From contig OZ245020.1 of assembly GCA_965223865.1 (NCBI GenBank), positions 1,088,001 to 1,152,000 on the forward strand: 64,000 nt of DNA. The letters are read 5' to 3'. Both the position numbers and the translations under genes were made by a program. The first letter of the stretch is position 1. Each line of letters begins with the position of its first letter. The notes under the pieces were generated by a model that saw only the letters and a list, made by a program, of their open reading frames with translations, was not told the DNA's origin and did no database searches. Origin of the DNA: Nitrosarchaeum sp. (GTDB lineage: Archaea > Thermoproteota > Nitrososphaeria > Nitrososphaerales > Nitrosopumilaceae). This document shows positions 1 through 64,000 of this stretch, piece by piece.

Positions 1-2
1 CT

Positions 3-647
3 AGTCAAGATCATAAGAGAATTTTTGATGATGATAAAGGACCAAATACAGGTGGCATGGGGGCTTATTCTCCTACACCAATAGTAGATGAAGGACTAGG
101 GAAAAAAATCCAAGAAAAAATCATAAACAAAACAATTGAATCTATGAAAAAAGAGGGTATTTCATTCAAGGGATTCCTGTATGCCGGAATTATGATTCGA
201 GATAATCGCCCATATGTATTAGAGTATAATGTTAGAATGGGTGATCCTGAATGTCAACCAATTACAATGAGGATGAATTTTGATTTGTATGATTACTTTG
301 CAGCTAGTGTAGATGGAACATTATCATCAATGCCTACCCCATTATGGAAAGACCAGTCTGCAGTTTGTATTGTTTTAGCTTCGGAAGGGTATCCTGAATC
401 TTATCCTAAAAATGAAGAGATTTATGGTCTTGATAATGTTGCAGAAGATGCCTTTGTCTTTCATGCTGGAACAAAAATGGAACATGGGAAAATTTTTTCT
501 AACGGCGGTAGGGTTTTGGGCGTAACTGCTTTAGGTAATTCTTTAGAATCTGCAATCTCAAATGCATATGTTTTTGCGGAAAAAATTTCTTGGCCCCATA
601 AATATTGCAGAAAAGATATCGGTAAAAAAGGACTAGATTACCTTTGA
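3..647 (+). CDS. purD: Phosphoribosylamine--glycine ligase, C-terminal part (gene starts upstream of the window)
   Basis: Frame open from position 3: SQDHKRIFDDDKGPNTGGMGAYSP, LEYNVRMGDPECQ and VFHAGT..NGGRVL are GARS motifs. Confidence 0.97.
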   Translation, partial: SQDHKRIFDDDKGPNTGGMGAYSPTPIVDEGLGKKIQEKIINKTIESMKKEGISFKGFLYAGIMIRDNRPYVLEYNVRMGDPECQPITMRMNFDLYDYFAASVDGTLSSMPTPLWKDQSAVCIVLASEGYPESYPKNEEIYGLDNVAEDAFVFHAGTKMEHGKIFSNGGRVLGVTALGNSLESAISNAYVFAEKISWPHKYCRKDIGKKGLDYL

Positions 648-1202
648 AGTTTCTAAAATTCTGTCCTCAGTAACAATCCAATCTATTAGCACATCATGAT
701 CATCTTTTGGTATGTTTTTTACAATTTGTTTTTCAAGTGTTAAAGAAATTGTTACTGTTTTATTTTTTGAAAGAAATCTGTCATAATACCCATAACCATA
801 TCCCAATCTGACTCCTTTAGGTGAGATGCCAATGGTGGGAACTAGTATGACATCTAAGTTATTCTCGACAGAGCATCCTTGCCGTGGCTCCATAATGTCA
901 AAACTTCCTACTTCTAGGCTTGAAAAATCAGTAATTTTTCTAAATTCCATTTCTTTTCCGATAACTTTGGGAAGGTAGACTTCCTTTCCATTGCTGAGTG
1001 CTTCTTGAATAATATTCTGTGTTAATGATTCACTTCCAATGGGATAATATGCTCCTATTTTTTGTGCCTTTCTAAAGGATTCAATTTTTTTTATTTTTTT
1101 TTGGATTTTATTACTTGCAATCTTCATTAAATCAAATGAAGTGTTGTCTCTTTTTTCTAAGAGCAGTTTTCGAAGTGATACTTTCTCAGAATTTTTTTCC
1201 AA
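633..1202 (-). CDS. 5-formyltetrahydrofolate cyclo-ligase
   Basis: DVILVP..G...GVRLGYGYGYYDRFL and HDVLIDWIVTE motifs; adjacent to folD. Confidence 0.93.
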   Translation of the reverse strand: MEKNSEKVSLRKLLLEKRDNTSFDLMKIASNKIQKKIKKIESFRKAQKIGAYYPIGSESLTQNIIQEALSNGKEVYLPKVIGKEMEFRKITDFSSLEVGSFDIMEPRQGCSVENNLDVILVPTIGISPKGVRLGYGYGYYDRFLSKNKTVTISLTLEKQIVKNIPKDDHDVLIDWIVTEDRILETSKVI

Positions 1203-2052
1203 TTTGACTCAGGGAAGCAGCAGTAATGGTATTTTTTAACAGCATTGCAACAGTCATTGGGCCCACTCCTCCCGGAACAGGAGTTGCAAAAGATGCTTTT
1301 TTAATAATCTTATCATAATCTGCATCACCTACAAGTTTTCCTTGAAACCTTGATATTGCAACATCAATTACTACTGCGCCTTCTTTAATCATTTCAGGTG
1401 TTAGAATGAATCTGTTTCTGTCACCTACAGCAGTTATTATGATATCTGCTGTCTGACACCATTCTTTAAGGTTTTTTGTTTTTGAATGGCATGTTGTGAC
1501 AGTTGCATCTCTTTCTAAAAGAAGATGATACAGTGGTTTTCCAACTAGGTTACTTCGATTAATCAAAACAACATTTTTCCCTTGTACATCTATTTTGTGA
1601 TAATCAAACATTTCCATAATTCCTGATGGTGTACATGCAACAAGTGCTGCTTTTTTCATTGCCAACAATCCCACATTATGTGGGGTGAGACCATCTACAT
1701 CTTTTAGAGGTGAAATTCTAGAAGTGATGATGAATTCATCTAGATGTTCAGGCAATGGAAGCTGAACTAAGATTCCATGAACTGCATTATCTTTATTCAA
1801 ATTCTCAATAATTTCATTTAGTTGCATCTGTGTGATCTCTGAATCAAGTTTATGATCTTTGGTGGCAATGCCTACTTCTTCACAGGCTTTGTGCTTATTT
1901 TTAACATAGGTCGCAGATGCTGGATTCTCTCCGACCAGAATTGTTGCAAGGCATGGATTAATTCCTTGAGACTTTAATTCATCGACTGCTCTTTTGACTC
2001 TATCTTTAACTGATTGGGCAATTTCTTTTCCATCAATTTTTATGCCTGTCAT
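1186..2052 (-). CDS. folD: Methylenetetrahydrofolate dehydrogenase/cyclohydrolase
   Basis: IDGK, GILVQLPLP, KDVDG, ACTPSG and TPVPGGVGPMT motifs; ATG at 2052 (MTGIKIDGK) preferred over the ORF-track start at 2103. Confidence 0.95.
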   Translation of the reverse strand: MTGIKIDGKEIAQSVKDRVKRAVDELKSQGINPCLATILVGENPASATYVKNKHKACEEVGIATKDHKLDSEITQMQLNEIIENLNKDNAVHGILVQLPLPEHLDEFIITSRISPLKDVDGLTPHNVGLLAMKKAALVACTPSGIMEMFDYHKIDVQGKNVVLINRSNLVGKPLYHLLLERDATVTTCHSKTKNLKEWCQTADIIITAVGDRNRFILTPEMIKEGAVVIDVAISRFQGKLVGDADYDKIIKKASFATPVPGGVGPMTVAMLLKNTITAASLSQIGKKF

Positions 2053-2142
2053 GAAGAATATTCTTGGTTTGTAGATATTTAATCCTTGGAATGCATATGA
2101 CAAAATTTGAGAATCGGGGAAAAGAAATTAAGTGGCAAATAA

Positions 2143-2439
2143 TTGATGGTTCTCATGTTCGTAGTTGTATCGGATATCAAAGTAAGACCAGAGTCTTTAG
2201 AAGACTTTAAAAAATGGTTTTCAGAGGCAAATCAAGTAGTTTCAAAGTTTGATGGCTTTGTATCAAGACGTCTTTTGGAGACAAAAGATGGCCAACACAG
2301 AGTTTTAGTTGAATTTGAGAGTCTTGAAAAGTTTGGAAAAATGCATCAAAGCCCAGAACATGAGCAACTTCATGCAAAAGCTTCATCGTTTATGGCAGAA
2401 CCTCCCTCTCCAAAATTCTACAATGTAATCGCACAATAA
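2143..2439 (+). CDS. Antibiotic biosynthesis monooxygenase (ABM)-family protein
   Basis: About 95-aa dimeric alpha/beta-barrel pattern: GFVSRRLL, EFESLE.F, SPEH. Confidence 0.8.
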   Translation: MMVLMFVVVSDIKVRPESLEDFKKWFSEANQVVSKFDGFVSRRLLETKDGQHRVLVEFESLEKFGKMHQSPEHEQLHAKASSFMAEPPSPKFYNVIAQ

Positions 2440-2440
2440 A

Positions 2441-2761
2441 ATGAAAATTGATTATGATGTCGATAATTACATTGAAAAAATAAAAAACAAAAATACCTAT
2501 TTTCATACTTTTATTAACAGGGACACTCTTGCAGCAGGTGTCCTAATTTTACAACCCGGAGAGAAAGACACACAAGAACCTCATGAAAGTGACGAGGTTT
2601 ATTTTGTCATAAAAGGAGATGGATTTTTAAAAATCAAAGATAAGGAATATCCAGTATCAAAAAACAAAATGTATTTTGTTGCAAAAAATATTGAGCATTA
2701 CTTTCATGATAATTCGAAAGAACTTGTCATTCTATATTTTTTTGGTGGACCTAATACTTAG
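2441..2761 (+). CDS. Cupin-domain protein
   Basis: QEPHESDEVYFVIKGDG and downstream H (cupin motifs 1 and 2). Confidence 0.85.
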   Translation: MKIDYDVDNYIEKIKNKNTYFHTFINRDTLAAGVLILQPGEKDTQEPHESDEVYFVIKGDGFLKIKDKEYPVSKNKMYFVAKNIEHYFHDNSKELVILYFFGGPNT

Positions 2762-3372
2762 CTGATAATGGTTTTTCTACCCAAAATCTTTATCTTTTTT
2801 TCTGCAAATAGTTTTACCACTTTTGGATATACTTTATGCTCTTTCACTAAAATTCTTTTTGCAAGAGTTTCTTCGGTATCGTTATCTTTTACTTTGACTA
2901 TTTCTTGTAGGATGATTGGCCCCGTATCTACTCCTGAATCTACAAAATGAACCGTACACCCAGAGTATTTTACTCCATAATTGACTGCTTGTTTTTGTGC
3001 ATCTAGTCCTTGAAAAGATGGAAGTAATGCTGGATGTATATTGATAATTTTGTTTTTGTATTCTTTTACAAATTCTGGACTAATAATCCTCATAAATCCT
3101 GCAAGACAAACAAGTCCATTTTTTGGTGTTACTTTGTATTCTCTTAGGGATTCGATAATCTTTTTGTCATAATCCCATCTATTTTTGAATCCTTTGCTCT
3201 CAATTACCTCTGTTTTGATTCCCATTTTTTTAGCAATTTGTAGCCCCTTTGCATCTCCTTTATTTGAAATTACTATGGCTGGATTTATCGCAATTTTCTC
3301 TTTTTTTATTGACTTTAGAATAGCTTCCATGTTGCTTCCACGACCTGAAATTAAAATTCCTAGATTTAGCAA
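2758..3372 (-). CDS. purN: Phosphoribosylglycinamide formyltransferase
   Basis: ISGRGSNM, LAGFMRI, NIHPALLP and GCTVHFVD.GVDTGPII motifs. Confidence 0.97.
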   Translation of the reverse strand: MLNLGILISGRGSNMEAILKSIKKEKIAINPAIVISNKGDAKGLQIAKKMGIKTEVIESKGFKNRWDYDKKIIESLREYKVTPKNGLVCLAGFMRIISPEFVKEYKNKIINIHPALLPSFQGLDAQKQAVNYGVKYSGCTVHFVDSGVDTGPIILQEIVKVKDNDTEETLAKRILVKEHKVYPKVVKLFAEKKIKILGRKTIIS

Positions 3373-3505
3373 CTAATACTCAACAGAAAAACCTACAATT
3401 AATGTGTGTGGTTTAATTTATCTGAAAAACTGAAATTTTCAACCTCAATTTTTTGATTCATGTCTCAAATTGAAACCATAAAAACAAATCCATTGTACCT
3501 CTAAT

Positions 3506-3769
3506 ATGAAAATCAGCGAAATAGAAATTGATGACAGCCAAACAGGTTATTACTGGATTCAAATATACGCAAAAAACAAAAAACAGGCAATATCATTACG
3601 ACATCAAATATTAGATGATCAGGCAGTTAGAGAAAGACTAGAAAAACAGATCAAACAAAGTCAGAACATTATTGCGTATTCCTCAAACAAAATGGAAATG
3701 ACAGTTCAAAATTTCCTCATAGATAAACTTCAGATGATTCTTGAAGGAAATCTCGAATCCACTAGATAA
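3506..3769 (+). CDS. Hypothetical protein
   Basis: 87-aa ORF with ATG start and host-like codon usage; no motif recognised. Confidence 0.6.
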   Translation: MKISEIEIDDSQTGYYWIQIYAKNKKQAISLRHQILDDQAVRERLEKQIKQSQNIIAYSSNKMEMTVQNFLIDKLQMILEGNLESTR

Positions 3770-3863
3770 TGTATGTGATTTAGTGCCTGAACTGAAAACT
3801 ACCTACATAGTAATACTCTCTCTAATTATCATCAATGAATTCTAGAGTAAATTGAAGAAATGG

Positions 3864-3992
3864 TTACTCCGAAATTACTCTTATCTTCCTGATAGAATGC
3901 TTTGAAATGTCCTTATGGATATTTGAAATTGATTCATCCTTGAATGTCAGATCGCATACATAGCACTTGAAACCATCACACTGCATTACCAT
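3864..3992 (-). CDS. Small C2H2-like zinc-finger protein (42 aa, below ORF-track cutoff)
   Basis: Translated by hand: MVMQCDGFKCYVCDLTFKDESISNIHKDISKHSIRKIRVISE; F-x-C-x2-C-x3-F-x8-H-x5-H pattern. Confidence 0.65.
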   Translation of the reverse strand: MVMQCDGFKCYVCDLTFKDESISNIHKDISKHSIRKIRVISE

Positions 3993-4144
3993 CTGCCTGG
4001 TTATTTTGTATTAAAGAAACACGTAGAAATTATCAGTATGCAATTTTCAATATGTGATTTATTTTTTGTTGAAAAATAGTTTGATCTGTAGTTCACATAA
4101 ACTAAACTTGCAATTTATATCAAATCTCCCATCCTTGTCTCTTA

Positions 4145-5125
4145 TTGACTCGACCTGTTAAGATGACAAAAAATGGCATTCTGTGTCAAATCAATGGAAA
4201 GAGAGTTTATCTTGATCCGAAAAATACTGACGCAACAGGAATTAATTTTGTATCTCATGCTCATTCAGATCATCTTCCATCAAAGAATGGAGGAACAATT
4301 CTTACCTCTATTGAAACAAATGAAATTGCATCACTTAGAGGATTCAAAATGGAAAACCATGTCCAAAATATCGATAGCTTTTCACTAATTGATAGCGGTC
4401 ATATTCTAGGTGCAAAGGGATTGCTCTTTGATGATATTTTTTACACAGGTGATATTTGTACAAGAAATCGAGGGTTTCTCAAAGGGGCAAATATTCCAAA
4501 ATGTAAAACACTAATTACAGAATGCACATTTGGATTACCCGAATTTGTTTTTCCAAAGACCGAAGAAATCCAAAAACAAGTAAATGAGTTAATATCTGAC
4601 CTTTATGGAAAAGGAATTCCTGTTATTTTGTTGGGTTATCAATTAGGAAAGGCACAAACTATTACCCAGCTGTTTGGGCATTGGGCGCCTCTTTATTTTC
4701 ATGATTCTGTAAGAAAAATGAATTTACTTCATCAACAATTAGGAGTCTCGCTCAATGATGGAATCGGGCATTCGGAAGCAGAGAACCGTGGCTTACTTGA
4801 AAAGAAACCATGGGTAATGATAGCCCCAATGATGTCAACTAAAAGCAGCTTTTTGCAAGAGATGAAATCAAAGTATGGTGCAGTTACTATTGGATTTAGT
4901 GGATGGGCGCAATCTACAAAATTTTCATTTGGGAGAAGATCTGACTATTCTATTCCACTAAGTGACCACTGTGACTTTGATGAGTTAGTTGAGATGGTTG
5001 TAAAATCTGAAGCCGAACAAGTTTATACAATTCATGGATTTGTTGAAGAATTTGCAGAGCATCTAAGAAATTTAGGAATTAATGCACAACCATTACGAGA
5101 AGAATCATTGGATGATTTTACTTAA
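4145..5125 (+). CDS. Metallo-beta-lactamase/beta-CASP-type exonuclease
   Basis: SHAHSDH, GHILGA, YTGD, TECTFG, LSDHCDFDEL and HGF motifs. Confidence 0.9.
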   Translation: MTRPVKMTKNGILCQINGKRVYLDPKNTDATGINFVSHAHSDHLPSKNGGTILTSIETNEIASLRGFKMENHVQNIDSFSLIDSGHILGAKGLLFDDIFYTGDICTRNRGFLKGANIPKCKTLITECTFGLPEFVFPKTEEIQKQVNELISDLYGKGIPVILLGYQLGKAQTITQLFGHWAPLYFHDSVRKMNLLHQQLGVSLNDGIGHSEAENRGLLEKKPWVMIAPMMSTKSSFLQEMKSKYGAVTIGFSGWAQSTKFSFGRRSDYSIPLSDHCDFDELVEMVVKSEAEQVYTIHGFVEEFAEHLRNLGINAQPLREESLDDFT

Positions 5126-5357
5126 CTTGAAAACTCATACAATTACATTTTGATACTAGACATGTCTCAGAATTTCTTATGTGATCATGTGAAAAATGAC
5201 CGCAATTGTCATTTTTGCAAATTCTCCTCTGGGCTTCTCTTTTAACTACTGCTTGAGCAATTACATTTGCTTTTTCTTTAGAGTATCCTTTCTTATCAAT
5301 ATAATAGTGAACTACTTTGTTGTATAGTAAATCTGAATCAAACTGTTTTTCTAACAA
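5118..5357 (-). CDS. Hypothetical protein with C-terminal Cys/His cluster
   Basis: C-x4-CGH-x3-H-x6-C-x4-C-x-C suggests metal binding. Confidence 0.7.
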   Translation of the reverse strand: MLEKQFDSDLLYNKVVHYYIDKKGYSKEKANVIAQAVVKREAQRRICKNDNCGHFSHDHIRNSETCLVSKCNCMSFQVK

Positions 5358-5603
5358 CTATCTTCCACCCTGAGATGGGATGTAGTGCAGTGTAATGGTT
5401 GAACGAATTTTTGGAATTTTTCTAATTTTGTTTGTAATTGCCTCATCTAAAATTTCTTTAGAATCTGACTCGACTTTGCAAAAAACATCATATATTCCAT
5501 AAGTTCCTCTTACCTCTTTTGCTTCTGGGATTTTCATGATTTCATTTATGATGTTTTCTTCTGCTCCAAGATCACATTGAATTAGAATATATGCAATTTC
5601 CAT
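5358..5603 (-). CDS. Lrp/AsnC ligand-binding (RAM) domain protein
   Basis: AYILI, GTYGIYDVFCKVE and IRKIPKIRSTIT; stand-alone RAM domain without an HTH. Confidence 0.9.
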   Translation of the reverse strand: MEIAYILIQCDLGAEENIINEIMKIPEAKEVRGTYGIYDVFCKVESDSKEILDEAITNKIRKIPKIRSTITLHYIPSQGGR

Positions 5604-5857
5604 GTTTATCCTCTGACACTTCCTCTTCTATATTTTGATCCCTGATGACAACCGCATCGGCAGAATTATCTTCACATTTGCTTTCTAATCTTCTAATCAT
5701 GAAAATAGTATATTATGATGATATTTCAAGCCCATCTGTTTTTTGGTTTGAATTTGTTTAATTTTGAGGCTAAATTTTAAATAATTTTCTGAAATTCTCC
5801 AATGACCTTTACATGATTTTGGCCATTACTTAAGTAATGGAAATTTTTAGGGATGCT

Positions 5858-5962
5858 ATGTGCGAAACGCTAGATGAAATACATGAAGCACAACTGGCAG
5901 CAGTAATTGCAAGAATGCGAAAACAAAGGGCAAAAACTGAAAATCTGATTATAACAAAATAG
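5858..5962 (+). CDS. Putative 34-aa small protein
   Basis: MCETLDEIHEAQLAAVIARMRKQRAKTENLIITK; TATA-like TTAAGTA about 25 nt upstream; amphipathic helical character. Confidence 0.4.
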   Translation: MCETLDEIHEAQLAAVIARMRKQRAKTENLIITK

Positions 5963-5999
5963 TTTTTGAACAACTTTTTAGAAAACTTGAGAGCAAAAC

Positions 6000-6851
6000 T
6001 TGTGTATGTTACCTAATACTTCATATATGCAGTATTGCCAAGTCTATAAAGTGCTAAAAACTCCATTGTTTGTCTTACTTGCAATTTCTTTCGTGCCATT
6101 ATTTGCATTTGCCGAGTCTTCTATTGAATTAACATCCGATCAAAATGAGATTCATTCTTTAGATAGCATTTTAGTTTATGGTAAAGTTACAGGGGTTGTT
6201 CCATATTCAACAGTAAGCCTTAGTGTTACTGCACCTGATGGTGAAATCGTATATTCTCCAAATCTCTCATTTGATGATGATGGAAACTTTAAGCGGTTAA
6301 TTCATCCTACCCTTCCAAGCTTCAAACCTGGTACATACACTGTAACTGCAAGTCATGAAGATATTTCATATGTTGCACAAATTCAATTTACTGTTTCGGG
6401 TAAGGATTTGCCACAGCCAATAATCCCTGATACTCCTTCTGAAGCAATTGAAGACAAAACTGATTCAGACCTGTACATTGTTGCTGATGCAATGGTTGGT
6501 GATAGCTTCATCAATGTACGAGGTAAAACCGTCTGGATCGACAGAGATGTATTGTTGACAGTATCATCGCCAAATGGAAATTTAATTACAATAGCCCAAG
6601 TTACTCCTACAACAAACGGTGATTTTTCAGCTCAAATTAACATTGGGGGTTCAATGTGGAAAGAAGATGGACTTTACACTGTAACTGCTCATCAGGGAGA
6701 TGCCTCTGAACTTGAAGATTCAGTTATAGTTGACATAGCAGACGGTGTGGTGGTGCCTGAATTCGGAACAATTGCCATGATGGTTTTGGCAGTATCCATT
6801 GTTTCCATAATTGCATTTTCTGCAAAAACAAGACTAACTCCAAGATTCTAA
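6000..6851 (+). CDS. PEFG-CTERM sorting-domain surface protein (likely start GTG 6051)
   Basis: Signal peptide, two Ig-like repeats (PDG/PNG ... G.YTVTA), C-terminal VVPEFG + TM helix + basic tail. Confidence 0.92.
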   Translation: MCMLPNTSYMQYCQVYKVLKTPLFVLLAISFVPLFAFAESSIELTSDQNEIHSLDSILVYGKVTGVVPYSTVSLSVTAPDGEIVYSPNLSFDDDGNFKRLIHPTLPSFKPGTYTVTASHEDISYVAQIQFTVSGKDLPQPIIPDTPSEAIEDKTDSDLYIVADAMVGDSFINVRGKTVWIDRDVLLTVSSPNGNLITIAQVTPTTNGDFSAQINIGGSMWKEDGLYTVTAHQGDASELEDSVIVDIADGVVVPEFGTIAMMVLAVSIVSIIAFSAKTRLTPRF

Positions 6852-6854
6852 ACT

Positions 6855-8132
6855 TTATTTTAGAATCACGCCAATATCCATTAAATTTGAATGTGTGAAG
6901 TCTGTCTTGATGTTGCTTTTCTTTTTTTGAAAAAATCTACCTGAATCACTATTTTTTAAAAATTCTTTAATCATTGATGTATCAATTTTGAAGTTTTCTG
7001 TAATCGCTCCGGCAAAAAATGTGTTGCCGTCAATACCATCTGTTCCCATTGATGCAATGACTAGTTTTTTTTGGTTTTGAGTGTTTTTCAAAATTCTTAA
7101 AACCATTTCATGATTTCTTCCTCCAGAACCTTTTCCTAAAACCTCAACCGTTGTCTCACCACCAAAAATCAAACAGCTTTTTTGCTTATCTGGAATGTTT
7201 TGAATTACTTTTCTAACTGCATCTTTAATGTTTCCAAACACTTGAATTGTTTTTGATTCGTAACCCAACTCTTTTGCTTTTTTCTCCATTGATTTTAGAC
7301 AATTGTTATTGTTTGCAATTATGTAGTTTGAAATATTTGCTTTTTTTGGAGTCTCTGAAATTTCTCCTTTGACTCCGTGATCTATATGGGTTAAAACTTC
7401 CGGTGAGACTTTATTTTCTAGATTATATTTTTGAAAAATTTTTTCAGCATCTGCAAAAGTTGTATCATCCATGTAGGTAGTACCCGAAGCAATGGCAGAC
7501 AAGTCATCTCCTTCAACATCGGACATTATAAGCCCGATTCCATAGCATTTGAGGTTCTCTACTAATTTCCCTCCTTTTATTTTTGAGAGGTGTTTTCTGA
7601 TACAGTTGAATTCTTGTATGGTTGCCCCTGATTTTAAAAGTACATCTGTAACATGAATTTTATCATCAAGTGTGATGTTATCTGGAATTGCCAAAAGCGC
7701 AGACCCTCCTCCAGACACTAGGAAAATAACAAGCTCATCTGGTCTTCTATTTTGAATAAATTTCAAAACCTCTTTTGCAGCCTTTACGCTAGTTTGATTT
7801 GGTTTTGGGTGACCTGAATTGAAAATCTTGAATTTTTTACCTTTAATTTTTGACTTTGAGCCCTTAGGAATTACGATAATTCCAGATTTTATTGGAATGA
7901 TATTGTTGATTGCCCTAGTCATTGTGTCTCCGGCTTTGCCAAATGCTATCGTATAGATGTTTGAGAATTCATTTAATTTTATTTTTTTTTCATCAATTTT
8001 GATTTGTTTTGATGTGACAAACTTTGGAATAATATTTTCAGGATCTGCAGCTTTTAGCCCAGCTTCTAAAATTTTCAAACACTGTTCTTTCTTTTTTGTT
8101 GTTGCAAGTTCGTCATGGTTTTGAATTATCAT
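6855..8132 (-). CDS. Glycerate 2-kinase (MOFRL/class II family)
   Basis: GKAG, GHP.P, LVSGGGSAL, SDVEGDD, GGETTV, GGRN.E and GTDGIDG motifs; ATG at 8132 preferred over the ORF-track start at 8231. Confidence 0.92.
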   Translation of the reverse strand: MIIQNHDELATTKKKEQCLKILEAGLKAADPENIIPKFVTSKQIKIDEKKIKLNEFSNIYTIAFGKAGDTMTRAINNIIPIKSGIIVIPKGSKSKIKGKKFKIFNSGHPKPNQTSVKAAKEVLKFIQNRRPDELVIFLVSGGGSALLAIPDNITLDDKIHVTDVLLKSGATIQEFNCIRKHLSKIKGGKLVENLKCYGIGLIMSDVEGDDLSAIASGTTYMDDTTFADAEKIFQKYNLENKVSPEVLTHIDHGVKGEISETPKKANISNYIIANNNNCLKSMEKKAKELGYESKTIQVFGNIKDAVRKVIQNIPDKQKSCLIFGGETTVEVLGKGSGGRNHEMVLRILKNTQNQKKLVIASMGTDGIDGNTFFAGAITENFKIDTSMIKEFLKNSDSGRFFQKKKSNIKTDFTHSNLMDIGVILK

Positions 8133-8301
8133 ATGCAGACCTACTGATGCAAGATATAATAGTATTAGATAAGAAAATTTGTAGTTACATCTGATCAAAA
8201 ATGCCAGATTTAACTGTAATGACAATTGCATTACTTGCTGCCAAAAAAATACTAGAACAAGAAACTAGCATTTTTTGAGTTTTTTCTGCTTGTCTACAAT
8301 C

Positions 8302-10167
8302 CTAACCGTGTACATTTACTTTGGAACCAACATGCATTTGGATATCTTCTACTTGGGACATTGCATGCATTTCCGTACCAATAGAGATAGCTGCATTAAA
8401 TTGTCCACTTTCTGCTGGAATCCAAGACAAACCCACATTGACTGTTTGATCTGGATTTAATGTGCCCGTAATCCATTTTACTGGTTGAACTAGGGCATTC
8501 TTGTCATTTGTTATTTCTACCATGTATACAAAATCATTTTTGTAATCATTGTCATTTGTAATGTCTGCTACAACCTGTACAAGTTGACCATGCTGTATCT
8601 CATCTAATTCTTGACCCGAGGAGTTGGCCACACCAATATTGTCTAAATGTATTTAATTTGTATTTTGTTTATTTGTAATTGATACCTTACCTGATGTTTC
8701 ATTTAGATAATCCCAATCTACATTGATACTTGGATTGTTCTCGTAACCTTTCACTGCCTTTAATAACATCTCTTTTAGATTTAGATCAATCCTGCTTATT
8801 GCATTTAATTTTTCATTGAGTATTTTCTCTTTACTCTTTTCATTAGCAGTCTTTATGTCTAGAATATTCTTACTTGCATCTTCATCTGTGATACTCTCAT
8901 TATTTTTGTACTCTTTGATTATTTCTTGTATTTTTTGTTGTGCCAACCTGTCCTCATTTTCTAGAATTCTTTCATATTGCTTTTCTAATGCTTTCTTTTG
9001 AATATCATATTCTTCATTGATTCTCTGAATCTCTTGATTTATTGCGTGAATTTCATCTAATACTTTTTTTTGTTGGTCTTTTCCCAAGATGTATTGCAGG
9101 AGATCATGTACTTCACCTGTACCATCATTCATCCATTTTTCTGCAGTAGATTCAGAGACACACCTATACTCTGATGCTGGAATATTATACAACACGGTAT
9201 AGTCTTCCTTACATTGAGTGCCAGGATTAGTGACAACATTTTGCACCATTGAATTCTCATCTATCGATAATTCCTTTTTATCCACAATTTCTCCCATTCC
9301 ATGTCGTTCCCATATTTGTGCAGTTGACTCTTGGATACACACATAATCATCTTGACTTATTCTGTGAATTACCGTATATCCTTTTCTGCATTCTGTATCG
9401 GGATTTGTTTTGGAATCATATTTGGCTGAATACTCATCATCAGGATTTGCCAACAAATACGTTGGATCTAATCTGTAGTCTGTATAGTATTGCGCAATGC
9501 TTGTTTCAGATGCAGGTGATGGATGAAATTGTCCTGTAGAATTGAATAACTGTTGTTGATCATAATATGCAAGCTTGTGTTTAACATTAAATTGTGCATT
9601 CATCTCAATTAATTCTATTTTTTTAGTTTCAGCTGCTTTGTAGTATGCCTGCTTTGCTTCCTTTAAGCTTCCACCATCAAGTAAAACTTGTTTTAGTGCC
9701 TCTCTTCCAGCTTGAACTTTTTTTTCTTTAAATTCAAACTGATCCCAAAAAACCCCTTGTACGTATTCTGGTTTTTTACTTACAAAACTCTCAAATGCAT
9801 TTCTTGAGGAATGCTTTTCCCATAATCTTTTCCATTCTTCTAGGTCTTGGTTTAAACGTTCAACTGACATGTCACGCATTTTTTCCAAGTTTTCTTTTGC
9901 TTGATTTTTTTCAAATTCTTTTTTTTCCCATTCTTTTATTATCTTGCGTGTTTGCTCTATTTTTTTCAGTAGGTCTTGTGCAACTGGGTCATTTAACAAA
10001 TCATCTGAAAAGATAATCTGCTCATTTACATCAGGTTGAGTTTGAGCATAACTGACTTGGATAAGAGAAATTGAAATTGCACATGCAATTATAGAATAAA
10101 ATAACCTTGTATTGTTTTTTAATTTCTTTTCTTTATTTTTCCATAATTGAATAGAATTAATATTCAC
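8302..10167 (-). pseudogene. Large secreted coiled-coil/Cys-repeat protein split by one in-frame TAA
   Basis: ORFs 8653-10167 and 8302-8631 share a frame, joined by ...NTN-TAA-IHLDNIG-V...; N-terminal signal peptide, two Cys repeats, Ig-like C-terminus. Confidence 0.65.
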
Positions 10168-10199
10168 TATTTTGACGATCTTGTTGTAAATAATAAAGG

Positions 10200-10211
10200 T
10201 TAGTATACTAA
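10200..10211. promoter_or_regulatory. Perfect 12-bp palindrome TTAGTATACTAA, candidate MarR operator
   Basis: Lies between the divergent MarR gene and the secreted-protein gene. Confidence 0.4.
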
Positions 10212-10302
10212 TGATTAGTTTTAAATAAATAGTATCTTAATTAATATAAGACTAATTAAACTGGGGTGTAGCATTATAGGGCAATATACAAGATGATATG
10301 AA

Positions 10303-10821
10303 ATGAAAACGCTAGATCTTAAAGAAAGCATTGGATTAATGCTAAAAATGTCTGCTAAGGCTTGGGAAAAGGCAGCTGACATTGAGATGCGTGAGCATTT
10401 TGGTCTCAGTAGTGCAAAATGGAAGATAATCGTAGTGCTTTCAATAAAAGAAGGAATAACTCAGAAACAGATTGCAGACATGGCCTTTGTTGAAGCACCC
10501 ACCCTTGTTCCTATAATAGACAAGATGGAAAAAGAGGGATATCTTACAAGACAGTCAGATCCAAATGATAGACGAAATAACCTGATCTTTATGACCAAAA
10601 AATCCAAAGACATCGTGGATCCAATAATTGACTCCGTTTTGGAGGTAAGAAACATTGGATTGAACAAAATATCAAAAGGAGATATGGAGACTGCAAAAAA
10701 AGTACTTGAGCAAATCATAACTAATACTGAAGAATTTATCAGACATAAAGGAGAAAAAACTGATCCTGATCTTTGGACTGAACCTCAGAATAAATCCCAG
10801 AAAACACTAGTAAAATTATAG
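10303..10821 (+). CDS. MarR-family transcriptional regulator
   Basis: GITQKQIA...TLVPIIDKME.EGYLTR..DPNDRR winged-HTH signature. Confidence 0.93.
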   Translation: MKTLDLKESIGLMLKMSAKAWEKAADIEMREHFGLSSAKWKIIVVLSIKEGITQKQIADMAFVEAPTLVPIIDKMEKEGYLTRQSDPNDRRNNLIFMTKKSKDIVDPIIDSVLEVRNIGLNKISKGDMETAKKVLEQIITNTEEFIRHKGEKTDPDLWTEPQNKSQKTLVKL

Positions 10822-11004
10822 TTATTGGTTGCAAATTAAAGTATTTTTATTTGAGTATAACTTAATGACTTGAAACTTTGACCTAATCCCGCCATTGACT
10901 TTTAATTTTATGATGAGTATTGAGACAAAATAATTCTAGCCGATTATACTAATTCAGTATTTTAATCCTTTTTCATTAGATTATTGTCAAAAATAAGAAA
11001 AGGG

Positions 11005-11413
11005 TTAGTGCCCTTCCTCACCTGGAAATAACAAGCACCAATACTTTGCATTGGTTCTTGTGGATATTTTCTGTCCTACTTTGCATGGTCCAAAGACCTT
11101 GCCAGATTTAAGTTCAGATTGGTAGTTTGGAACTCTGAATCTGTTTGACTATTGCAGGAGTTACAAAGAAAGAACTCACCTGTTGACCGTTTACATCAAA
11201 AGACTCTACAGTGTCAATGATGTTATAATTTGTCATTCCATCATCACCTATTGCTTCTTGCGGTGTATAGTGTGACGGCTTTCCCCTGTTTGTACGAAAG
11301 TCTTTGATGTTTATGATTCTACCTGAAATCTTTCCTATTCCAACAGCTTTGGTTTGTTCTTGTGGTTTGTTGTAATCACCCAAGTTGATTTGGGTTTGTG
11401 TCGTTTCATTCAA
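11005..11413 (-). pseudogene. Frameshifted hypothetical protein divergent from the PolB2 cassette
   Basis: ORF 11114-11413 continues in another frame after ...VKQIQ as (R)VPNYQSELKSGKVFGPCKVGQKISTRTNAKYWCLLFPGEEGH* to 11005. Confidence 0.7.
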
Positions 11414-11580
11414 TTGTGATTTTCACCTTTTATTGTTTAGAGTAATCCTAAATGAGTTGTTTCTTGCAAAAAGTAATGACTGATAGTCAAAACTGATTTT
11501 GAACTAATAATTGGATTTATCTTGATCTGGGTATTGTGAGATTACCTCACTATTAAGCTAAATTTACGCATAAAACTAGC

Positions 11581-13477
11581 CTGAGCCAGACAATATTACG
11601 ATATTATTGTGGCAACTGCAATAATTCTCTAAAAGAAACAGCAACTAATCTTGTGATCTCCATTGAATCATGTCCTTTTTGTGGAACTTTACTGCAAACA
11701 TCATGCAAAAACACCTGATCAATCAAACACAATACAAACCTCTCTTTCAAAAAGCATCACAGATTCCAAAACTTACACTAGACATTCCAGAGCTTGATTC
11801 AATTTTACATTTTCTCACATTGGGACAAAATATGTGTTTCAGGAATACACACACAAAAAATTATAGAAAGAATATGTGTAAGGGCACAACTACCACATCG
11901 ATATGGTGGTCTTGACACCAATGTTTTATTAATTGATGGTGCAAACAGTTCTGATTTGTATCAATGTGTTGATTTTGCGCAACAGTATGGATTAGATGTA
12001 AACAAAATTCAAAACAAGCTTGTATTTGGAAGGGAGCCAAATTATCCTATTTTAAAGCCAAAACAAAAAGGAACATCCTATTTTTCGTATGGACAGATAC
12101 ATTTCAAGCCTACAACAGTCAAGCTTTTGGGAAGAATCCATATTGATCAGTCAAATTGCTTCATCTGGGAACATGAACATTCCATTCATGGTCTGTATGA
12201 GATTGCCAGAACTTGTAGATTGCCTTTACAGACTGCTGCCAGAGCATCCATTGGGAAATGTATGAGTTCTGTTCAATTCTATAATGCAACAAAACGAGAT
12301 TTGCTCATTCCATGGAAACCAGTAGTATCTGAGATTTTCAAATCAAGAAAAAAATTGTTCATTGGAGATAGAGGAGGCCTTATCTTGGAGTCAAGAGTTG
12401 GAGTTCATGAAAATGTTGGCGAGCTAGACTTTGCATCATTGTTTGGAAATATTATGCTACACAAGAACATTTCAGCTGAAACCATAAACTGCAAGTGTTG
12501 TCCTGATTCCAAATATTTTGTTCCAGAACTAGGCTATCATATTTGTAAAAGAAAAGGAATAGTTCCGCAATCCTTGGAGATACTATTGAATAAACGACAA
12601 AAATATTCTGATTTAATTGATATAACCAAAGATAGTGACAAATTGGAAATCTACAAGCAACGCAAAGCTGCTCTGAAATGGATTTTAGTTACTTCATTTG
12701 GATACTTGGGATTCAACAATACAAAGTTTGGAAAAATAGACGCACATATGGCAGTTTGTGCTTTTGCTAGAAAATTATTGTTAGATGCTATACATATGGC
12801 AGAAGATGATGGATTTAGAATTTTGCATGGAATAGTTGATTCTATATGGATTCACAAAAAGAATGTAACAAAAAATGACTATGATAATCTAAGAAAAAAA
12901 ATTACAATAAAGACAGGATTTGATCTATCTTTGGATTTTTACAACTGGATTGTTTTTTTACCATCAAAGAATAACAAGATTGTTCCAATTCCAAACAAAT
13001 ACTTTGGTGCAAAAAAAGACGGTACTCTAAAGATTAGAGGAATTGAAACAAGACGTCATGATACGCCAAAATTCTTCAAAGAATGTCAGATAGAGATTTT
13101 GAATCTATTTTCATCCTGCAAATCAATATCTGATGTAAAAGATGCCATATCTGAGGCTAGATTAATACAAAAAAATACAATCGGCGTCTATTCCAGCAAA
13201 ACATCCCTCTTGAGGATTTATCTTTTACAATAGGGTAACAAGAGGCACAAACCAACACAAAAGCAATACCATTCAAGCAGATGCACTAAATCAGCTAAAA
13301 TGGGAGGGAAAAGCAATCAAATCAGGACAGAAGATCAGATACATCATCAATGACTACTCACGAAAATCAAGACGAGTAATTCCAGTTGAAGTTGTAGAAT
13401 CTGACAAATATGATGTAAAAAGATATTCTAAATTACTAGATGAATGCTGCAAATCTGTTATAGAACTATTTGAATGA
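11581..13477 (+). pseudogene. polB2: Decayed inactive-RadA + PolB2 (Dpo2-type family B DNA polymerase) cassette fused by internal deletion
   Basis: Zn ribbon (CGNC..CPFCG), then RadA-like KLTLDIPELD, RAQLP..YGG and LIDGAN, joined near 12009 to PolB2 core motifs LDFASLFGNIM, ALKWILVTSFGYLG, HGIVDSIW and NKYFG..RGIETRRHD; at least four frameshifts (about 11695, 11828, 13170, 13228). Confidence 0.88.
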
Positions 13478-13641
13478 CTTGTGAATAACGAAGACAGAAT
13501 AACTGGCTTAATTTTTGAGCTAGTTCAGACAGTGGCAATTAAATGTCAAATCATTTTCAATGAAGATCTTGGATTTTTAGAAAAGTTGGACTTTTGAACT
13601 AGTTATACAAAGCCCCCTTTGTCGGCACTAAAATCATCTCA

Positions 13642-13669
13642 ACGGTTCAAATCCCCGTTGGGTCCACCA
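13642..13669 (+). mobile_element. tRNA-Ala-like 3'-end fragment (T-arm + acceptor strand + CCA), probable att-site scar
   Basis: ACGG-TTCAAAT-CCCCGT-TGGGTCC-A-CCA; no D-arm or anticodon arm upstream. Confidence 0.65.
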
Positions 13670-13829
13670 GAACTCCTTTTACTAACGGGTTCATATACAT
13701 ACGAACACTATTTGATATTTCCATACCTTGAGACCATCTTAAAATCTGACAAGGCTGGATATGAGGCAGTTCTAAGAGAATAGTTTTTGTGTTGTAAGAT
13801 ATAATAATAATCCCTACTTCTCTTGATTT

Positions 13830-14774
13830 ATGCACACAGTACGCATTCCAAAAGTTATCAACTTTGGAGAAGACGCACTTGGTCAAACAGAGTATCCAAA
13901 AAATGCCCTAATTGTTACAACTGTTCCTCCAGCTCTTTCAGACAAATGGATTGGCAAAATGGGAATTAAGGATTACATGCTGTATGATAAAGTAAAACCT
14001 GAACCATCAATTGATGATGTCAATGCTGTAATTTCAGAATTCAAAGACAAAGACCCTTCAGTTCTAATAGGACTTGGAGGTGGAAGTTCAATGGATGTAG
14101 TAAAATATGCTGCACCAGAAATGAAAAAAGAAAAGATCTTAATTCCTACCACCTTTGGAACTGGAGCTGAAATGACAACCTATTGTGTTTTAAAGTTTGA
14201 TGGAAAAAAGAAACTACTAAGAGAAGACAGATTCTTAGCTGACATGGCTGTTGTTGATTCCTATTTTATGGACGGAACCCCACAACAGGTCATCAATAAT
14301 TCTGTCTGTGATGCATGTGCTCAAGCTACTGAAGGCTATGATAGCAAATTAGGTAACGACTTGACACGAACGCTGTGTAAACAAGCATTTGAAATTCTAT
14401 ATGATGCAATTATGAATGACAAACCAGAAAACTATCCTTATGGTTCAATGTTGTCTGGTATGGGATTTGGAAACTGTTCAACTACGCTTGGACATGCATT
14501 GTCATATGTATTTTCAAATGAGGGAGTCCCCCATGGATATTCTCTATCTTCTTGTACTACAGTTGCACACAAGCACAACAAATCAATCTTCTATGATAGA
14601 TTCAAAGAATGCATGGAAAAATTAGGATTTGACAAGCTTGAACTCAAGGCAGATGTATCTGAAGCAGCAGACGTTGTAATGACTGACAAAGGACATTTGG
14701 ATCCAAATCCAATTCCAATCTCTAAAGAAGACGTCATTAAATGTCTTGAAGACATCAAAACAGGTAATTTGTAA
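13830..14774 (+). CDS. Iron-containing alcohol dehydrogenase; probable malonic semialdehyde reductase of the thaumarchaeal 3HP/4HB cycle
   Basis: GLGGGSSMD, IPTTFGTGAEMT and GHALS...HG motifs of Fe-ADH; the specific function is from recalled similarity and synteny with the N. maritimus enzyme, not verified. Confidence 0.8.
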   Translation: MHTVRIPKVINFGEDALGQTEYPKNALIVTTVPPALSDKWIGKMGIKDYMLYDKVKPEPSIDDVNAVISEFKDKDPSVLIGLGGGSSMDVVKYAAPEMKKEKILIPTTFGTGAEMTTYCVLKFDGKKKLLREDRFLADMAVVDSYFMDGTPQQVINNSVCDACAQATEGYDSKLGNDLTRTLCKQAFEILYDAIMNDKPENYPYGSMLSGMGFGNCSTTLGHALSYVFSNEGVPHGYSLSSCTTVAHKHNKSIFYDRFKECMEKLGFDKLELKADVSEAADVVMTDKGHLDPNPIPISKEDVIKCLEDIKTGNL

Positions 14775-14875
14775 AAAATCCAGATATTTTTTACATTTCT
14801 TCTATTTTCTTGAATATTTGCGAAATTGGCAGCTTGAACTAAACTTTTTATTCTAACAGGTTATCGGTAATGTAG

Positions 14876-15976
14876 ATGACTCAAAATAAAATAAAATATG
14901 GTATTCAAAATGGATTAAACGTAGCAAGAGCCGGTTATACTGAGGATCAAATTCTTACTGCATGCATGCTGGCCGATAAGACTGGTTATGATTCAATTTT
15001 TTACATGGATCACACAAACGTTCCTCAGTGGAAAAATGCTATTGTTTTGGATCCTTGGGTCATGTTATCTGCAATTGCAGCGGTAACAAACCATGTCGAA
15101 TTAGGTACATGTGTAACTGATGCCATTAGAAGACATCCATCAAATATTGCATTAGCTGCTATTACTCTTGATAGAGTTTCAAAGGGCAGAGCAATTTTGG
15201 GTATAGGTGCAGGTGAGGCACAAAACCTCAAAGAATTCTGTATTCCTTTTGACAAACCAGTTACAAAATGGGCTGAACAAATTCAATTAATCAAGACATT
15301 GTACGGTTCTACTCCAGATAATACAGTAGACTATGAAGGAAAATATTACAAACTAGAAGGTGCATGTCTGCAGGCACCCCCAGTAAGAAAACCTCATCCC
15401 CCAACATACATGGCAGCAGGGGGTAAGAAGACATTGGAACTTACAGGTAAACTGGGAGAAGGTTGGTTACCAATTGGTTATACTCCTGAATTATTTGAAG
15501 ATCATAGAAAACAAATTGAAGCATCAATGGACAAACACAACCGAACACAAGAGGAAAAAGATAATTTCCAGATGGCTTTAGATATTGATGTTTACTTTTC
15601 AGAAGATGCTGAAGAATCTTGGGCAAAGATGAAAGAAGCAGTTAAAGTCAGTTTGTTTAAACCAGAAGTTCTTAGAGTTCACAGTCTCAAAGAAATTGAA
15701 GGATTTGATTTTGTCAAATACTTTACAGAATATTCAATGTCCAACCAAGATTGGATTGTAAAGATGAGAGAAGCCGCAACAAAAATACCTGATGGAATAG
15801 CTCGCTCATCAACTGCAATTGGAACTCCTGATGACATGATTCCAACATTTGAAAGATTCGTAGAAGCCGGTGTGAATCACTTTGTAATTAGATTCTGGGG
15901 TAAGAACTACTTTGGCTCTATTGACAAGTTTGCAAGTCATGTAATGCCTTATCTTAGAGAAAAATACGACAAGTAA
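14876..15976 (+). CDS. LLM-class (luciferase-like) flavin/F420-dependent oxidoreductase
   Basis: DH, LDPWVMLSAIAAVT..VELGT, RRHP, TLDRVSKGRAILGIGAG and GWLP motifs. Confidence 0.92.
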   Translation: MTQNKIKYGIQNGLNVARAGYTEDQILTACMLADKTGYDSIFYMDHTNVPQWKNAIVLDPWVMLSAIAAVTNHVELGTCVTDAIRRHPSNIALAAITLDRVSKGRAILGIGAGEAQNLKEFCIPFDKPVTKWAEQIQLIKTLYGSTPDNTVDYEGKYYKLEGACLQAPPVRKPHPPTYMAAGGKKTLELTGKLGEGWLPIGYTPELFEDHRKQIEASMDKHNRTQEEKDNFQMALDIDVYFSEDAEESWAKMKEAVKVSLFKPEVLRVHSLKEIEGFDFVKYFTEYSMSNQDWIVKMREAATKIPDGIARSSTAIGTPDDMIPTFERFVEAGVNHFVIRFWGKNYFGSIDKFASHVMPYLREKYDK

Positions 15977-16034
15977 ATCTAAATTTCTGAATCTTTACAG
16001 AAAATAATTTACAGTACTAATTGAATGTACTTGC

Positions 16035-16265
16035 ATGGATGATGATCTGATAAAAACTGTCAAAAAATGTATAAAAATTCTAGATGAGAATGTGGATTTT
16101 TTATCCAATCTTGAACAGGATTTAGAAGATGAAAAAGAAGATGAAATCACTACAGATATGAAACTTTATCAACTGTATGACATGACTGAAGATGTTGCAG
16201 AATCTGCCAAACTTAAAAGGGCAGAATCAAACTTGATGAGAAGAAAAGTAGAAGATTCATTATGA
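16035..16265 (+). CDS. Hypothetical acidic protein
   Basis: 76-aa ORF with ATG start; no motif. Confidence 0.55.
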   Translation: MDDDLIKTVKKCIKILDENVDFLSNLEQDLEDEKEDEITTDMKLYQLYDMTEDVAESAKLKRAESNLMRRKVEDSL

Positions 16266-16676
16266 CTATGATTTATGCGGGCGCCGTTTGCTTTGCATCC
16301 TTGTAAATGCTTTAACTTGTCTTTTCTTTTTTTGTTTTTCTAATCTCTTTCTGGTTCTCTCTGAAGATTTTGTAGAGCCAGAAATTACTTTGACCTTACT
16401 TCCATCTTTTAACATGATTGATTTTCCTTTGAATCTGTATTCTAAATCTCGGCATTTAATATAGTATTTTTTTAGACAAAAGAAAATCCTCTTGCTATTC
16501 CCTTTCATTTCAGAGACTTCTTTTGATTTTTTTAATTCATTTAAGATATTTCTGAGCAGTCCTTTGTCAATATCTGTGATTCTATGTAGTTCTCTAAACC
16601 AGATGAATTTTGATTGGGAACCCCATTCTTCTAAAATCTGTAAAACTATTTGTGTTGCTTCCTCTCTTTCATCCAA
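16266..16676 (-). CDS. Hypothetical winged-helix DNA-binding protein with basic tail
   Basis: WFRELHRITDIDKGLLRNILNEL looks like a wHTH; K/R-rich C-terminus. Confidence 0.55.
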   Translation of the reverse strand: MDEREEATQIVLQILEEWGSQSKFIWFRELHRITDIDKGLLRNILNELKKSKEVSEMKGNSKRIFFCLKKYYIKCRDLEYRFKGKSIMLKDGSKVKVISGSTKSSERTRKRLEKQKKKRQVKAFTRMQSKRRPHKS

Positions 16677-17005
16677 GCTCCATAATTTCTCAAAAGTCTT
16701 CCCTTATTTTAGCAATAATCTCAATGGAAAATTCTAAAGAAAAAAGTCAAGTTTTTCTATGTTGTTATTTTTTCATTTATTTTGTAATTTTTTATTATGG
16801 ATTCTGATCAGAAAGCCGAATGCACTAAATTGGAATGTAGAATTTTAGAAATCAAGAAATTCGCAAAATCTCTTGAAGATGAAGAATAGTTAATTTCTTT
16901 GAATGTGAATTTGTAACCTATGATCATAAAGTGAATTCATCTAATAATTTCTTTTTTTGAAATTAAAGGATCTGGATTTATAATATTATTAGCTAGAATC
17001 AATTT

Positions 17006-17638
17006 GTGCAGCTAGTAGGAGTACTTCAAATTAGATCATATGAAAAAGTTAAAGAATTTCTAAATGAAGAACATGTTGGAAGAATAGCTAGCATTGATCA
17101 GAATGGATACCCTCAGATAATTCCAATGAATTTTGTATTTCTAAATGATGCAGTTTACATGCATTCTCATGTAAGAGGAGAAAAACTTGATAACATTATG
17201 CGAAATGACAAAGTCGGTTTTGAATCTGACAGAGAACTTGAATTTCTTCCATCTTACTTTGAGGATCCAAAAAATGCATCACTTGCAGATACCTTGTATG
17301 TTAGTATAGTTATCAAAGGTAGGGCCTCTCTTGTAACTGACAAAAACGAAAAGACTCTGGCTCTTAATGGGTTGATGGAAAAATATCAACCAGAAGGTGG
17401 ATATGACCCTATTCAGTCTAACATGAAAGTTTTAGACGGAGTTGCCATAATCAAAATTATTCCAGAAATTCTACATGGGAAATACAAAATTGGACAACAT
17501 ATGAATTCAATAGATAGAATGACTTTGGCACGCAAGATCCTGAAGAAAAATTCACAATCTGCAAAAGAAACTCTAAAAATTATGGGATTTGAAGTAACTG
17601 AAAACGGACTAAGGATGATTGATGAGCCTATATGGTAA
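17006..17638 (+). CDS. Pyridoxamine 5'-phosphate oxidase-like (NimA-type) flavin-binding protein
   Basis: GRIASID.NGYP.IIPMNF, YMHS...GEKL and Y.SIVIKG motifs. Confidence 0.88.
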   Translation: MQLVGVLQIRSYEKVKEFLNEEHVGRIASIDQNGYPQIIPMNFVFLNDAVYMHSHVRGEKLDNIMRNDKVGFESDRELEFLPSYFEDPKNASLADTLYVSIVIKGRASLVTDKNEKTLALNGLMEKYQPEGGYDPIQSNMKVLDGVAIIKIIPEILHGKYKIGQHMNSIDRMTLARKILKKNSQSAKETLKIMGFEVTENGLRMIDEPIW

Positions 17639-17856
17639 TCGATTATATGATCTCGGTTGCTTTAAATTCAGTTTTGTTAAAACATTTGTTTTCTTTAACT
17701 AGAAAAGCATTAGTTACAGAAAACATTTCATTTACGCTTTGAAATCTGAACATAATATTAATATATTAATAAAATATTTGATTACTTTTTCAATTTTCTC
17801 ATAGTTTTGTATACTCATAACTAGTTTTATAAACAAGCCATTCGATGTTTGTACCA

Positions 17857-20800
17857 ATGACTTTTGAAAAACGAACAAAAACAGTAATGATGACAATTTC
17901 AATTCTTTCTGTTGCACTTTTAGCAGTTTTCAGTATGATGGATCAGAAAAAATAACTACTCAATCACAAGAAATCCTTATTCCTTCATTTTCTGCTGCTG
18001 ATGCACAGGTAAGTGGCGTGCATCATGAGATAGAAATGGAGGCTGTGAAAATGCCTGATGGCATGTATGCATATCGTATGGTTTCTTATGATCGTGATGG
18101 TACTGATCTGGTAGATAATGGTACTTATGATACAGATCCATCGATTCCAGGTCCTACACTAATATTCAATGAAGGCGATTCAGTAGACCTTAACTTATAC
18201 AACAATGCATGTGAGTCTAACTTTGTTGATGGTTCGGCTCCTAGTATCTCTGGAATTGAAACATTTGCAGAAAACTTTCTAGTTGGTGTTCATGTACATG
18301 GTGTCCACTATGACATTAGTGATGATGCAACATACGGTAGAGTTAACATGGCAGAAAATTCTGCTGCTGAATGTGGAAACGATGTTGATTATCACTGGGA
18401 TGTTGGACTAGGAACTCAAGGTACATGACCATACCATGATCATACTTTTTCACAAAATGAAGTTGGTGCCGAAGATGTAGGATTGTTTGGTACTGTAATC
18501 GTCAATCCTGCAGACGGTCTGGTAACTGGTTTAGTTAATTCTGATACTGGGGAAATTGGTAATGCTACCACAGACCCAGAAAAGGAAACTTCAGAAACTC
18601 CTTTAATTAAAAAGGAATTTGTTTTATGGATGGTATCTTCTGAAGTATTATGTAGAAGCGTCTTTTATGGATGGTATCTTCTGAAGTATTAGGTAGAAGC
18701 GTCTTTTATGGAATGGAAATTGATAACGAAAATGGTGGAAAACAAACTCCTCTATGGATAAATCCAAACCTCTATGCTACTGATGGTGATGCTGTAAGAT
18801 ATCACGTACTTGGAATTGGTGATGAAACTCATGCTTTTCATCTTCATGGACATAGATGGGTTGAAGCACAAGGAGGAGCTGCTGACATCATTGATGTAAA
18901 AGAGATTACTCCACTTCAAAGACACACCTTTTTGATAACGGCAAGTGATAATGAGAATTCCATTAATGGTACTGAAGGATGGATGTATCACTGTCATTTC
19001 TTTAATCATATGCAAGAAGGTATGAGTGGCATGATGATGGTAGTAGATGGCGATGACACGTTACCTGATGTAGGTGCTGTCTTTACTCTCAGTGATGAAC
19101 CAGGACTCTGGATGAAAACTCTTAATGCAGGAATTGCCGATGATCTAGACGAAGCTCTAGAATCACTTGAAGTACTGCCTGCAGGAACAGCAAGAGCGGG
19201 AACTGGATTCCAATTGGATTATCTAGGAACTGCTCTCAGTGAGGGATTTGCTGATTCACTAGGAAGATCACTTGCAGTGATTAATCCCGGCGAAACAGTA
19301 CTATTTACCATGAAAGACTCTCAGACAAAACACACTATTACTTCATTGATTTGGCCAACGGATGCAGCTCCCTTGGGTGGAAATGGACTTCTCACCAATG
19401 AAGTACCTGTTGCATTCTTTGATACACAGCTATCCGTTAGAGGCTCTACATTCCTTACAGATTCAAATGGCTTTGTAGCCACACTTGATACTCCGGGATT
19501 GTACGTCTTTGTATGCCAAATACATCCATACATGCTAAGTGCTGTTATTGTTGATGATCCGACAACTAATGTAAAAGCCAATAACCTTCCTGGTGCCCTC
19601 TATTGCCACTGTTAGATTTAACAAGCAATCCTTCAAATGATCTGACAATTCTAACAAGACATATTGATCCAATTTCTGGTGATGTAGAATTTCCAGTAAC
19701 ACTTGGACCAGTTAATGACTTGCCTTTGGAATTGCTAAAAGACTTCTATGTGATTACAGATCCATCAAACTGGAAAGATTACAACCAAGATAATTGGAAG
19801 GTAAATCTAGTACCAGCACTAGTAACTACAAACACCGAAGATGTTGTAGCTGTATTGCATACAGATACTGATAGTCTTATTGCTCTTGCAGGTGCCTTGG
19901 GAGTAACTAAAAGTGATGGTACGCCATACAATTTAGATCCAGAAGATGAAATACCAGATGATACTATTCTAGGTGCTGATCTAGATGTAAATATGCCAAT
20001 TGATTCTGTAAGTCCTCCAAACAAAAAAGGTATTGGAGAAGTCTGGGTAAATACACAGTTTGAATTAACTGTAAACAAGAATCACCCCGGAACTGCAGCA
20101 GACAAACCTGGAACAATTACAGTAGTTGATGCAAATACATGGGTGTTGAAAGAAAGATTGCACTTCCTGAAATCAACATGAATCATCCACATAATATGTG
20201 GACTGATAGCAAAAACGAAGTAGTATATCAAACACAATGGTTTGATACCAGAATGGTTACAATTGACAGAGAATCAGGTGAGATGATCAAAGATGTCTTT
20301 GTTGGTCAATCACCATCACATGTGATGACATCTCCAGATACTGGCATGATCTACATCGCAATGAATGGTGAAGAGCAAGTAACAGAACTTGATCCAACTA
20401 CTTATGAGGTGACAAGACAAATCTCAACAGGCCAATTCTCTCATCCACATGGTCACTGGATTAGCAGTGATGGAAAGTACATGGTAACTCCAGACTTTCT
20501 CAGTTTGAGTTCCACAATAACGAACCTTCAAGATAACACATCTGTCAAGGCTCAACATCCAATACGTAATCCTGGAGATCCATTCAATACTGTTCTTCTT
20601 GCACCAATTGCAACAGGAATGCTGGGCAGTACTGAAAAGTACTATACGGCTGATTTCCTTGGAAATACCCTAAATGTGATTGATACAGATCAGGCAACAA
20701 TTATTCATCAGATTGATCTTCTTGAGGTAGGTGCAGCACTTCCAATTCAGAGTCCAGTTAGTCCGGACGACAAATGGATGGTTACAGCCAATTTGATTGG

Positions 20801-21221
20801 ACCTACAGGAGCGCCAGTCATCACTGTTGTTGATACTTCAGTTGATGAGGTTGTTGCAGTCCTTCCATGTGATCCAGGATGTCATGGCGTACAATGGGGA
20901 GCAAAGAATGATGGTGGATACTATGCTTATGTATCTAGCAAATTCTCAAATGCTCTAATTGTCGTTGATCCAAAAGATGGATTTGATGCAGAAATTGCAG
21001 GAAAAATAATTCTGACCAAAGAATTTGAGACAGAAATTGATGATCCTGTAATTGATTATGCTGGACAAGGCGGACAAGGTGTTTTGACAATACCTAACGT
21101 CTATGAAGGTTGGATTCAGAAAACTGTAGAAGAATGTGGAAACAAAGCAGATCCTTGTTCTAAAGAAATTGTTGACTTCTTAAAGAAGTTGAAAGACGAT
21201 CAGAAGGATCCACTAGGCTAA
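17857..21221 (+). pseudogene. Two-domain multicopper oxidase + type-1 blue-copper domain + YVTN/YncE beta-propeller fusion, five lesions
   Basis: Signal peptide from 17857; HVHG and GT[TGA]PYHDH (domain 1); HAFHLHGH and WMYHCHFFNHMQEGM (domain 2); HT...CQIHPYM (blue copper); propeller repeats. Lesions: A-run near 17950, TGA 18426, 41-bp duplication 18630-18711, single-base losses near 19601 and 20143. Confidence 0.88.
18630..18711 (+). repeat. 41-bp tandem duplication (2 copies, 1 mismatch)
   Basis: ATGGTATCTTCTGAAGTATTA[T/G]GTAGAAGCGTCTTTTATGG twice, bounded by TTTTATGGA microhomology. Confidence 0.95.
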
Positions 21222-21391
21222 ACACTGACTAAATCAAAACTCTTTTTTCTTCCTAATCAAAAACAATTCTAAATAATTTATCTCTCGATTAATATTCAAA
21301 AACTAACAATTTTTTCTGAATATTACATCAATGTAATTTATTTAAAAGAAATAACCAGTGGTTTAAATTCAGTTTTAGGGGATTTTAGCTG

Positions 21392-23344
21392 TTGCAGCAA
21401 ATCCAAAATTTTGAACTTGTATCTGAATTTGAGCCTACAGGAGATCAACCTCAAGCAATTGAAAAACTTGTAGATGGTGTAAAAAATTCAAAAGTTCAGA
21501 CCCTACTTGGTGTAACTGGTAGTGGGAAGACATTTGCTGTTGCAAACGTTATTGCAAGAACTGGGAAAAACACTCTAGTAATTTCACACAACAAGACACT
21601 TGCAGCCCAGCTATACTCTGAATTAAAGCAGTTTTTCCCAAAAAACAATGTAGGGTATTTTGTCTCCTATTATGACTATTACCAACCTGAAAGCTATCTT
21701 CCTCAGACTGATACATACATAGAAAAGGATACTCAAATCAATGAAAAAATTGAAAAATTACGTTTAGAGGCAACTGCAATGTTGTTGTCTGGTGAACCTA
21801 CAATCATAGTTTCTACCGTATCTTGCATCTATTCTCTTGGTAATCCCCAGGATTGGGAAGATTTGGCAATTACGATCCATAATGGTGACCAAATTAAACG
21901 AAATGAAATAATCAGAAAACTTGTTGATGCAAGATATGAGAGAAACAATACAGAAGTTGCTCCCGGAAACTTTAGAGTTAAAGGTGATACTATAGATATT
22001 ATTCCAGCATATTCTGAAGACATTGTTCGAATCTCTATGTTTGGAGATGAAATAGAAAAAATTGCATTACTTGATCATGTTTCTCTAAAAGAAAAGCGCA
22101 AAATATCACAAATGAAAATTTTTCCTGCAAAACACTATCTAATTGCAAAAGATGTACGAGAACGAGCAATTCAATCAATTAAAGAAGAACTGCAATTGCG
22201 TTTGCCTGAACTAAAAGAACTGGAAAGACAAAGACTAGAGATGAGAACAAAATTTGATCTTGAAATGATTGAAGAGCTTGGTTACTGCTCAGGAATTGAA
22301 AACTATTCAAGGCATTTTGATGGGCGTAGTCCTGGCCAAAAAGCATTTTGTCTGATGGACTTTTTTGGGGATGATTATTTGTTAGTAATTGATGAATCTC
22401 ATGTTACCTTGCCACAACTACATGGAATGTACAAAGGTGATCATTCAAGAAAAAAGGAACTTGTAACTTATGGATTTAGACTTCCTAGTGCATATGATAA
22501 TAGACCATTAAAGTTCGAAGAATTTGAAGAATACCTCGAAAATACATTGTTTGTTTCAGCAACACCTGGAGAATATGAGAAAAAAATTTCATATCAGATT
22601 GCCGAGCAATTAGTACGTCCAACTGGTTTGCTTGATCCTAAAGTTGAGATAAGACAAACTAAAGACCAGATGGATAATCTTATCGAGGAAATAGCTAAAT
22701 GTGCACAAAAAAATGAGCGTGTCTTAGTCACTACCTTGACTAAACGTATGGCTGAAGATCTAGCCGAATATCTCTCAAAAAAACAAGTACGAGTCAGATA
22801 CATGCACTCAGAAATTGAAGGACTCCAACGAACCGAACTAATCAGGCAACTGCGTCTTGGGGAATTCGATGTTCTAGTTGGAATTAATCTTCTAAGGGAA
22901 GGATTGGATATTCCTGAAGTTTCTCTTGTTGCAATTTTGGATGCGGACAAGGAGGGATTTTTGAGAAACTTTACTAGTTTGATTCAAACTTTCGGTCGAG
23001 CTGCAAGAAATGCAAGCGGTTCTGTAATCATGTATGCTGATAATGTAACACAGTCAATGAAAAACGCAATGAATGAAACCAAGAGACGAAGAGAAAAACA
23101 ATTACAATACAACAAAGAACACAACATTATCCCACAAACAATCATAAAGTCAGTACCTGAACAGGTTGCAACCTTGGATGAATCAAAGCTAAAGTCTTCT
23201 CATGATCTTGCCACAGATATTATTGATTTGGAGGCACAAATGAAAAAATATTCTGAGGATTTAGATTTTGAGCGAGCAATTGAATGCAGAGATAGAATAA
23301 AAAGACTAGAAAAGGAGATTAAATTAAAAGATGACAGAAAGTAA
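21392..23344 (+). CDS. uvrB: Excinuclease ABC subunit B
   Basis: PTGDQP, GVTGSGKT, YFVSYYDYYQPE, DESH and GINLLREGLD motifs; C-terminal UVR domain. Confidence 0.98.
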   Translation: MQQIQNFELVSEFEPTGDQPQAIEKLVDGVKNSKVQTLLGVTGSGKTFAVANVIARTGKNTLVISHNKTLAAQLYSELKQFFPKNNVGYFVSYYDYYQPESYLPQTDTYIEKDTQINEKIEKLRLEATAMLLSGEPTIIVSTVSCIYSLGNPQDWEDLAITIHNGDQIKRNEIIRKLVDARYERNNTEVAPGNFRVKGDTIDIIPAYSEDIVRISMFGDEIEKIALLDHVSLKEKRKISQMKIFPAKHYLIAKDVRERAIQSIKEELQLRLPELKELERQRLEMRTKFDLEMIEELGYCSGIENYSRHFDGRSPGQKAFCLMDFFGDDYLLVIDESHVTLPQLHGMYKGDHSRKKELVTYGFRLPSAYDNRPLKFEEFEEYLENTLFVSATPGEYEKKISYQIAEQLVRPTGLLDPKVEIRQTKDQMDNLIEEIAKCAQKNERVLVTTLTKRMAEDLAEYLSKKQVRVRYMHSEIEGLQRTELIRQLRLGEFDVLVGINLLREGLDIPEVSLVAILDADKEGFLRNFTSLIQTFGRAARNASGSVIMYADNVTQSMKNAMNETKRRREKQLQYNKEHNIIPQTIIKSVPEQVATLDESKLKSSHDLATDIIDLEAQMKKYSEDLDFERAIECRDRIKRLEKEIKLKDDRK

Positions 23345-26150
23345 ATTAAAGATTCGCGGGGCTAGACATCACAATTTAAAAAATCTTGACATTGATATTC
23401 CAAAAAATAATCTAGTTGTAATTAGTGGATTATCTGGTTCTGGAAAATCTACATTAGCTTTTGATACTATTTATGCTGAAGGACAAAGACGTTATGTAGA
23501 ATCACTTTCTGCATATGCAAGACAATTTCTTGAAATGATGGACAAACCAGATGTTGATTCAATTGAAGGCTTGTCGCCAGCTATTTCTATTCAGCAAAAA
23601 ACTACAAGTAAAAATCCACGTTCTACTGTTGGAACAACTACTGAAATTTATGATTACATGAGATTGCTATTTGCAAGAATTGGAATTCCATATTGTACAA
23701 ACTGTGGACGGAAAATCTCGAATCAGTCAATTGAGACAATTTGTGACTCTGTTCTCAAAGACTTTGATGGACAGAAAATTCTAATCTTGTCGCCTATTAT
23801 TCAAAGAAAAAAAGGAACTTACGAGAAATTATTTGAACAGATAAAAAAAGATGGATACTCTAGAATACGCCTAAATGGGGAAATTTTGAGCCTAGATGAT
23901 GAAATTCCGCCTCTTGATAGACAGAAATGGCACAATATTGAGATTGTTGTAGATAGGATTCAATCTGAAAAATCCGAACGCTCAAGACTTTTTGAGGCAA
24001 TACAAACTGCAATCAAAACGTCAAAAGGTGATGTAATGATTTCTTCAGAAAAATCTGAAAAAATATTTTCTCAAAACAATGCATGTCCATATTGCGGTTT
24101 GACAGTAGGTGAGCTTGAACCCAGAACATTTTCTTTCAATTCTCCTTTTGGAATGTGCAAAGCATGTAATGGTCTTGGAGTAAAGATGGAATTTGATGCT
24201 GATCTGGTAATTCCTGACAAAACAAAATCAATACTTGATGGGGCAATTGTTCCATGGAGTGGAAGATTCTCTTCATTTAGACGACAAGCATTAAGAGCAG
24301 TTGGCAAAAAATTTGGATTTGATTTAATGACTCCAATTGAGAAAATAAAACAAAAACATCTAAAGATTATTTTACATGGCACTGATGATTTAATTGATTT
24401 TAGATATCGATCAAAGTCTGGTGATTCTTCTTGGCAGTATACTGATGCCTTTGAGGGTGTACTTGAAAACCTTCAACGCGTCTTTATGGAAACTGACTCT
24501 GAATCAAAACGTGAATGGCTAAAACAATTCATGAGAGATACTCCATGTAATGTTTGTAATGGTAAAAAGCTAAAACCTGAATCTTTAGCAGTCAAAATCA
24601 ATGACAAAGGAATAATGGATGTATGTGATATGTCAATTGATCATTGCTATGATTTTTTCTCTACCCTAAAACTCACTGAAAATGAACAATACATTGCACG
24701 AGATGTTCTAAAAGAGATTAAGGAAAGACTAGAATTTTTGATGAATGTTGGATTAAATTATCTTACACTTAATCGACTAAGCTCTACTTTGTCTGGTGGT
24801 GAATCACAAAGAATTAGATTAGCAACTCAGATTGGTTCTAATTTGACAGGAGTTTTGTATGTTTTAGATGAGCCTACCATTGGATTGCATCAACGTGATA
24901 ATGAACGACTCATAAAAACGCTAACAAAGCTACGAAATCTGGGAAATACTGTCATTGTTGTAGAACATGACGAAGAAGTTATCCGAAATTCAGATTGGAT
25001 AGTAGACTTGGGTCCTGGTGCAGGAGTTCATGGTGGGAATGTAGTTTTTGAAGGAACAGTTGAAAAAATTCTCAACGGTCACAAATCTGTAACTGGTGCT
25101 TATCTAAAAAATAACTCGCTGATACAACTAGAAAATAAAATTCGAAACTCAATCGGCTCTTTAATTGTAAAGGGTGCATCAGAGAATAATCTTAAGAATA
25201 TTAATGTTGAAATTCCACTAGGTCTTTTTGTTTCTATTACTGGTGTGTCAGGTTCTGGTAAATCAACTCTGATAAATGATATATTATTGAAATCTTTGGA
25301 AAACCATTTTTACAAATCAAATATAAGGCCTGGAAAGCACAGAGAGATTATAGGTCTTGAAAATATTGACAAAGTAATTGCAATTGATCAATCTCCTATT
25401 GGTAGAACTCCTCGTTCTAATCCTGCAACATACATAGGTGCATTTACACCAATACGCGAGCTTTATGCAAATACAGAACTATCAAAAGAAAGAGGATATG
25501 CACCAGGACAATTTTCATTTAATGTTGCTGATGGAAGATGCTTTGCATGTGATGGAGATGGTGTAAAACAAATTGAAATGCAATTTTTATCTGATGTTTA
25601 TGTAAAGTGTGACGAGTGTAAAGGAAAAAGATACAATTCTGAAACTCTAAGTGTTTTGTACAAGGGAAAAAATATTGCAGATGTTTTAGATATGACAGTT
25701 TATGAGGCATTGCAATTTTTTGAAAACATTCCTGCAATAAAACGAAAGCTACAAACAATTTATGATGTTGGACTAGGATACATTAAGCTTGGTCAGTCTT
25801 CAACCACTTTGTCTGGTGGTGAGGCTCAAAGAGTAAAACTTGCATCAGAATTATCTAAAAGAGGAACGGGAAGAACCTTTTACATTTTAGATGAACCCAC
25901 AACAGGTCTTCATTTTGCTGACGTCCAAAAATTATTAGATGTTTTAAATCGGTTGGTAAATCTTGGAAATACTGTGGTAGTAATTGAACATAATATGGAT
26001 GTCATCAAAAACTCTGATTGGTTAGTTGATCTAGGTCCTGAGGGAGGTGATGAAGGAGGAAACATAGTGACGGCAGGTACTCCTGAACAAGTTGCAAAGG
26101 CTCCTGGAAGTTATACTGGAAAATATCTGAAAAAGTTGCTCAAAAAATGA
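23331..26150 (+). CDS. uvrA: Excinuclease ABC subunit A
   Basis: Two ABC domains (GLSGSGKS, GVSGSGKS, LSGGE twice) and zinc fingers. Confidence 0.98.
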   Translation: MTESKLKIRGARHHNLKNLDIDIPKNNLVVISGLSGSGKSTLAFDTIYAEGQRRYVESLSAYARQFLEMMDKPDVDSIEGLSPAISIQQKTTSKNPRSTVGTTTEIYDYMRLLFARIGIPYCTNCGRKISNQSIETICDSVLKDFDGQKILILSPIIQRKKGTYEKLFEQIKKDGYSRIRLNGEILSLDDEIPPLDRQKWHNIEIVVDRIQSEKSERSRLFEAIQTAIKTSKGDVMISSEKSEKIFSQNNACPYCGLTVGELEPRTFSFNSPFGMCKACNGLGVKMEFDADLVIPDKTKSILDGAIVPWSGRFSSFRRQALRAVGKKFGFDLMTPIEKIKQKHLKIILHGTDDLIDFRYRSKSGDSSWQYTDAFEGVLENLQRVFMETDSESKREWLKQFMRDTPCNVCNGKKLKPESLAVKINDKGIMDVCDMSIDHCYDFFSTLKLTENEQYIARDVLKEIKERLEFLMNVGLNYLTLNRLSSTLSGGESQRIRLATQIGSNLTGVLYVLDEPTIGLHQRDNERLIKTLTKLRNLGNTVIVVEHDEEVIRNSDWIVDLGPGAGVHGGNVVFEGTVEKILNGHKSVTGAYLKNNSLIQLENKIRNSIGSLIVKGASENNLKNINVEIPLGLFVSITGVSGSGKSTLINDILLKSLENHFYKSNIRPGKHREIIGLENIDKVIAIDQSPIGRTPRSNPATYIGAFTPIRELYANTELSKERGYAPGQFSFNVADGRCFACDGDGVKQIEMQFLSDVYVKCDECKGKRYNSETLSVLYKGKNIADVLDMTVYEALQFFENIPAIKRKLQTIYDVGLGYIKLGQSSTTLSGGEAQRVKLASELSKRGTGRTFYILDEPTTGLHFADVQKLLDVLNRLVNLGNTVVVIEHNMDVIKNSDWLVDLGPEGGDEGGNIVTAGTPEQVAKAPGSYTGKYLKKLLKK

Positions 26151-27733
26151 CCTTTGATATATCTTCAATCAAAATCCCCTCAGATTCTGGAATTTATTTA
26201 ATGAAAAATTCTGAAAAAAAAATTATCTACATAGGAAAAGCAAAGAACCTAAAAAATCGTGTAAGATCATATTTTTTAAAAAATCAAAACTACAAAACAC
26301 AAAAACTTGTTGAAAATATTACAGACATTGAATTTGTTTTAACTGATAATGAAAGTGAGGCATTTCTTTTAGAGTCAAATATGATAAAAAAATATAGACC
26401 ACGTTTTAACATTGAATTAAAAGATCAACAGAGGTACACATATCTTAGAATTTCTGATGAAAAATATCCACGACTCCTTGTTGCACGAAGAACAAGAGAT
26501 GGAAAATTTCTAGGCAAGGGAAAAATTTATGGCCCTTTTACTCAGGGAAGCTCAAAACTTCTTACCATTGGAACGTTAAGAAAAGCCTTTCAAATTCGTA
26601 TATGTAAAACACTTCCAAAAAAAGTATGTTTAGAATATCATTTAGGAAATTGTGAAGGGCCTTGTGAATTCAAAGATGCACAAGAGAGATATCCAAAACA
26701 TGTTGAGGCCCTTGAAGAAGTACTAAAGGGTAAAAATCAAACAAAAATTTTTACCAAAAAATTGGAGCAAGAAATGAAGCAAGCAGCTGATTTGCAGCAA
26801 TTTGAGCGTGCAAAAGACATACGTGATACCTTGATTCGTTTAGGTAGTCTATCAACCAAACAAAAAATGGAATATATAGAAAATTCTGATGAAGAATATT
26901 TTGGAATTGGTGAGCAAGATCAAACAGCTACTGTGATGAACTTTAGAATGATTAATGGAGTTATTCGTGATAGTGATAAATTCTCTTTTGATATGGTTGG
27001 TGATAACTCGTTTTCTAATTTTATTTTCCAGTATTATTCTACCCATAAAATACCTAAATTTATTCTAGTAAACAGAATGCCAGAAAATAAAGATCTCTTA
27101 GAGTCATTACTTTCTGAGCAAGCAGGATTTAAAGTTGAGATTATCTCTCCTCAACGTGGCAAAAGAAAAGATATTATCAATTTGATTTTAAAAAACATAA
27201 AATTAATTCATTCAAAAGGTGGCGAGCCAGGCTTAATTGAATTAAAAGAAATTCTAAATCTACCTGAAATACCAAATGTCATTGAATGTTTTGATATTTC
27301 AAACCATGGTGAAGATTTTGCCGTTGGCTCAATGTCTAGATTCGTTAATGGAAAACCACAAAAATCTGGGTATAGAAAATTCAAAATCAAAACCGTTACT
27401 GGTAGAGACGACTTTGCTATGATTGGTGAGGTAATCAAGAGGAGATACTATAGGTTATTGGAAGAAAAATCTGAGTTGCCCTCTCTTATCTTAATTGATG
27501 GTGGCAAGGGTCAGCTAAACACTGCACTATCCTCATTGCAATCACTTGGTGTAAAGATTCCATGTGTTTCATTAGCCAAAGAAAATGAGGAGATTTATGT
27601 ATCAAACCAAAAAACTCCTATTGTTATATCCAAAGATCAAGCATCTTTGAAAATTTTACAGCATGCTAGAGATGAAACCCATAGATTTGGTGTTGCATAT
27701 AACAGAACAATTCGTAAAAATCAGATAAAATAA
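26147..27733 (+). CDS. uvrC: Excinuclease ABC subunit C
   Basis: GIY-YIG (GIY..IYIGKAKNL), Cys cluster, UVR domain, RNase H-like ECFDISN and IDGGKGQ. Confidence 0.97.
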   Translation: MTFDISSIKIPSDSGIYLMKNSEKKIIYIGKAKNLKNRVRSYFLKNQNYKTQKLVENITDIEFVLTDNESEAFLLESNMIKKYRPRFNIELKDQQRYTYLRISDEKYPRLLVARRTRDGKFLGKGKIYGPFTQGSSKLLTIGTLRKAFQIRICKTLPKKVCLEYHLGNCEGPCEFKDAQERYPKHVEALEEVLKGKNQTKIFTKKLEQEMKQAADLQQFERAKDIRDTLIRLGSLSTKQKMEYIENSDEEYFGIGEQDQTATVMNFRMINGVIRDSDKFSFDMVGDNSFSNFIFQYYSTHKIPKFILVNRMPENKDLLESLLSEQAGFKVEIISPQRGKRKDIINLILKNIKLIHSKGGEPGLIELKEILNLPEIPNVIECFDISNHGEDFAVGSMSRFVNGKPQKSGYRKFKIKTVTGRDDFAMIGEVIKRRYYRLLEEKSELPSLILIDGGKGQLNTALSSLQSLGVKIPCVSLAKENEEIYVSNQKTPIVISKDQASLKILQHARDETHRFGVAYNRTIRKNQIK

Positions 27734-27753
27734 GAAAAAAGAAGAAAATGTGG

Positions 27754-28365
27754 TTAGTTTACTTGAACGTCACCTATCATCCATGGGTGAACCATACAGA
27801 AGTAATCATAGCTTCCTGCCTCATCAAATGTGAATGCATATGTTGCACCACCTAAGACTAGACTGCTATCAAATACACCTGTTGGACCATCAGCTGGACT
27901 TCCACTTGTTACTGTATGTGCTGCAGTATCTGAGTTGATCCATTCAACAGTGTCACCTACATTAATTGTGACAGATGCTGGTATGTAACATTCATTGGTC
28001 TCTTCACAGCCTGGAACTGAGGTTCCTGCTGGCATGTCAACTGTTACTGTCTTTGGACCCATCTCTACTACCATTTCAGATTCTGGTTCCATTACTGGTT
28101 CAGGTTCTGGTTCCATTACCGGTTCTGTCTTTGGAGTTTCTTTGGCTTGTTCTTTTACTTCTTTAACAATATCTGCAAACGGATCAGTTCCTGCTTTTGG
28201 CTCTTCGGAACTTTGCATTTCAGTTGTACTTGGTTGCACTACTGCCTGTGGAACTTCAATATTTATTCCTAGATCTTGTCCTGATTGACCTGCCAAGGCA
28301 ATAGCTACGCCTGCAGCTACTATTGCAATAGACCATCCTATTGCTGCTTTGTCTATACCTGCCAT
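27754..28365 (-). CDS. Membrane-anchored blue (type 1) copper protein, plastocyanin/azurin family
   Basis: N-terminal TM segment, Pro/Glu linker, W.N.D.AAHTVTSG and YFCMVHPWM.G. Confidence 0.95.
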   Translation of the reverse strand: MAGIDKAAIGWSIAIVAAGVAIALAGQSGQDLGINIEVPQAVVQPSTTEMQSSEEPKAGTDPFADIVKEVKEQAKETPKTEPVMEPEPEPVMEPESEMVVEMGPKTVTVDMPAGTSVPGCEETNECYIPASVTINVGDTVEWINSDTAAHTVTSGSPADGPTGVFDSSLVLGGATYAFTFDEAGSYDYFCMVHPWMIGDVQVN

Positions 28366-28554
28366 TTGTTTTCAAACAATTTGATCAATAAATAAAGCTA
28401 ATCACTTTAGATCAAAAAATAGTTGAAATATTTACAAAATCTTTATTGATTTTTACTAAATTCACTATTATCGTATAAAATCAAATGTGAATTCTATCTT
28501 TGATAGCGTCTTTATTTTTTGGTAAATATCTGGTTTTATATGAACTGCTTTTAG

Positions 28555-28936
28555 TTAAATTATTTTTCCAGCCAAGTTTTCTTCTTTGGGAATTAATTCG
28601 TATTGAATTTTTAATTTTCTTTGTGAAATAAATTGTCTGATAAAATGAGTTCTTTTTTCAATAAATCCATCTGCATTTTTTTTATTTAATTTTAAATGTT
28701 CGTACATTGAATTATTGTCCAATTTTACAATTAGATTGTCTTCATTTTTTATGGTAAATGTACCAATTCCCCAAAATAATCCAACATGTAATGCAATGTA
28801 TTTTGATTGCAGGTTGCTAACTTTGTCTTTATAAATTTCAGTATGTTCTCTAGTTTGTTCAACTTTGGAATTATTTGTTTGAATAAGCCAGGAAATTTTT
28901 TTTTGTGTTTCCATCTAAATAAAAAACATGTTGCAA
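28555..28936 (-). pseudogene. RNase H-like small protein with a probable +1 frameshift in an A9 run
   Basis: TTG 28936 gives MQHVFYLDGNT, which joins KKISWLIQ... only if the A9 run is A8; SKYIALHVGL resembles the RNase HI helix. Confidence 0.5.
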
Positions 28937-29284
28937 TTGTAAAACAAAAAATATTTTCTCACTATATAACTTCCTTGATTTGAAGGTAATTAGAATATAG
29001 ATTCACAAAAAATATATCGTAAATCTCAAAGATCCGGAAAAGAAAATAATTTTTCACAACTTTTTAATCTCTAGTAATGTTACAAGAATAATCGATAAAA
29101 AATGCTGTAAAAAATTAAACCCTCAAAAACAAGTTAGCAATTTTAAGTCTAATAGGAAATGTGGATTTGGTTATTACTGTCCTGATAATTGATTAGTCTT
29201 ATTCTGTTTATCTAATTTAGCATCGTAACTATTACATAAATTCTGATTAACATAAATCTGATCATGTATTTTATAAACTAGAAA

Positions 29285-30922
29285 TTGATTGGTATACTTC
29301 ACGGTTATTTATTAGAAGGTTCTGGAAGTAACATTTGGACTAGATCCATTCTAAAATCTTTATGTAAAAATGGAGAAACGGTTCATCTTGTTTGTCAAGA
29401 AAATCATCCAGAGAATTATGATTTCATAGCAGAATCTCATTACTATCATGATGACTCAGTTGAAACTAGGCTAAATCGAAAGGTACCATACAAAGGAAAA
29501 TGTATTATGCACAAACCAAAATTAGGTGATGTTTTACCCGTTTATGTTTGGGATAAATATGAGGAGTTTACAAATGTGGTTCCAATGGTTGAATTGTCAA
29601 ATTCTGCAATTGAGAATTATATTCAGCGAAATACAGAAGTTGTATTAAAAATAGTAAATGATTATGGACTAACAGCAATTCATGTAAATCATGCAGTGCT
29701 AATGTCTGTGGTTGCTCATAGAGTCAATAAAATTACTTCTATTCCTTTTGCAATTATGCCACATGGAAGTGCAATTGAATACGCTGTAAAAAAAGATAAG
29801 AGATTCTTAGATTTTGCAACAATGGCATTTGATTCAGCTCAAAAAATTTTTATAGTTTCTGAAGAAATGAGAAATCGAATATCTACTACTTTTCAATCTA
29901 TTCCTAGCATCAATCAGAAAATGACCCGATTGAATTTAGGCGTAGATACAAGTGTTTTTGAACCTATTTTATCTGAATTAAGAAGTCAAAATATTGAAAG
30001 ATTATGTCAAAAATTGGAAGGGGTCCCTCGAGGAAAAAATGAACCCCAATCAGATATTTTGAAAAGTAAACTCAATTCTGACTTACAATTAAAAGAATTA
30101 AACAAAATAATCTCTTCGACTACTGATTATCAAATAAAAAACCCTGATAATAATATTGAGACCAAACTAAGGAAGATCGACTGGACTCATGATAAAATAA
30201 TTTTATTTGTTGGACGACTAATAACAGGTAAAGGAATTCAATCCGTTATTGCAACTTTGCCATTGATCTTGGATCAACACAAAGATACAAGATTGATAAT
30301 TGTGGGTCATGGACCATTACGTGAAATAATGGAAATCTTGTTGTGGGCACTACAAAACAATGAAAGAAAATTAGTCATGAAAATTATTACATGGGGAAAA
30401 TCACTTGAAGGAACTTCAGATAAAGTTTCTTCTTTTCAAGAAATTTTATCCTTTTACAATCAATTAGAAAAAAATAATGAATTAAATTCTTATTTTGAAA
30501 AAGCTCAAAGAAATCTAAGCCAAAATAATGTAATCTTTACAGGTTATCTGGGACATGAAGAGCTACGTTATCTTTATCCTTGTTGTGATGTAGCCATTTT
30601 TCCTTCTTTGGTGAAGGAAGCAGGACCCCTTGTATTTTTTGAAGCATTGGCATCTGGTTGTTTTCCATTGGGAACTTATTTTGGAGGAATGGCAATAAAC
30701 ATTGATTCAATTTCAAATAGATTGCCAACAGAAGATGCAGATTTAATGAAAATAAGCATAAAAAATGATAAAATGCTATTTGATATTGTCCAAAAAATAA
30801 ATGGCGCTTTCTTACTTGATGGAAAGTATAGATCTACATTAAGTAAGGCTGCCCAAGAATTGTATGATTGGAGTAGTATTGGTGAAAAAATCTCCTTAGA
30901 ACTTAATTCCATGAATTCATAA
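29285..30922 (+). CDS. GT-B glycosyltransferase (family 4)
   Basis: ILFVGRLITGKG, FTGYL and FPS..EAGPLVFFEALASG (E-x7-E). Confidence 0.9.
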   Translation: MIGILHGYLLEGSGSNIWTRSILKSLCKNGETVHLVCQENHPENYDFIAESHYYHDDSVETRLNRKVPYKGKCIMHKPKLGDVLPVYVWDKYEEFTNVVPMVELSNSAIENYIQRNTEVVLKIVNDYGLTAIHVNHAVLMSVVAHRVNKITSIPFAIMPHGSAIEYAVKKDKRFLDFATMAFDSAQKIFIVSEEMRNRISTTFQSIPSINQKMTRLNLGVDTSVFEPILSELRSQNIERLCQKLEGVPRGKNEPQSDILKSKLNSDLQLKELNKIISSTTDYQIKNPDNNIETKLRKIDWTHDKIILFVGRLITGKGIQSVIATLPLILDQHKDTRLIIVGHGPLREIMEILLWALQNNERKLVMKIITWGKSLEGTSDKVSSFQEILSFYNQLEKNNELNSYFEKAQRNLSQNNVIFTGYLGHEELRYLYPCCDVAIFPSLVKEAGPLVFFEALASGCFPLGTYFGGMAINIDSISNRLPTEDADLMKISIKNDKMLFDIVQKINGAFLLDGKYRSTLSKAAQELYDWSSIGEKISLELNSMNS

Positions 30923-31065
30923 TCATACTTTCAAATAGTCTAGTGAAGAATTTAAAAAAACTTTGACTGTTACAAATATCTACAAAAACATAATCTTGTA
31001 AAATAACAGCGAATAAGTTGGCTTTTTTGTCTATATAATTTGAATACTCTACTTATGATCAAAGA

Positions 31066-31287
31066 TTGAAAGGTCTACGTATGCTTGAATCTCACGCATT
31101 CTTTTCAAAAATGGTAGATGAGTTAGTTGAATTTTCTGAATATGACCCTGAATTAGCAGATGGAATCAAGTGGCTTGATGATCAGGCACAGAAAAAAGGC
31201 ATCACATTTTATGATATGGTCTTTGAAGTTTTGTACAAACATGATGTCAATTCCAAAGCAAAAGAATGGCTCAACACTAGAAACTAA
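31066..31287 (+). CDS. Small hypothetical protein (likely start ATG 31081)
   Basis: DPELADGIKWLDDQAQKKGITFYD; clean ORF in host codon usage. Confidence 0.75.
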   Translation: MKGLRMLESHAFFSKMVDELVEFSEYDPELADGIKWLDDQAQKKGITFYDMVFEVLYKHDVNSKAKEWLNTRN

Positions 31288-31291
31288 GTTG

Positions 31292-32455
31292 CTATTTTCT
31301 CAAATCTAATTCCTTGTACTCGCATCCCTGAGGCCCACAATACTTTCCAACATAGAATGCTTTTGGCCTGTATAATGCTGGTTTTGGTGCAGCTTCGGCA
31401 AATTTTTCTTCAATAATATGTGCTGCCCATCCTGCAACTCTTGATATTGCAAAAATTGGTGTGTTAAGGTCCACTGGAATTTTTAGCATATAGTAAATTG
31501 ACGCACTGTACAAATCAACATTAGGATAAATATCTCGTTCTTTCTGTTTTTTCATTTCAGTAATTGTTGTAGTTTCTACTTTTTCTGTCATGTCAAACCA
31601 TGGCTCTTTTGTTTTTTCTGCAAGTTTTCTTGAAAGTTCTTTTAAAACTTGTGCTCGTGGATCATATGTTTTGTATACTGCATGACCCATTCCCATAATT
31701 CTTTCCCCTTTTGACATTTGCTCTTTAATCCATGGTTCTACTTTGTCTATAGTTCCAATTTCTAATAACATCTTCATTACTTCTGTATTTGCACCTCCAT
31801 GCAATTCACCACTTAGGGCGCCAATTGCCGCACTTGATGCTGAGTACATATGGGCTCGAGTTGATGCAACCTGTCTTGCTGTGAATGTAGATGCGTTAAA
31901 CGTATGATCTGCATGAAGAATCAAGCATACATCAAAAATCTTTTCAATTTCAGGGTCCGGTCTTTCTCCTGACATCATGTAAAGAAAATTGGCTGCATGA
32001 CTAAGTGAAGGATCAGGATCAACAATCTCTTGGTTATTTCTAATTCTTTGCCAACTTGCAATGATTGTGGGAATCTTTGCAATTAGATTGATTGCCCTAT
32101 CAGAGCTTGCACTTTTGGTTGAAAATTCTTCATCATAATACCCTGCAAGAGCCGCAACAAATGCTTGAAGCATATCCATGGGATCTGCATCTTTTCTCCA
32201 ATTTCCCATGTTCTTTTGCATTTGTTTTGGAATGAATCTTGCATCAACTAATTTTGAATTAAATTCTGATAATTGTTCTTTTGTTGGAAGATCATCATAT
32301 AGGAGTAAATAGGCTGTTTCTTCAAATGTGGAGTTTTTTGTAAGATCTAAAATATCATATCCACGATAAATCAGCTTGCCTTTTTCACCATCTATGTTGG
32401 AAATTCTGGTATCTGCAACCTCAATTCCCCGCAAACCAATGTTTTTTGTTTCCAT
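31292..32455 (-). CDS. gltA: Citrate synthase
   Basis: GLRG, L.YRGY, HADH.FNAST, LHGGAN, GMGHAVYK.YDPR and PNVD motifs. Confidence 0.96.
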   Translation of the reverse strand: METKNIGLRGIEVADTRISNIDGEKGKLIYRGYDILDLTKNSTFEETAYLLLYDDLPTKEQLSEFNSKLVDARFIPKQMQKNMGNWRKDADPMDMLQAFVAALAGYYDEEFSTKSASSDRAINLIAKIPTIIASWQRIRNNQEIVDPDPSLSHAANFLYMMSGERPDPEIEKIFDVCLILHADHTFNASTFTARQVASTRAHMYSASSAAIGALSGELHGGANTEVMKMLLEIGTIDKVEPWIKEQMSKGERIMGMGHAVYKTYDPRAQVLKELSRKLAEKTKEPWFDMTEKVETTTITEMKKQKERDIYPNVDLYSASIYYMLKIPVDLNTPIFAISRVAGWAAHIIEEKFAEAAPKPALYRPKAFYVGKYCGPQGCEYKELDLRK

Positions 32456-32574
32456 ATTGAACCTAATGAAGATCTTCTATTATATTTTCGCAAAAAAGCA
32501 TGTATATGAAATTCATCTTTTTGTCTAATCTAACAACTCTGAACCATAAATGACAATTTCTAATCTAAAATTAA

Positions 32575-32742
32575 TTGACTCCAGATGAACGTAAATTATT
32601 ACAGAAATTAGATCAATTGATATTGAACGCATCTTCTGAAGAATTAAAAAAGATTCAGGAAGTTGATATTCAAACTCAAATGAAAGGATTGTCATTTTAC
32701 GACACTGATAAATTCAAAATTTTTGCCAAATCAAAGTATTAA
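32575..32742 (+). CDS. 55-aa small protein resembling the ORF at 31066-31287 (missed by ORF track)
   Basis: MTPDERKLLQKLDQLILNASSEELKKIQEVDIQTQMKGLSFYDTDKFKIFAKSKY; shares D.Q.Q.KG..FYD. Confidence 0.6.
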   Translation: MTPDERKLLQKLDQLILNASSEELKKIQEVDIQTQMKGLSFYDTDKFKIFAKSKY

Positions 32743-32811
32743 ACACGACACCAGAGAAAAAAGAAAATAACTCATTTTGGTTTAAATGAGGGTGTAATTT
32801 CATCGACCATA

Positions 32812-33888
32812 ATGGTGGTTTCCAAAACAAAGAAAGAAAAAAAGTCTACTAAAAAAATCTCAACAAAAAAGATCACCAAAAAAACTAAAACTAAAAAAAC
32901 AATTAAAAAACAAAAAACCAAAATTATTTGTATTTCTCACAAAGAAGATGCAGATGGAATTAGTTCTGCAGCCTTGATTCGACAAGCCTTTGGAGGAGAT
33001 ACTATTTTAGTTGATTATCCTGGACAAATGGAGGCTCTCCAGCAAGTCTCTTCTGATGAAAAACTCAAATCATTATACATTTGTGATTTAGGTCTTAGCA
33101 AGAAAAATCAAGATGAGTTTGTTGAGTTGATAAAAACTCTAAGGAAAAACAAGGTGTCTGTTACTTATATCGACCATCATGACATTGATCCAAAAATTGT
33201 CTTGGAATTAGAAAAAATCAAAGTAAAATTGGTTCATGACATTAATGAATGTGCAACTGTACAGGTGTACAAAAAATTCAAATCCAAATTATCTGATCAC
33301 TCTGCATTTATTGCTGCATGTGCTGCAATTACAGATTATATGGAAGATAGACCAATGGGTTCAAAATTATTACAAATTTATGATAGGCAATTTGCATTAA
33401 TTAGTGCAACAGTTCTTACCTACAATATAGTTGGTCATCAAAAAGATCCTGATTATCTTCTTTATCTAGTTGAAGAACTTGCTGAATCAAAATTCCCACA
33501 TGAAATTCCAAATACTTTTGAATTTGCACAAATTCAAGTCGAAAAACTAGCGCAAATGATTGTCAAAGTCAAACAGGGTATGAAAACTATGAAAAACCTA
33601 TGTCATATGGAGATTATTGATGCAGGAGCTAGTGGTGCAGTTAATTTTGTTTTAGGTTTGTCTGGTAAAGATGTTGGAGTTGCATACAAAGAAAGAGTTG
33701 ATCATGGGATTTATGCTGTGTCGGTAAGAGGCTCTAAAAACTGCAAGATACATTTGGGAAAAATTATTAATGTTTTGGCAACTGAACTAGGAGGATCGGG
33801 CGGTGGACATGACAAAGCTTGCGGTGCGGTAATTCCAAAAACAAAAATCAAAAAATTTCTTACTGAATTTAATAAAAAACTAAATTAA
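32812..33888 (+). CDS. DHH/DHHA1 phosphoesterase with Lys/Thr-rich N-terminal extension
   Basis: H..DADG, ICD, YIDHH, S.R and GGSGGGH..ACG motifs. Confidence 0.92.
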   Translation: MVVSKTKKEKKSTKKISTKKITKKTKTKKTIKKQKTKIICISHKEDADGISSAALIRQAFGGDTILVDYPGQMEALQQVSSDEKLKSLYICDLGLSKKNQDEFVELIKTLRKNKVSVTYIDHHDIDPKIVLELEKIKVKLVHDINECATVQVYKKFKSKLSDHSAFIAACAAITDYMEDRPMGSKLLQIYDRQFALISATVLTYNIVGHQKDPDYLLYLVEELAESKFPHEIPNTFEFAQIQVEKLAQMIVKVKQGMKTMKNLCHMEIIDAGASGAVNFVLGLSGKDVGVAYKERVDHGIYAVSVRGSKNCKIHLGKIINVLATELGGSGGGHDKACGAVIPKTKIKKFLTEFNKKLN

Positions 33889-33971
33889 ATTTCCAAATCC
33901 ATTTGTTTGCATCAAATTGGCTAGAAGTTGGAAGAATTTTTTAATATTCTAAAGCCGAAATATCTTTTAAA

Positions 33972-35084
33972 TTGAATATCAAATTTATCATTCCTGCCTT
34001 AGTTTTAGCAGTTGGCATTGTTGGATATTTTGCATTTTTTCCTAATTCTGAATCAACGTCCTCATCAGAATTTCTTTCTGAATCAATACCTGCACCTGTT
34101 TCTACATTAGATGTTATGATTACTGATGGACAAAAACACATTATTCCACTTGATAAAATCAAAGGAGGAGGTCCTCCAAAAGATGGTATTCCATCAATAG
34201 ATAATCCAAAATTTGCAACTGTTGAAAATTCCCAATTTGTCTCAGATTCTGATGTTGTAATAGGTTTGAAGATAAACGATGAAGCCCGTGCATATCCTCT
34301 TTTTATCTTAGTGTGGCATGAAATTGTTAATGACAAAGTAGGTGGAATTCCAGTGGCAGTAACTTATTGTCCTTTATGTTATACAAATCAGGTATTTGAG
34401 AGAATAGTAAATGGCAATGTTGTTGAATTTGGTACATCAGGAAAATTGTACAATAGTAATTTGTTGATGTATGATAGATTGACTGAATCTTATTGGAGTC
34501 AGGGACTTGGTCTTGCAGTTACAGGCGAGCTTAGTGGTCATAAATTGAAGATCATCCCATTTGATGTGATTACCTGGGGGGATTGGAAGACTCTTTATCC
34601 TGAAACATTAGTTTTGACAACTGATACAGGTCATATTAGATCCTATGCCACCGACCCATATGGTGACTATTACACTGATCCTAGAATTATTTTCCCAGTG
34701 GATAATAAAGATGATAGAATGCATCCTAAGGAAATCATCTTAGGATTTAATGAAGGTGGAATTTACAAGGCCTATAAACAATCTGATGTAGAACTCTCCA
34801 AAATTATCAATGATGAAATTGGAGATACCTCTGTATTGCTAGTTTCTTCATTTAATCAAAACTCTAGAGCCTTTGATCGGACAGTTGATGGTAAAATTTT
34901 TGATTTTCAACATGAAGATGGTAAAATTGTAGATATTCAAACAAGCTCTGAATGGAATTATGAAGGAATTGCAATATCTGGTCCTATGGAAGGAAATCAG
35001 TTGTCAAGAATCCCAATTGAGCCGGGTTTTTGGTTTTCATGGGTCTCATTTTATCCTGAAACACTAATTTATGGAGAAACATGA
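33972..35084 (+). CDS. DUF3179-family exported protein
   Basis: GGPPKDGIPSID.P.F, ARAYP, WHEIVND, TYCPLC, FGTSG.LYNSNLLMYDR.T.S.W.Q and FWFSW..FYP. Confidence 0.85.
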   Translation: MNIKFIIPALVLAVGIVGYFAFFPNSESTSSSEFLSESIPAPVSTLDVMITDGQKHIIPLDKIKGGGPPKDGIPSIDNPKFATVENSQFVSDSDVVIGLKINDEARAYPLFILVWHEIVNDKVGGIPVAVTYCPLCYTNQVFERIVNGNVVEFGTSGKLYNSNLLMYDRLTESYWSQGLGLAVTGELSGHKLKIIPFDVITWGDWKTLYPETLVLTTDTGHIRSYATDPYGDYYTDPRIIFPVDNKDDRMHPKEIILGFNEGGIYKAYKQSDVELSKIINDEIGDTSVLLVSSFNQNSRAFDRTVDGKIFDFQHEDGKIVDIQTSSEWNYEGIAISGPMEGNQLSRIPIEPGFWFSWVSFYPETLIYGET

Positions 35085-35572
35085 TGAATCCTATTCAAAA
35101 AGCAATATCTTTGGGAATAATCACTATTCTAATTTATCTCACAGTTGTGGTAATCACAACTCCTGCTTTATTTCCAATTGATGCTATCAACGCTGCATTA
35201 CAACTCAACTCTGTTGTTATTTTTGGAATGGGAATTGGCATAGGATTGCAAGTATATCTTTCTGAGAAAAGCAAGTTACTGGGTTGTTCATTGAAAGTCA
35301 AGAAAAAAACATTTGGTGGTAATTCTGGAAGCACTGCTGCCACATCTTTTTTCTCTTTTTTCTCACTGGTTCCCTTGGGTTGTTGTGGTTGGTGGCTTTA
35401 TGCTCTTTCACTTTTACCAGGAATAATAGGCACTGGTGTTTCTGCAGTTTTAATAGAGTATAGTACAGTTTTAGCATATATTGGATTGTTGATAATTTTT
35501 GGATTTGTTGGATTAACTGCATACAATCTAAGAATGGAGTTAAAAAAACAAAAAATCTCCTCAGTAAATTAA
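35081..35572 (+). CDS. Four-TM membrane protein with a vicinal Cys pair
   Basis: Hydrophobic segments; PLGCCGWW; overlaps the DUF3179 stop (ATGA). Confidence 0.75.
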   Translation: MMNPIQKAISLGIITILIYLTVVVITTPALFPIDAINAALQLNSVVIFGMGIGIGLQVYLSEKSKLLGCSLKVKKKTFGGNSGSTAATSFFSFFSLVPLGCCGWWLYALSLLPGIIGTGVSAVLIEYSTVLAYIGLLIIFGFVGLTAYNLRMELKKQKISSVN

Positions 35573-35763
35573 TTTACCTGATTACAACTACCACAACCAT
35601 TTTTTCTAGTTGCAAACCAAACAAAAAATGTAATAGCTAAAGGATATAAAAACAAATGATATTCAAATTCAAAATTAAATTTTCCAAAAAACGCTAGCAA
35701 AAAAACTCCTCCAAAAATAATCGAGGAAAATAATGAAATCTTATTTATTTTATCTTTATTCAT
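35569..35763 (-). CDS. Small two-TM protein with C-terminal CxxC
   Basis: Two hydrophobic helices, ends GCGSCNQVN. Confidence 0.55.
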   Translation of the reverse strand: MNKDKINKISLFSSIIFGGVFLLAFFGKFNFEFEYHLFLYPLAITFFVWFATRKNGCGSCNQVN

Positions 35764-35884
35764 TTTTTAATTTTCTAATTATTTTTTTATTTGTCTATAA
35801 TTCAGTACCGGTAAAATACAATATGGGCAATTAATCTGTGAAATGGAACAACAATAAATACAATCACATTTTCCTTTCTCATGT

Positions 35885-36085
35885 TTACATTCTTGGCATT
35901 TCATCTCTTTTGTTCCTTGGTTTTGACCTTAATCGTGTTCTACAACATGGACATGTGTATTCATCAGTCTTAAAAAATAATGCACAAAGTGAACACCACT
36001 TTTGCCCAATCTTATATCGTAGATTATTTGAAAATGTGGAAGATTGGAAACGCCCACACAAACCTCTACACATTTGCACCATCAA
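35885..36085 (-). CDS. Small Cys-rich zinc-binding protein
   Basis: CRGLC, WCSLC and CPCC..RLR.KPR. Confidence 0.8.
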   Translation of the reverse strand: MMVQMCRGLCGRFQSSTFSNNLRYKIGQKWCSLCALFFKTDEYTCPCCRTRLRSKPRNKRDEMPRM

Positions 36086-36134
36086 TTTACATTGGTTTAA
36101 AATCTATTTAAGAAAATTTCCAAGTATTGTGAGT

Positions 36135-36587
36135 TTATTTTATTTCAACTATTGCATCAATTTCAGTCATAGAATTTAATGGCAAACTTGCAACACCTAC
36201 AGCAATTCTTGAGTGCTTTCCACTTTCTCCAAATATTTCAAAAAATAGATCCGATGCTGGATTGATTACTTTAGGTTGCTGTGAGAATTCTGGATCTGAA
36301 TTTACAAATCCTGACAATCTTACTATTTTTGCAACTTTTTCTAAATCTCCTAGTTCTCGTTTTAGTTGAGCAATAATGTTTATTGCACACATTCTGGCTG
36401 ATTTTTGAGCAGTTTCTAAATTGTCATCTGAGACTTTACCTGTAAAGACTACTTTTCCATCTTTCATAGGAATTTGTCCGGATACAAAAAGCAAATTCCC
36501 TGTTCTTATGACTGGAACATAAGACCCTGCAGGAGTTGGAGGAGTTGGAAGTTTAATCCCTATTGATTTGATTTTTTCCTCAATCAA
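36135..36587 (-). CDS. RidA/YjgF-family protein
   Basis: Y.P....GNLLFVSGQIP, VIN.ASD and GKHSR.AVGV..LP motifs. Confidence 0.92.
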   Translation of the reverse strand: MIEEKIKSIGIKLPTPPTPAGSYVPVIRTGNLLFVSGQIPMKDGKVVFTGKVSDDNLETAQKSARMCAINIIAQLKRELGDLEKVAKIVRLSGFVNSDPEFSQQPKVINPASDLFFEIFGESGKHSRIAVGVASLPLNSMTEIDAIVEIK

Positions 36588-36615
36588 GATGTTTGCAAGT
36601 TTTTATTGTCTGATT

Positions 36616-37776
36616 TTAATTTTTAGATATTTTAAGATGTACTTTTTCTCCTTTACTTGATTGATTTTGATATGCCATTCTTGTTTTGTAACCTTGTTTT
36701 TTTAGACAATCATCTAAAATTGAAACCCATGGTAATGAATGACCGCTATTTAATTTGGATTCAATTGTTATGTTTTTTGTATTTGCATCAAAATTAACAG
36801 AACCTGAACACGTGATTTGTAAAACTACGTTGATCGTTTCTATAATTTCATCAAGTGATTTTGATTTTAAAGTAATTCCATTTTTCTCTAACAATTTTAG
36901 CATTTCATATTCTGATTTTTTTGTTATAATTGAAGAATCTAGAACATGATGTAATCCATTTTCATTTATTATGCGAATAATTTTGTATATTTCTTGAGCT
37001 TCCATCTTTGTCATGTCAGATAATGCTTCAGTCTTCATAGAATTTTTCCAGATATTTGTAAACATTTTACGTTGATTGGATCCTAAAATATCAGTTGATG
37101 AAAAGGTAGCTCCTTTCCCATTGTCGCTGTTTACTATCAATACTTCTGTTTCATCAAAGATGAAAGAATTTTGAATAATATCTGACGCCCTAATTTTTAC
37201 TCCATCTGGTATTGTTCTATATGATTCAGAACAAATTTGTGATGATGGAACAAGAAGCTTAACATCTAAATTTCTCCGAATCACTGAAACCATCTGTTCT
37301 TTGCATTCGGCAACTAATCCTAACCCCCATTGGTCTGCCATGATGTTAATGGATGATTTGGAGCCTTCAATCATAGTTTTTAATTGTTCTAAAACATTGT
37401 TCGCATTTAGATGAAAGTATCTTTTTTCTTCTGAACCTCTTGACTTTCTACTTTCTTCACTGGCTTTTTTTAAATTTGAGACTAGAGTATTCATTGCATT
37501 TACTTTGTTGATTTGTTCGTGAATAATAGAATCAAAAGCATCCTCAGGGGCAATTGCTGTACACATTATGGGTTTACTTTTAGAAATTATTGCTAATTTT
37601 TTATTTTCTAACTTTAGGAGTGTTGGATAAATTTTGGTTCTTGGAAGATCCGAGTAATAGGCCAGCTCACTTGCAGCTATTGTCCCTTTTGATATCAAGG
37701 TGACATACGCTTTGGCCTCATATTTGCTAAGCCCAAATTCCTCAAGACTAACTGTTAATGCATTTTCATTTGTCAT
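36616..37776 (-). CDS. TrmB-family transcriptional regulator
   Basis: LEEFGLSKYEAKAY..L and LPRTKIY..L..LE.K.L N-terminal wHTH plus effector domain. Confidence 0.92.
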   Translation of the reverse strand: MTNENALTVSLEEFGLSKYEAKAYVTLISKGTIAASELAYYSDLPRTKIYPTLLKLENKKLAIISKSKPIMCTAIAPEDAFDSIIHEQINKVNAMNTLVSNLKKASEESRKSRGSEEKRYFHLNANNVLEQLKTMIEGSKSSINIMADQWGLGLVAECKEQMVSVIRRNLDVKLLVPSSQICSESYRTIPDGVKIRASDIIQNSFIFDETEVLIVNSDNGKGATFSSTDILGSNQRKMFTNIWKNSMKTEALSDMTKMEAQEIYKIIRIINENGLHHVLDSSIITKKSEYEMLKLLEKNGITLKSKSLDEIIETINVVLQITCSGSVNFDANTKNITIESKLNSGHSLPWVSILDDCLKKQGYKTRMAYQNQSSKGEKVHLKISKN

Positions 37777-37932
37777 GCTTTTGATATTTTTCTGATTAGG
37801 TAAAATTGAAAGCTAAATTCCTTTACACAAATACTCAAAAAAAATCATAATTGTATCTACAGCAACATGTAACTATGGTTACTAATTAATTTGTGACAAG
37901 ACCTTGAAATACAAAATTTTACCCTATTTTGT

Positions 37933-38487
37933 ATGATCGGTGATTATAGTTATGCAGGTATAGGTTTTACAAATATTTCACAAAATGTGACAATTGTACC
38001 ACGTCTTAGTTATTCTACTGACTTGCTGTGTAAAATAATTGAAATTCTTAAAGAAAAAAGGAGCCTAATTAAAAAATCAAATCAGGTTATTTTAAATGAA
38101 TTTGATAGCAACTCTAAGGAGAGCCAAAAAGCACTTGATATTGAAAAAATAATTGCATTTTCCATTGAAATTCTTTCTCAAATTCAAAAAAGAACTGGTA
38201 TGATTACTGGAATTGCTGATTTGCCTAAGATTTTACCCTCTGCCATACCTATGATCAGAACAATTAGTGCTCAACTTTTCGATATTGCTCCTGAATGCAG
38301 TCAAAAATTATCTGAACTATCTGTTCACCTTGGAAGTATTGCTTTGGATTCTGCTACTCTTACCAAAGCAAGATTTGATTTTAGACTCTCAAATGAAGAG
38401 TCTGCAACTTTATTGGATGAAGTAAAATTGATGGTGGACTCTAAAATAAATAAGCAGTATCCTAATCTTGATTTTTTTAAACCATGA
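37933..38487 (+). CDS. Divergent ESCRT-III/CdvB-like protein
   Basis: All-helical Snf7-like pattern; two genes upstream of cdvC as recalled for Nitrosopumilus; similarity is weak. Confidence 0.55.
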   Translation: MIGDYSYAGIGFTNISQNVTIVPRLSYSTDLLCKIIEILKEKRSLIKKSNQVILNEFDSNSKESQKALDIEKIIAFSIEILSQIQKRTGMITGIADLPKILPSAIPMIRTISAQLFDIAPECSQKLSELSVHLGSIALDSATLTKARFDFRLSNEESATLLDEVKLMVDSKINKQYPNLDFFKP

Positions 38488-38987
38488 AAAGTTTGAAAAT
38501 TTTAAAAACTAAACGAGATTTATCAAAAGATCTAGAACGAGTAAAAACCCTCTCAGAAAGAATTGACAAGAAGATTTTACAATCTAAAACACAGGATGAT
38601 TCAAAACTTGATAAACTCACTCTTGAAGAACTGCAAGATTTAAACAAGATTTCGGAACTAACGAATTTTCTATTATGTAAATATGAGGAAAAAAAAGAAA
38701 CACGCTCAATTTTACAATACTTTGTTTCAATTATTACAGAATCTACTGAATCCATTGAAAGTTTGGATGATGAAATTTCAGAACTCATAATCTCTGCTGA
38801 GGACTCTATTAACAAAGTAAAAGATATGCATGCTAACATATCTGAAAAGTCTGATTTTGATACTCCAAAACCAAAAAATATTAAAATTGATGAACCAGGT
38901 GCAATTAATTTAACTAAATTTACTACAGAGATTAACACCTTAGAATACCAACAAAATTTTCCAGAAGATGATGTACAGGTAATTTAG
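38484..38987 (+). CDS. Hypothetical coiled-coil protein in the cdv locus
   Basis: Overlaps the previous stop and abuts cdvC; heptad-rich. Confidence 0.75.
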   Translation: MKSLKILKTKRDLSKDLERVKTLSERIDKKILQSKTQDDSKLDKLTLEELQDLNKISELTNFLLCKYEEKKETRSILQYFVSIITESTESIESLDDEISELIISAEDSINKVKDMHANISEKSDFDTPKPKNIKIDEPGAINLTKFTTEINTLEYQQNFPEDDVQVI

Positions 38988-40181
38988 ATGAGTTTAGCCC
39001 CACAAGAATTAGAAAATAACGCAAGCAAGTATGCTTCTGAAGCAATAAAGTTTGATTCTCAAGGTGCACGTGGAATGGCCATTACCAACTATCAACATGC
39101 TATTGATTCTTTGGTAAAACTTTTGCAATTATATCCTACAAGTAAACTAAACCCCATTTACAAAGAAAGATGTAATTCTTATCATAATAGAATAAAGGCA
39201 CTGCAAGAGTCCCATGGTGTAGAGCCTGCAGTAGATCCTAAAGCAACACCTGAAGAGCAAAAGGCATCTGTTCAGCGACAAGAAGATGAAAATGACTTTG
39301 AAGAATTAGTCATGAAAGAAAAACCTAACATTAGTTGGAACGAAGTAATAGGCTTAGAAGATGCAAAAAGTGCATTACGTGAATCCATTGTTTATCCAAC
39401 AAAAAGACCTGATTTGTTTCCTCTTGGTTGGCCAAAAGGAATGCTTCTATATGGTCCACCTGGAACTGGAAAAACAATGCTGGCAGCAGCTACCGCAAGT
39501 GAAATGGATGGCTATTTCATTAATGTAGATGCATCTTCAATGATGAGTAAATGGTTGGGTGAAGCTGAAAAAAATGTATCAAAATTATTTAGAATGGCAA
39601 GAAAATATGCTGAAAAAGAAGGTAAACCCGTAATCTTATTTGTTGATGAAGTAGATTCTCTACTTGGTTCTAGAAATAGTGAAGTTGGAGGCGAAATTAG
39701 AACTAAAAATCAATTTCTAACTGAAATGGATGGTGTTAATGGAAAGGGTAAGGATTTGATGATGTATGTGATAGGTGCTACAAACAAACCTTGGAGTCTA
39801 GATTGGCCCTTTCTTAGAAGATTCCAAAAAAGAATCTATGTTTCTCTTCCAACACAAGAAGCAGGAGAGAGTTTGTTTCAACAATATACTACTGACTTAA
39901 GATTAGACTCTAGAGTTAATTCCAGAGAACTTGCCAAAATGTTTGATGGATATAGTGCAAGTGACATCAAAGATGTATGTCAAGCTGCACATCTGAAAAC
40001 GGTTCATGAGTTATTTGATTCTCCTGAATACCATGAACCAGTTGAAGGTGAATCTCAACAACAACCTAGAGAATTGACTACTGCAGACTTTAGAGACATC
40101 ATGTCTAGAAGAAAACCTAGCGTTTCAATGGAAATGATTCGAGCATATCACAAGTGGAGTGAAGAATTCCGCGCACTCTAG
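38988..40181 (+). CDS. cdvC: Vps4/CdvC AAA+ ATPase (cell division)
   Basis: N-terminal MIT domain, GPPGTGKT, SKWLGEAEK pore loop, FVDEVD, GATNKPW and RRF. Confidence 0.93.
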   Translation: MSLAPQELENNASKYASEAIKFDSQGARGMAITNYQHAIDSLVKLLQLYPTSKLNPIYKERCNSYHNRIKALQESHGVEPAVDPKATPEEQKASVQRQEDENDFEELVMKEKPNISWNEVIGLEDAKSALRESIVYPTKRPDLFPLGWPKGMLLYGPPGTGKTMLAAATASEMDGYFINVDASSMMSKWLGEAEKNVSKLFRMARKYAEKEGKPVILFVDEVDSLLGSRNSEVGGEIRTKNQFLTEMDGVNGKGKDLMMYVIGATNKPWSLDWPFLRRFQKRIYVSLPTQEAGESLFQQYTTDLRLDSRVNSRELAKMFDGYSASDIKDVCQAAHLKTVHELFDSPEYHEPVEGESQQQPRELTTADFRDIMSRRKPSVSMEMIRAYHKWSEEFRAL

Positions 40182-40236
40182 AATAGATTTTTTTGCGATC
40201 AAGCTTCCAAAAACTTAAATCCATAATAACTAGAAC

Positions 40237-41409
40237 TTGACGAGGGTCACAATTACTATAAAGAAATCCAAGCATGCAAACAAGTTTGGAAAACTAATTT
40301 TTGATGATGGTACTGTTCTTGACGGAATGGGTTTTGGTTACTCTACGACCGTTTTTGGTGAAATCGTGTTTAATACTGGAATGGTAGGATATAACGAAAC
40401 ACTAACCGATCCATCTTACAGTGGTCAAATTCTTACTTTAACTTATCCTCTTGTGGGAAATTATGGTGTTCCAGATCCTGCTAGTATGGATGAAGATGGG
40501 ATATCCAAATTCTTTGAATCTGATAAAATCCAAGTGAGAGGATTAGTTGTTCATGAATTGTCATTGACTGCTAGTCATTGGAATCTCTTTATGACTCTAG
40601 ATGAGTGGCTTTACAATGAAAAAATTCCCGGAATCTCGGGAATTGATACTAGAGAACTAACGAAGAAACTACGAACGAAAGGCGTTATGATGGCTGCTTT
40701 GGTAGTTTCTGAAGAAAACATCGATATTGATGAAGTCAAAAAACAATTGGCATCAGCTCCAAATTATAATTCAGAGAAATTCATGGCTGCTGTTTCGACA
40801 AAAGAAGAACAGGTATATGGTTCTGATGAAAAATCTGTGGTTGTAATTGATACTGGTGCAAAAAATGCAATTCTTAGAAATATCCGTGAGATTGGCTACA
40901 AAGTTATCAAACTTCCATGGAACACTACCTTTGAAAAAATTCTTTCTTACAAACCAAAAGGAGTTGTAATTAGTAATGGACCAGGTGATCCTCAAAACTG
41001 TCCTGAAACAGTACTAGTTGCAAAAAAATTAATTGAAAATAATATTCCTACTTTGGGAATTTGTTTAGGTGCTCAAATTATTGGCTTAGCTGGTAATACA
41101 GAAACGTATAAACTAAAATACGGTCATCGAGGGCAAAACAAACCTTGTGTTAATCTAGAAAATAATCAAGTATATGTTACAAGTCAAAATCATGGTTATG
41201 GAATTACCCCAGAATCTTTAAGCAAATCTGAATTTGATTTATGGTTTACAAATGCAGACGACAAAACAGTTGAAGGAATAAAACACAAAAAACAAAATTG
41301 TGTTGCTGTGCAGTTTCATCCTGAAGCAGCACCAGGTCCTTATGATTGTAAATTTGTCTTTGAAGAGCTTAAACACCTTATGGAGGAAGGAAAGTCTGCC
41401 AAAGAATGA
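40237..41409 (+). CDS. carA: Carbamoyl-phosphate synthase small subunit
   Basis: GEIVFNTGMVGY.E.LTDPSY.GQ, SNGPGDP, GICLG, HRGQN, QNHGY and QFHPE motifs. Confidence 0.98.
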   Translation: MTRVTITIKKSKHANKFGKLIFDDGTVLDGMGFGYSTTVFGEIVFNTGMVGYNETLTDPSYSGQILTLTYPLVGNYGVPDPASMDEDGISKFFESDKIQVRGLVVHELSLTASHWNLFMTLDEWLYNEKIPGISGIDTRELTKKLRTKGVMMAALVVSEENIDIDEVKKQLASAPNYNSEKFMAAVSTKEEQVYGSDEKSVVVIDTGAKNAILRNIREIGYKVIKLPWNTTFEKILSYKPKGVVISNGPGDPQNCPETVLVAKKLIENNIPTLGICLGAQIIGLAGNTETYKLKYGHRGQNKPCVNLENNQVYVTSQNHGYGITPESLSKSEFDLWFTNADDKTVEGIKHKKQNCVAVQFHPEAAPGPYDCKFVFEELKHLMEEGKSAKE

Positions 41410-44400
41410 GTCGATAAGTAAAATTCTTGTACTTGGTAGTGGGGCAATAAAAATCGGAGAAGCCGGCGAGAGTCGCAAAAACGACCGCTAATTTGACTAC
41501 TCCGGAAGCCAATGCCTTAAAGCAATACATGAAGATGGACTGAAAAGTATCTTAATCAATCCAAACATTGCTACAATTCAGACTGACACTAGATTTGCAA
41601 ATCAGGTTTATCTTCTACCTGTGACTCCTGATTATGTAGAATCTATTATCGAAAAAGAAAGACCTGACGGGATAATGTTGGCATATGGAGGCCAGACAGC
41701 ACTTAATTGTGGTGTAAAACTAGCTGAAGCAGACATACTACAAAAATATGGAGTCAAGGTTCTAGGTACACAAGTAAATGGAATTCAGAGAGCTGAAGAT
41801 AGACAACTCTTCAAAGATTCTATGAATGAATGTGGAGTTCCAATACTCAAAAGCAAAACCGTTACTAATTTTGATGATGCAAAAAAGGTAGCAGAAGAGC
41901 TTAACTATCCTGTAATTATTAGAGTTGCCTATACTCTAGGTGGAAAAGGTGGAGGGGTTGCATTTAATGAAATTGAATTACATGAAATTGTTGAAAGGGG
42001 ATTAAAAGCAAGTCTAGTCGGCCAAGTCCTTGTTGAAGAATATGTTGGTCACTGGAAACAAATTGAATATGAAGTCATGCAAGACTATGATGGTAACAAC
42101 GTGATTGTATGTAATATGGAAAATGTCCTTTCTATGAAAGCACACACAGGAGATAATATTGTGGTTGCTCCTTCTCAAACAATTGATAATCGTGAGTATC
42201 ATATGTTACGTTCTGCAGCTTTGCGAGCGACAAAACACGTAGGAATAGTAGGTGAATGTAACATACAGTATGCACTTGATCCTGATTCTGATAGATATGT
42301 TGCAATTGAAATAAACCCTAGATTATCACGTTCCTCTGCACTTGCAAGTAAAGCTACTGGATATCCTTTAGCATACATGTCTGCAAAAATAGGATTAGGA
42401 TACAATTTGTCAGAATTGATAAATAGAATTACAAAAAGTACAACTGCATGTTTTGAACCTTCTCTTGATTATGTTGTATGTAAACATCCAAGATGGGATT
42501 TTGCAAAGTTTGAACTTGTAAATAGAAAATTAGGTCCTACGATGAAATCCGTCGGTGAAGTCATGGCAGTTGGAAGAACTTTTGAAGAATCTCTCCAAAA
42601 AGCTATCCGAATGTTAGATATTGGAAATGATGGTTTAGTTCTAAATCGTCAAAATGGCAAATCCTATACAGAAGAAGAAATTGAAGATAAATTGTCTCAT
42701 CCTGATGATCAAATACTATACCATGTAGCATTGGCTCTCAAAATGGGAATTTCTGTTGAACGAATTTACAAGTTATCTGCTATAGATCCTTGGTTTATTG
42801 AAAAAATAAAAAACATTTCAAATATTGAGCAGGCTCTGAAAAATTCTGAATTAGACAAAGATATACTTTGGAAGGCTAAAAAAATGGGTTTTTCGGATAA
42901 ACAAATTGGACGCTCAAAAGACAAACCAGTAGATTTTGTGCGTAATTTACGTAAAAAATATGGAATTGTGCCATCTGTTAAACAAATTGATACTCTTGCG
43001 GCTGAATGGCCTGCTGTCACAAATTATCTGTATTTGACATATGGTGGAAATTCTCATGATATAGAAATTTCACCTGATGAAAAAGGGATTGTTGTTGTTG
43101 GTGCTGGGCCCTATAGAATAGGTAGTAGTGTGGAGTTTGATTGGGGTACTGTAAACATGGTGTGGGGATTGCAAGAAAATGGAGAAAAAAATATCTCCGT
43201 GGTAAACTGTAATCCTGAAACTGTTTCTACAGATTATGATATATGTACAAGATTATATTTTGAGGAATTAACTCAAGAGAGATTATTAGACATTGCTGAT
43301 TTTGAAAATCCTAAAGGAGTTATTACATGTGTAGGTGGTCAAACTGCAAATAACTTGACTCCTGGACTTGCAGAACACGGTGTCAATATTATGGGAACAA
43401 GTGCTCATGATGTAGATAGAGCTGAAGATCGTTCAAAATTTAGTGCCGAACTTGACAAACTTCATATCCAACAACCACGATGGCAAGCTTTTTCAAATCT
43501 TAACGAAGCAAAAAATTTTGCACTAGATGTTGGCTTTCCTGTAATTGTTAGACCTTCTTACGTTCTTTCTGGTGCTGCTATGAAGGTTGTATGGTCGCAA
43601 GATGAACTCAAAACATATGTGAAAGAGGCTACGGATGTTTCGCCTGATCATCCCGTTGTTATTTCCAAATTTATGCTAAATTCTCTTGAGGTTGATGTAG
43701 ATGGAATTAGTAATGGAAAAGATGTAGTGATTGGAGCAATAGTTGAGCATATTGATAGTGCAGGAGTTCACTCTGGTGATGCTATGATGTGTATTCCACC
43801 TTGGCGTTTAAGTAATAAAATTATTGAGACTATTACTGAATATACAAAAAAAATTGCAACTACTTTTAATGTTAAAGGACCTTTCAATTTGCAATTTTTA
43901 ATACACGATGATCATGTCTATGTAATTGAGCTCAACATTCGTGCATCTCGTTCTATGCCTTTTGTGTCTAAACTTGTAAAAACCAACCTTATATCATTGG
44001 CATCAAAGGCAATTTTAGGAAAGCCTTTACCCCAAATACCAGAAAATAAGTGGCAAAAAATTCCAAACTTTGGAATAAAGGTGCCTCAATTCTCATTTAT
44101 GCAGCTAGATGGTGCAGACATTGCCTTGGGTGTAGAAATGCAATCTACAGGAGAGGCTGCATGCTTTGGAAACAGCTTTTTTGATGCATTAGCTAAAGGA
44201 TTAACTTCTGTAGGATATAATCTCCCTGAGCATGGAACTGCACTTGTAACAGTAGGAGGTGCTCAAAACAAAGAAAAATTATTACAAACAATTGCAAAGC
44301 TAAAAAGTCTAGGATTTCAAATTTTGGCAACTGAACACACTGCAGAATTCTTCCAGGAGAAAATCGGGGAGATTCAAGTGGTTCACAAAATCTCTGAACC

Positions 44401-44659
44401 TGAAAGAAAACCAAACATCAAAGATTTACTTTATCAAAGAAAGATAGACTTTATCATAAATATTCCAAGTACATCCACATTGGAAAAATATGTTGGTATG
44501 CTTGATGATGAATATCAAATTAGGAGAAAATCTTTAGAATTAGGAATTCCTGTTTTAACAACAATTGAATTGGCCGACTCTTTTGTAAAAACATTGGAGT
44601 GGTTAAAGGATAATCAAACAACAAAAAATCCAATAGAACCTTATGATCATATGGGATGA
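41396..44659 (+). CDS. carB: Carbamoyl-phosphate synthase large subunit, interrupted by a 21-nt insert (exons 41396-41470 and 41492-44659; 1080 aa if spliced)
   Basis: CTG start after GGAGG gives MPKNESISKILVLGSGAIKIGEAGE, then after the insert FDYSGSQCLKA..., in frame with ORF 41621-44659 (two ATP-grasp domains + MGS domain). Confidence 0.95.
41471..41491 (+). other. Candidate archaeal BHB/BHL-type mRNA intron
   Basis: AGTCGCAAAAACGACCGCTAA with in-frame TAA; helix GGCG/CGCT, bulges AG^A and AA^T, inner stem GTCG/CGAC; canonical cuts restore GAG-TTT (E-F). Confidence 0.8.
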
Positions 44660-44690
44660 TTTTTTTATTAAAAAAGTTTGTATTTTATTC

Positions 44691-45443
44691 CTATAATACT
44701 TGATCAATTATAGACTCATCACCAATTATTGTTCCATCAAGTGTGATAATTCTTGCCGAAGATATATTTTTGATTCTTTCAACAATTGGTGATATTGATT
44801 TTTTGTATCTTCTTTTGTGTGTTGCGTAAAAATATTTGTTAAAAGATGGAATAATAGTTATTTCTATTTCTCCATTTTGATTGGGAAAAATATTTTGTTT
44901 TTCTGTTTTTAAAGAGACCCAAACTCTTTGTCCATTTAAAACAGAACCTTCTTGAAAAAATACAGGATGAACATGACCCATTATTATTTTGTTCACATGT
45001 GAAAAATTTTCCGATGGCATGGTATGACCATGTGTTAACAAAATGTTCTCTTCAACCATTCCGGTTGAACTTATCATTGAAACTCCTTCTGGAACTAATT
45101 TCTGGATGTTTGCATCGTGATTTCCTGGAATAAGAATGACTTTGCACTTTTCTTTGATTTTTTCAAAAAATAAAGGTAATTCACTCCATTCACTTTTTGA
45201 AATGGTTTTAAGGCTAGATTTGACATCCCCTAACAAAATCACCGAATCTGGTTTTTCGATATTAATCAATTCTAATATTTCATTTATTGTTTCAGTTATT
45301 GTGGAATTCTTTCCAATGAAAATTTTATTTGATGCAAGACTACTCTCAAAGCCAATGTGTATGTCTGTGATTATGATGCTCTTTTCTTGTCCTTCAAAAA
45401 TTAATGCTGGTTTTGAAGGAACTATCCTTGTTTGAGGCATCAA
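44691..45443 (-). CDS. Calcineurin-like metallophosphoesterase
   Basis: DIHIG, LGD, GNHD, HGH, GHVHP and PSFN motifs. Confidence 0.9.
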   Translation of the reverse strand: MMPQTRIVPSKPALIFEGQEKSIIITDIHIGFESSLASNKIFIGKNSTITETINEILELINIEKPDSVILLGDVKSSLKTISKSEWSELPLFFEKIKEKCKVILIPGNHDANIQKLVPEGVSMISSTGMVEENILLTHGHTMPSENFSHVNKIIMGHVHPVFFQEGSVLNGQRVWVSLKTEKQNIFPNQNGEIEITIIPSFNKYFYATHKRRYKKSISPIVERIKNISSARIITLDGTIIGDESIIDQVL

Positions 45444-45474
45444 AGATATACGATAGACTTTGGATTAAATCCTT

Positions 45475-45777
45475 ATGACTGACAGTTCTAAAAAAATAGA
45501 ATCCGTAGTTTTTCAAAAACGTGTAAAATTACATCTTTTTGAGCCTAGTCAAAGGAAAATTTGGACTGTTGTTGGCATGGGTGAAGAACATTGGTTAGAT
45601 CCGGAATCTGAATATTGTTCGTGTCCTGGATTTTATTTTGGAAAGTTAAATGGAAAAAACAGTTGTTATCATTTAGACTCTCTTAAAATTGCTAAAAAAA
45701 CAAACAAGATTGAAACAATTCATTTTTCTGATGATGAATATGAAGATTTCATTACTGGATTAATATCTGATTTATGA
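45475..45777 (+). CDS. SWIM zinc-finger protein
   Basis: YCSCPGF...CYHL. Confidence 0.8.
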   Translation: MTDSSKKIESVVFQKRVKLHLFEPSQRKIWTVVGMGEEHWLDPESEYCSCPGFYFGKLNGKNSCYHLDSLKIAKKTNKIETIHFSDDEYEDFITGLISDL

Positions 45778-45822
45778 ACAATTTTTCGAATCTGTTAATT
45801 ACTAGAAATATAATAAAACACT

Positions 45823-46074
45823 ATGGATGATAAACAGTACAATGAAGAAATTGAGAAGATTGCCAATCTAATGATACATGATGGTATTTCTTATGATGAG
45901 CAAGATTCCCAAAAATTAGAAAAGTACAAACACCAAGTAAAACAAGATTGTAATCTAAATGATGATGATGCACTCAAACTGGTATATGAGGCATTATTGT
46001 ATAGAAAATTAAAAAATTCTGATTCAGGTGATCCCCTTCAGAAGGGAGACCAGTTTGGTGCAGGATTCAGTTAA
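45823..46074 (+). CDS. Hypothetical protein
   Basis: 83-aa ORF ending FGAGFS; host-like. Confidence 0.7.
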   Translation: MDDKQYNEEIEKIANLMIHDGISYDEQDSQKLEKYKHQVKQDCNLNDDDALKLVYEALLYRKLKNSDSGDPLQKGDQFGAGFS

Positions 46075-46076
46075 TG

Positions 46077-46376
46077 TTATCCTAACGGGACTGTCTCTAT
46101 GTCGTCCTTTGAAACTCCTTTCCAAAGTCCAATCATACCTTCAGGTTCTACTTCTTCGACTTTGGTAATTTGTTGAATTTTGATATGATCTGGGTTTGGA
46201 GGCATCCAAAGCATTGCCATATAGTCTCCAACTTTACCTACTTTTGTGGGTAGTGCCATGGTGATCTTTTCTTTTGAAACTCCTTTTGAAGTCAATGCAC
46301 TCACTGCCTTCTCTTGCAGATCCATTCTTCCATGAAGGAACAAGTATACGTCTTTTTGACTGTCAATTTCTGACAT
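46077..46376 (-). CDS. Hypothetical protein
   Basis: 99-aa ORF with ATG start and host codon usage. Confidence 0.75.
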   Translation of the reverse strand: MSEIDSQKDVYLFLHGRMDLQEKAVSALTSKGVSKEKITMALPTKVGKVGDYMAMLWMPPNPDHIKIQQITKVEEVEPEGMIGLWKGVSKDDIETVPLG

Positions 46377-46465
46377 GACTGAATTATTTTTTTAAACTAA
46401 ATCAATCTTTCCTGAACTTATACCTGCCAAAAAGGGTTAAATTAGTAGTATCAAAATTTCTCATT

Positions 46466-46759
46466 GTGAAGATCTTCACTGTAGGTAGTAAATCCTTTGT
46501 AACTAGTTTCCAATTAGCCGGAGTTCCAGGGGTAATTTCTGAAACTCCTCAAAAGGCTTTGGATGAAATTAGACGACTAACTGATGATTCAGATGTAGGT
46601 CTGATCCTCGTTAGTGATGATATTACAGAATCTATTAATGATGAATTAACTGCTCTTAGAGCAGAAAAATCAACTCTTGTTTTTGCATTACCTGCTACCG
46701 GCAGTGAAAAGACTGAAGTCGATTACCGTGTAATGCTCAAAAAAATTCTAGGTGTCTAA
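46466..46759 (+). CDS. atpF: A/V-type ATP synthase subunit F (stand-alone)
   Basis: I..VG....V..FQLAGV, DVGLILV and C-terminal ..KKILGV pattern. Confidence 0.88.
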   Translation: MKIFTVGSKSFVTSFQLAGVPGVISETPQKALDEIRRLTDDSDVGLILVSDDITESINDELTALRAEKSTLVFALPATGSEKTEVDYRVMLKKILGV

Positions 46760-46801
46760 TCTCCTTTAATCTACTTATATTCTGTATTCTCAAGTTTTGA
46801 T

Positions 46802-47830
46802 ATGAAAACTGCATATGTGAAGGAACCGTCTGTTATCTCCGTTGATGAAACAGAAAAACCTATTCTAAATGCAGGTGATGTATTAGTACAAATGCAGGCA
46901 TGTGGAATCTGTGGTTCTGATTTAGAAAAAGTATTTGGTCAATATGGACAACCATCTATGCGGTTGGGTCATGAACCTGCTGGAATAATTGTTGAGGTAG
47001 GGTCTGATGTCACGGAATTCAAAAAGGGTGATAGAGTATTTACTCATCACCATGTCCCATGTTATTCGTGCCATTTGTGTGTACATGGAAATGAAACAAT
47101 GTGTAAAAAATACTATGAAACAAATCTCTCTCCCTGTGGTTTGTCAGAAGAATATGTTGTTCCAGAATGGAACGTTTCTCATGGTGGTGTCTTAAAAATA
47201 CCTGAGTCTATGACTTTTGAAGAAGCAGCCATGATTGAACCATTAGCTTGTTGTGTGAGGGCATGGACAAAATTTTCTTATCAAGAAGGTGATTCTATTG
47301 CAGTATTTGGAGTAGGACCCACTGGAATGATGCATGTTATGATTGCAAAGGCAAAAAAATTTTCAAAAATTTTTTGTTTTGATGTTAATGACTTTAGATT
47401 AAATTTTGTAAAAAAATTCAATATTTCTGATTCTATTAGTTCGATGGATGAAAATCGCAAACAGAAAATTTTTGAAAATACAGAAGGAAGAGGTGTTGAT
47501 GTTGCAATTGTTGCTACTAGTAGCCTAAAAGCCTTAGATGATGCTATTGAAATGGTACGAAAGGGCGGTGCGGTAATGATGTTTGGGGTTCCCTCAAAGG
47601 GCGCAAAAATTGATTTGGATATGGCCAAAATTTATTCAAAAGAAATCACTTTGGTGACAAGCTATGCAGCTTCAGATAATGATACCCAAGATGCCATGAA
47701 TTTAATTAACTCTAATCAGATTGATGTAAAACAATTAGTAACTCATACTTACTCTATTGAGGATTCACAAAAAGCCTTTGAGCATGCTCGCAGCGGCGAA
47801 AATGCCATGAAGATTATCATAACTAAATAA
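46802..47830 (+). CDS. Zn-dependent medium-chain (GroES-like) dehydrogenase
   Basis: CGICGSD, GHE, C..C..C.....C, EPLAC and G.GP.G motifs. Confidence 0.93.
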   Translation: MKTAYVKEPSVISVDETEKPILNAGDVLVQMQACGICGSDLEKVFGQYGQPSMRLGHEPAGIIVEVGSDVTEFKKGDRVFTHHHVPCYSCHLCVHGNETMCKKYYETNLSPCGLSEEYVVPEWNVSHGGVLKIPESMTFEEAAMIEPLACCVRAWTKFSYQEGDSIAVFGVGPTGMMHVMIAKAKKFSKIFCFDVNDFRLNFVKKFNISDSISSMDENRKQKIFENTEGRGVDVAIVATSSLKALDDAIEMVRKGGAVMMFGVPSKGAKIDLDMAKIYSKEITLVTSYAASDNDTQDAMNLINSNQIDVKQLVTHTYSIEDSQKAFEHARSGENAMKIIITK

Positions 47831-47875
47831 GAAAGGCTTAAGAAGGGATTTCCTTTCTTTCAAAAACGAAGAAAT

Positions 47876-48772
47876 ATGGATTGGGGATTACAAAATAGAC
47901 TTTCAAGTATAATCAAACCACAAAATAATCGTGCGCTAATGTTAGCAGTTGATCATGGTTACTTTTTAGGACCAACTGAAAAATTAGAAAACCCAAAAAA
48001 AGTCATAGCGCCATTGCTTAAACACTGTGATTCTTTAATGCTTACCCGAGGTGTTCAAAGAACATCTGTGCCTGCTACTACTAACACTCCTATGGTCTTG
48101 AGAGTATCTGGTGGCTCAAGTATTATTGGTGAAGATTTGTCTCAAGAAGACATTACCGTTAGTATTGAAGACGCAATTAGATTAAATGCAAGCGCTCTTG
48201 CAATGTCTATTTTTGTTGGATCAAAATATGAATATCAAACTATTGTTAATCTTGGAAAATTAGTAAGTGAGGCTGAAAAATATGGAATTCCTGTGCTTGC
48301 AGTTACTGCTGTAGGAAAAGAACTTGGAAAAGACGCTCGATATCTATCCTTGGCCTGCAGAATTGCTGCTGAACAAGGAGCTCATATTGTAAAGACCTAC
48401 TATTGCGATGATTTTGAAAAAGTTGTTCAGTCCTGCCCTGTTCCAATCATTGTTGCTGGCGGCAAAAAAATCCCAGAACGTGATGCACTACAATTGACAT
48501 TCAATGCAATCAAAGGTGGAGCAGTAGGTGTTGATATGGGTAGAAATATCTGGCAATCCGAACACCCAGTTGCAATGGTACGAGCTGTTCGTTATATTGT
48601 GCATGGCAATGCAAATGTAGAGCAAGCTTTCCAATTATACAAAAAACTTGCAAAAGAAGATACAAACAAAAACAAATCAAAAGGAAACAAACCTAATCAA
48701 AACAAATCAAAAGGAAACAAACCTAATCAAAACAAATCAAAAGGAAACAAACCTAATCAAAACAAATCCTAA
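47876..48772 (+). CDS. lsrF: DhnA/LsrF-family class I aldolase/thiolase
   Basis: MDWG..NRL, LAVDHGYF.GPT, GA.IVKTYYC, CPVPII.AGGKK and GVDMGRNIWQS motifs. Confidence 0.8.
   Translation: MDWGLQNRLSSIIKPQNNRALMLAVDHGYFLGPTEKLENPKKVIAPLLKHCDSLMLTRGVQRTSVPATTNTPMVLRVSGGSSIIGEDLSQEDITVSIEDAIRLNASALAMSIFVGSKYEYQTIVNLGKLVSEAEKYGIPVLAVTAVGKELGKDARYLSLACRIAAEQGAHIVKTYYCDDFEKVVQSCPVPIIVAGGKKIPERDALQLTFNAIKGGAVGVDMGRNIWQSEHPVAMVRAVRYIVHGNANVEQAFQLYKKLAKEDTNKNKSKGNKPNQNKSKGNKPNQNKSKGNKPNQNKS
48671..48768 (+). repeat. In-frame 30-bp tandem repeat (3 perfect copies + 8 bp) encoding NKSKGNKPNQ
   Basis: AACAAATCAAAAGGAAACAAACCTAATCAA at 48671, 48701 and 48731. Confidence 0.97.
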
Positions 48773-48800
48773 ATTCAATCTACTCAAGACAAAAAATAAT

Positions 48801-49262
48801 CTAATTGTGAATTTTTGACAAATGTATATGAACAATCTTCCATGTTGGTTGTTTTATTAACACAAATGTAGCTCTTCCTTCTATTGATATGTGTTCTCCT
48901 GTGTATGCCTTTGTGTCTACAAGCATTCCTTTTTGAGTAGTTTCCATTGCAACTACTGCGGTATTGCCAAATAGGCTTATCTTGGGATTTTTGATCTCAT
49001 AATCATAATCGGAAATACTGACGTACTTTAGCTCCTCTAACTCCATAGTAGTTTGGAAATCTTTTAGATCATATGGTGGCAAATCACTAAAACTAGAAAA
49101 CCTTGAATCATCAAGATGAATGTCTTTTAACCGTGAAAAGTCCTTAGTTTTTCCTGCTTCAAACAATGTATCAATTACCTGAATTATCTCTTCATTATCT
49201 GACAAAATTTCAATTTGAGATGTAAAAATATCAACTTTAAATCTTCTTAATTGTTTCCTCAA
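48801..49262 (-). CDS. NTF2/SnoaL-like protein
   Basis: I.LFGNTAVV and RATFV......WKIVH.H.S C-terminal signature. Confidence 0.85.
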   Translation of the reverse strand: MRKQLRRFKVDIFTSQIEILSDNEEIIQVIDTLFEAGKTKDFSRLKDIHLDDSRFSSFSDLPPYDLKDFQTTMELEELKYVSISDYDYEIKNPKISLFGNTAVVAMETTQKGMLVDTKAYTGEHISIEGRATFVLIKQPTWKIVHIHLSKIHN

Positions 49263-49440
49263 AAACCAAAATTATTTTTCTGAGAATCTTTATTAGGCAT
49301 AATCATTGTTTATATTTTGAATTTCAATGAGATTAAAGACAACTGGAAAAACGCAAATTTTCTTGCTGGTTGATCTTATACTGTAAAGTGTGCTTAAATT
49401 TTAACACATTAAAATTATGGAGAAAAATTTGGTGAATTAA

Positions 49441-51129
49441 ATGGAAACTATGAAAGGTGCAAAGGCATTGATGACTGCCATGGAAAAAGAAGGCGTCAAA
49501 CAAGTATTTGGGTTACCGGGAGGTGCAAATCTTCCTATGTATGATGAGTTTGCTAGGTGTGATATTAGACATATCTTGGTAAGGCATGAACAATCTGCAG
49601 CACATATGGCTGATGGTTTTGGTAGAGTTAGTAGAAAACCCGGTGTATGTTTTGCAACTTCTGGACCTGGTGCAACAAACATCTTAACTGGTATTGCAAC
49701 TGCTCAAGCTGATTCTGCTCCAATGATTGCAGTGACTGGACAGGTACCAGTAAAGATGATTGGAAGAGATGCATTCCAAGAAAGTGATATTATTGGAATG
49801 GCAAATCCCGTTGTAAAGTATGCCTTTCAACCACGAACAGCAGAAGAAATTCCAGAGGTTGTAAAAAAAGGATTCTTTATTGCAGAAACTGGAAGACCAG
49901 GACCTGTACTTATTGACATTCCAAAAGATGTTCAAACAAACGAGGCTGAGATGAATTTTCCAGATGAATTTAAAATTCGAGGTTATCATCCTTGGACTGA
50001 TCCTGATATGGTAAATGTAGAAAAAGCAATTGATATGCTACTTCATGCACAAAAACCTGTGTTATTGGCCGGCGGTGGAACCATCATTTCATCAGCATTT
50101 GCTGAGCTTCAGGCTATTGCTGAATTACTAATGATTCCTGTAGTTACTACTTTTAAAGGAAAAGGAGCCTTTCCTGAAACTCATCCATTATCCTTAGGTC
50201 CAATTGGAATGCATGGACATGCAGAGGCAAACAAAATCATGTCTGAAGCTGATTGTGTTTTGGCAATTGGGACTAGATTTTCAGATAGATCTGTTGGAAC
50301 TTTTGAGGAATTTGAAAAACGATTGAAAATTATCCATATGGATGTAGATCCCGCTGAAATTGGTAAAAACCAAACCACTAACATTGCAGTGATAGGCGAT
50401 GTTCGCGCGTCACTTAGAATTATGGTAAAAATGTTGATGCAAAAAGCAATTAAAAATACTGAAGAAACACCTTGGATAAAACATGTAAAAGAAACTAAAG
50501 AATACTGGAAACAAAACTTGAAACTTCATCCTGGTGAAATGGGTGCAGCAAAAATATTGAGAAAACTACGAGAATTATTACCTGCAGAATCTATTGTTAC
50601 TACAGAAGTAGGACAACATCAGATGTGGGCATCATTATTTTATGACGTAATCCAACCTGGTACTTTCTTTAGCTCAACTGGACTTGGTACTATGGGCTGG
50701 GGATTTCCAGCTGCAATTGGTGCTAAAGTAGCAAAACCAGATGTACCTGTTGTAGATATTGCAGGAGATGGAAGTTTTAGTATGACAGAGAACTCTCTTG
50801 CTACTGCTGTATTAGAAGATATTCCAGTAATTGTATTTTTGTTAAACAACTTTACTTTAGGTATGGTTGCACAATGGCAGCGTACTTTCTATGATAGACG
50901 GATGATTGGTGTTGATCAAGGAAAATGTCCTGATTATGTTAAACTAGCTGAATCATACGGAGCTCAAGGAATTCGCGCACAATCGATGGATGAATTAGAC
51001 AAGGCAATCAAAACTGCACTAAACAGCGATGTTGCAACAGTAATTGATATCCCAATTGATCCTGAAGAAGATGTATTGCCATTTGTAGCTCCTGGAACTT
51101 CCCTTTCGGATATGATTTTACCGTCATAG
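49441..51129 (+). CDS. ilvB: Acetolactate synthase large subunit
   Basis: FGLPGG, RHEQ, TSGPGATN, GQHQMW, GLGTMG and GDGSF.M...N motifs. Confidence 0.97.
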   Translation: METMKGAKALMTAMEKEGVKQVFGLPGGANLPMYDEFARCDIRHILVRHEQSAAHMADGFGRVSRKPGVCFATSGPGATNILTGIATAQADSAPMIAVTGQVPVKMIGRDAFQESDIIGMANPVVKYAFQPRTAEEIPEVVKKGFFIAETGRPGPVLIDIPKDVQTNEAEMNFPDEFKIRGYHPWTDPDMVNVEKAIDMLLHAQKPVLLAGGGTIISSAFAELQAIAELLMIPVVTTFKGKGAFPETHPLSLGPIGMHGHAEANKIMSEADCVLAIGTRFSDRSVGTFEEFEKRLKIIHMDVDPAEIGKNQTTNIAVIGDVRASLRIMVKMLMQKAIKNTEETPWIKHVKETKEYWKQNLKLHPGEMGAAKILRKLRELLPAESIVTTEVGQHQMWASLFYDVIQPGTFFSSTGLGTMGWGFPAAIGAKVAKPDVPVVDIAGDGSFSMTENSLATAVLEDIPVIVFLLNNFTLGMVAQWQRTFYDRRMIGVDQGKCPDYVKLAESYGAQGIRAQSMDELDKAIKTALNSDVATVIDIPIDPEEDVLPFVAPGTSLSDMILPS

Positions 51130-51620
51130 TGATTATTATGTGGGCAATTCTTTCTCTTCTAGTTGAAAACAAGCCAGGAATTTTGTTTAAGGTAACTCAC
51201 CTTTTCAGATCTAGAAATTTCAATATCGATAGTATCTCTGTTGGTGTTACTGAAAATCCAGAATATTCTAGAATGACTATTACCACATATGGTGATAAAA
51301 AACAAGTCGATCAAATAGTAAAACAACTTGATAAAATGATAGATACCGTTGAGGTAAAACACCTAGATGAATACAAAACTGTCTATAGAGAACTTAGCAT
51401 TTTTAAGATTAAACTAAGTAATGCTAACGACAGTATGGAGATCAACAAATTAGCAAATGCATATGGTGCCAAAGTACATGACGTCAAAAAAGATTCTATT
51501 ATGATTGAATTGACTGCAACCCCTGACCAAATTCAAGCTTTTGAAGAATTGGCCAAACCCTTTGGAATAATTGAAGTTGCAAGAACCGGTGTTACTGCAT
51601 TGCAGAGGAGTGGAGTATGA
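51129..51620 (+). CDS. ilvN: Acetolactate synthase small (regulatory) subunit
   Basis: ACT domain VENKPGIL..V..LF..RNFNIDSISVG; EVARTG. Confidence 0.95.
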   Translation: MIIMWAILSLLVENKPGILFKVTHLFRSRNFNIDSISVGVTENPEYSRMTITTYGDKKQVDQIVKQLDKMIDTVEVKHLDEYKTVYRELSIFKIKLSNANDSMEINKLANAYGAKVHDVKKDSIMIELTATPDQIQAFEELAKPFGIIEVARTGVTALQRSGV

Positions 51621-53131
51621 ACATTAGAGTATTTGATACCACATTAAGAGATGGAGAACAGACCCCTGGAATTTCATTATCTCCAGATCAGAAACTATCA
51701 ATTGCAAAAAAACTTGATGAACTTGGTGTTGATGCAATCGAAGCAGGTTTCCCGGTAATTTCTGAAGGTGAACTAAAATCAGTTAAAATGATCACAGATG
51801 CAGGTTTATCCTGTGATATTTGTGGTTTGGCTCGAACAAACAAAAAAGATATTGATGCAGCAGTTGATGCAGGATTAAATTATATTCATACATTCATTGC
51901 AACTTCTGATATTCACTTGGAGTATAAACTAAAAATGACTCGTGATCAAGCCCTTGAAAAAGCAATAGATGCAGTTGAATATGGAAAATCTCGAGGACTT
52001 CAAATTGAATTTTCAGCAGAGGATGCAACCAGAACTGACAGGGAATTTCTTAAAAAAGTATTTGGCGAAGTTGCAAAAGCAGGTGCAGATAGGATTGATA
52101 TTCCTGACACTGTAGGATATTCTACTCCTGAATATATTGCTGAAATAACCAGAGATGCAATTAATGCAACAAAACTTCCCATTAGTGTTCATTGTCATAA
52201 TGACTTCGGTTTGGCAGTAGCTAATGCATTATCAGGTATACGAGCTGGTGCTCAATGCGCACATGTTACAATTAATGGAATAGGTGAGAGAGCAGGCAAT
52301 GCATCACTGGAAGAATTTGTAATGGCATTGAAATGTTTACCTTATGATCAAAAGTATGAAACAGGAATAAAATCTGAACTAATCTATGATGTCTCAAGAT
52401 TTGTATCAAAAATTGTAGGAATTCAGGTTCAGCCAAATAAAGCAATTGTAGGAGATAACGCATTTGGTCACGAGTCTGGTATTCATACTCACGGTGTTTT
52501 GAATAATCCTTTGACCTATGAGCCAATCAGTCCTGAATTGGTTGGAAGAAAAAGATGGCTTCAAGTAGGAAAGCATGCAGGCATTCATGGAATGAATGCA
52601 ATGCTTGAAGAGTATGGCATCAAACCAACCGATGATCAAGCAACACAAATTCTTGATAAAGTAAAGATACTAGGAGATCAAGGAAAACAAGTAACTGATA
52701 TAGAATTACTTTCAATCGCTAGTGATATTTTAGGTGAGCAGGGAATCAAACGAATCGTCCAATTAACTGGATTCTCTGTATCTACTGGAATAGGAACAAT
52801 GCCATATGCATTTGTTAAATTAAACATTGATGGAGAGGACTTTGTAGGAACTGACTACGGAGTTGGTCCTGTTGATGCAGCACTTAATGCCATTCAGAAA
52901 ATCACTGGAAAAATCTCTGAAATTAAAATAAAAGATTATGGATTGGCATCTATATCTGGTGGTTCTACTGCATTGTGTGAAGTAACAATTCGTGTAGAAG
53001 ATGCCCAAGGCAACAGTGTTTCAGCAAAATCTGTAGGTGAAGACATTGTCACAACCAGTGTTCAGGCAGTAATTGATGGTCTTAACAGAATAATGCTCAA
53101 AAAAATGTTAAAAGAAAAACAACTAACCTAA
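51617..53131 (+). CDS. leuA: 2-isopropylmalate (or citramalate) synthase
   Basis: DTTLRDGEQ, HCHND.G, GIGERAGN and HESGIH; C-terminal regulatory domain (GVGPVDA); leuA versus cimA not resolved. Confidence 0.85.
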   Translation: MNIRVFDTTLRDGEQTPGISLSPDQKLSIAKKLDELGVDAIEAGFPVISEGELKSVKMITDAGLSCDICGLARTNKKDIDAAVDAGLNYIHTFIATSDIHLEYKLKMTRDQALEKAIDAVEYGKSRGLQIEFSAEDATRTDREFLKKVFGEVAKAGADRIDIPDTVGYSTPEYIAEITRDAINATKLPISVHCHNDFGLAVANALSGIRAGAQCAHVTINGIGERAGNASLEEFVMALKCLPYDQKYETGIKSELIYDVSRFVSKIVGIQVQPNKAIVGDNAFGHESGIHTHGVLNNPLTYEPISPELVGRKRWLQVGKHAGIHGMNAMLEEYGIKPTDDQATQILDKVKILGDQGKQVTDIELLSIASDILGEQGIKRIVQLTGFSVSTGIGTMPYAFVKLNIDGEDFVGTDYGVGPVDAALNAIQKITGKISEIKIKDYGLASISGGSTALCEVTIRVEDAQGNSVSAKSVGEDIVTTSVQAVIDGLNRIMLKKMLKEKQLT

Positions 53132-53162
53132 TCCTAAAATTCCCTTACTTTGAGAGTCAATC

Positions 53163-54176
53163 ATGTACAAAATTTCTTTAATTACCGGTGATGGTATTGG
53201 TTCTGAATTATCTGAATCTGCTGAATCTGTTCTTAATACAATTAATGATAGATATGACTTGAAGTTTGAAATTTCAAAATTACTAGCTGGAGATATTGCT
53301 TTAAAAAAAACTGGAAAGGCATTACCTGATGAAACAGTAGATACAATCAAAAAATCAGATGCTTGCATGAAAGCCCCTGTTGGAGAGAGCGCAGCAGATG
53401 TAATCGTTGTTTTAAGAAGGATGCTTGATCTTTATGCTAACATTAGGCCTGCAAAGTCATATCCTCACATGCCTGCGTTACGAGATGATATTGATATGGT
53501 TATAGTGCGAGAAAACACTGAAGATCTTTACACTGGTAAAGAATTTAGATTGGGAAATGCAGCAGTTGCATTGAGAATAATTTCTGAAGATGCATCAAAG
53601 AGAATTGCAAGATATGCATTTGAATCAGCAAAACAACGCAACTCAAAGAATAAAGTCACATGTGTTCATAAATCAAACGTGATGAGAGTTACAGATGGAT
53701 TGTTTGCCAAATCTTGTGCAGAAATTTCAAAAGATTATCCCGATATTTCATTTGAAGAAATGTATGTTGATGCATGTGCAATGAATTTAATTCGTCAACC
53801 AGAGCAGTTTGATGTTATAGTTACTACGAATTTATTTGGGGATATCTTGTCTGATGAATCCTCTCAAGTAGTTGGAGGACTTGGAATGGCACCAGCTGCT
53901 AACATTGGTGATGAGTTTGCATTGTTTGAGCCTGTTCATGGTGCTGCATTTGATATTGCAGGACAAAACATTGCCAATCCTTCCTCATTTTTACTATCTA
54001 TCAAAATGATGCTTGACTGGCTTGGCTCAAAACATAATGACTCAAAATGTTTCGAAGTAGGACAAAAGTTAGAGAATACTATATTTGATTTGGTAAAATC
54101 TGGGGTTAAAACCAAAGACATTGGTGGTGATAAGACCACCAGTGAATTTACTAAACAGATTACTGATAATCTCTAA
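53163..54176 (+). CDS. leuB: Isopropylmalate/isocitrate dehydrogenase family (probably 3-isopropylmalate dehydrogenase)
   Basis: GDGIG, RENTE, HKSNV, NLFGDILSD and FEPVHGAAFDIAG..ANP; follows leuA. Confidence 0.75.
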   Translation: MYKISLITGDGIGSELSESAESVLNTINDRYDLKFEISKLLAGDIALKKTGKALPDETVDTIKKSDACMKAPVGESAADVIVVLRRMLDLYANIRPAKSYPHMPALRDDIDMVIVRENTEDLYTGKEFRLGNAAVALRIISEDASKRIARYAFESAKQRNSKNKVTCVHKSNVMRVTDGLFAKSCAEISKDYPDISFEEMYVDACAMNLIRQPEQFDVIVTTNLFGDILSDESSQVVGGLGMAPAANIGDEFALFEPVHGAAFDIAGQNIANPSSFLLSIKMMLDWLGSKHNDSKCFEVGQKLENTIFDLVKSGVKTKDIGGDKTTSEFTKQITDNL

Positions 54177-54226
54177 AAAGGGAAAGCCCTGATTTGTGCG
54201 TAGAAATACGACGCTTTTGTAAAGTT

Positions 54227-55546
54227 TTACAACAAAATTCTGTAGTAATCCATGTGCTCGGGATTAAACTGTTGATGATGCTTTACCTGTTCTGTTTTTT
54301 TCCTCTTTTCAATTAAGGTTCTCAACGAGAAACTGCTCAAGTACTTGAAATTTGCAGATTTTGCCTCTGAGATGAATAGATTTCGCAATTCGCCTCCACC
54401 TTGCAGGCCCCAATAACCTTGTTTGAGGGCAATCGGCTCTAGAAATATTGTGTTATTTCCCCCCCAACTGTCATCAGATAATTCAGATCTTAATGTATAT
54501 CTTTCAAGAGGACCGCCTCTTGCAAATCCGATAATATCTCCATGCTTACTATTTAATCTCAAGGTACACAAGATGGTTTTTGGATCCTTGCAAGAATCTG
54601 TAAAACCGATGCGTTGAAACTGAAGGGGTTTTGGTAGTTCATCATAAATGGTAAAGATAGTCTTGATGAACTCGCTTGATTTTTTTGTATTAATGGATTC
54701 AGTAGTGGGCACTAGTGTTAGATTTTCATAGACAATGGAGGCTTTGTTTTGCAACTCATGTTGTCGCAGTTTCATAAAGGAGATTACATTATTCATAAAG
54801 TTTTTTCTCAAAGGTGTTGGTAATGCGCACAAGATTCTCTCGGCCATTTCTGATTCGTTGTTAAGCAGATCCTCATAGTAGGCAACGGCTCTTCGTACTA
54901 TTAGCGATGGATGCCAAGCTGATGCATGTGCATTCATCTTTGCCATCTCCAAGGCTTTGGAAAAATCTCCCAGTGCATAACCACCAATCCTGTCTGAAAC
55001 CGAAAGAAACCATCCAAGATTCTTGTACCTCTCCTTTGCCTCTGGTTTATTTTTGGTAGCAAGTGACGATTGGAGGCACTGGTCTATCTGGCTCTCCGTC
55101 TCTTCTTTTACCTGACCTCTCCAAGGATACACTGTCCTGTAGACCAGCGATTTTATCAAGTTAAAATCAAGCTCTGCTTCTTCTATGAGTTTTTGGAATT
55201 CTTTGTTTTGTTCGACAAATTGAATTACATTTTCTTCGTGCGGCTTGTCTATATCCTTAAGTGGATCAAAATCGTGGATTAATGCCGCAACAAAAAGATG
55301 ACCTAACTCATCTGGCGTTATGTCATTTCTTTCATCTTTCCAACAGGCTGCCTTGAGGGTGACATAAGTCACCTCAAGCTCATGATCTATGTTATGATAT
55401 CCATAATAGTCAGAACCCAATCCCTGGGAGTTGAAAAGGTGAATAATATGATCCAGCATCCTTTTGTAGCAGTCTTGGTTTTCCACCTCGGATGACTCGA
55501 GCAGATCTAAAATGTCATCTCTTAGAGGATGATGAACCTCTTGCAA
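54227..55546 (-). CDS. HD-domain protein with GNAT-like C-terminal domain
   Basis: YHNIDH...AALIHDFD; C-terminal IIGFA.G, FLEPIAL..GYWG..GG..L; visibly GC-richer than its neighbours. Confidence 0.8.
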   Translation of the reverse strand: MQEVHHPLRDDILDLLESSEVENQDCYKRMLDHIIHLFNSQGLGSDYYGYHNIDHELEVTYVTLKAACWKDERNDITPDELGHLFVAALIHDFDPLKDIDKPHEENVIQFVEQNKEFQKLIEEAELDFNLIKSLVYRTVYPWRGQVKEETESQIDQCLQSSLATKNKPEAKERYKNLGWFLSVSDRIGGYALGDFSKALEMAKMNAHASAWHPSLIVRRAVAYYEDLLNNESEMAERILCALPTPLRKNFMNNVISFMKLRQHELQNKASIVYENLTLVPTTESINTKKSSEFIKTIFTIYDELPKPLQFQRIGFTDSCKDPKTILCTLRLNSKHGDIIGFARGGPLERYTLRSELSDDSWGGNNTIFLEPIALKQGYWGLQGGGELRNLFISEAKSANFKYLSSFSLRTLIEKRKKTEQVKHHQQFNPEHMDYYRILL

Positions 55547-55769
55547 TACATAATGTATTATTGGGATAATTATTAAAAATTTAATTCATAATCAATTTTT
55601 GAAGTATACAATCAATTTTTATTTGATAAATTACCTCACGTCATGCCGAAAGTTATATCACGTTTTCAGGCGTGAAAGGGGGCATCAACTCATTCATAAT
55701 TCCATCATCTATATTTTTCAATCCTTTCCCAACCAAAACTTCTTCCTATTTACATTCAAATTAATTTCT

Positions 55770-56132
55770 CTAGTCTCTTCTCTTTTTCAAATCCGAAGAT
55801 GGGGGATTTAATGACCAAAAGAATAATGCAAAACAGATTGGAATCATTATTAGTAATAATGCAACTAGCGTTATAGAGTAAAATCCCGGATCTAATCCCG
55901 GAAGAAATGGTCCTGGATATACTGCATAAAACCACAAAAATGATACAAAAACCAGAACAACTTTGTTCTTTTTTAGCAGTTTCTTCCAGCCTAATCTGCG
56001 TTTTTTAATATAGCATTCTTTGCATCTAGTTCTGTCATCTACCATACATGACGTACAACAGTTTTTATCACAAAAATAACAAATCCTGTCTCCAAATCCT
56101 GATCCACAGAAATCACATTTGTACATCACCAT
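55770..56132 (-). CDS. Zn-finger membrane protein
   Basis: Several CxxC pairs followed by two TM helices. Confidence 0.8.
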   Translation of the reverse strand: MVMYKCDFCGSGFGDRICYFCDKNCCTSCMVDDRTRCKECYIKKRRLGWKKLLKKNKVVLVFVSFLWFYAVYPGPFLPGLDPGFYSITLVALLLIMIPICFALFFWSLNPPSSDLKKRRD

Positions 56133-56207
56133 AGATCCTCTTCTTTGAATTTATCTTTTTTCAACTATTACTAATTTTTATTAATTGTATATTTTATCTA
56201 CTTGTTA

Positions 56208-56339
56208 ATGGCAGTATGTTGTATTTGCAAGATTAACGAGGGTTCACTGAAAATTAAAGATGGGAACCCAAAGTACAAGGGAAAACCTATTTGCAAAGAA
56301 TGCCAAGGCTATAGAAAATTATTACAAGAAACAAAATAA
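56208..56339 (+). CDS. 43-aa zinc-ribbon protein (missed by ORF track)
   Basis: MAVCCICKINEGSLKIKDGNPKYKGKPICKECQGYRKLLQETK; two CxxC. Confidence 0.7.
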   Translation: MAVCCICKINEGSLKIKDGNPKYKGKPICKECQGYRKLLQETK

Positions 56340-56340
56340 A

Positions 56341-56604
56341 TTAAGGATCTTTTGTCTTGTTTTTATTAGCCCATTCTTCATATGTTTTGATTAATTCATC
56401 CACGTCTTTGTCATTTTCAGAATATGTGATAATAACTCCAAACGTTCCTTTTTTATCATGTCCTCTTGCAAAATATCCCCAAAAAGAGTCTGGTAGTTTT
56501 TGAAAATTGTTTGAATCATGTGAAACTCCAATCAAATTATTTCCGATTACTTCTACTACTTTTTTTGCATCATCTTGTTCAATCATAATTTTGTGTAAAT
56601 ACAA
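56341..56604 (-). CDS. Hypothetical protein
   Basis: About 81-87-aa ORF immediately downstream of aspS. Confidence 0.7.
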   Translation of the reverse strand: MYLHKIMIEQDDAKKVVEVIGNNLIGVSHDSNNFQKLPDSFWGYFARGHDKKGTFGVIITYSENDKDVDELIKTYEEWANKNKTKDP

Positions 56605-56624
56605 TATAATAAAAATTTGAATTA

Positions 56625-57911
56625 CTATGGACTTAGTCTGTCTGGATCCCTTGGATACAAAACCACTTCACGGACATTATCAATCCCAATTAAGGTAGTC
56701 ATCAATCTATCTAGTCCCATCCCCCATCCTGAATGAGGAGGCATTCCCCAATCAAAGGCTTTTAGATGATCTGTAAATTGTGCAGGATCCAATCCTTGCT
56801 CTCTTAGTCTATCTTTTAACATCTCTGGATTATGTAGCCTTGTTCCTCCTGAGGATAACTCTAGATATCCATATTGTAAATCAAACGAGCGTGATAAGGT
56901 TGCATCTTCATCCTTTTCTCTAATGTAAAATGGTTTTAACTTCATTGGCCAATCAGTCAAAAAGAAAAATCCTGGATGATTCTTTCCGATTATTCTAAGA
57001 TGTGAATCCATCAAATCTTCTCCAAACTCCACTTTTTCTCCTTCTTGTTTTAGTTCTTCAATACACTGATTGTATGTAATTCTCTCAAATGGTGAGGATG
57101 GAACCTCTATGGTATGTCCAATTAGTTGTTGTTCCTTCTTACAATTCTCAGATGTAAACTTGTATACCTCCATTACAAGCAGTTCTAAGACATCCATCAC
57201 ATCATTATAATCCATAAATGCAGCTTCAATGTCTACACTGGTAAATTCACTTAGATGTCTGCCAGTATGGGATTTTTCAGCTCGATAAAAATTTGAAATC
57301 TCAAATACTCTTTCTAATCCTATTGTCATCTGTTCTTTGTAAAGCTGCGGACTTTGTGCAAGATATGCAGTTTTCCCAAAATATTCTAAAGAGAATAAAT
57401 TTGCCCCTCCTTCACTTGCACTGCCAATAATTTTTGGAGTTGTAATTTCTATGAATTTTTTTTCGGATAATGTTTTTCGAAGTGATGCTAAAACTTGATG
57501 TCTTAATTTGAAAATTGCTGCAGTCTTTTGATTTCGCATATCTAAGGCACGGTGATTCAATCTTGTATCTATATTACTCTCAACTCTACCAATTGGATCT
57601 ACTGGAAGAGGATGTATTGCTTTAGCTAATACGTCAATTTCTCCAGCCTTAATCTCAAAATCAAAATCACGTGCTTTTGTCTCTTGAACTATTCCCTTTA
57701 CGCTTATGACGCTTTGACGATTTAATTCTTCTAGGCTATCATTTAATTCTCCTTTTACAATTATCTGTGAAATTCCAGAAACATCTCTTAAGGTGATAAA
57801 TGTCATCTTTCCTAATTTTCTAAGATCTTCTATCCATCCTCCTAAAACTACTTCATTGCCTACATTTTCAGAGTTTAATTCTGAAATATCATGAGTCTTA
57901 ACAAATACCAA
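56625..57911 (-). CDS. aspS: Aspartyl-tRNA synthetase, archaeal type (probably non-discriminating)
   Basis: OB fold (GW...R..GK..F..LRD), SEGGA, LAQSPQLYKE, YRAEKS.T.RHL.EF and GMPPH.GWG.G.DR. Confidence 0.96.
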   Translation of the reverse strand: MVFVKTHDISELNSENVGNEVVLGGWIEDLRKLGKMTFITLRDVSGISQIIVKGELNDSLEELNRQSVISVKGIVQETKARDFDFEIKAGEIDVLAKAIHPLPVDPIGRVESNIDTRLNHRALDMRNQKTAAIFKLRHQVLASLRKTLSEKKFIEITTPKIIGSASEGGANLFSLEYFGKTAYLAQSPQLYKEQMTIGLERVFEISNFYRAEKSHTGRHLSEFTSVDIEAAFMDYNDVMDVLELLVMEVYKFTSENCKKEQQLIGHTIEVPSSPFERITYNQCIEELKQEGEKVEFGEDLMDSHLRIIGKNHPGFFFLTDWPMKLKPFYIREKDEDATLSRSFDLQYGYLELSSGGTRLHNPEMLKDRLREQGLDPAQFTDHLKAFDWGMPPHSGWGMGLDRLMTTLIGIDNVREVVLYPRDPDRLSP

Positions 57912-57916
57912 CTACT

Positions 57917-58432
57917 TCACGCTCTTTTATCTTCAAACTCTATCTCAATGTCAAGGTTTCGGGCACTTTTGACAATTTGTATGACCTTTTCTGTGTCAAT
58001 TGGAAATCTAGGAGTCCATTTTCCAGATACAACTGCTTTTGTTTTTTGAATTCCTCCTGGAGCCCATACTGAATTTATTGATAAAATTTTTGTTGGAAAG
58101 AATAAATCTTCGATAAATTTTTTGTCATTTTCTTCTGCTTCAACTATCCAAATTTTTCCATCAAACTGCTCTTGTATTAATCTGTAAAGCGTTCTACTTT
58201 TTCTTATGGTCATAATGTCATTTTTTGCTAATGATAACACATAATTTCCATCAAATTCTTTACAGGAAAAAAGAGTAAAATTATCAATATCTTGATTTGT
58301 TTTTGTTAGATTTGCTAGTTTTATTGATCCATCTACATCTGCTTTGCTAATGTTCCCTGATTCTACTTTTCCTTCGCATTGAGGACAAAGCACTGCATTT
58401 TTTGCATCAAAATTGCATATGGGGAGCTTCAT
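57917..58432 (-). CDS. NusA-like (KH-type) protein with N-terminal Cys motif
   Basis: MKLPIC.FD......LCPQC start typical of archaeal NusA-like paralogs. Confidence 0.7.
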   Translation of the reverse strand: MKLPICNFDAKNAVLCPQCEGKVESGNISKADVDGSIKLANLTKTNQDIDNFTLFSCKEFDGNYVLSLAKNDIMTIRKSRTLYRLIQEQFDGKIWIVEAEENDKKFIEDLFFPTKILSINSVWAPGGIQKTKAVVSGKWTPRFPIDTEKVIQIVKSARNLDIEIEFEDKRA

Positions 58433-58772
58433 ATTTAGTCGACTTTTTTAATTTCTGTTAAAGTTGTTTATATCCCTTAGTGCAGGAATTTATTGGTTTA
58501 ATGTATTATTACTTATCATTGCCTTTTTTCTTAACTTTGATGTTTTGATTTTTGATCGGTTTTTTTAATTTGAGTATTTTTTATCCAATTCATTTTTTTA
58601 TTCCTGAAATTCTTTCATTTGAAAACTCGATTTCTTTTTCTAGGTATAGTTTTGCACTTGTTCTCTCTTCTTTTGAGTCACTCGTTTATTACCATCTATA
58701 ATTTATTCCGTAAATCTAGTATGCTTCTACTTTTAGTGTAAAACAAAAATTCTACTAAAAATCTAAGAAATC

Positions 58773-59711
58773 ATGGCATTTTTGATTGTCAAAGATTTGT
58801 CTGTACAATATTTCACATCTAGAGGACCTGTTTATGCTGTAGAAGATGTTGATTTTGAACTTGACGATGGTGAGTCATTAGGAATTGCCGGAGAAAGTGC
58901 GTGTGGCAAAAGTACCTTAGGTCTATCTATAATGAGGATGCTTTCAGGTGGAATTGCTAAAGGGGAAATTCTCTTTGATGGAGAATCCTTGCTTGAATTA
59001 TCTGAATCTAAGTTTGATAATGAATACCGTTGGAAGAAAATTGCTATGATTTTTCAAGGTGCAATGAATTCACTTGATCCTGTTTTTACCGTAAACGATC
59101 AATTCATAGAAGTTCTAAAACAACACAACTTTAATGGAGATTTTAAAAAAGCAATATCTGATGCCATAAAATCGGTGAGCTTAGATAATTTGGTCCTCAA
59201 AAAATATCCTCACGAATTGAGTGGAGGAATGAAGCAGAGAATTATAATTGCAATGGCTCTTCTGTTAAAACCCAAATTCGTAATTGCAGATGAACCTACT
59301 ACAGCTCTGGATGTTCTTATCCAGGCACAGATTGTAAATTTATTAAAAAAACTAAAAAAAGATGGAATGTCATTTTTTTTAATTAGTCATGATTTAGCAA
59401 TATTGTCTGAAATCGCAGATAAAATAGGAATAATGTATGGTGGTCAATTAGTAGAATTTGGTTCTTCTCAAGAAATTTACAAAAATCCCAAACATCCATA
59501 CACAAAAGGACTTTTAGAATCTATACCCAGACTAAGGGGTACTGTTCCAAAACACATCAAGGGAAATCCTCCAAGCCTTTTAGAATTTCCAACCCAATGT
59601 AGATTTATTGATAGGTGCCCCCTTGCAATTGAAAAATGCCATAATGTTCCTCCAAAGATTAAAACTAAAACTGGATATGTTCAGTGTTGGCTTTATGAGG
59701 ATGAAAATTAG
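58773..59711 (+). CDS. Oligopeptide/dipeptide ABC transporter ATP-binding subunit (DppD/OppD-like)
   Basis: GESACGKS, YPHELSGGMKQR, ADEPTTALD, P.HPYT and C-terminal CRF..RC..A...C. Confidence 0.93.
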   Translation: MAFLIVKDLSVQYFTSRGPVYAVEDVDFELDDGESLGIAGESACGKSTLGLSIMRMLSGGIAKGEILFDGESLLELSESKFDNEYRWKKIAMIFQGAMNSLDPVFTVNDQFIEVLKQHNFNGDFKKAISDAIKSVSLDNLVLKKYPHELSGGMKQRIIIAMALLLKPKFVIADEPTTALDVLIQAQIVNLLKKLKKDGMSFFLISHDLAILSEIADKIGIMYGGQLVEFGSSQEIYKNPKHPYTKGLLESIPRLRGTVPKHIKGNPPSLLEFPTQCRFIDRCPLAIEKCHNVPPKIKTKTGYVQCWLYEDEN

Positions 59712-59721
59712 TCTGTTGTTT

Positions 59722-60006
59722 TTAATCATTTAGATATTTTTTGTCGATTTGTTCTAGATACCTTTCTTGAATTTCTGAAATTTCTCTTTCAGTTGTATTC
59801 CTACAAATTATCTTTGCGTATTTTATCAATTCAGGATTAATTTCCTTTTTTTCCAATTCTTCAATTTTCTGAAATATTTTTCTCTCAAATTCCATCATTT
59901 TTCTTAACTTTTGACTTAATTCTTCAATATCCATTTCGTGATAATTCTTTGATGAGATTTGATTGATTTCATCTATGATATGCTGAATTTGTTCAATTTC
60001 TTTCAT
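59722..60006 (-). CDS. Hypothetical helical protein
   Basis: 94-aa charged ORF; no motif. Confidence 0.65.
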   Translation of the reverse strand: MKEIEQIQHIIDEINQISSKNYHEMDIEELSQKLRKMMEFERKIFQKIEELEKKEINPELIKYAKIICRNTTEREISEIQERYLEQIDKKYLND

Positions 60007-60143
60007 TGCTTTTCATCCTTCATAGAAATAAAACTATGATTTACTTTGATTCTCTTTTTTATGTTCTAAAATATGCTTTAATCCTTCTGTCATGCTAAGA
60101 GAATCCAAATTTATTTCACAGTAAGGGCATTTCAAGATGTGTT

Positions 60144-60521
60144 CTAGTCTGAGTATTTTTTTACGATTGGCAAACAAGAGTCGATAATTCTTAGCATCTC
60201 TGTTCTGATTACTTTTTTATCAATTGAAATCCAAATTCGTATTTTTTTTATGGCAAATGATATTGTTTGAACCTTTTTTCGTTCTTCCCATACAAATTCC
60301 ACTTCTCCAAGATTTTTGTCAAAAAAGCCTTCAAGATCTGTCTTCATTGCAATATGTGAGAATTGGTATTGAGTATTCTTTGCATTGAGGAGTGGTTTTA
60401 AGTCTGGCCTCCTTCGATAAGCTTTGAGCTCTCCTCCTTTGCCAACTACTCCTACAAATCTAATGTATGGACTAATTGATGAAATAGAGTCACATATTGC
60501 TTGATAGTCTTTTTTTATCAT
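60144..60521 (-). CDS. Roadblock/profilin-like thaumarchaeal protein
   Basis: C..I..I...IRFVGV....G.L and LGEV.F....R.KV..ISF pattern. Confidence 0.65.
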   Translation of the reverse strand: MIKKDYQAICDSISSISPYIRFVGVVGKGGELKAYRRRPDLKPLLNAKNTQYQFSHIAMKTDLEGFFDKNLGEVEFVWEERKKVQTISFAIKKIRIWISIDKKVIRTEMLRIIDSCLPIVKKYSD

Positions 60522-60609
60522 TTGCCTTTGTTGTAAAAATATTATATTTTAATGATGTGTGACTGATTTTCTCGGTTTAGTTAAATATCGCTTTTTGTCT
60601 GTTTGAGTA

Positions 60610-61242
60610 GTGGATTTTTCAGATCTATTTCCATTTGCTCCGGAGGTGGGTTATCTCGGTTTAGGTCTTGTGAACTTTTTTGGCTCATTAGTTCCGTTTG
60701 TTCCATTGCCTGGATTTCTTTTGTTGGCAACAATGTCAGTTGGAGATCAATTTGATATTCATATTTTAGCTCTACTATCTGCAATAACTGCAACTGTTGC
60801 CAAACAAATTATCTTCTATGTCAGCTATGGTGGTCGACGTATTATTAATGAAAAAACTAGAAAAAGAATGCGTCCTTTTGAGCGTCTTGTAAAGAGATAT
60901 GGTGCAGGAGCAGCATTTTTTGCTGCAGCAACCCCAATTCCAGATGATTTAGTATATGTTCCACTGGGTCTAGCAAAATACAATCCAAAAAGATTTTTCA
61001 TTGCCACTTTGACTGGAAAGCTTGTTCTAAGTTATACTATTGTTTTAATTTCTCACAATTTGGGAATCTCGCTAATTGAACCTTTTCTGGAAGATGTGGA
61101 TGATACCACTCCGGTATACATTGGAATTATTGTTTTTGGGGCAATGATGGCCTCAGTTGTGATATTGTTATTGAGATTGGATTGGCAGAAAATCCTAGGT
61201 AGGTTTGCCCCTTGGACATTAGATGAAAATAACGACGATTAA
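60610..61242 (+). CDS. DedA/VTT (SNARE-associated) membrane protein
   Basis: FFAAATPIPDD...PLG.......F......GK motif; multiple TM segments. Confidence 0.88.
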   Translation: MDFSDLFPFAPEVGYLGLGLVNFFGSLVPFVPLPGFLLLATMSVGDQFDIHILALLSAITATVAKQIIFYVSYGGRRIINEKTRKRMRPFERLVKRYGAGAAFFAAATPIPDDLVYVPLGLAKYNPKRFFIATLTGKLVLSYTIVLISHNLGISLIEPFLEDVDDTTPVYIGIIVFGAMMASVVILLLRLDWQKILGRFAPWTLDENNDD

Positions 61243-61805
61243 GTTTCTAATTTAAAATTCCACTTATTTTCAGTTGCTTCTTTAATTCCTATTCTAGGAT
61301 TGGCTTTGATGTATTTTGGTTTTTTAAAACCTTCTGTAATGAATAGTTCTCCTTTTTGGGTTAGGTCTAAACCATAATGTTCTTTGGTGATGTTTAATGC
61401 CTGTGTTAGTTTTGCAGGGCCATTTGTAAGATTTTTCAGATCTTCTATTTTTCTATTTTTTCTCATAATCTCGATTCCTTCTAGGGGTTCTACTGCACGA
61501 ATCAGAACTGCACCTGCATCAAATTTTGAATTTCTTGCAACTACGTTAAAACAATAATACATTCCATAGGTAAAATAGACATACGCCCTTCCAACTTCTT
61601 CGAACATAGCTCGGTTTCTATCTGTCTTTCTTCTATGAGCATGGCTTGCAGGATCATCTTTATGTCTATATGCTTCTGTCTCTGTAATTATTCCTGAAAT
61701 TTTTTTATTGCCAATCTTTCTTACTATCTTTTTACCCAGCAGGTGTTTTGCTACTGTAACAGTATCCTGTAGATAGAACGTTCTAGGAAGTATATTCAAT
61801 GTCAA
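61239..61805 (-). CDS. mpg: 3-methyladenine DNA glycosylase (AAG/MPG type)
   Basis: VA..LLGK, I.ETEAY...D.ASH, YVY.TYGM, AVLIRA.EP, NGP.KL and PRIGI motifs. Confidence 0.95.
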   Translation of the reverse strand: MTLNILPRTFYLQDTVTVAKHLLGKKIVRKIGNKKISGIITETEAYRHKDDPASHAHRRKTDRNRAMFEEVGRAYVYFTYGMYYCFNVVARNSKFDAGAVLIRAVEPLEGIEIMRKNRKIEDLKNLTNGPAKLTQALNITKEHYGLDLTQKGELFITEGFKKPKYIKANPRIGIKEATENKWNFKLET

Positions 61806-62376
61806 TCTTTACTTGTTTGTTATCTTTTAGGTCTTTTATTATTTCAAACAACTTGCAAATATCTGCCTTTAAGACCTCGATTAGTTCTTGATTGTAAATT
61901 GTAGCAGCAGGGTGAACTGTTAGAAAATAAATCTGTTTGTTTTTTCTAACTATCTTTCCTCTGTATTTTGTAATTTCTGAACCGCCTAAAATTGAATTAA
62001 AAGCAGTATTTCCTAAAATACAAATAATTTTTGGTTTGATGATGGAAACTTCTTTTTGAAGATATTCCTTACACGTACTTAGTTCTAAAGAACTAGGTAC
62101 TCTGTTATTTGGTGGTCTACATTTTACAACATTGGTTATGTATATTGATTCTCTTAAAACACCTGCATTTTGTAATGCAAGAGTAAGTCTTTTTCCTGCT
62201 GCTCCCACAAATGGTTCTCCTTGCCTATCTTCATTTCTACCTGGAGCTTCTCCAACAAAAATTACATCTGATTTAAAATTCCCTTTTCCAGGAACTGAGT
62301 TTGTACGACTGTTACAGAGTTCACATTTTTTACATTCAATAACATTTTTTCTTATTACCTCTAATTCTGTAATCAT
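61783..62376 (-). CDS. Uracil-DNA glycosylase family 4 (Fe-S)
   Basis: C..C.L, VGEAPG..ED.QG.PFVG.AG, NVVKCRPP.NR and HPAA motifs. Confidence 0.95.
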   Translation of the reverse strand: MITELEVIRKNVIECKKCELCNSRTNSVPGKGNFKSDVIFVGEAPGRNEDRQGEPFVGAAGKRLTLALQNAGVLRESIYITNVVKCRPPNNRVPSSLELSTCKEYLQKEVSIIKPKIICILGNTAFNSILGGSEITKYRGKIVRKNKQIYFLTVHPAATIYNQELIEVLKADICKLFEIIKDLKDNKQVKIDIEYTS

Positions 62377-62379
62377 TTT

Positions 62380-63801
62380 CTAATCTACACTCTTTACTGT
62401 AGCAATTCCTCTGATTGAAGGGCCTCCATTACCCATTATCATGGATTGCATGGGATCTCCTTTTCCGCAATTTGTAATTGGCCTAACTGTAAAATCATCT
62501 CCACAGGCATCAATGGATTTGAAAAATTCTGGGGCTGTATCCATAACTATGACATCTCTGACTAAATCAGTTATTTCTCCCCTCTCAATTTTTTGGGCAT
62601 ATTGGCATGATATACTCCAGTTGTGTCTCTTCATATCAATTGAAGGAATTTTCATGTTAGAAATCGTGTATCCATGTTGTACATCTTTTATCATTTCCTC
62701 TGGTTTCCAATCTCCTTTTTCTATACAGGTACAGGCCATCCTGATTAAAGGCATGAATTTGTAGCTAGTGGCTCTCATATTTCCAGTTGGTTCTGTTCCA
62801 AAAATTTGACTTGTTTCCCTATTTTGCATATGGTTTGTCAGAATTCCTTTTTCAATCAGTAATGTTCTTTGAGTTTTTACTCCTTCATCATCATAATAAT
62901 ACCATCCAAGACTCTGATTGATAGTAGGATCATCAAACACTGTTAGATTTTCAGATCCTATTTTTTCTCCTAACATTCCATTCCACCATGCACCGCCTGC
63001 CCATGCCATCTCTTTTCCTAAAACTCTGTCTGCTTCAGAAGGATGACCAAGAATTTCATGTGTTAATAATGAAACAAAGTCTGGATTCATCACCAACGTT
63101 GTCTTTTCTTCTTTTATTGGTTTTGCCAAGATTAATTCTGATGCTTTTTTTGAAATTTCATTTGCACTATTTTGAACTTTTTCATTTTCAACTAATAGTT
63201 CTAATCCTCCTCTCCCTCCTTCTGTAATGTTAACTGATTGCGTTAATCCTGATTCATGAGCAGTTGCTATCATATCAATTACTACATCTGTATAATTTTG
63301 TAAAATTTGAGATCCTTCACTACTCGTAAAATATTTTGAAGTTTCAGAAAACCAAGGATTAACTGTTGATTTTATGATCCTTGGTTTATTTGAAATTATT
63401 TTGTCACATTCAAATCCAATTTTCATTAGTTCTTCAATATTTGGTTTTTTTAAAACCTGAAACTCTTTTTTTATTTTGTATGTAGGTATTGCACACAAAT
63501 CAATTGATGTTTTTTTATTTTGTGATGAATAACTCGAATTTTTTAATGATTGCTCAATTCTAACTTTTATTTGCTCAAAAGATTGGGGATTTGTAATTGA
63601 AAAAAAACTCCATGCTCCATTTTTTAATATTTTAACTCCAATACCATTGCATATTTTTTCTCTAATGTATTCTGTTTCTCCATTTTCTATTAATACTGAT
63701 TTTTGATTTTGGTTTTCTGCTCTTACATCACAGTATTGAGCTCCTGATTCTAAGGAATATGAAACCGCTTTATCTGCTAATTCCTGAAGTTTAGAGTCCA
63801 T
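62380..63801 (-). CDS. tldD: TldD/PmbA-family metalloprotease (TldD)
   Basis: HEILGHPSEAD, DDEG and CGKG.P.Q motifs. Confidence 0.92.
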   Translation of the reverse strand: MDSKLQELADKAVSYSLESGAQYCDVRAENQNQKSVLIENGETEYIREKICNGIGVKILKNGAWSFFSITNPQSFEQIKVRIEQSLKNSSYSSQNKKTSIDLCAIPTYKIKKEFQVLKKPNIEELMKIGFECDKIISNKPRIIKSTVNPWFSETSKYFTSSEGSQILQNYTDVVIDMIATAHESGLTQSVNITEGGRGGLELLVENEKVQNSANEISKKASELILAKPIKEEKTTLVMNPDFVSLLTHEILGHPSEADRVLGKEMAWAGGAWWNGMLGEKIGSENLTVFDDPTINQSLGWYYYDDEGVKTQRTLLIEKGILTNHMQNRETSQIFGTEPTGNMRATSYKFMPLIRMACTCIEKGDWKPEEMIKDVQHGYTISNMKIPSIDMKRHNWSISCQYAQKIERGEITDLVRDVIVMDTAPEFFKSIDACGDDFTVRPITNCGKGDPMQSMIMGNGGPSIRGIATVKSVD

Positions 63802-63839
63802 AAAAAAATATGCTAACTGGAGTTCCTAAATCTTCTGCT

Positions 63840-63986
63840 TTAATAGTTCGAAATTGCAGGCATGGTAAAGTAATATTCATCCTCGAATTCATAGTCAAAA
63901 TTTCCTTTTTTTCTCAAGTGTTCAAAATATTTCGTACAGTTTTTGTAAAATTCTGAATTTTTATGATTTTTGTGGCTTTGACTCAT
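63840..63986 (-). CDS. Putative 48-aa small protein
   Basis: MSQSHKNHKNSEFYKNCTKYFEHLRKKGNFDYEFEDEYYFTMPAISNY, directly upstream of tldD. Confidence 0.5.
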   Translation of the reverse strand: MSQSHKNHKNSEFYKNCTKYFEHLRKKGNFDYEFEDEYYFTMPAISNY

Positions 63987-64000
63987 GATTTGTTTTTCTA

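What the first reader, a model, noticed from the sequence alone, without database searches (positions are those of the whole stretch)
41454..41505. Candidate tRNA-type (bulge-helix-bulge/loop) intron inside the carB mRNA
Seen: carB reads ...IGEAGE, then 21 extra nt (41471-41491, AGTCGCAAAAACGACCGCTAA, ending in an in-frame TAA), then FDYSGSQ. CarB normally has GE-FDYSG contiguous. The RNA can fold as a 4-bp central helix GGCG(41465-68)/CGCU(41486-89), a 3-nt bulge AGA(41469-71), an intron stem GUCG/CGAC with a CAAAAA loop, and a second bulge/loop starting AAU(41490-92). An exon-exon stem UCGGAG(41454-59)/CUCCGG(41500-05) closes it, imperfectly next to the bulge, so this is a relaxed BHL. Established: archaeal EndA cuts after the 2nd nt of each 3-nt bulge and RtcB ligates; cutting AG^A and AA^U removes exactly these 21 nt and gives GAG-UUU (E-F). 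The well-known archaeal protein-gene intron of this type is in crenarchaeal cbf5; I do not know of one reported in carB but cannot check the literature. Inference: CarB expression depends on the tRNA-splicing machinery. The remaining 3.2 kb of carB is intact, which argues against decay.
Basis: partly seen in the sequence, partly recalled or inferred. Interest (0 to 1): 0.95.

Follow-up and report, generated by a model that had tools for sequence, protein, structure and literature searches.

The report
Spliced mini-intron inside archaeal carB
A 21-base tRNA-type intron interrupts the essential carbamoyl-phosphate synthase gene of this ammonia-oxidising archaeon and most of its relatives, so the enzyme can apparently be made only after the tRNA-splicing enzymes cut the intron out of the messenger RNA.

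Summary
The genome's only carB has 21 extra bases (41471-41491) with an in-frame TAA between the codons for ...GEAGE and FDYSG.... It is not an artefact or decay. An insert of 17-52 nt lies at exactly this site in 74 distinct loci that matched my exon motif, plus 3 found otherwise. They span Nitrosopumilaceae, Nitrososphaeraceae and other families of the order. All 74 carry a stop or a frameshift. Non-AOA archaea and bacteria lack it. Intron-less AOA sit inside intron-bearing clades.

The proposed fold is supported by covariation in the intron stem and the central 4-bp helix. It is also supported by frozen synonymous sites in the exon helix that are free in intron-less relatives. The two exons abut at positions 20|21 of the Pfam preATP-grasp profile. 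The genome encodes two EndA paralogues and RtcB. Its own tRNA-Ile and tRNA-Tyr introns show the same cut geometry.

No RNA data were available, so splicing is inferred. Ten literature searches found no report. Verdict: a new, well-supported archaeal mRNA intron of the relaxed BHB (HBh'/BHL) kind.

The parts
40237..41409 (+). carA (small, glutamine-amidotransferase subunit), directly upstream. Its last 14 bases overlap the inferred start of carB.
   Evidence: 390-aa ORF. Pfam CPSase_sm_chain 1.4e-48 and GATase 7.4e-48.
41396..41470 (+). carB exon 1: 25 codons, LPKNESISKILVLGSGAIKIGEAGE. The start at CTG 41396-98 is inferred, not shown.
   Evidence: Matches Pfam PF25596 (CPSase preATP-grasp) positions 2-20, E 0.0016. 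The amino acids are conserved while synonymous sites outside the helices vary freely. The CTG lies where intron-less relatives have ATG or TTG.
41471..41491 (+). 21-nt intron AGUCGCAAAAACGACCGCUAA, ending in an in-frame UAA.
   Evidence: An insert of 17-52 nt sits at the same site in 74 distinct motif-matched loci plus L047, L102 and L136. It is absent exactly at this point in intron-less homologues.
41492..44659 (+). carB exon 2: 1055 codons plus stop.
   Evidence: Open frame. Pfam CPSase_L_D2 5.3e-102, CPSase_L_D1, CPSase_L_D3 and MGS. It begins at PF25596 position 21.
41455..41459 (+). Outer helix h, 5' strand (CGGAG, in exon 1). Pairs with 41500-41504.
   Evidence: 100% of cells paired in A1, with one-sided G-U-type changes only. 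Codon GGA is used in 73/74 intron-bearing loci against 3/21 intron-less AOA.
41465..41468 (+). Central helix H, 5' strand (GGCG, in exon 1). Pairs with 41486-41489.
   Evidence: 4 pairs in 62/74 loci; 3 pairs plus G.A in 12/74. C-G changes to U-A in 2 sequences. Codon GGC is used in 72/74 against 3/21.
41469..41471 (+). 5' bulge A-G|A. The predicted cut is after G41470.
   Evidence: The three unpaired nucleotides lie between H and h' in the consensus fold. They read AA|A in 51, AG|A in 22 and AG|U in 1 of 74.
41472..41485 (+). Intron hairpin h': GUCG / CAAAAA loop / CGAC.
   Evidence: A stem of at least 3 bp sits flush against the bulge and against H in 74/74 loci. 3 of 4 pairs show compensatory changes and 99.5% of cells are paired.
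41486..41489 (+). Central helix H, 3' strand (CGCU, in the intron).
41490..41494 (+). 3' splice-site loop A-A|U-U-U. The predicted cut is after A41491.
   Evidence: It is the five-nucleotide side of a 1x5 internal loop in the consensus fold. The junction reads AA|U in 62, AG|U in 7 and AU|U in 5 of 74.
41500..41504 (+). Outer helix h, 3' strand (CUCCG, in exon 2).
   Evidence: Codon TCC is used in 66/74 (TCU in the other 8) against 3/22; TAC in 73/74 against 6/22; GAC in 71/74 against 5/22.

Best explanation
carB carries a 21-nt archaeal splicing-endonuclease intron of the relaxed bulge-helix-bulge kind (HBh'/BHL) after codon 25.

Shown here:
- The DNA insert is real, sits at a fixed site and is conserved across ammonia-oxidising archaea.
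- It cannot be translated.
- It lies in a covarying structure: the exon-exon helix h, the 4-bp helix H (exon 1 with the intron's 3' part), a 3-nt bulge, the intron hairpin h', and a 3' loop.
- Removing 41471-41491 joins Pfam profile positions 20 and 21 of the preATP-grasp domain.
- The genome encodes two EndA paralogues and RtcB.

Inferred mechanism:
- carA and carB are transcribed together.
- The heterotetrameric (alpha-beta)2 EndA cuts after G41470 and after A41491.
- RtcB joins GGCGAG to UUUGAC, and probably circularises the 21-mer.
- Only then can ribosomes make the 1080-aa CarB.
- Unspliced mRNA would end at UAA 41489-91 after 31 codons.

History: the intron most likely arose once early in the order and was lost precisely several times.
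For: 1. The site and the stop are as described. carB is single-copy in a genome rated 99.98% complete.

2. Distribution in the GTDB order sample of 61 genomes, G000 included.
- The carB 5' end was recovered in 57. The intron is present in 39 and absent in 18.
- In the window's own family the intron is present in 30 of 34.

3. Named records. 41 of 80 loci have the intron. These include Nitrosarchaeum, Nitrosotenuis (including N. chungbukensis MY2), Nitrosotalea, Ca. N. salarius BD31 and Nitrososphaeraceae. It is absent in all 6 other archaea and all 17 bacteria that could be assessed.

4. Of 74 distinct motif-matched intron-bearing loci, 48 have lengths divisible by 3 and all 48 carry in-frame stops. 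The other 26 shift the frame. The long exon 2 frame is nonetheless intact.

5. Structure.
- h' is at least 3 bp in 74/74, with compensatory changes at 3 of 4 pairs.
- H has 4 bp in 62/74, with C-G changed to U-A in 2 sequences.
- The covariation score is reached by 0 of 500 shuffles. Slid controls give 21-56% paired against 95.6%.
- RNAalifold finds the same fold independently.

6. Synonymous sites are frozen only where they pair.
- GGA 73/74 against 3/21.
- GGC 72/74 against 3/21.
- GAC 71/74 against 5/22.
- TAC 73/74 against 6/22.
- TCC 66/74 against 3/22.
- By contrast, Gly codon -12 is GGT 29, GGA 22, GGC 22.

7. Exon 1 matches PF25596 positions 2-20 and exon 2 starts at position 21. An intron-less relative matches positions 3-117 in one piece.

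8. Natural precise deletions exist. L087 and three metagenome contigs (L153, L156, L163) have GGCGAA|TTCGAC and still keep the intron-type exon codons.

9. Machinery. Two EndA paralogues (PF01974 plus PF02778, TIGR00324) and one RtcB are present. [quoted passage not shown]

10. The same H-then-2-nt cut rule fits this genome's tRNA-Ile(GAU) 12-nt and tRNA-Tyr(GUA) 49-nt introns at position 37/38.
Against: - No transcript evidence. No RNA run holds the locus, and the four runs laid showed no joint.
- The single-sequence fold is not more stable than shuffles (z = -1.35).
- The 3' site is not a canonical 3-nt bulge. It is a 1x5 loop.
- Helix h shows only one-sided changes and no compensatory pair. 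It is not formed in L136.
- 12 of 74 loci have G.A at the outer pair of H.
- Two of the five whole-structure measures are not beyond shuffles: pairs with a change on both sides (19/500) and further pair types (67/500).
- The sequences are related, so the counts overstate independent support.
- The start codon of exon 1 is non-canonical (CTG) and unproven.
Confidence: 0.88

Rival explanations
1. Ribosomes skip the insert on an unspliced mRNA, by translational bypassing (as in phage T4 gene 60) or by another recoding event.
For: A stop codon and a hairpin lie directly after a conserved Glu codon, as in known bypass sites. This comparison is recalled from memory and was not tested against any bypass example.
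Against: - Bypassing needs matching take-off and landing codons. Here the take-off codon is GAR, while the last three intron bases vary among loci (for example UAA, CAA, AAA, CAG, AAG, CAU, AAU).
- Insert length ranges from 17 to 52 nt.
- The covarying 4-bp helix placed exactly 2 nt before each junction is what EndA substrates show, including this genome's own tRNA introns.
Confidence: 0.03
2. The gene is split or decaying. Exon 1 is a relic, and CarB is made from an internal start such as GUG 41621, or is not made at all.
For: Table-11 ORF calling gives only a 1012-aa ORF from 41621. No canonical start precedes exon 1.
Against: - Exon 1 amino acids are invariant (LGSGA.KIGEAGE) while synonymous sites outside the helices vary. 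That is purifying selection on a translated frame.
- Exons 1 and 2 abut exactly in the Pfam profile.
- The arrangement is kept in 77 loci across families.
- It is the only carB in a near-complete genome.
Confidence: 0.03
3. The insert is removed from the RNA, but by machinery other than EndA and RtcB: an unknown nuclease and ligase, or self-cleavage.
For: The 3' site is non-canonical. No enzyme assay was possible.
Against: - Rfam has no ribozyme or other family here.
- 17-52 nt is too small for group I or II introns.
- The geometry equals that of the genome's tRNA introns.
- The needed enzymes are present.
Confidence: 0.05
4. Assembly or sequencing artefact.
For: None found.
Against: The insert is present in 77 loci from independent assemblies and in contigs of other runs that bridge it.
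Confidence: 0.005

Closest known systems
cbf5 pre-mRNA intron of Crenarchaeota (Desulfurococcales/Sulfolobales); abstract and passages read in PMC2738675, passages in PMC10485636 and PMC3241643
   Same: [quoted passage not shown]
- Hosts with (alpha-beta)2 EndA.
- Lineage-wide presence with secondary losses.
- It confuses gene callers.
   Different: - A different gene (carB, central metabolism) and a different lineage (ammonia oxidisers).
- cbf5 splicing has been shown experimentally; this one has not.
- The paper lists no cbf5 intron for N. maritimus or C. symbiosum.
HVO_1309 mRNA of Haloferax volcanii, cut by EndA (passage in the review PMC10485636)
   Same: An archaeal mRNA processed by the tRNA splicing endonuclease. 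The review counts it as the second spliced archaeal gene.
   Different: A euryarchaeon with alpha2 EndA and an unrelated gene. I saw only the review's passage, not the primary data.
Archaeal pre-tRNA BHB/BHL introns, including this genome's tRNA-Ile(GAU) and tRNA-Tyr(GUA)
   Same: A 4-nt helix strand ends 2 nt before each splice site. The 3' junction reads AA|N. Introns can be very small (12 nt in tRNA-Ile).
   Different: The host RNA is an mRNA, and the outer helix is made of coding sequence. That constrains codon choice.
XBP1/HAC1 unconventional mRNA splicing in eukaryotes (recalled; mentioned in the abstract listing of PMC12530127)
   Same: It works alike: a tiny intron is cut from a cytoplasmic mRNA by a non-spliceosomal endonuclease and the ends are sealed by a tRNA ligase. 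This restores or changes the reading frame.
   Different: The endonuclease is IRE1, not EndA/TSEN. That splicing is a regulated stress switch; no regulation is shown here.

Membership tests
Archaeal EndA-spliced (BHB/HBh'/BHL) intron | A central 4-bp helix H lies between the two cleavage sites. | tested here: met
   GGCG pairs with CGCU at 41465-68 and 41486-89. There are 4 pairs in 62/74 loci and 3 pairs in 12/74. One compensatory pair is seen (C-G to U-A, 2 sequences) and 95.8% of cells are paired. RNAalifold predicts the helix.
Archaeal EndA-spliced (BHB/HBh'/BHL) intron | The 5' splice site lies in a 3-nt bulge directly 3' of H, with the cut after the 2nd bulge nucleotide. | tested here: met
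   The geometry is met. The bulge ARN sits between H and h' in 74/74 loci. The same rule fits the genome's tRNA-Ile and tRNA-Tyr introns. The cut itself was not observed. The cut-position rule is recalled knowledge.
Archaeal EndA-spliced (BHB/HBh'/BHL) intron | The 3' splice site lies in a 3-nt bulge (strict hBHBh'). | tested here: not met
   The 3' site is in the 5-nt side of a 1x5 internal loop. The motif is therefore the relaxed HBh'/BHL form, which only (alpha-beta)2 and epsilon2 enzymes are reported to cut (passage in PMC5829648).
Archaeal EndA-spliced (BHB/HBh'/BHL) intron | An inner helix h' closes the intron side of the 5' bulge. | tested here: met
   At least 3 bp in 74/74 loci. 3 of 4 pairs have compensatory changes and 99.5% of cells are paired.
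Archaeal EndA-spliced (BHB/HBh'/BHL) intron | An outer helix h is formed by the two exons. | tested here: inconclusive
   100% of cells are paired in A1, but only one-sided changes occur. Synonymous sites are frozen relative to intron-less AOA. The helix is not formed in L136.
Archaeal EndA-spliced (BHB/HBh'/BHL) intron | Excision at the predicted sites restores a product colinear with intron-less homologues. | tested here: met
   GE|FDYSG. Pfam PF25596 positions 2-20 and 21-117 abut. Natural intron-less versions with the same junction exist: L087, L153, L156, L163.
Archaeal EndA-spliced (BHB/HBh'/BHL) intron | The host encodes a splicing endonuclease of broad specificity and the RtcB ligase. 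| tested here: met
   Two EndA paralogues of 178 and 199 aa and one RtcB are present. Which paralogue is the catalytic alpha subunit and which is the beta subunit is inferred from motifs I recall, not tested.
Archaeal EndA-spliced (BHB/HBh'/BHL) intron | The spliced RNA and the excised intron are detected. | not testable with these tools
   No RNA holder is listed. Only contigs of unknown kind could be laid, and they showed no joint.
Translational bypass (T4 gene 60 type) | Matching take-off and landing codons flank the skipped stretch. | tested here: not met
   The take-off codon is GAA or GAG. The triplet before exon 2 varies and never matches it (loci listed).
Self-splicing group I/II intron or known ribozyme | A match to a catalytic RNA family of adequate size. 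| tested here: not met
   17-52 nt only. The Rfam scan of 41250-41750 gave one chance-level CRISPR-DR hit, E = 5.5.

The most novel reading that the evidence does not exclude
The intron may not be a passive relic. It may act as a gate on CarB synthesis.

It sits 75 nt into the message and carries a stop. In most intron-bearing lineages it follows a weak non-canonical start codon, CTG or ATT. Splicing by the tRNA machinery, in competition with co-transcriptional translation, could then set how much arginine and pyrimidine precursor enzyme the cell makes. That would be an archaeal counterpart of XBP1/HAC1 splicing. The excised 21-nt circle might be a by-product or a signal.

Nothing here shows regulation. 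In raw counts, a canonical start is found in 17/74 intron-bearing loci against 18/21 intron-less AOA. This association is not supported once kinship is allowed for: only 2 independent pairs lie on supported branches, p = 1.
Probability: 0.12. Interest if true: 0.92.

Novelty: new member of a known kind. Interest (0 to 1): 0.8.

Why it matters
- A 2023 review counts only two archaeal genes whose mRNAs are spliced by the tRNA endonuclease, cbf5 and HVO_1309, and says more probably remain to be found (passage in PMC10485636).
- This would be a third, and it has unusually strong comparative support. It lies in a central biosynthetic gene of ammonia-oxidising archaea, including cultured genera such as Nitrosarchaeum, Nitrosotenuis, Nitrosotalea and Nitrososphaera.
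- It makes archaeal mRNA splicing testable in mesophiles that can be grown.
- It gives a clean natural series of intron presence, length change (17-52 nt) and precise loss.
- It shows RNA structure constraining codon choice in a coding region.
- It has a practical use. Standard gene callers will truncate this carB or call it a pseudogene, which could distort metabolic reconstructions of these organisms.

Tried and rejected
**Transcript evidence.** No RNA holder was listed. The four runs laid (X1, X2, X3, X5; all contigs of unknown kind) showed no joint.

**Junction motif in metagenome contigs.** 14 stretches matched.
- 10 are nearest to bacterial carB.
- 3 belong to the intron-less L087 lineage.
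- 1 is Nitrososphaeraceae-like.
- Several lie on contigs of 27-377 kb.

These are DNA of intron-less genes, not spliced transcripts.

**Rfam.** Nothing relevant.

**Other copies of the intron in the genome.** None (blastn-short).

**Genome-wide scan for further frame-restoring BHB-like inserts.**
- The first filter was far too loose (4095 hits).
- A stricter filter gave 96 hits, with carB recovered as positive control.
- Ranked by G-C pairs, carB is first (6). The rest have 4 or fewer and look like gene boundaries or a tRNA neighbourhood.
- No second candidate was followed up. The filter is narrow, so this is not evidence that none exists.

**Aragorn intron boundaries.** They were unreliable: 6 of 8 intron calls did not fit the rule as placed, and tRNA-Tyr fitted only after a 2-nt shift.

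**Start codon and intron.** The association is not supported by independent pairs.

**Tree.** It was built from 195 columns and is poorly resolved: 12 of 105 inner branches are starred. It needs at least 12 changes of intron state, of which supported branches force only 2.
- Rows left out: duplicates L055, L056, L079, L082; bacterial loci L119-L131; truncated L132; L133-L143, which were fetched later.

**Alignment A1.** It left out the three longest introns (L100, L101, L104), so it holds 54 of 57 distinct sequences.

**Literature.** Ten searches found no report of a carB intron. This covers only the held library.
- PubMed 16781672, PMC1643844 (the Cenarchaeum genome paper) and PMC1370505 are not held.
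- Supplements are closed. Supplementary tables of AOA genome, transcriptome or proteome papers, or of intron surveys, might mention it.

Full report
**1. The observation.**
Window 41471-41491 reads AGTCGCAAAAACGACCGCTAA. In the carB frame the translation runs ...KILVLGSGAIKIGEAGE, then SRKNDR and a stop, then FDYSGSQCLKAIHEDG.... ORF calling therefore finds only a 63-codon frame ending at 41491 and a 1012-aa ORF from GTG 41621. The frame from 41492 is open for 1055 codons. It carries the full CarB domain set: CPSase_L_D2 5.3e-102, CPSase_L_D1, CPSase_L_D3, MGS. carA lies directly upstream. The genome has 2.01 Mb in 4 contigs, is rated 99.98% complete, and has no other carB. The next best matches are unrelated ATP-grasp proteins at 24-37% identity.

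**2. It is real DNA and it is conserved.**
Contigs of other public runs bridge the insert without gaps. One listed variant, 41470 G>A, is the synonymous GAG/GAA change that is also seen among relatives.

I sampled 61 genomes of the same GTDB order, the window's own included.
- The carB 5' end was recovered in 57. G002, G008, G014 and G052 gave no match; they are 60%, 95%, 72% and 77% complete.
- 39 of the 57 have an insert at exactly this codon boundary and 18 do not.
- In the window's own family the count is 30 of 34.
- Nine genomes of eight other families also have the insert (f2, f3, f4 twice, f8, f10, f11, f13, f15).

Among 80 named records, 41 have the insert.
- They are labelled Nitrosarchaeum, Nitrosotenuis (including Ca. 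N. chungbukensis MY2), Nitrosotalea, Ca. Nitrosopumilus salarius BD31, Nitrosopumilus sp. b1 and Nitrososphaeraceae.
- Fifteen AOA-labelled records lack it, mostly marine Nitrosopumilus and Nitrosopelagicus.
- So do 6 other archaea (Nezhaarchaeales, Thermoproteota, Jordarchaeia, Promethearchaeota, Thermoprotei, Nanoarchaeia) and 17 bacteria.
- One record was too short to judge.

After removing four duplicates, 74 distinct loci match my exon motif with an insert and 38 match without one. L047, L102 and L136 add three more inserts.

**3. It cannot be translated.**
Insert lengths are 17 (1 locus), 20 (11), 21 (47), 22 (9), 26, 29, 30 and 38 (1 each) and 52 nt (2). The 48 inserts divisible by three all contain an in-frame stop. 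The other 26 shift the frame.

Exon 1 is nevertheless under purifying selection as coding sequence. L-G-S-G-A at codons -13 to -9 and K-I-G-E-A-G-E at codons -7 to -1 are invariant in 74/74, and codon -8 is Ile in 71 and Leu in 3. Meanwhile synonymous sites such as Gly -12 vary freely: GGT 29, GGA 22, GGC 22.

Pfam places exon 1 on positions 2-20 of the preATP-grasp profile PF25596 and exon 2 from position 21. An intron-less relative (L017) covers positions 3-117 in one piece. So no residue is missing or added if exactly the insert is removed.

**4. The structure.**
RNAalifold on 54 distinct sequences predicts the following:
- an exon-exon helix (columns 3-7 with 57-61, extended by 9-11 with 52, 54 and 55);
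- one unpaired base;
- the 4-bp helix H (13-16 with 43-46);
- a 3-nt bulge (17-19);
- the intron hairpin h' (20-23 with 39-42);
- on the 3' strand, five unpaired bases (47-51) holding the 3' junction.

- 95.6% of cells are paired, against 91.3 +/- 0.3 in shuffles (0/500) and 21-56% when partners are slid.
- 53 cells have changes on both sides, against 16.3 +/- 2.8 (0/500).
- The covariation score is 0.226 against 0.142 (0/500).
- Two coarser measures are not significant: pairs with a change on both sides (19/500) and further pair types (67/500).
- h' carries most of the signal. U-A changes to C-G in 10 sequences, C-G to U-A in 8, and G-C to A-U, U-A or C-G in 20.
- H shows C-G changed to U-A in two sequences from two other families.
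- The exon helix shows only wobble-compatible one-sided changes.

A count that does not depend on any alignment agrees. A stem of at least 3 bp starts right after the first intron base and ends right before H in 74/74 loci. H has four pairs in 62 and three plus G.A in 12.

The exon strands are frozen at synonymous sites only in intron-bearing genes:
- Ile ATC 73/74 against 7/21 intron-less AOA;
- Gly GGA 73/74 against 3/21;
- Gly GGC 72/74 against 3/21;
- Asp GAC 71/74 against 5/22;
- Tyr TAC 73/74 against 6/22;
- Ser TCC 66/74 (the other 8 are TCT, a G-U pair) against 3/22.

Caveats:
- The sequences are kin.
- Bacterial carB genes of higher G+C can carry the same exon string by codon preference.
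- L136 has H and h' but not the exon helix.
- The single-sequence fold energy is unremarkable.

**5. Where it would be cut.**
The established rule (recalled, not read here) is that EndA cuts after the second nucleotide of each 3-nt bulge. Each bulge directly follows a strand of the 4-bp helix. I tested that geometry on this genome's own tRNAs.
- tRNA-Ile(GAU) has CUGA (positions 32-35), then U36 A37 | intron ...UCAG AA | A38.
- tRNA-Tyr(GUA) fits in the same way once aragorn's boundary is moved by 2 nt to position 37/38.

Applied to carB, the rule gives cuts after G41470 and A41491. The joined message then reads GGC GAG|UUU GAC, that is G-E|F-D.

The 5' site is a canonical bulge: AA|A in 51 loci, AG|A in 22, AG|U in 1. 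The 3' site (AA|U in 62, AG|U in 7, AU|U in 5) lies in a loop, so the motif is the relaxed HBh'/BHL form.

Passages I read state the following.
- Only (alpha-beta)2 and epsilon2 endonucleases cut such relaxed forms, and (alpha-beta)2 is the type conserved in Thaumarchaeota (PMC5829648).
- A crenarchaeal (alpha-beta)2 enzyme cuts a BHL mini-helix of Cenarchaeum symbiosum pre-tRNA-Tyr, and the cbf5 pre-mRNA intron is also BHL (PMC3241643).

The genome encodes two full-length EndA paralogues of 178 and 199 aa. Both match PF02778 plus PF01974 and TIGR00324, and the second has weak matches to beta-subunit models. It also encodes one RtcB. Which paralogue is catalytic is my inference from recalled motifs.

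**6. Natural deletions mark the junction.**
L087 and three metagenome contigs of the same lineage (91-97.5% identical to it) lack the insert. They keep ATCGGAGAAGCGGGCGAA|TTCGACTACTCCGG and the CTG at the start position. This is a recent, exact loss at the predicted splice sites, within the 1-nt ambiguity that the repeated A allows.

Older intron-less lineages have randomised these codons.

On a CarB tree of 108 rows and 195 columns, all outgroups are intron-less and intron-less AOA are nested among intron-bearing ones. The tree is poorly resolved. The label needs at least 12 changes, of which supported branches force 2, and it is clustered beyond 500 shuffles. One early gain with repeated losses is the simplest reading. 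A root and a species tree are needed to prove it.

**7. Rivals.**
- Bypassing lacks matching take-off and landing codons and cannot explain a covarying helix placed 2 nt before each junction.
- Decay or a split gene is contradicted by selection on exon 1 and by the conservation across families.
- Other RNA machinery cannot be excluded without an assay, but nothing points to it (Rfam blank).
- An artefact is excluded.

**8. What is missing.**
There are no transcript data. Splicing is inferred, with about 0.88 confidence.

**9. Novelty.**
A 2023 review states that the endonuclease is known to splice at least two archaeal genes, cbf5 and HVO_1309, and that more probably remain (PMC10485636). The 2009 cbf5 survey lists zero cbf5 introns for N. 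maritimus and C. symbiosum. Its pointers to predicted introns in other genes are to Sulfolobus and rudivirus work (PMC2738675). Ten full-text searches found nothing on carB. Subscription papers and supplements were out of reach. I therefore rate this as a new member of a known kind.

**10. Scan for further examples.**
A crude scan of this genome for other frame-restoring BHB-like inserts recovered carB as the top hit and nothing else convincing. The intron has no second copy in the genome.

Noticed in passing
window 41396-41398 (and codon -25 of the related loci): carB seems to start at a non-canonical codon. Where intron-less AOA have ATG (9) or TTG (9 of 21), intron-bearing loci have CTG in 41 of 74, and ATT or CTA in Nitrososphaeraceae and Nitrosotenuis. 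A GGAGG-like Shine-Dalgarno sequence lies 7-10 nt upstream. In many loci there is no in-frame ATG, GTG or TTG between the nearest upstream stop and the intron. The link with intron presence is not supported once kinship is allowed for.
   Followed up: partly
G000 contig C4 (11,096 bases; outside the window): Identical scan hits recur every 2,584 bases (positions 493, 3077, 5661, 8245, 10829). The contig therefore looks like four or more tandem copies of a 2.58-kb unit, or a circular element assembled round and round.
   Followed up: no
L080 (JALUTL010000388.1, a 2.5-kb contig): The record is labelled Candidatus Heimdallarchaeota. It carries the AOA-type carB with the 21-nt intron and is 89% identical in protein to the window. 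It branches inside Nitrosopumilaceae. Probably a binning contaminant.
   Followed up: partly
L100, L101, L104 (Nitrososphaeraceae): The intron is expanded to 38-52 nt by A/T-rich sequence inside the hairpin. The stem lengthens (up to 11 bp) while H and both junctions stay unchanged.
   Followed up: partly
L136 (G048, family f13): It has the intron with good H and h', but its exon codons (ATA GGT GAA ... TAC TCA GG) cannot form the exon-exon helix. That helix may therefore be dispensable.
   Followed up: no
G005 versus G001/G003/G004/G006 (same genus as the window); G045 versus G060 (genus g36): Intron presence differs between genomes that GTDB places in one genus.
   Followed up: no
G000:C1:297493-297868 and other aragorn calls: Aragorn reports 45 tRNAs, 8 with introns. 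Among them is a 'tRNA-SeC' with a 278-nt intron, which is probably spurious. Several of its intron boundaries do not sit at BHB-consistent positions.
   Followed up: partly
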